Positions 1 through 23,605 of a stretch of DNA of 23,605 bases are shown piece after piece. The stretch covers positions 1 through 23,605 of the forward strand of contig JBJHDK010000015.1 of NCBI GenBank assembly GCA_050486505.1, in the 5' to 3' direction. This DNA comes from Fibrobacteria bacterium. GTDB lineage: Bacteria > Fibrobacterota > Fibrobacteria > UBA11236. Each line of letters starts with the position of its first letter. Position 1 is the first letter of the stretch. Position numbers and translations under genes: made by a program. The notes below the pieces were generated by a model. It searched no databases. It had not been told where the DNA came from and saw nothing but the letters and a program-made list of their open reading frames with translations.

Positions 1-651
1 CTCCCAATCCTCGGGCGTGGTGATCTTGCGGGAGAGGAAGCTGCCTTCGACCCATTCGACGGGAAGACCCGCGGCCTCCACGATGCTCGCTTCGTCGGTC
101 GGGACCGGACCTGCGGTGGAGACCTCGAGCTTCGCGTAGGCGGCGTCGAGCACCGCGCGCGGGAAGGCTTGGGGGGTTTGCACGCGCACGAGATGGTCGC
201 GGTCGAGGGTGCGCACCACGGCATGGCCCTTGACTTCCTTGACGGTGTCGGCCACGCCGACGGCGGTGATGACTGCATTTCCGCGTTCGAGGGCCGCGAT
301 GCAACGGCGCAGCACGCTCCACGGGGTGAAGGGGCGCGCGGCGTCGTGGATGATGACGGTGTCGATATCGGCGGGCAGGGATTCCACGCCGTTGCGGACG
401 GAGATCCAGCGTTCGGCGCCGCCCGCGACGAGGCGCAGCTTGGGGAGGCCGGCGGTGAGGGATTCCCAGTCCGCCACGCGGTCGGGCGGCAGCGTGATCG
501 TCACCGCCTCGACGCCCGGGAAGGCGTGGAAGGTTTCGAGCGCGCAGCGGAGCAGCGGCAGGCCGGGGCGGATCTCAAGGAACTGCTTGGGCACGGGCCC
601 GCCGAAGCGGGCGCCGGTGCCACCTGCGGTCAGGACGACTCCCAGTTTCAT
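1..651 (-). CDS. ispD: 2-C-methyl-D-erythritol 4-phosphate cytidylyltransferase (3' end runs off the window)
   Basis: Not in the ORF track. Manual translation from ATG 651: MKLGVVLTAGGTGARFGGPVPKQFL...GGAERWISVRNG...IIHDAARPF...RKITTPEDWE, which contains the IspD signature motifs. Confidence 0.95.
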   Translation of the reverse strand, partial: MKLGVVLTAGGTGARFGGPVPKQFLEIRPGLPLLRCALETFHAFPGVEAVTITLPPDRVADWESLTAGLPKLRLVAGGAERWISVRNGVESLPADIDTVIIHDAARPFTPWSVLRRCIAALERGNAVITAVGVADTVKEVKGHAVVRTLDRDHLVRVQTPQAFPRAVLDAAYAKLEVSTAGPVPTDEASIVEAAGLPVEWVEGSFLSRKITTPEDWE

Positions 652-708
652 CGGCGCGACCCGATCGATTCCGTGAATATCCTGCCGCCGTTCATCATCA
701 CGATCCAA

Positions 709-1992
<1,284 letters not shown>

Positions 1993-2061
1993 GGTGCCGT
2001 TCCGAAGCCTTGGGTGAAGGGTGGTTTGAGGGAGCAAATGTAGCGTTTTCGGGGCGACGAC

Positions 2062-2086
2062 GGGCGACCCGGCGGGTCGCCCGTGC
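2062..2086 (-). repeat. REP-like palindrome, copy 1 (GCAC-GGGCGACCC-GCC-GGGTCGCCC)
   Basis: Perfect 9-bp stem with a 4-nt foot. Matches the copies at 2865-2889 and 7082-7105. Confidence 0.7.
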
Positions 2087-2212
2087 GCTTGCAGGCAGGG
2101 GTTCCGACCAACCGCCCGGAAGAAAACGAAGCGGCCGGAGCGATCGCCCCGTTTCCTCTCCCGGCCCCGATGCAATCATTTCATGGCATTCCGTGTCTTT
2201 ATCTTTCCCCCC

Positions 2213-2860
2213 ATGAAACCCTTGCCGGGAACCTTCCCCCTCTACTTCGTGACCGACGGCGGTCTGACCGCCGGGCGGCCCATCCCCGTCGTGGTCGAAG
2301 CCGCCCTGCGCGGCGGCGCGCGGCTCATCCAGTATCGCGACAAAACCCTGCCGCCGGAGGCCTTCGAGGCGGAGGCGCGCGATGTCCTCGCCCTGTGCCG
2401 CGCCCACAATGCGACGCTCATCATCAACGACCATGTCGAAATCGCCGCGCGCATCGGCGCCGACGGCGTCCATCTCGGCCAGGACGACATGGATCCCGTC
2501 GCGGCGCGTCGCATCCTCGGTCCCGACGCGATCGTCGGGCTTTCGACCCACAATGAGGCGGAAGTCCTCGCGGCGCAGGATCTGCCTGTGAGCAATATCA
2601 ACATCGGGCCGATGTTCGCGACCAACACGAAGGAGCATTTGCATCATCTCGGAACGGACGAAGTGCTGCGCCTGTCCCGGCTGACACGTCATCCATGGAC
2701 GACGATGGGCGGCATCAAGCGGCGCCACCTGCCCGACCTTTTCCGCCAAGGCGTCCGCACGGTGTCGATGGTGACGGAGATCAGCCTCGCCGCCGATGTG
2801 GAAGCAAGAGTGAGGGAGTTGCTGACGGAGATTGAAACAAACCTGTCATTGTCATCGTAG
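2213..2860 (+). CDS. thiE: thiamine-phosphate synthase (215 aa)
   Basis: Motifs LYFVTD, IQYRDK, IINDH, GADGVHLGQDD, IVGLSTHN, GPMFATNTK. Start ATG 2213 preferred because a TATCTT -10-like hexamer lies at 2200-2205. Confidence 0.92.
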   Translation: MKPLPGTFPLYFVTDGGLTAGRPIPVVVEAALRGGARLIQYRDKTLPPEAFEAEARDVLALCRAHNATLIINDHVEIAARIGADGVHLGQDDMDPVAARRILGPDAIVGLSTHNEAEVLAAQDLPVSNINIGPMFATNTKEHLHHLGTDEVLRLSRLTRHPWTTMGGIKRRHLPDLFRQGVRTVSMVTEISLAADVEARVRELLTEIETNLSLSS

Positions 2861-2864
2861 TCAT

Positions 2865-2889
2865 GTAAGGGCGACTCGCCGAGTCGCCC
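2865..2889 (+). repeat. REP-like palindrome, copy 2 (GTAA-GGGCGACTC-GCC-GAGTCGCCC)
   Basis: Perfect 9-bp stem with a compensatory T-A pair relative to the other copies. Confidence 0.72.
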
Positions 2890-2902
2890 GAAGGAGACCC
2901 CC

Positions 2903-3574
2903 ATGTTCATCGGACACTATGCCCTCGGGTTCGCCGCGAAGAAGGTCGCCCCCGGCGTCTCGCTCGGAACCCTCTTCCTCGCCGCGCAGTTCACCGACCT
3001 GCTCTGGCCCACCATGCTCCTCCTCGGCTGGGAGCGCGTCGCCATCGACCCCGGCAACACCGTGGTCACCCCGCTGAACTTCATCAGCTATCCCGTCACC
3101 CACAGCCTCGTCGCCGTCGTGTTCTGGGCCTGCGCCTTCGCCATGCTCTACATGTTCATCCGCCGCTACGTGCGCGGCGCGGTCACCGTGGGCCTGCTCG
3201 TCGTCAGCCACTGGATCCTCGACCTCATCACCCACCGTCCCGACCTGCCCATCGTGCCCGGTGGTCTCACCGTCGGCTTCGGCCTCTGGAACTCCCTCGC
3301 GGGGACCCTGATCGTCGAATTCGGGCTCTTCGCCGTCTGCGTGTGGATCTATCTCCGCACCACCGCCGCGAAGAACCGCACGGGAATCTGGAGCCTCTGG
3401 GGACTGATCATCTTCCTGGCCGTCGTGCACCTTGTCAACATTTTCGGCCCGCCGCCCCCGAGCGTGAGCGCCATCGCGTGGGCCGGCCATGCCATGTGGC
3501 TGCTGGTGCTGTGGGGTTACTGGATCGACCGCAACCGGTCGGTGCGTACGGTGCGTGCCAAGGAGGACTCATGA
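2903..3574 (+). CDS. membrane-bound metal-dependent hydrolase (YdjM/DUF457-like), 223 aa
   Basis: MFIGH start, DLLW, THSL and SHWILD motifs, multiple hydrophobic helices, SD AAGGAG at 2891-2896. Confidence 0.8.
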   Translation: MFIGHYALGFAAKKVAPGVSLGTLFLAAQFTDLLWPTMLLLGWERVAIDPGNTVVTPLNFISYPVTHSLVAVVFWACAFAMLYMFIRRYVRGAVTVGLLVVSHWILDLITHRPDLPIVPGGLTVGFGLWNSLAGTLIVEFGLFAVCVWIYLRTTAAKNRTGIWSLWGLIIFLAVVHLVNIFGPPPPSVSAIAWAGHAMWLLVLWGYWIDRNRSVRTVRAKEDS

Positions 3575-3957
3575 GGGGAGGGGCATGGGGGGTGTTCTCC
3601 GCAGCCCTCCTCTGCGCCGGGGGGGGCTCCGTCGCGGATGTGTACGCGGATGTCTATGCGGATGACTACGAGGAAGACTGCGCCTGCACGCTCGAGTATC
3701 GCACCAACATCTGCGTGACGGTGGACGGGAGCGAAGTCCTTTCCGACACCCTCGACTTCCTCCGCGAACGGCAGGATGGATCCCGCGACTCTTTGGAGTA
3801 TCATCCGCGCTGCTTCGGGGAACTCGTGGGAACCCAGCGCATTCTCATGCTGCGTGGCGGCACGGTGATCGATTCATCTGCGTGGTTCACCACGCGCAGG
3901 GTTGATTGCTGCCACGGCGAAGCGAAGACGATCGAATTCGTGCGCGTCGTGCGATAG
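3571..3957 (+). CDS. small exported Cys-rich hypothetical protein (128 aa)
   Basis: SD AGGAGG at 3561-3566 and ATGA overlap with the upstream stop. Short hydrophobic N-terminus, with CACTLEYR and DCCH motifs. Confidence 0.72.
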   Translation: MRGGAWGVFSAALLCAGGGSVADVYADVYADDYEEDCACTLEYRTNICVTVDGSEVLSDTLDFLRERQDGSRDSLEYHPRCFGELVGTQRILMLRGGTVIDSSAWFTTRRVDCCHGEAKTIEFVRVVR

Positions 3958-3960
3958 CGC

Positions 3961-4345
3961 GGAAGCTTTTGAGTTGTGGGGGAGAGGGCGAACCGCGAAG
4001 GAGCTCCCTGCACAGACACCGTGCCTGCCAGGGTGGCTCCCCGCGGTCTTCCACCCATCCGGAGGAAGGACTGCGCCGGGCTACGGGCTTCGCGATGCTT
4101 CGTTGCCCTCCTCGCGATACCTGAAGTATCGCTGCGTCGGGCACCTCGCCTCGCTTGCCCTCGCTCCGGCTCGCCACGCTTCGAGCGAAGCGACGAGTCG
4201 AAGCCCGGTCAAACTCACCGGGGCCGGAGCTTCGGGCCGTTGTGCTCCGTTGCTCCTGACCGCGGGGTGGCTCCACTCGGGAGGACCACCAAACTTTTTG
4301 GGATCGCCGGGGGTCTCATGAGGAAGATCCGGTACGACCCGATGA
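3961..4345 (-). ncRNA. candidate large structured RNA or structured repeat element (family not recognised)
   Basis: Nested helices 4000-04/4270-74, 4006-10/4029-33, 4039-48/4258-67, 4075-4170 and 4226-30/4244-48. G-U pairs and purine-rich loops favour the minus strand. TATATT at 4350-4355 on the minus strand. Confidence 0.45.
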
Positions 4346-4461
4346 CTTCAATATACCCTCGCGACCCGGATTTTGGATCAGGGTCAGGCAAGGGTTAAAT
4401 CGTTGATTTTCGAGGATTTAGGTGGGTCCCGACCAAAACGTCGAGATTTGCCCGCCTGCTG

Positions 4462-5580
<1,119 letters not shown>

Positions 5581-5609
5581 GGCGGCACTCCTTGATGGTG
5601 ATGAGCGAT

Positions 5610-5638
5610 AATCTAACGTTTGGTGCTCACTTGTGCAA
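5610..5638 (-). promoter_or_regulatory. sigma70-type recA promoter TTGCAC-N17-TAGATT
   Basis: -35 at 5633-5638, -10 at 5610-5615, 17-nt spacer. Confidence 0.7.
5624..5637. promoter_or_regulatory. LexA (SOS) box, Fibrobacter type TGCNC-N4-GTGCA
   Basis: TGCTC-ACTT-GTGCA is an exact match to the motif reported for Fibrobacter succinogenes LexA, and it overlaps the recA -35. Confidence 0.8.
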
Positions 5639-5655
5639 TGCTTTTTTGGGAAGCT

Positions 5656-6927
5656 CTAAATTTTCTCTAATTCCTTCAAAATCAATAACCTGAGCAGGTT
5701 AAGGGCCGAAAATGCGCTTTTCCAGCGTACTGAATTCCGGTCGCCGCGGAACTGAAATCGTGCACAATCCTCGTTGCGCGCCGAGCTTACGGCAATGTAC
5801 ACGAGCCCGACAGGCTTGTCGGGGGTACCGCCTTCGGGACCGGCAATGCCGGTGACCGCGATCGCATAGTCGCTGCCGGCGCGCTCGCGACAACCCTGTG
5901 CCATGGCGCGCGCGGTCTCCTCCGAGACAGCCCCGTGCGTTTCCAGGGTTTCTTGCGAAACCCCGAGGAGTTCCCCCTTCGCGGCATTTGAATACGTCAG
6001 AAACCCCCGCTCAAATACGGCCGAGCTGCCCGGAGTTTCCGTCAGCAGAAATCCCACGGCGCCGGCGGTGCACGATTCGGCGGACGAGACGGTGGCATTG
6101 CGTTCACGCAGCAGGCGGAACACGGTTTCGGGGAGGGGGGATCCGTTGCGTTCGACCACGCACTCGGGGGGCAGCCGCGCGAGCAAGTCTTCCCAGGCCG
6201 CGTCGAGGCGCGCGGCCTGGGCGTCCGCCTCGGCTTCGGGCACGAAGGCTTCGAGCCCGAGGGTGACGCCGTTTTCGGAGGGCAGCGACGAGAAGTGGAA
6301 GGGAGGCGGGGGCGTGAAGCCGCGCAGCAAGTCGCGCTGGCGGCTTTCGGGGAGGCCGAAGGTGAGCGCGCGCCGCCTCAGCAGGCGCGTGTCGCGGTGC
6401 ATGAGCAGGGGGAGGCAGTGCGCGTCGAAGAGCGCACGGAATTCCGCGGGCACTCCCGCGAAAGCGAACACCGTGCAATCATTCCGCGTGAAGCGCAGGC
6501 CGCAGGCGGTGCCGAGCGGGTTGTGCAGCGGGATCACGCCGCGCGGCACCAAGGTCTGCAGGCCCTGTCCTTCGGGGATGTCGGTGGCCGCGATGCCGAG
6601 GAACTCCGCAAGCCATTCTTTCGCCTGCGCGTTGACTTCGAGGGGTGTCTCCAGGTATTCGGCGAGACCGTCGCGCGTGAGGTCGTCGTGCGTGGGGCCG
6701 AGGCCGCCGCTCATGATGAGCATGTCGCAGCGCGGCAGCACGGCCGATTCTCCGTCGAGGTTTTCGCGCAAGAGGGCGACGAGAGGCGCCACGCCGTCGG
6801 GAATGGTGAGGGAGAAGGCGACGGAGTGCCCGAGATCGGCGAGCCACAGGGCGGCGTCGCGGGTGTTGGTGTTGAGGATTTTTCCGGCGAGCAATTCGTC
6901 GCCGATGTGGACGAGTCCGATGCGCAT
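5656..6927 (-). CDS. cinA: CinA-family protein (MoCF-like domain plus NMN deamidase PncC domain), 423 aa
   Basis: Motifs IGDELLAG..NTN, SGGLGPTHDDLT, AESCTAG, PGSS, YSN, HGAVS, TGIAGP.GG..KPVGLV. Lies upstream of recA. Start ATG 6927. Confidence 0.93.
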   Translation of the reverse strand: MRIGLVHIGDELLAGKILNTNTRDAALWLADLGHSVAFSLTIPDGVAPLVALLRENLDGESAVLPRCDMLIMSGGLGPTHDDLTRDGLAEYLETPLEVNAQAKEWLAEFLGIAATDIPEGQGLQTLVPRGVIPLHNPLGTACGLRFTRNDCTVFAFAGVPAEFRALFDAHCLPLLMHRDTRLLRRRALTFGLPESRQRDLLRGFTPPPPFHFSSLPSENGVTLGLEAFVPEAEADAQAARLDAAWEDLLARLPPECVVERNGSPLPETVFRLLRERNATVSSAESCTAGAVGFLLTETPGSSAVFERGFLTYSNAAKGELLGVSQETLETHGAVSEETARAMAQGCRERAGSDYAIAVTGIAGPEGGTPDKPVGLVYIAVSSARNEDCARFQFRGDRNSVRWKSAFSALNLLRLLILKELEKI

Positions 6928-6977
6928 GGTGCAAAGATAGGGAACGATGGGGGTTGTATCTTTGGCCGCGATGGGAT

Positions 6978-7052
6978 TCTTCGGAGGCGACTCGTTGGGT
7001 GGTTGGGGGGCTCTTCGGGGGCAACTCTTCGGATGGTTTGGGGGCTCTTCGG
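6978..7052 (+). repeat. imperfect 34-nt G-rich tandem repeat (2 units plus start of a third)
   Basis: 6978-7011 vs 7012-7045 match at 28/34. TCTTCGG recurs at 6978, 7012, 7026 and 7046. Confidence 0.65.
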
Positions 7053-7081
7053 ACGACGTTGCAGGGACGCGCGAACTGCGC

Positions 7082-7105
7082 GGGCGACCCATGGGTCGCC
7101 CCTAC
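7082..7105 (-). repeat. REP-like palindrome, copy 3 (GTAG-GGGCGACCC-AT-GGGTCGCCC)
   Basis: Canonical GTAG foot followed by a GC-rich hairpin. Confidence 0.78.
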
Positions 7106-7123
7106 GGGATTTCTGGTGCATCC

Positions 7124-8071
7124 ATGCAACGTCTTCTCGCGCCGGCCATCATCCTCGCGCTTCTGGTTTCCTCGCCGTCTCCCTGCCACTCCCGTCCCCT
7201 CTCTGGTATTCCCGAACTCGACAGCCAGCCGGTCAACGACTGGGGAGGTCCCGACCGCCCGTTGTCGATGCCCGTCGCTCTCGGGCTGGCTGCGGCGTTT
7301 CCCGGAGGAGGGCAGTTTTACGGGGGGCACCCCGTGCGTGGCTCCGTCCTGTTGGGGCTGGAGGCGGCCCTTTTCAGCACGTCGCTCTACACCTATGCAG
7401 TCGATCTGCCGCGCCGCGACCGGGACACCCGCCGCTTCGCCGATTCCGCGGATGCCGCCGCGCGTCGCCTGGCGGAGGATCCTTCGGGCGGGGGAGAGGG
7501 TGATCTGCGATTCTGGACACGCGAGGCGCGGCGCAGCGCCGCGCTGAGGCTTCAGTATGCCGACCTTGCGAACTCCCAGCTGGCTTGGGCGATCGGGTTG
7601 CACGCCTACGGCATGCTCGACGCGGTCGAGATCGTGCGGCGCAGTCACCAGCCCGAGCCGCAGGAACGTTCCGTCGGCAGGGCTTTTCTTTACGGCACGC
7701 TGTTTCCCGGGGGCGGCCAGCTTTACAATGAGCGTTACGGCAAGTTCGGTATGCTCTGGATGACGCTCGGGGCCGCCACGGTTTCGGCGTGGTCGCGTCA
7801 AAACGTGGTCCAATCCCTGAATGAAAATCTCGCCGTCGCCCGGGCCGAAGAAAGGGCGGGGATTCCATCCAATGTCAGGGATCTTGAAACGGACAGGACA
7901 ACCTACCGCCGTTTGCGCAACCAGTACTACTGGGGGATGGCGCTGTTTTACGTCTATGCCGTCATGGATGGCATGGTCGATGCGGCCCTGTCCGATTTCG
8001 ACCAGCCGAGCCGCTATGCCATCGGTCCGGGCCACGAGCCCTTCTCCATCGTGGCTTCGGTGTCGTTCTGA
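7124..8071 (+). CDS. exported/membrane protein with two DUF5683-like repeats (315 aa)
   Basis: Signal-like MQRLLAPAIILALLVS. Repeats FPGGGQFY...AYGMLDAV and FPGGGQLYNERYGK...VYAVMDGMVDA. C-terminal Phe. Start moved to ATG 7124 because the upstream part of the ORF is repeat DNA. Confidence 0.75.
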   Translation: MQRLLAPAIILALLVSSPSPCHSRPLSGIPELDSQPVNDWGGPDRPLSMPVALGLAAAFPGGGQFYGGHPVRGSVLLGLEAALFSTSLYTYAVDLPRRDRDTRRFADSADAAARRLAEDPSGGGEGDLRFWTREARRSAALRLQYADLANSQLAWAIGLHAYGMLDAVEIVRRSHQPEPQERSVGRAFLYGTLFPGGGQLYNERYGKFGMLWMTLGAATVSAWSRQNVVQSLNENLAVARAEERAGIPSNVRDLETDRTTYRRLRNQYYWGMALFYVYAVMDGMVDAALSDFDQPSRYAIGPGHEPFSIVASVSF

Positions 8072-8093
8072 TGCGGTTTCGTGCTCTGCGGGA

Positions 8094-8121
8094 TTGAATT
8101 CCGCGCGTGCAAGACTATCTT
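8094..8121 (+). promoter_or_regulatory. putative tRNA promoter TTGAAT-N16-TATCTT
   Basis: Hexamers at 8094-8099 and 8116-8121, ending 13 nt before the tRNA. Confidence 0.55.
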
Positions 8122-8134
8122 TACCCGCCTCAGT

Positions 8135-8210
<76 letters not shown>

Positions 8211-8222
8211 CTTTCAGACAAC

Positions 8223-8256
8223 AAAAAGGCCGGATTCAATCGAATCCGGCCTTTTT
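8223..8256. terminator. bidirectional intrinsic terminator
   Basis: AAAAA-GGCCGGATTC-AATC-GAATCCGGCC-TTTTT between the convergent tRNA and M23 genes. Confidence 0.9.
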
Positions 8257-8348
8257 CATTCTTGTCTTAATGCGTTGTTCGTTGTGCTTGTGCCGTCGGT
8301 CGGTTGCCGTGACGGAGGTGCATCCGGACGCTTTTCGGTTCAACCTCG

Positions 8349-9320
8349 CTAATCCACCACCAGCCCGACCGGAAGGATGTACTGCTCCGGGTTGATGTGA
8401 CGCCGGTCGCGCAGCACTTCGTAGTGAACGTGCACGCCCGTGACCAATCCCGTGCTGCCCATGTATCCCACCACGTCGAAACGCCGGACAACCTCGCCCC
8501 GGCGGACAAGGCTGCGTTGGAGGTGCGCGTAACGGGTCTGGTATCCGTTGCCATGATCGATGATGACGAGATTCCCGTAACCGCGCTCGTGGCGGGAGAC
8601 GGTCACGACCCCGTTCGCGGTGGCGTGGATCGGTGTCCAGCGGCTGCCGCCGATATCGAGGCCACGGTGCATGGCGTAACGCCGCGTCACGGGATGGATG
8701 CGATACCCGAAGCGGCTCGTCCAGTTGCCCGGCGCCGGGGCGATCGACGGTGTGTGATCCCAGGTATGATGCCGGTAATCGATGAACTCCTCGATCTGGT
8801 GCAGGTTGCGCAGGGTGTAATCGATTTTCCCCCGGAGTTGCCTGCCCTTGAGCTCGGCGTAGAAAAGGTTCTCGTGAAGGCCGCGCGAGAGCGCGGTGTC
8901 CCCGGGCGCCGGGTGGCTGCGTCCTCCCACGCCGAAGCCCTCGCCGGCGGGCGTATAGCTGATGCCGTAGAGCGCGCGCATGCGCTGCTTTTGCTCGTAG
9001 GCTCCGGTGACGGTGCCCTCGATCGTTTGCAGGTCGGACTGGATCGCCCGTAACTCTCCGAGGTGAAGATGATGGCGCGACGCCGTGACGTGGTAGTGCG
9101 CCTGCTTCCACCCCCACTGTCCGATCTCCCACGCGAGAAACCCGAGACCGAGCAGCAGCAGAAACCCCGTGGCGGCCAGAACCCTGATCAGGGGCCGCGA
9201 GAGAGGGCGCGTGATGGAGCGGGATTTTCCGACCCATTCAAGTCGCAACAGGTATTCCTTTCCCGAAGTGAGCCGGAAAAGCTTGGCGAAGAGGGATTCG
9301 AGGGGGGTAACCTTGCGCAT
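8349..9320 (-). CDS. M23 family metallopeptidase (murein endopeptidase-like), 323 aa
   Basis: N-terminal TM segment, coiled coil, TSRFGYRIHP, HRGLD (HxxxD), GYGN, TRYAHL, GSTG..TGVHVHYEV (HxH). Confidence 0.93.
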   Translation of the reverse strand: MRKVTPLESLFAKLFRLTSGKEYLLRLEWVGKSRSITRPLSRPLIRVLAATGFLLLLGLGFLAWEIGQWGWKQAHYHVTASRHHLHLGELRAIQSDLQTIEGTVTGAYEQKQRMRALYGISYTPAGEGFGVGGRSHPAPGDTALSRGLHENLFYAELKGRQLRGKIDYTLRNLHQIEEFIDYRHHTWDHTPSIAPAPGNWTSRFGYRIHPVTRRYAMHRGLDIGGSRWTPIHATANGVVTVSRHERGYGNLVIIDHGNGYQTRYAHLQRSLVRRGEVVRRFDVVGYMGSTGLVTGVHVHYEVLRDRRHINPEQYILPVGLVVD

Positions 9321-9398
9321 TGGACGTTGTTTCGGGGACGCAGAATCTAACCCCGTCGCGCCGATGCGTTCAACGCCCGGTTCGGGGGAAGGGCGGGA

Positions 9399-10247
9399 TC
9401 AGCCTTTTTCCCTGGCGGTCCGGATGTTGTCGAGCACTTCGTAGGGAATGCGGAGGCTTCCCGGCGCGTAACTGTCGTCGTCCCTGCGCACGTGGAAATC
9501 CGCTCCGCCGGAGCAGAACAGGCCGTAGCGCTTGGCGATTTCCTTGTACTTGCGGAGCCCGGAAGAAGAGTGGCTGTGGCACCAAACCTCGATGCCCTGC
9601 AATCCGTCGTTGACCATGCTTTCGATCAAGGCGTCCTGGTTGGTTCTGCCGGGGTGGGCCAGCACGGGAACGCCTCCCGCCTCGCGGATCAGTTCAATCG
9701 CGTCGCGGGGCGTCAGCTTTTCGCTTTCAAGGCCGTCCATGAAAGGGTTGCCGTTGCCCAGGTAACGCGTGAAGGCCTCCTGAAAGCTCGGTACATATTC
9801 TTCCTCGACCATTGCGGCGGCAATATGCGCCCTGCCGATGCTGCCTCCGTGCGTTCTCGACGCCAGCTTTTCGTAGTTCAGCTCGATGCCCAGGGCGGAA
9901 AGCTTCTCGACGATGCTCCGGGCACGGGCACGGCGCTTCTCGCGCAGGGCCACGAGTGTCTGGTTCAGGCGAAGATGGGTCGGCTCGTACAGGTAACCGA
10001 GAATGTGGATGTCGTGCCCTTGCCAGCTGGAACTGATTTCGACTCCCGGGATGAACTCGATCCCGATCTCGGCCGCATGCTCGCGCCCCTCTTCCCAGGC
10101 ATCGATGTTGTCGTGGTCCGTGATGGACATGGCGGAAAGGCCCTGCTGCACGCAGTAGTCGATCAGATCCCGCACCGGCATCTGCCCGTCGGAGAGGGTG
10201 GAGTGCATGTGGAAGTCCACGTGTCCACCGTTCGCTGGGGCTGCCAT
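9399..10247 (-). CDS. PHP-domain phosphoesterase (TrpH/YciV-like), 282 aa
   Basis: Motifs DFHMHSTLSDG, ITDHD, GVEIS, IHILGY, GRAHIA, LAHP, GGADFH. SD AGGAGG. Confidence 0.92.
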   Translation of the reverse strand: MAAPANGGHVDFHMHSTLSDGQMPVRDLIDYCVQQGLSAMSITDHDNIDAWEEGREHAAEIGIEFIPGVEISSSWQGHDIHILGYLYEPTHLRLNQTLVALREKRRARARSIVEKLSALGIELNYEKLASRTHGGSIGRAHIAAAMVEEEYVPSFQEAFTRYLGNGNPFMDGLESEKLTPRDAIELIREAGGVPVLAHPGRTNQDALIESMVNDGLQGIEVWCHSHSSSGLRKYKEIAKRYGLFCSGGADFHVRRDDDSYAPGSLRIPYEVLDNIRTAREKG

Positions 10248-10405
10248 GCCGTTACCTCCTTCGATGGTCAGGGGTCCGCGATGCCCGATCGCGAAGCCAC
10301 ACTTCAGTATAACACGAAAGGTCTCCCCGAACCGCGAGTTTTTGGGATGAAAGCCCTGTCAGGGTGTAATTTTCCCGTTTCATTCCGAAAAACGAAGGAT
10401 CCCCC

Positions 10406-11485
10406 ATGATTCATCCCGTGGTGATGGCCGGAGGCAAGGGCGAACGCTTTTGGCCGTACAGCAATGCGCAGCACCCCAAGCAGCTTCTGCCATTGGTGAC
10501 GAAACGGTCGATGCTCGAGGACACGCTCTCGAACATCCGCGCGTTGGGCCGCACGGCGCCGGCGCGGCTGATCGTCAGCGCGAATCTGGAGAAGCCAGTG
10601 CGGGTGAAGACGCGGGGGATGAACGGCGTGCTGACCGTGGGTGAGCCTCGAGGCCGGAACACTGCTGCGGCGGTGGCGTTGGCGGCGCGCATGATCCAGC
10701 GCGTTGATCCGAAGGGGGTGATGCTGGTGCTTACGGCGGATCATGCCATCGGCCCGGCGAAGGAGTTCGCGCGCGCGATGAGGGCGGCCGCCGACGTCGC
10801 CGCGCGCGGCGACAGCCTGGTGACGTTCGGGATTGCGCCGACCCGCGCCGAAACGGGTTACGGCTATGTGGAGGCGGCGCGCGCTGCCGAAGAGGTCCGC
10901 GGACTCGAGACCTTCGCTGTGAAGGGGTTTCATGAAAAGCCTTCCGCGCAGAAAGCCGCGCGCTTCGTGCGCTCGGGGCGCTTCTACTGGAACAGCGGAA
11001 TGTTCGCGTGGCGCGTCGACTACCTGTGGGAACAGTTCCGCAAGCATTTGCCCGAAACCGCAGCGGTATTCGAGAAGGCGGGGGATCTCGATCCGGCCAA
11101 GCCTTCGTTCGGGGCCAAACTGAAAAAGATTTATGCGGCGATTCCCGACATTTCCATCGATTACGGGATTCTCGAGAAGGCCGAGAGCATTCGCATGGTT
11201 GTTCCGGAGTTCCGTTGGGATGACATCGGCGCCTGGGGGGCGCTCGACCGGCTTCACGCCGCCGACGCGCAGGGCAACCGCGCGGTCGGCACGGCCGTCC
11301 AGCTTGAATCCTCGAACGTGACAGCTTTCGCGGACGAGGGAATGATCGCCACCTTCGGCGTGAAGGACTTGCTCGTGGTGCGCCATGGCGGCGTGACCAT
11401 GGTGGTGCACAAGTCGCTGACCCCGCGCCTCAAGGAACTTGTCAAGAAGGTGGGGGAGAGGAAGGAGTTGGGGCGGTATCTTTAG
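10406..11485 (+). CDS. manC: mannose-1-phosphate guanylyltransferase (no C-terminal isomerase cupin), 359 aa
   Basis: Motifs VMAGGKGERFWP..PKQLL, EPRGRNTA, ADH, TGYGY, FHEKP, WNSGMF, SIDYGILEK, WDDIGAW. Confidence 0.93.
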   Translation: MIHPVVMAGGKGERFWPYSNAQHPKQLLPLVTKRSMLEDTLSNIRALGRTAPARLIVSANLEKPVRVKTRGMNGVLTVGEPRGRNTAAAVALAARMIQRVDPKGVMLVLTADHAIGPAKEFARAMRAAADVAARGDSLVTFGIAPTRAETGYGYVEAARAAEEVRGLETFAVKGFHEKPSAQKAARFVRSGRFYWNSGMFAWRVDYLWEQFRKHLPETAAVFEKAGDLDPAKPSFGAKLKKIYAAIPDISIDYGILEKAESIRMVVPEFRWDDIGAWGALDRLHAADAQGNRAVGTAVQLESSNVTAFADEGMIATFGVKDLLVVRHGGVTMVVHKSLTPRLKELVKKVGERKELGRYL

Positions 11486-11489
11486 GGAG

Positions 11490-11526
11490 TTAAGAATTAC
11501 GAATTAAGAATTACGAATTAAGAATT
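11490..11526 (+). repeat. heptamer tandem repeat (TTAAGAA/TTACGAA alternating, 5 units)
   Basis: TTAAGAA TTACGAA TTAAGAA TTACGAA TTAAGAA TT, starting just after the manC stop. Confidence 0.9.
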
Positions 11527-11620
11527 GAACACAAGAACGCAAGGCTTGTGCTTGTGTGAAGTATCCATGGGCATTGCACGCGAATCACCGAACTTCGTGT
11601 TTCAGAACACCCCCCCTCCC

Positions 11621-11644
11621 AATTCTTAATTCGTAATTCTCATT
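11621..11644 (-). repeat. inverted copy of the heptamer repeat (~3 units)
   Basis: Reverse complement AATGAGAATTACGAATTAAGAATT. It includes the TGA stop of the convergent gene. Confidence 0.85.
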
Positions 11645-12719
11645 TCTCCGCCATCCACTCCACCTCGAACAGCGGGTTGAGTTTCGAGGAATCGTAGATG
11701 GCTTCATCGTGCGTGAGCAGGGCCAGACAGCGCACTTCGGCGAGCGACGCGAAGTGGAGGCCGAACCCGTTGAAGGCGATGACGCCGCGCGCGCCTTCGA
11801 GTGCCGCAAGCATCGAGGAGAAGTCCGGTTCGCCGAAGACGGGCGCGTCGTGCCACGGCCCCTCGCGCGGCACGTCGCCTCCTCCGGGGTTCCAGACCAC
11901 GGCCCCCAAGGTGAATTTTTCCGGATGCCGCGCGCGAATGCGTTCCCGCAAGGTCTGGAAAAGATCTCTCGTCAAGGGGCGCCCCGTCGCGGCGTCTTGC
12001 ACGAAGAGCCAGGTCGTGGCCGGTGTGGCGCGCTTGGATTCCCACTCCTCCAGTGCTTCGAGGTGTCGCCCCGTGTCGGGAGTGATGCGCAGCCAGCGCT
12101 CTTGCGGATTGATTCCCGCATATCGCCACAGTGTATGGCATTGGAAAAAACGCGCCGCCAGCGGGGTCGCGGGATCGGGCTGCAAGAAGGTATTCGCGTA
12201 AGGTGCATCCATGGCGCCCTCCCAGGCGATGCGAACTTTCGCACCCGAGCTGCGGAGGGCGGCCTGAAGGGGCAAGGGGATCGGCGCGCGACTGAAGGAG
12301 ATGGTGGTATCGGGACCGAAGCGGCGCAGATTGGAGACGAGCGTGCGCATGGGGGGATCGTGCCAGGGCAGGGCGCCGCGGCTCCAGTCGAGCACGGCGT
12401 GCGGGAACAACCCCTGAACCAGGTCGCGGTCCGCTGTTTCGCACAGATGCACGCATTCCGTGCCCGACGGGAGCGCGTCGATGACCGCGCGCGCGGCGGG
12501 GAACGCGATCAGGATTTCCTCGCTGCGGTCGGGCCAGGCGAAGACAAGTTTGCGGGCATCGCGCAGGTCGGTGCTGAAATGGAAGGTCTCGGCGGTGCGT
12601 TTGTTCGAACTCTTGCGCAGCAGGTGCTTCCGCTTCCAACCCGCGGGCAGCGCGTTGAGGAGGCGCTGGGGAAAGCGCGTTCCCAGAATGAGGTCTGTGT
12701 TCGTGTCCCCGCCCGGCAT
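11640..12719 (-). CDS. divergent glycosyltransferase family 9 (heptosyltransferase)-like protein, ~359 aa
   Basis: SSGAKVRIAW and LAALEGARGVIAFNGFGLHFASLAEVRCLAL resemble GT9 motifs. Start is ATG 12719 or 12728. TTGAAA-N16-TAATAT lies upstream of 12719. Confidence 0.6.
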   Translation of the reverse strand: MPGGDTNTDLILGTRFPQRLLNALPAGWKRKHLLRKSSNKRTAETFHFSTDLRDARKLVFAWPDRSEEILIAFPAARAVIDALPSGTECVHLCETADRDLVQGLFPHAVLDWSRGALPWHDPPMRTLVSNLRRFGPDTTISFSRAPIPLPLQAALRSSGAKVRIAWEGAMDAPYANTFLQPDPATPLAARFFQCHTLWRYAGINPQERWLRITPDTGRHLEALEEWESKRATPATTWLFVQDAATGRPLTRDLFQTLRERIRARHPEKFTLGAVVWNPGGGDVPREGPWHDAPVFGEPDFSSMLAALEGARGVIAFNGFGLHFASLAEVRCLALLTHDEAIYDSSKLNPLFEVEWMAEK

Positions 12720-12791
12720 CCGGTACATATTAGCCTTGCAGGGGAGGCTTTCAAAGTCGCCCCAACACGTGCCGTTTCATAGTTTTGACCG

Positions 12792-13676
12792 ATGCCCAGA
12801 ATCCTCGTCACGGGACTGAACCCGGCTTGGCAGAATGTTTACCTGCTGCCGGACCTTCGACCCGAGGGCGTCCAGCGCGCGACGGAGTTTCACGCGTTGG
12901 CGAGCGGCAAGGGGATGAATGCAGCCAAGGTGTTGGCACGCCTCGGGCACGAAGTCTCCCTGCTGCAGGTTCTCGCGGGTGAAAACGGGCGCAGATGCCT
13001 CGAGGCGTGCGAGGAACTTGGCATCCGCAGCCTGCATGTCTGGTCGCAAGGAGAGACGCGTGTTTGTACGTCGCTGCTGCACGGAGGCGGGAAAACCGCC
13101 GAGGTCATCGCGCCTTTCCGCGCGATGCCGGTCGACCTTGCGCGCGAGTTGCCCGTCCTGCTTCCGCCCGGCGAGAGCTGGGATGCCGTGCTGGTCTGCG
13201 GCAGCATCCCCGACGGGCTCCCCGCGACCCTCTGCGCCGACATCGTCGCAAGGGCACCGTCCCCCCTCGTCATCTGGGACTCGGTCGCGCCATGGAACGC
13301 GGAGGTCGCCCCCCGCATCACCTGGCTCAAGGTCAACGCGGAGGAGTATGCGGCGCTGGCCTCCCTGCGTGAGGAGTTACCCGGAGCCCGTCAGGCCTTG
13401 GTCACCGCCGGTGCTGAGCCCGTGCATGTTCACGGGGGCGAGGCCGCGGGGCGCTACGTGCTGCCCGAACCCGGAGAAGTTTTGAATCCGGTCGGGGCGG
13501 GCGACACGGTGACCGCCATGTTGGCCGACGGGTTGCTGCGGGGGCTCGATGCGAGGGCGGCCGTGGCGCGCGCGCTGGCTGCCGCCGCGGCGAGCTGTCG
13601 CCACCCCTTGCCCGCGGAGTGGGATGCGACCGGCGCCGAACGCATCGAAAAGAAAATCCTGTGGACGCAAAAGTGA
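12792..13676 (+). CDS. PfkB-family carbohydrate kinase (1-phosphofructokinase-like), 294 aa
   Basis: Motifs GLNPA, GKGMNAAKVLARLG, GETR, CGSIP, LKVNAEE, NPVGAGD. Confidence 0.88.
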   Translation: MPRILVTGLNPAWQNVYLLPDLRPEGVQRATEFHALASGKGMNAAKVLARLGHEVSLLQVLAGENGRRCLEACEELGIRSLHVWSQGETRVCTSLLHGGGKTAEVIAPFRAMPVDLARELPVLLPPGESWDAVLVCGSIPDGLPATLCADIVARAPSPLVIWDSVAPWNAEVAPRITWLKVNAEEYAALASLREELPGARQALVTAGAEPVHVHGGEAAGRYVLPEPGEVLNPVGAGDTVTAMLADGLLRGLDARAAVARALAAAAASCRHPLPAEWDATGAERIEKKILWTQK

Positions 13677-14359
13677 CGGGATCGGTGCCCTGGCTGGTGT
13701 GTGCCGCCACGTGCGAGGAACTCGCCGCCTTCGGCATGGAGGGCGCTGAAGTTCTGGAAGATGGGCGGCTGTGGCGGATCCCGGAGGGAATCGCGGCCGC
13801 CACCGGCGTGGGCGTCCCGGTCGCGCTGCCACGCATGATCCGGTGGATCGACCGCTTCCGTCCCGCGCGCATTTTGCACGTGGGCATCGCCGGCGCCTAT
13901 CCGCGCGCGGGGCTCGCCCTCGGGGACGTGGTGGTGGCCGACTCCGAAGTCTTCGCCGACCTCGGCATGGAGCTTCCCGACCGCGAGGCGTTCCGCCCCC
14001 TCGGGGAGTTTCCGTTCTCAGATCCCGACTTCAGGGATCCGATCCCGCTTTGGATCCCGGAGTGGGCTCGTGGATTATCCCGCGCCCGCGGCGCCACCGT
14101 GAACCAGTGCGCGGGCACCGATCCCACGGGAACGCTGCGCCGCCGCCTCTTCGCCGCCGGCTTCGAGACGATGGAGGGCGCGGCCGTCGCCCTTGCGGCG
14201 CGCGATGCCGGCGTGCCCGTGTGCGAGATTCGTACGATCAGCAATTTCGCCGCGAGGCGCGACATGCGTTCGGAGAACGTCCTCGCCGCGCTCGAGGCGT
14301 TGGCGCGCTATTGGCGCACAAACCGGGGCCTGCTGCTGCGGGATGACCGCGATGTCTGA
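13673..14359 (+). CDS. mqnB: futalosine hydrolase (PNP/UDP-phosphorylase fold), ~228 aa
   Basis: GTG start overlapping the pfkB stop (GTGA). Motifs TGVG, VGIAGAY, EVFADLG, ATVNQCAG, ETMEGAAVA, EIRTISN. Adjacent to mqnD. Confidence 0.85.
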   Translation: MTGSVPWLVCAATCEELAAFGMEGAEVLEDGRLWRIPEGIAAATGVGVPVALPRMIRWIDRFRPARILHVGIAGAYPRAGLALGDVVVADSEVFADLGMELPDREAFRPLGEFPFSDPDFRDPIPLWIPEWARGLSRARGATVNQCAGTDPTGTLRRRLFAAGFETMEGAAVALAARDAGVPVCEIRTISNFAARRDMRSENVLAALEALARYWRTNRGLLLRDDRDV

Positions 14360-15146
14360 ACATGATACCCCGATGCGCGTGGGCATCTCACCGTGCCCGA
14401 ACGACGTGTTCATTTTCTCCGGGTGGATCCTGGAAGAAACGCCGGCACCCATCGCGGACTTTTTTTTCGACGACGTGCAGTCGCTGAACGCCCGTGCGCG
14501 CGAGGGGGACGGCGATTTGATCAAGGTCAGTTACGCGAACGTCCCTCATTGCCGTGGCTACGCCGCGCTGGCATGCGGTGGGGCGATCGGGCGCGGTTGC
14601 GGGCCTCTCCTGCTGACGGGTGGCGCGGCCTGGGATCCCGCCGCGGAGGTTTTGGTTCCGGGTGAGTTTACGACGGCGAACTTCCTGCTCGATGTTTGGG
14701 CCGGTCGCCTGCTGCGCAAGCGCTTCATTCCCTTCGACGCCCTCTATCGCGAGTTGCGCCGGAACCCTGCAGCGCAAGGGGTGGTGATTCACGAAATGCG
14801 CTTCACCTACGCGCGCGACGGGTTGAAACTGGTGCGCGACCTGGGTGAGCACTGGGAAGCGGTGACGGGGGCCCCGATCCCCTTGGGGGCGCTGGTTCGC
14901 AGGGAGTCCCCCCGGCTTCCCTCCATGGAGGTTTTGGAGGAGGCGGTGCGGAACAGCTTGAGCTGGGCGTGGAAAAACGAGAAAAAAGCCTTGGCCCTCT
15001 GCGCCCGGCATGCCCAGGACATGTCGCCCGAGGTACTTAAGGCGCATGTTGAACTGTATGTGAATGCGATGAGCCTGGATCTGGGGGAGGAGGGGAGGCA
15101 CGCCGTCAGCAGTTTTCTGGGAAGACTTGATCATCCGTTCATCTAG
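14352..15146 (+). CDS. mqnD: 1,4-dihydroxy-6-naphthoate synthase (futalosine pathway), ~264 aa
   Basis: Motifs GISPCPNDVFIF, KVSY, GGAIGRGCGPLLL, PGEFTTANFLL, VIHEMRFTY, DLGEHWE..PIPLG, HVELYVN. Overlaps the mqnB end. Confidence 0.93.
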   Translation: MSEHDTPMRVGISPCPNDVFIFSGWILEETPAPIADFFFDDVQSLNARAREGDGDLIKVSYANVPHCRGYAALACGGAIGRGCGPLLLTGGAAWDPAAEVLVPGEFTTANFLLDVWAGRLLRKRFIPFDALYRELRRNPAAQGVVIHEMRFTYARDGLKLVRDLGEHWEAVTGAPIPLGALVRRESPRLPSMEVLEEAVRNSLSWAWKNEKKALALCARHAQDMSPEVLKAHVELYVNAMSLDLGEEGRHAVSSFLGRLDHPFI

Positions 15147-15345
15147 GGCAAAGAAACGTTTGGGTGGAATCGCCAGGGCTTCAGTAGTCCGTTTTTGAGG
15201 AATTTCCGGGAACCTATGATTTTATTACGGAAAAAGTTCGTTTTAGTACTGCAGGATACCGGAAGAGGGGGTAAATTTGTCCCGGCGCAGGCCCCCGCTT
15301 TGGCGAGGGCCTCTGTTTTTGCACTAATCAATGAGGGAGATACGA

Positions 15346-17682
15346 ATGAAAACGTTGATGATTCTTGGGGCTGCATGCCTCTCCATGGTGGCGGCGGCTG
15401 TCGCCCAGCCTTATGCCAGCTGGGACCGCTACCGTGAAGTCACGATTAATACGACAAATGCGAACGGCGGGGCCAATGTCGCCGAGGCCGTCGAAAATTT
15501 CCCGGTGCTGGTTCGTCTTTCCACGTTCGGCGGAGCCGCCACCGGCGGCAACGTGCTGACGGAAGCCCTTGCTGGCGGCGCGGACGTGCGCTTCACTACC
15601 GCTGACGGAAGCACGGCCCTCCCTTATCAGATCGATTACTGGGGCGAATCGTCCGCGGCCATCTGGGTGCGCGTGCCGACCGTAGCCGGGAACGCGAATA
15701 CCACCATCCGCATGTACTGGGGCCGCGCCGGCGAGACCAGCGCGTCGAATGGCGCCGCGGTGTTCGATACGGCGGCGGGCTTCACTGGAGCTTGGCACCT
15801 TCACCAGAACGGCGGGGGTACCGGGAATGTTCTTGATGCAACCGCCAACGAGTTGCATTTCAACGGGCATGAAAACGTTCCGGCAGTGCCGGGCGTGATC
15901 GGCAACGCCCGTCACTACAATGCAAGCGAAGAAGACAACACCTTCTGGGTCGATAACTTCACCGGGGCGGCGAATGCCACCAAGGCCCAGAACTTCGTTG
16001 CAGCTGGCACCAGCACCTTCATCACCATCTCCGCCTGGGTGAACCCCCAGTTCAACAGCGGGCAAGACATCCAGGGCATTTTCGGTCACTACCGCTACAA
16101 CACCAACAACCGCAGCTATCACCTGTCCCTAGCCGGCAACCCTGCCGGCGCTGTTCGCATCAACACTTCGGCGAACGGTACGGCGGACCGCGTGGTGCAA
16201 ACCACGGGAACGCCGCTGGCGAACCTGAACCAGTGGTACCATGTGATGATGACCATCGAGAGCGGCGTCGCCGCGAACCAGCAGATCAAGGTATACGTCA
16301 ACGGTGAAGCCCAAGCCATGGCGAACCATGCTACCCAAGGGATTTTCGCCGGCAGCGTGGCCAACAACGCCGATCGTCCCTTCATCGGCGCCATGAATAC
16401 CCAGTGGAACCACCGTTTCGGCGGCTTCATCGATGAGTTGCAGTTCTCCAACGGCGTGGCGCGCTCCGCCGACTGGGCCAAGTTGAGCTACGAGACGCAG
16501 AAGCCGGGTGCTTCCGCCGTCACGCTCGGAGCCACGGTCGCACCGGGCCGCGCGTTGTACTACCCCCTCAAGAATGCGGTGTATCTCCTGAATACCGCCA
16601 TCGACGCCAACACCCCGGTGACCTCGGGAGCCGTGACGGGGAACTTCGCCATTACCCCCACCTCCCTGCCTGCGGGCCTGAGCTTCAACGCCAGCACGGG
16701 CGCCATCACCGGCACTCCCACGGCGACCACGACCACTGCGCAGGAGTATCGCGTGACGGCGACCGTCGGCGGCAATGCCGCGAGCGACACCATCACCATT
16801 TCCGTGACGGCCGGAACGCCTCCGAACCCGCCGACCAACGTCACGGGCGTAATGAGCAGCGGTCAGGTCCAGGTTTCCTGGTCGGCTCCCTTGGTGACGG
16901 GCAGCGCGCCCATCACCTCGTACGTCGTGCGCGCGGTCGAGGACACGAGCAAGACCTGCACTTGGACCACCGGCGATCTCACGTGCGCGGTGACCGGCCT
17001 GACCAACGGAACGGCCTACACCTTCACGGTGCGTGCCATCAGCGGCGCGGGCAGCAGTGATGCCTCCGCGCCTTCGGTGGCCATCACACCTGCCGGCCGT
17101 CCGGTCGCCCCCACCGGCGTTCAGGTCGAGTTGCTCTCCGGCGCCGGGCAGAACGCCACGGCCACGGTTTCCTGGACGGCTCCGACGTCCGACGGCGGCC
17201 TGCCGATTTCGGGAACGTTCGTGTTCGGCGAACCCTCGGGCGCCTGCTTCGCGCCGGCTCCCAACACCAGCTGCACGGTGTCGGGCCTCGCGTATGGAAC
17301 CCCTTACACCTTCCGCGCCGCGGCCTCGAACAGCGTCGGCATCGGGGATACCTCGGCGGCCTCCGCAGCCTTCACTCCTGTGTCCATTCTGCCGGGCAGC
17401 TTCGTGCTGCAGGCGACGGGATCGGCTCAGCCCTTCACCTTCGTGCTTTCGCAGGATGCGATCGCCAGCACGGATGCCTTCACGATGACGATCAGCGATG
17501 TCTGGGGACGCACGGTTTGGTCGCGGACGGTTCACCCCGCCCGCGACGGTAGCCGCGAGCTGACCTGGAACAGCCGCAACACCAGCGGCCAGGTCGTGTC
17601 CTCGGGCATGTACGTGGTGCGCGTGACGATGCAGAACGGGGCGAATGCCACCAACTTCATCGAGCGCACGGTCAAACGCTGA
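15346..17682 (+). CDS. secreted DUF2341-LamG-HePIG-2xFN3-sorting-domain protein, paralog 1 (778 aa)
   Basis: SD GAGGGAG, signal peptide MKTLMILG...AVA|Q, NFPVLVRL, GADVRFT, IWVRVP, MYWG, ISAWVNP, FIDEL, LPAGLSFNASTGAITGTP, GLTNGTAYTFTVRA, DVWGRTV..W...GQVVSSGMY. Confidence 0.88.
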   Translation: MKTLMILGAACLSMVAAAVAQPYASWDRYREVTINTTNANGGANVAEAVENFPVLVRLSTFGGAATGGNVLTEALAGGADVRFTTADGSTALPYQIDYWGESSAAIWVRVPTVAGNANTTIRMYWGRAGETSASNGAAVFDTAAGFTGAWHLHQNGGGTGNVLDATANELHFNGHENVPAVPGVIGNARHYNASEEDNTFWVDNFTGAANATKAQNFVAAGTSTFITISAWVNPQFNSGQDIQGIFGHYRYNTNNRSYHLSLAGNPAGAVRINTSANGTADRVVQTTGTPLANLNQWYHVMMTIESGVAANQQIKVYVNGEAQAMANHATQGIFAGSVANNADRPFIGAMNTQWNHRFGGFIDELQFSNGVARSADWAKLSYETQKPGASAVTLGATVAPGRALYYPLKNAVYLLNTAIDANTPVTSGAVTGNFAITPTSLPAGLSFNASTGAITGTPTATTTTAQEYRVTATVGGNAASDTITISVTAGTPPNPPTNVTGVMSSGQVQVSWSAPLVTGSAPITSYVVRAVEDTSKTCTWTTGDLTCAVTGLTNGTAYTFTVRAISGAGSSDASAPSVAITPAGRPVAPTGVQVELLSGAGQNATATVSWTAPTSDGGLPISGTFVFGEPSGACFAPAPNTSCTVSGLAYGTPYTFRAAASNSVGIGDTSAASAAFTPVSILPGSFVLQATGSAQPFTFVLSQDAIASTDAFTMTISDVWGRTVWSRTVHPARDGSRELTWNSRNTSGQVVSSGMYVVRVTMQNGANATNFIERTVKR

Positions 17683-17700
17683 TTCCAGCGAAACCCGACC

Positions 17701-17735
17701 AAAAAGGCCTCCCGGAGACGGGAGGCCTTTTTTTT
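17701..17735 (+). terminator. intrinsic terminator after paralog 1
   Basis: AAAAAGGCCTCCCG-GAGA-CGGGAGGCC followed by T8. Confidence 0.92.
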
Positions 17736-17872
17736 GCCCGCACCGTGATGCCCATATTTTCTCGCAAATCACCCGTGCAACCGGAGCGGGGGCCATAGAT
17801 TAGGGGGCGCGGGGACTTGGCGCTTCCGCCGGGCAGTTCTTCGTCGACGGCCCGAATGCAGGGGGAAACTTC

Positions 17873-20155
17873 ATGAGGAAGCTCGCAATGATGGCTGCGC
17901 TCGTCGCGCTGGCTGCAGGGGTCGCCCACGCGCAGGTCTATGGTGCCTGGGCCAAGTACAGAACTGTCATGATCAACACCACGTCGGCCAACGGCGGCGC
18001 CGGGGTGGAGACGACTCAGGCGGATTTCCCCGTCCTCGTGCGCTTGACCAACCAGGCGCTCTCCACAGGCGCGAATGCCTTGTCGGAGGCCCTGCCAAAC
18101 GGGGCCGACCTTCGCTTCTCCAACGCGACGGGAGATGTCGCCCTTGCCTACGAGATCGAGCACTGGTCGGCGTCGGGCGCCGACATCTGGGTCCGTGTGC
18201 CCTCGGTGGCGGGGAACGGTACCACGACGATCCGCATGTACTGGGGCAATTCGTCGGCTGTCAGCGAATCGAACGGCCCCGCCGTCTTCGACACGGCCAA
18301 TGGTTTCGCCGCCGTGTGGCACATGAACGGAGCCGGTGCGGGGGGGCAGGTCGACGAAGTCGATGCCACGGGCGGCGGACTGACGGCCACGCAATTCAGC
18401 ACCGGTGGCGGCAACCCCGCCAGCTCCGACGAAAACGGCGTGGGCTATTTCCGCGTCTTGTCCTCGTCGAGCAACACGGCCGGACAGGGCTTCACGACGA
18501 ACAACCCCGATCGTGCGAATTTCACGAGTTCCCAGAGTTACAAGGTGTCCGCCTGGGTGAATCCGACTTCCGTGGATCACAACGCGTATCCCACCATCGC
18601 CAGCAAGCACGACAACCTCTGGTCGTTGCGGGCCAACTCCGCTGCGGTCGGACCGTGGCTGTTCTTCTACGGGCCGACTCCGTGGCCGGGTGCGACTTCG
18701 AGCACCAGCGCGGTTCTGGGCCAGTGGCAGCATGTCGCCGGTGTTCGTGATGTCTCGGACAACTCCCTGCGGATCTACGTCAACGGCGTTCTCGCCGGGA
18801 GCAACACCAGTGCCGCGCCGGGCGGTACGCAACCGCAGAATACATCGGTGGCCATCGGGCGGCGCAGCGAAACCGCGGACCGGTTCTTCAACGGTGCCAT
18901 CAGCGAGGTGCGCGTCGAGGGAGTGGCCCGCACGGCGGACTGGATCAAACTCGAGTACGAAACGCAGAAACCCGGAGCAACCGCAGTCACGTTCGGGACG
19001 ACGGTGAGCGTGCAGGCACGCACGTTGTTCTATCCGCTCAAGCACGCCACCTACCTGCAAAACGTGGCGATCGAGAACAACGTTCCCGTGGTGCAGGGCA
19101 CTGCATCGGGGTTCACGATCAACCCGACGGGGCTGCCGGCAGGATTGTCCTTCAACACCACGACCGGCGTGATCTCGGGCACGCCTACGTCGATCGGCGC
19201 GGCACAGCAGTATATCGTCACGGTCAACCTCCAGGGCGGGGGATCCGGGGCCGATACCCTCACCATCGCCGTGACCGCGGGGAGCCCCCCCGGCGCACCC
19301 ACCAATGTGACGGCCGTTGCGGCTCCGGGACAGGCCACGGTTTCCTGGACGGCGCCGCTTTCGAGCGGTTCTTCCGCGATCACCGGGTACACCGTGCGCG
19401 CAGTGCAGGACACGAGCAAGACTTGTGCGTGGACCTCGGGACAGCTGAACTGCACGGTTGCGGGGTTGACCAACGGAACGGCCTATACCTTCACGGTGGT
19501 GGCGAGCAACGGCGTGGGACCCGGCCCGGTCTCGTCTCCATCGTCTCCTGTCACTCCCGCCGGGCGTCCGTCGGCGCCGACGAACGTGACGGTGGCCATC
19601 CTCTTGGCGACGGGAGCCACTGCCTCCGCGACGGTTTCATGGATGGCGCCGGCTTCGAGCGGTGGCATGCCCGTGACCGGAACCTTCGTGTTCGGGAGCC
19701 CTTCGGGGGCTTGTTTCGCGGCGCAGCCCAACACGTCGTGCAACGTCATCAACCTTGCGTACGGGACCGAGTACACCTTCCGTGCCGCGGCTTCGAATAG
19801 CGTCGGCATCGGAGACACGTCGACAGCATCGGCACCCTTCACGCCCACGCCGTCTTCCCTGCTGCCGGGGAGTTTCGCGCTGCAGGCAGGTGGGGCGGCG
19901 CGCCCCTTCACCTTCGTCCTGGCTCCCGAGGCGGTCGCCAGCACCGAGGCCTTTACCTTGTCGGTTCACGACGTGTGGGGGCGCACGGTGTGGTCGCGCA
20001 CGGTGCATCCCGCGAAGGACGGCACGCGTGAACTGGTCTGGGACAACCGCAACGCCAGCGGCCGCGTTGTTTCAGCGGGGCTTTACATCGTGCGTGTGTC
20101 GATGCTGAACGGCGGCCGAACCGTCGGCTTCATCGAACGGGCGATCACGCACTGA
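17873..20155 (+). CDS. secreted DUF2341-LamG-HePIG-2xFN3-sorting-domain protein, paralog 2 (760 aa)
   Basis: Same architecture as paralog 1. Signal peptide MRKLAMMAAL...AHA|Q. LamG motifs VSAWVNP, GQWQHVAGV, LRIYVNG, FNGAISEVRV. Confidence 0.88.
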   Translation: MRKLAMMAALVALAAGVAHAQVYGAWAKYRTVMINTTSANGGAGVETTQADFPVLVRLTNQALSTGANALSEALPNGADLRFSNATGDVALAYEIEHWSASGADIWVRVPSVAGNGTTTIRMYWGNSSAVSESNGPAVFDTANGFAAVWHMNGAGAGGQVDEVDATGGGLTATQFSTGGGNPASSDENGVGYFRVLSSSSNTAGQGFTTNNPDRANFTSSQSYKVSAWVNPTSVDHNAYPTIASKHDNLWSLRANSAAVGPWLFFYGPTPWPGATSSTSAVLGQWQHVAGVRDVSDNSLRIYVNGVLAGSNTSAAPGGTQPQNTSVAIGRRSETADRFFNGAISEVRVEGVARTADWIKLEYETQKPGATAVTFGTTVSVQARTLFYPLKHATYLQNVAIENNVPVVQGTASGFTINPTGLPAGLSFNTTTGVISGTPTSIGAAQQYIVTVNLQGGGSGADTLTIAVTAGSPPGAPTNVTAVAAPGQATVSWTAPLSSGSSAITGYTVRAVQDTSKTCAWTSGQLNCTVAGLTNGTAYTFTVVASNGVGPGPVSSPSSPVTPAGRPSAPTNVTVAILLATGATASATVSWMAPASSGGMPVTGTFVFGSPSGACFAAQPNTSCNVINLAYGTEYTFRAAASNSVGIGDTSTASAPFTPTPSSLLPGSFALQAGGAARPFTFVLAPEAVASTEAFTLSVHDVWGRTVWSRTVHPAKDGTRELVWDNRNASGRVVSAGLYIVRVSMLNGGRTVGFIERAITH
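19856..20155 (+). repeat. 300-nt direct repeat, copy A (sorting domain of paralog 2)
   Basis: 294/300 identical to 22447-22746 by manual alignment, no gaps. Confidence 0.95.
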
Positions 20156-20370
20156 CGGCTGTCGCTTGCCACACGGTCGTTGCGAATGAAGGGCGTGTTC
20201 ATCAAGGGAGGCGGCAGCATTTTGGGGTCCGTGTCGGGGAACAGGATGCGACAGGGATCTTTCGGATTCCCCCCGTGGCGGAGGAGGCGTGGCGGGGTGT
20301 TCGATGGGTCGGGCGGGATGATCGGAAAGAACCTGCAATCGTTTCAGGGAGCCACAATCAGGAGGGACTT

Positions 20371-22746
20371 ATGTTGTTCTGGAGAAAAATCGCGGCGACA
20401 GTCGCACTCGCTGCTGCAACGAGCCTTTCGCAGCCGGCGGAGCTTTTCGGGCGTTATCTCGACGTGACGGTGAATACGACGGCATCGGGAGGCGGGGCAG
20501 GAGTGGATTCCGCCGTGACCGACTTTCCGTTGCTGTTGCGCCTGACTCCGGCCACGGCGGCTGCGCCGCTCGCAGAGGCGCTGCCGGGTGGCGCGGATCT
20601 CCGTTTTACGGATGCGAACCGCAATCCCGTCGCACACGAAACCGAATACTGGTCCGATACCTTGGCGATCATCTGGGTGCGGGCCTCGCGCATTGAGGGC
20701 AACGCCAACACGACGCTCCGCATGCACTGGGGAAAGGCCGGCGTTTCGAACGCATCGAATCCTTCCGGGGTGTTCAATGCGTCCAATGGTTATCTCGCGG
20801 TATTTCACCTGAACGAGGCATCGGGCGACACGATTCGCGATGCCACCGGCAATCACAAGGGAGTTCCTGCCGGGCCGGCCAATCCGGTGCACGTTCCGGC
20901 CGGCGCGGGATCCCACTTGGGAGGGGCCAAACACTTCGGTGGCGATCTCGATTCGCACCTGACCGTGGGAGGAGCCTATATCGTGCGTGCCGCCAGCGGC
21001 GCCGGATCCCACAACCTTTTCAATTTCAGCGAGCCCGATCCGCGGTTCACGATTTCGGCCTGGGTTTGGATCGACGCGAACGTGGGAACTGACTGTTGTG
21101 TCGACCGGCGTCGGGGGATCATCACCAAGGCGGATCACGGAGGTTCGACCAATGGTGCGGATCCGGAGCCGATGTCGTGGTTCATGCGCCCCAACTTTCA
21201 GACCGGGGCGAATTCCGCGTCGCGCTACCAGTTCCAGCCCGGGAGTGAAACCGCGTCGGGAGCATATACTATCGCGATGAACACCTCGAGCACGGGGATC
21301 TGGACCTATTTGAGTTTCTCCGCAACGGGCCCGGGCCTGCCGAATGCGCTCCGCGGTTACCATGAAGGCGTCACGACTTTCCTGAATTCGCCGGCCAACG
21401 ATTTTCCCGAGCACGGCGTCCCCGTTGTCATCGGCGGTTTCTGGAGCAGTCTCGCCGCCGCAACCGACAGCGTGTCGCACTTTTTGAACGGGCGGATCGA
21501 CGAGGTGCGTGTTTCCAACGTCGGCCGGACCAACGCGTGGATGGACCTTGAATTCCAGACGCAACGCCCGAACCAGACGGCTGTGGCTTACGGTGCGCCC
21601 CAGAACAACGACACGAGCAGGGTGTTCCTTTACGGCCTCCGCAGCGCGAGTTTTCTGGTCAATGCGCAAATCACGAACATTGCGCCCTACGTGAAGCCCG
21701 GAAACACCGCATCCGCCTACGCCATCGCTCCCACGCTTCCCGCGGGCCTGAACTTCAACACGACGACGGGAGTCATTTCCGGTACGCCGACATCGACGTC
21801 AGGAGTGCAGCAGTACATCGTCACGGCGACCATCGGGGGGAATCCTCACCCTGACACGCTTTCTCTTTCCGTCGTTTCCGGGACTCCTCCGGGCGCACCC
21901 GCCGGCGTCACGGCAACGGCTTCCCCTGGACAGGCCATCGTCACTTGGGGCGCGCCGACTTCGACAGGAAGCACTCCCATCACCGGCTACACCGTGACGT
22001 CTTCCCCCGGTGGCGCAACCTGCAACTGGACGACCGGGCCACTTTCGTGCACCGTCACGGGGCTGACTAATGGCACGGCCTACACCTTCACGGTCACGGC
22101 CACGAACAGCATCGGGACGGGCCCGGCCTCGTCGGCCTCCAATGCCGTGACGCCGGCCGCCAGGCCCGGCGCGCCGACTGCCGTCACGGTGGTCGGTGTG
22201 GAGGGAACTCCGACTTCGGCGACCGTGTCCTGGACGGCTCCGGCTTCCGATGGAGGCTCCGCCATCACCGGCAGCTTCGCATTCGGCAACCCCAGCGGCG
22301 CTTGCTTCGCAGCGGCCCCCGCCACCACTTGCTCGGTGAGCGGGTTGACGGTTGGCACGGCTTACACGTTCCGCGTGGCTTCTTCCAATGCGGTGGGCGC
22401 GGGTGATACATCTGCCGCGTCGGAGCCCTACACCCCGACGCCGGCGTCCCTGCTGCCGGGGAGTTTCGCGCTGCAGGCAGGTGGGACGGCGCGCCCCTTC
22501 ACCTTCGTCCTGGCTCCCGAGGCGGTCGCCAGCACCGAGGCCTTCACCTTGTCGGTTCACGACGTGTGGGGGCGCACGGTGTGGTCGCGCACGGTGCATC
22601 CCGCGAAGGACGGCACGCGTGAACTGGTCTGGGACAACCGCAACGCCAGCGGCCACGTTGTTTCAGCGGGGCTTTACATCGTGCGTGTGTCGATGCTGAA
22701 CGGCGGCCGAACCGTCGGCTTCATCGAGCGGACGATCAGGCACTGA
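20371..22746 (+). CDS. secreted DUF2341-LamG-HePIG-2xFN3-sorting-domain protein, paralog 3 (791 aa)
   Basis: SD AGGAGG at 20360-20365, signal peptide MLFWRKIAATVALAAATSLS|Q, DFPLLLRL, GADLRFT, FTISAWV, LNGRIDEVRVSN, two FN3, C-terminal domain. Confidence 0.88.
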   Translation: MLFWRKIAATVALAAATSLSQPAELFGRYLDVTVNTTASGGGAGVDSAVTDFPLLLRLTPATAAAPLAEALPGGADLRFTDANRNPVAHETEYWSDTLAIIWVRASRIEGNANTTLRMHWGKAGVSNASNPSGVFNASNGYLAVFHLNEASGDTIRDATGNHKGVPAGPANPVHVPAGAGSHLGGAKHFGGDLDSHLTVGGAYIVRAASGAGSHNLFNFSEPDPRFTISAWVWIDANVGTDCCVDRRRGIITKADHGGSTNGADPEPMSWFMRPNFQTGANSASRYQFQPGSETASGAYTIAMNTSSTGIWTYLSFSATGPGLPNALRGYHEGVTTFLNSPANDFPEHGVPVVIGGFWSSLAAATDSVSHFLNGRIDEVRVSNVGRTNAWMDLEFQTQRPNQTAVAYGAPQNNDTSRVFLYGLRSASFLVNAQITNIAPYVKPGNTASAYAIAPTLPAGLNFNTTTGVISGTPTSTSGVQQYIVTATIGGNPHPDTLSLSVVSGTPPGAPAGVTATASPGQAIVTWGAPTSTGSTPITGYTVTSSPGGATCNWTTGPLSCTVTGLTNGTAYTFTVTATNSIGTGPASSASNAVTPAARPGAPTAVTVVGVEGTPTSATVSWTAPASDGGSAITGSFAFGNPSGACFAAAPATTCSVSGLTVGTAYTFRVASSNAVGAGDTSAASEPYTPTPASLLPGSFALQAGGTARPFTFVLAPEAVASTEAFTLSVHDVWGRTVWSRTVHPAKDGTRELVWDNRNASGHVVSAGLYIVRVSMLNGGRTVGFIERTIRH
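22447..22746 (+). repeat. 300-nt direct repeat, copy B (sorting domain of paralog 3)
   Basis: 294/300 identical to 19856-20155. Confidence 0.95.
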
Positions 22747-22769
22747 ACGCGGAAGGAACGGGGGTCCCG

Positions 22770-22795
22770 AAAAAGCCTCCCACGGGAGGCTTTTT
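22770..22795 (+). terminator. intrinsic terminator after paralog 3
   Basis: AAAAA-GCCTCC-CACG-GGAGGC-TTTTT. The stem is related to the terminator at 17701. Confidence 0.88.
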
Positions 22796-23006
22796 CGCGG
22801 GAGGCCCCTTCGGCGGGCGACTCACAGCGGTTTTCTGGTTCGACGGGGAAATGTTCCGGGGGAGTGGGGGCGTGGCCGGAAGGCGCCACGCCTAAAAAAA
22901 CCGAAATAGCGGCACCGGGATGCGTGCTGGAGGAATAGATTTCGTTGTGGTCGAAACGGGAGCCTTGTGCATCTCCCGTCAATCCATTCAAGGAGAGGAT
23001 GTTCCC

Positions 23007-23605
23007 ATGAAAAAGCTGATTGCCATGGCCGCACTGGCGGCCTTTGTTTCGGTACCCCATGCCCAGAATTTCGGAACCTGGGCGAAGTATCGTACGGTCA
23101 CCATCAACACAACATCAGCCGGCGGTGGCGCCGGTGTCGCGGCCACGCTGACCGATTTTCCGGTCTTGGTGCGCCTGACGGATGCCTCCAACGCCACCGG
23201 CGCCGACGTCTTGTCCGAGGCACTGGCGGGTGGCGCCGACATTCGCTTCACGAATGCGGCGGGGACGGTGGTTTTGCCCCATGAAATCGATCATTGGTCC
23301 GCGACCGGCGCGGCGATCTGGGTGAAGGTTCCTTCCGTGGCCGGGAATGCGAATACCGAGATCCGCATGTATTGGAACAGGCCCGGCAGTTCAAGCTCGT
23401 CCGACGGAAATGCCGTGTTCCCGGCTTCCAATGGCTATGTGGGGGTTTGGCACATGGGCGGCCCCGACGGTCCGCGCCCGAATGCGACCGTGGGGGGGCC
23501 GGCCGCCGTGGCGGCCCCCACCGCCGCCGGCCCCACCATAGCCGGGCGCGCGCGGGCCCGCGTGGTCGGCCGGGCGGGCAGCCGGCCACGCGGGAACCGC
23601 GCCCC
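23007..23605 (+). CDS. secreted DUF2341 protein, paralog 4 (runs off the window)
   Basis: Not in the ORF track. SD AGGAGAGG. Translation MKKLIAMAALAAFVSVPHA|QNFGTWAKYRTVTINTT...DFPVLVRL...GADIRFT...IWVKVPSVAGN...MYW...GVWHM. The last ~90 nt are low-complexity and uncertain. Confidence 0.85.
   Translation, partial: MKKLIAMAALAAFVSVPHAQNFGTWAKYRTVTINTTSAGGGAGVAATLTDFPVLVRLTDASNATGADVLSEALAGGADIRFTNAAGTVVLPHEIDHWSATGAAIWVKVPSVAGNANTEIRMYWNRPGSSSSSDGNAVFPASNGYVGVWHMGGPDGPRPNATVGGPAAVAAPTAAGPTIAGRARARVVGRAGSRPRGNRA

Follow-up and report, generated by a model that had tools for sequence, protein, structure and literature searches.

The gap behind recA and its RNA candidate

The window, i.e., the whole 23,605-nt stretch of DNA analyzed here, is contig C15 of a 2.4-Mb genome assembly with 63% GC (G000). 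Within it, a plus-strand run of thiE, a YdjM-like gene and a small ORF, which ends at 3957, converges on recA. The gap between the convergent genes comprises 504 nt (3958-4461), as a first-pass annotation of the window had stated, and is delimited by the TAG of the small ORF (3955-57) and the recA stop codon (4462-64). The small ORF (3574-3957) has no NCBIfam match and is found as a tandem duplicate in locus L106 (721-1400). Elsewhere in the window, positions 15331-22746 hold three tandem paralogs of 760-823 aa with DUF2341, a putative Ig, two fn3 and FlgD-Ig domains.

Comparison with homologous loci reveals, on the minus strand of the gap, a paired structure that is present in one copy, at a fixed place, and that is accompanied by a conserved promoter-like element. 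The RNA candidate is a predicted composite of a leader hairpin, a 5' module, an insert and a 3' module (Table 1). A LexA-box-like palindrome was found upstream of recA in all seven genus loci, and a lexA gene was found in G000; no such palindrome was found at the candidate's own promoter.

Table 1. Features in and around the gap behind recA (window coordinates)
Feature	Position	Strand	Basis or remark
recA	4462..5580	minus	Pfam RecA, E=5.6e-140; upstream neighbor of the RNA candidate
LexA-box-like palindrome	5624..5637		before recA; sole match within the window
IHF-consensus-like site (predicted)	4396..4408	read on minus	roughly at -53 to -65 relative to the predicted +1
-10 hexamer TATATT	4350..4355	minus	predicted +1 is A at 4343
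Variable leader hairpin (4301-4340) and A/U-rich linker (4291-4299)	4291..4343	minus	fold prediction
5' module (H1-H2)	4212-4290	minus	conserved
H1, short hairpin, loop CGAGU	4266..4290	minus	100% of cells paired; both-sided changes in 2/9 pairs
H2, long hairpin, base invariant, tip variable	4218..4265	minus	94.6% of cells paired; both-sided changes in 2 pairs
Unpaired joiner UGAGUU, conserved	4212..4217	minus	5' edge of the insertion site
Variable insert, 143 nt in G000	4069..4211		homolog comparison
Dispersed ~100-bp imperfect palindromic repeat, one copy	4072..4169		BLAST and profile search
3' module (H3-H4)	3990-4068	minus	conserved
H3, short hairpin, loop GGAUG	4048..4068	minus	21 nt invariant in 7/7; one both-sided change, in G008
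H4, 3'-terminal long hairpin, tip CACGGUG invariant, without U tail	3990..4047	minus	alignment and fold

The first-pass annotation had proposed a new minus-strand ncRNA distinct from RNase P RNA, tmRNA, SRP RNA and 6S RNA, which the Rfam, paired-structure and promoter comparisons support. Rfam 15 gave no match over the gap at E≤1 (window scan) or at E≤5 in six orthologous loci, and narrow scans at E≤10 gave chance matches only (≤19 bits). Rfam reportedly holds most of the families from the Weinberg surveys. The candidate is predicted to fold as a chain of hairpins and not, as expected of 6S RNA, as a single long rod with a central bubble and paired ends. The sequence at C96:4352-4535, which shares 78% identity with the RF00013 match of G002, is the likely 6S RNA of G000; RF00013 itself misses it. 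A reduced RNase P RNA came into question since the 99%-complete G000 assembly yielded rnpA but no rnpB; however, the gap has no P4 motif, and G004, G005 and G011 hold the candidate as well as a full RF00010 match elsewhere. The tmRNA and SRP RNA of G000 lie on contigs C23 and C11, and ARAGORN makes no call in the gap. A bacterial Y RNA was rejected, as Ro60 (TROVE) was found in none of five genomes and no cloverleaf was seen. What we took to be resemblances to a cobalamin riboswitch and to group II domain V, along with one to the T-box treated below, have no Rfam support and the wrong context. Finally, a small peptide was rejected because 1-2-nt indels in the 3' module (79, 80 or 81 nt) break the frame and no frame is conserved.

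Conserved fold, long-range pairing and insert

Without its insert the candidate measures 155-158 nt and is predicted to fold as H1, H2, joiner, H3 and H4. Predicted lengths of the full RNA range from 276 to 461 nt among the homologs; the 360 nt predicted for G000, counted from 4343, agree with the 350-400 nt proposed earlier. In natural alignments of the two halves, 94.7% and 96.6% of cells pair, and both-sided changes occur in 6/27 and 4/25 pairs, numbers reached by 0 and 1 of 500 shuffles, although this control can overstate covariation because only 7-8 related sequences were compared. When the alignments were slid, paired cells dropped to 38-58%; these covariation controls are generous, as each half is represented by seven related rows from which the structure was itself predicted. 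Among the individual helices, H1 (4266-70 with 4286-90), which the first-pass annotation did not include, shows a compensatory change from UA to CG in G011 and L132, and H4 shows both-sided changes in five pairs across its two helices. The base of H2 has a probability of 0.92-0.99 in all seven folds, and CCCCGGUGAGU at the joiner is unchanged in all eight homologs. Invariant bases cluster in short loops and at stem bases, and stem tips covary.

The modules are 79% and 81% identical, compared with 62.5% at fourfold sites of recA and a mean of 36% (n=8) in the leader, whose hairpin is predicted in all seven folded homologs. Some of this conservation could reflect a general constraint on hairpins, since the six embedded copies of the repeat are 81% identical as well, compared with 58% among dispersed copies.

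The minus strand, as proposed earlier, is favored by 32 G-U cells against 5 A-C cells. Moreover, for positions 3995-4285 of G000, a shuffle test gave z-scores of -4.02 on the minus strand (0/200 shuffles as good) and -2.11 on the plus strand (3/200), and the insert-free core has minus-strand z-scores of -2.0 to -4.0 in six of six homologs. Folding z-scores alone fail to pick the strand, because they are stronger for the plus strand in G005 and G011 as well as in the natural G009 stretch (-2.31 for plus versus -1.85 for minus). Single-sequence fold predictions are not clean either, since in full-length folds H3 has a probability ≤0.02 in 3/7 and H1 ≤0.2 in 2/7; the H4 base has a probability of 0.01 in G011.

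The first-pass annotation had instead closed a three-way junction by long-range pairs. Its sequence elements are all there, namely GGAGC (4000-04) and GCTCC (4270-74), the 10-bp complementary pair 4039-48/4258-67 and the 10-mer repeated at 4031-40 and 4265-74. As the ground state, however, the junction is contradicted: it is a minor fold (P ≤0.04), and the long-range 10-bp helix has a probability of 0.00-0.04 in full-length folds of seven homologs, with penalties of 2.0, 3.5, 5.2, 5.8, 7.2, 13.2 and 13.4 kcal/mol relative to the local hairpin chain. That this helix can form in all seven is largely due to the self-complementary CCGCGG held by both arms, which allows strands to be swapped. Likewise, the 9-bp pair 4084-92/4199-4207, read earlier as a switch, exists in G000 but is not conserved, its arms being present in only one of seven inserts.

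A two-state switch could nevertheless be built on the long-range form, with a ligand or protein flipping the hairpin chain so that CCCCGCGGUC pairs with GACCGCGGGG and GGAG with CUCC; we regard this as improbable. Its eight G-C pairs are invariant in 7/7, the only adjacent change (A to G in G011 and L132) retains a G-U pair, and in H4 only the right strand varies or mismatches, the left one being invariant, as would be expected if it paired with a second partner. The energy gap is 2.0-7.2 kcal/mol in five of seven homologs, against about 13 kcal/mol in the other two. Both-sided changes unique to the long-range form number none, and G008 lacks the partner strand, with a probability of about 1e-8 for a substitute helix. 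Such a flip would open the base of H4, letting transcription or decay continue antisense to thiE, the YdjM-like gene and the small ORF; H4, however, has no U tail with which to terminate.

All five hairpins listed earlier are there as sequence, but those at 4177-92 and 4205-21 fall, in whole or in part, within the variable insert, and the long one (4075-4170) is a copy of a dispersed repeat. The insert has a length of 0 nt in G009, where the flanks are joined, and of 139-210 nt in five other homologs; in G004 it is longer and ends at the contig edge, leaving only the 5' module of that genome visible. In L132 the insert (about 1535-1665) is mostly other sequence, including a GTAG-led short palindrome that resembles a classical REP, hence the insertion site collects different repeats.

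A profile search found 11 copies of the repeat in G000 at E<0.01 and none in a reversed-genome control, and the repeat is abundant in congeners. By a rough ORF call, 10 of the 11 copies sit on the 3' side of a gene or, in one case, of the 6S RNA. No copy lies within a credible gene, the sole ORF overlap, on C96, spanning the 6S region; dispersed, palindromic and intergenic, the copies are those of a REP/ERIC/RPE-like repeat. One of them (C96:4542-4634) abuts the 3' end of the likely 6S RNA, and the repeat likewise lies beside 6S RNA in G001, G005 and G010, as judged by flanks. In many dispersed copies (for example L017, L021, L023, L027 and L029), copy-specific flanks lengthen the stem as inverted repeats of adjacent DNA, which suggests insertion into existing hairpins or inverted target duplication. 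Matches to the Y1 transposase (PF01797) were weak and partial and were found in 3/12 genomes, one of them without repeat matches. H2 was also considered as an old copy, but at E≤100 the repeat HMM matched neither the gap of G009 nor that of G008.

G009, which has no insert, is the sister of the insert-bearing G004, and the simplest reading of these sequences is that the repeat inserted once in the ancestor of the clade and was later lost in G009. The repeat tree weakly agrees, placing the six embedded copies in one group (86/74) together with three dispersed ones.

Distribution, promoter and origin

Eight homologs of the RNA candidate were identified, all of them behind recA (G000, G004, G005, G009, G010, G011, L106 and L132). 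Five of eleven congeners carry the modules that flank the repeat directly behind recA; L106 was added by a metagenome scan and L132 by a genome scan. The latter, a pattern scan of genome contigs, gave 11 matches, of which 5 were without modules, 5 were known sequences and thus uncounted, and 1 was new (L132). The L132 record is labeled Polyangiaceae, yet its recA nests beside that of G011 (100/99); it is probably a mis-binned contig. The eight homologs group in a single recA clade (94/95), to which G008 is sister (100/99), in a tree for which the G009 and L132 rows were partial. Outside the genus, models of the two halves had no matches in 39 genomes of the order or 150 of the phylum, with the best 29-117 candidates scored per genome, so that weak homologs may have escaped; weak BLAST matches in G008, G014, G016 and G059 lie inside long open frames and were discarded. 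The RNA is thus found in one clade of one genus, represented by 2 of the 150 genomes sampled across the phylum.

These data also bear on whether the stretch as a whole is a non-autonomous mobile element, as the first-pass annotation had allowed, or a functionless pile of hairpins. A dispersed repeat does lie inside it, and the ends of mobile elements can carry IHF sites, like that described below. However, each module has one match per genome, on the same strand and always behind recA, and tracks the recA tree; no match was found in viral contigs (two patterns), phages (core query) or plasmids (repeat query), and the modules show purifying selection and covariation. For the whole RNA, single-copy and at the same site in 8/8, either reading is extremely improbable; a mobile or repeat character holds for the ~100-bp piece at 4072-4169, one of 11 copies.

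The minus-strand TATATT noted in the first pass is in place; it is unchanged in all eight homologs and is followed 7 nt downstream by a purine, the predicted +1, in all eight, although the surrounding DNA is only 36% identical. TAnnTT is the -10 form of this lineage, since it occurs ≤60 nt upstream of 27 of the 47 tRNA calls in G000, where 1.3 would be expected. TATAAT precedes none of these 47 calls, and the lineage form may be written TAnnTT(T). An E. coli-type promoter scan found no promoter at the candidate, and a clear -35 box is lacking. Further upstream, a site resembling the IHF consensus, WATCAR-N4-TTR, was found in six of the eight homologs and is missing in G011 and L132. Its distance to the -10 hexamer is 40 bp in G000 and 49, 50, 50, 50 and 50 bp in the other five, the G000 spacing thus being one helical turn shorter. 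Such sites number 47 genome-wide in G000, which has three HU/IHF-family genes, two of them best-scoring to IHF models and none above the cut-off.

A terminator search over 3900-4550 called none. Read-through from recA, as had been suggested, is therefore possible, making recA a possible source of transcripts that enter the candidate, and the 3' end of the RNA must form without a U tail.

The outgroups point to where the candidate may have come from. In G008, H3-H4 lie about 100 nt after the recA stop codon and the 5' module has no match. In G002 and G007, CGGAUGGG is found in a small predicted hairpin at most ~25 nt after the stop codon, followed by what appears by eye to be a U-tailed terminator; the R1 model gives these two motifs no score. 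In G001, G003 and G006 the recA 3' flank was off the contig or not retrieved. From this series of CGGAUGGG motif (G002, G007), H3-H4 (G008) and full RNA, we infer that the RNA gene grew stepwise from the recA 3' UTR, with H3 as its putatively oldest piece. In the sister genus g4, the recA terminator is preceded by a different conserved hairpin, whose loop is CCUCACUGCUC, in 8/15 genomes (L053, L054, L057, L058, L060, L061, L067 and L070, one of them being the unpublished G025). It has one match in each, all at recA and within ~230 nt after the stop codon, and constitutes a further candidate recA 3'-UTR RNA, unrelated to the first.

Instead of a separate gene, the candidate could be the 3' UTR of the cinA-recA transcript, overgrown with a hairpin chain that, BIME-like as in E. 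coli and with an IHF site, protects recA mRNA against 3' exonucleases or is released as a stable piece after SOS induction. This is a serious alternative, if on balance unlikely. The homologous piece lies 20-110 nt after the recA stop codon in G002, G007 and G008, where no such promoter is seen, no terminator is called between recA and the candidate, and most repeat copies (10/11 by the rough ORF call) follow gene 3' ends. In addition, roles in mRNA turnover and in IHF binding are described, in the parts of the literature consulted, for REP and BIME elements (PMC3479197, PMC2817692). By comparison, TATATT with its purine (8/8), invariant within poorly conserved DNA, and the phased upstream site are signs of a promoter at the DNA level, and invariant loops would be needless for plain stabilizing hairpins. 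The most probable reading, held tentatively and somewhat short of an even chance, is instead that of a stand-alone ncRNA gene grown from the recA 3' UTR, most likely one that binds a protein.

Possible function and relation to known systems

Searches for the usual partner proteins with Pfam models found no Hfq, ProQ or Jag_N in five genomes (including the carriers G000, G004 and G005) and no CsrA, a GGA-loop binder, in these three carriers. CsrA was absent from the one genome analyzed here (0/1) and was found in 1/5 congeners, G002, which is without the full RNA. A CsrA sponge, a Y RNA and a client of Hfq, ProQ or KhpB were thus rejected.

A trans-acting small RNA that pairs with mRNAs independently of Hfq, through GGUGAGUU, the GGAUG loop or the opened arm of H3 (CUUCCUCC, anti-Shine-Dalgarno-like), is considered decidedly unlikely. 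Short single-stranded segments of the candidate are invariant, and 3' UTRs are a known birthplace of base-pairing small RNAs. However, seeds were not enriched near 1339 predicted start codons, five of them giving 1, 2, 3, 4 and 4 matches where 1.6, 1.1, 4.4, 3.8 and 3.3 were expected; the best-looking target proved to rest on a false start codon, and one match fell within the coding region of an upstream gene. The loops are, moreover, short and G-rich, the U tail is absent, and Hfq, ProQ and Jag_N were not found.

Protein binding fits best because the modules appear independent, the loops are invariant, the spacer is tolerated, and neither a downstream gene nor targets were found. Since different insert lengths are tolerated, no fixed geometry between the modules is expected, and since the genes around the 3' end converge, there is no downstream gene to be controlled in cis. 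For a stand-alone, protein-binding RNA the following course can be proposed. The housekeeping sigma factor would start transcription at 4343, helped by a DNA-bending protein of the HU/IHF type bound one or more helical turns upstream, and the LexA-controlled recA transcript could contribute read-through after DNA damage. The RNA would fold into two modules independent of each other, both made up of a short hairpin, whose five-base loop is conserved, and a long hairpin that starts with CCGCGG. The loops CGAGU, GGAUG and ACGGU and the joiner GGUGAGU may be presented to a protein, with the RNA acting as decoy or scaffold, and H4 may protect the 3' end. The spacer between the modules would tolerate from 0 to >200 nt, having taken up the palindromic repeat once, in the ancestor of the clade.

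A bolder version, which we consider doubtful, is that of a young RNA gene assembled from a UTR hairpin with the GGAUG loop, a second module, an IHF-phased promoter and a domesticated repeat. Boosted by the SOS response, it would now serve a new kind of RNA-binding protein as a decoy or as a two-state switch, in a lineage in which no Hfq, ProQ, CsrA, KhpB-type protein or Ro60 was found.

RNA regulation in Fibrobacterota is little described, the literature found consisting of motif surveys and a Fibro-purF paper. Weinberg et al. (2017) screened intergenic regions of Fibrobacteres (PMC5737381), and the main text of that paper contains no word starting with 'recA'; at the level of abstract openings, the literature consulted (including PMC7668255 and PMC2864571) does not describe the candidate. 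With covariation in its support and the usual RNA-binding partners not found in the genomes that carry it, this RNA could lead to a new partner, and the outgroup series offers a compact case of an ncRNA gene that arises from a 3' UTR and absorbs a repeat, even if the RNA reaches no further than a single clade of one genus.

Among known systems, the candidate's GGGUGGAAGACCGCG resembles the T-box sequence, GGGUGGNACCGCG. A T-box riboswitch was rejected, since the segment has two extra bases (9 nt compared with the 7-nt UGGNACC bulge), antiterminator, terminator and downstream gene are absent next to a convergent neighbor, the motif is broken in G008, which has no UGG there, and Rfam gives no match. 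The repeat in the insert is palindromic, intergenic and located mostly after gene 3' ends, as are REP, BIME and ERIC elements; it differs from these in its low copy number, in being a single long hairpin of ~100 bp and in having no GTAG-type start that was seen, and the Y1 transposase, with its weak partial matches, does not appear to track it. A dispersed palindrome inside a structured RNA gene has a parallel in Rickettsia bellii, where a palindromic element is reported to lie within the tmRNA (PMC1458961). Compared with the 526 copies of that element, there are 11 here, which are intergenic and of which the inserted one is itself conserved; in addition, the host RNA here matches no catalogued family.

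As in small RNAs derived from 3' UTRs, the oldest part of the candidate is found in the recA 3' UTR of outgroups, but the candidate is larger, heavily structured and apparently has its own promoter, in genomes where Hfq and ProQ were not found. The predicted stand-alone RNA with its own promoter and several hairpins with short conserved loops, one of them GGAUG, is also like CsrB and RsmZ; csrB has an IHF-type site upstream, as does the candidate. It is unlike them in having one GGA loop, in H3, with the other GGAs paired, where CsrB and RsmZ have many, and in lacking a csrA in the carrier genomes searched, a U-tailed terminator and an Rfam match. Overall, the candidate is judged to represent a new RNA family, narrow in distribution and familiar in kind, that carries an inserted repeat.
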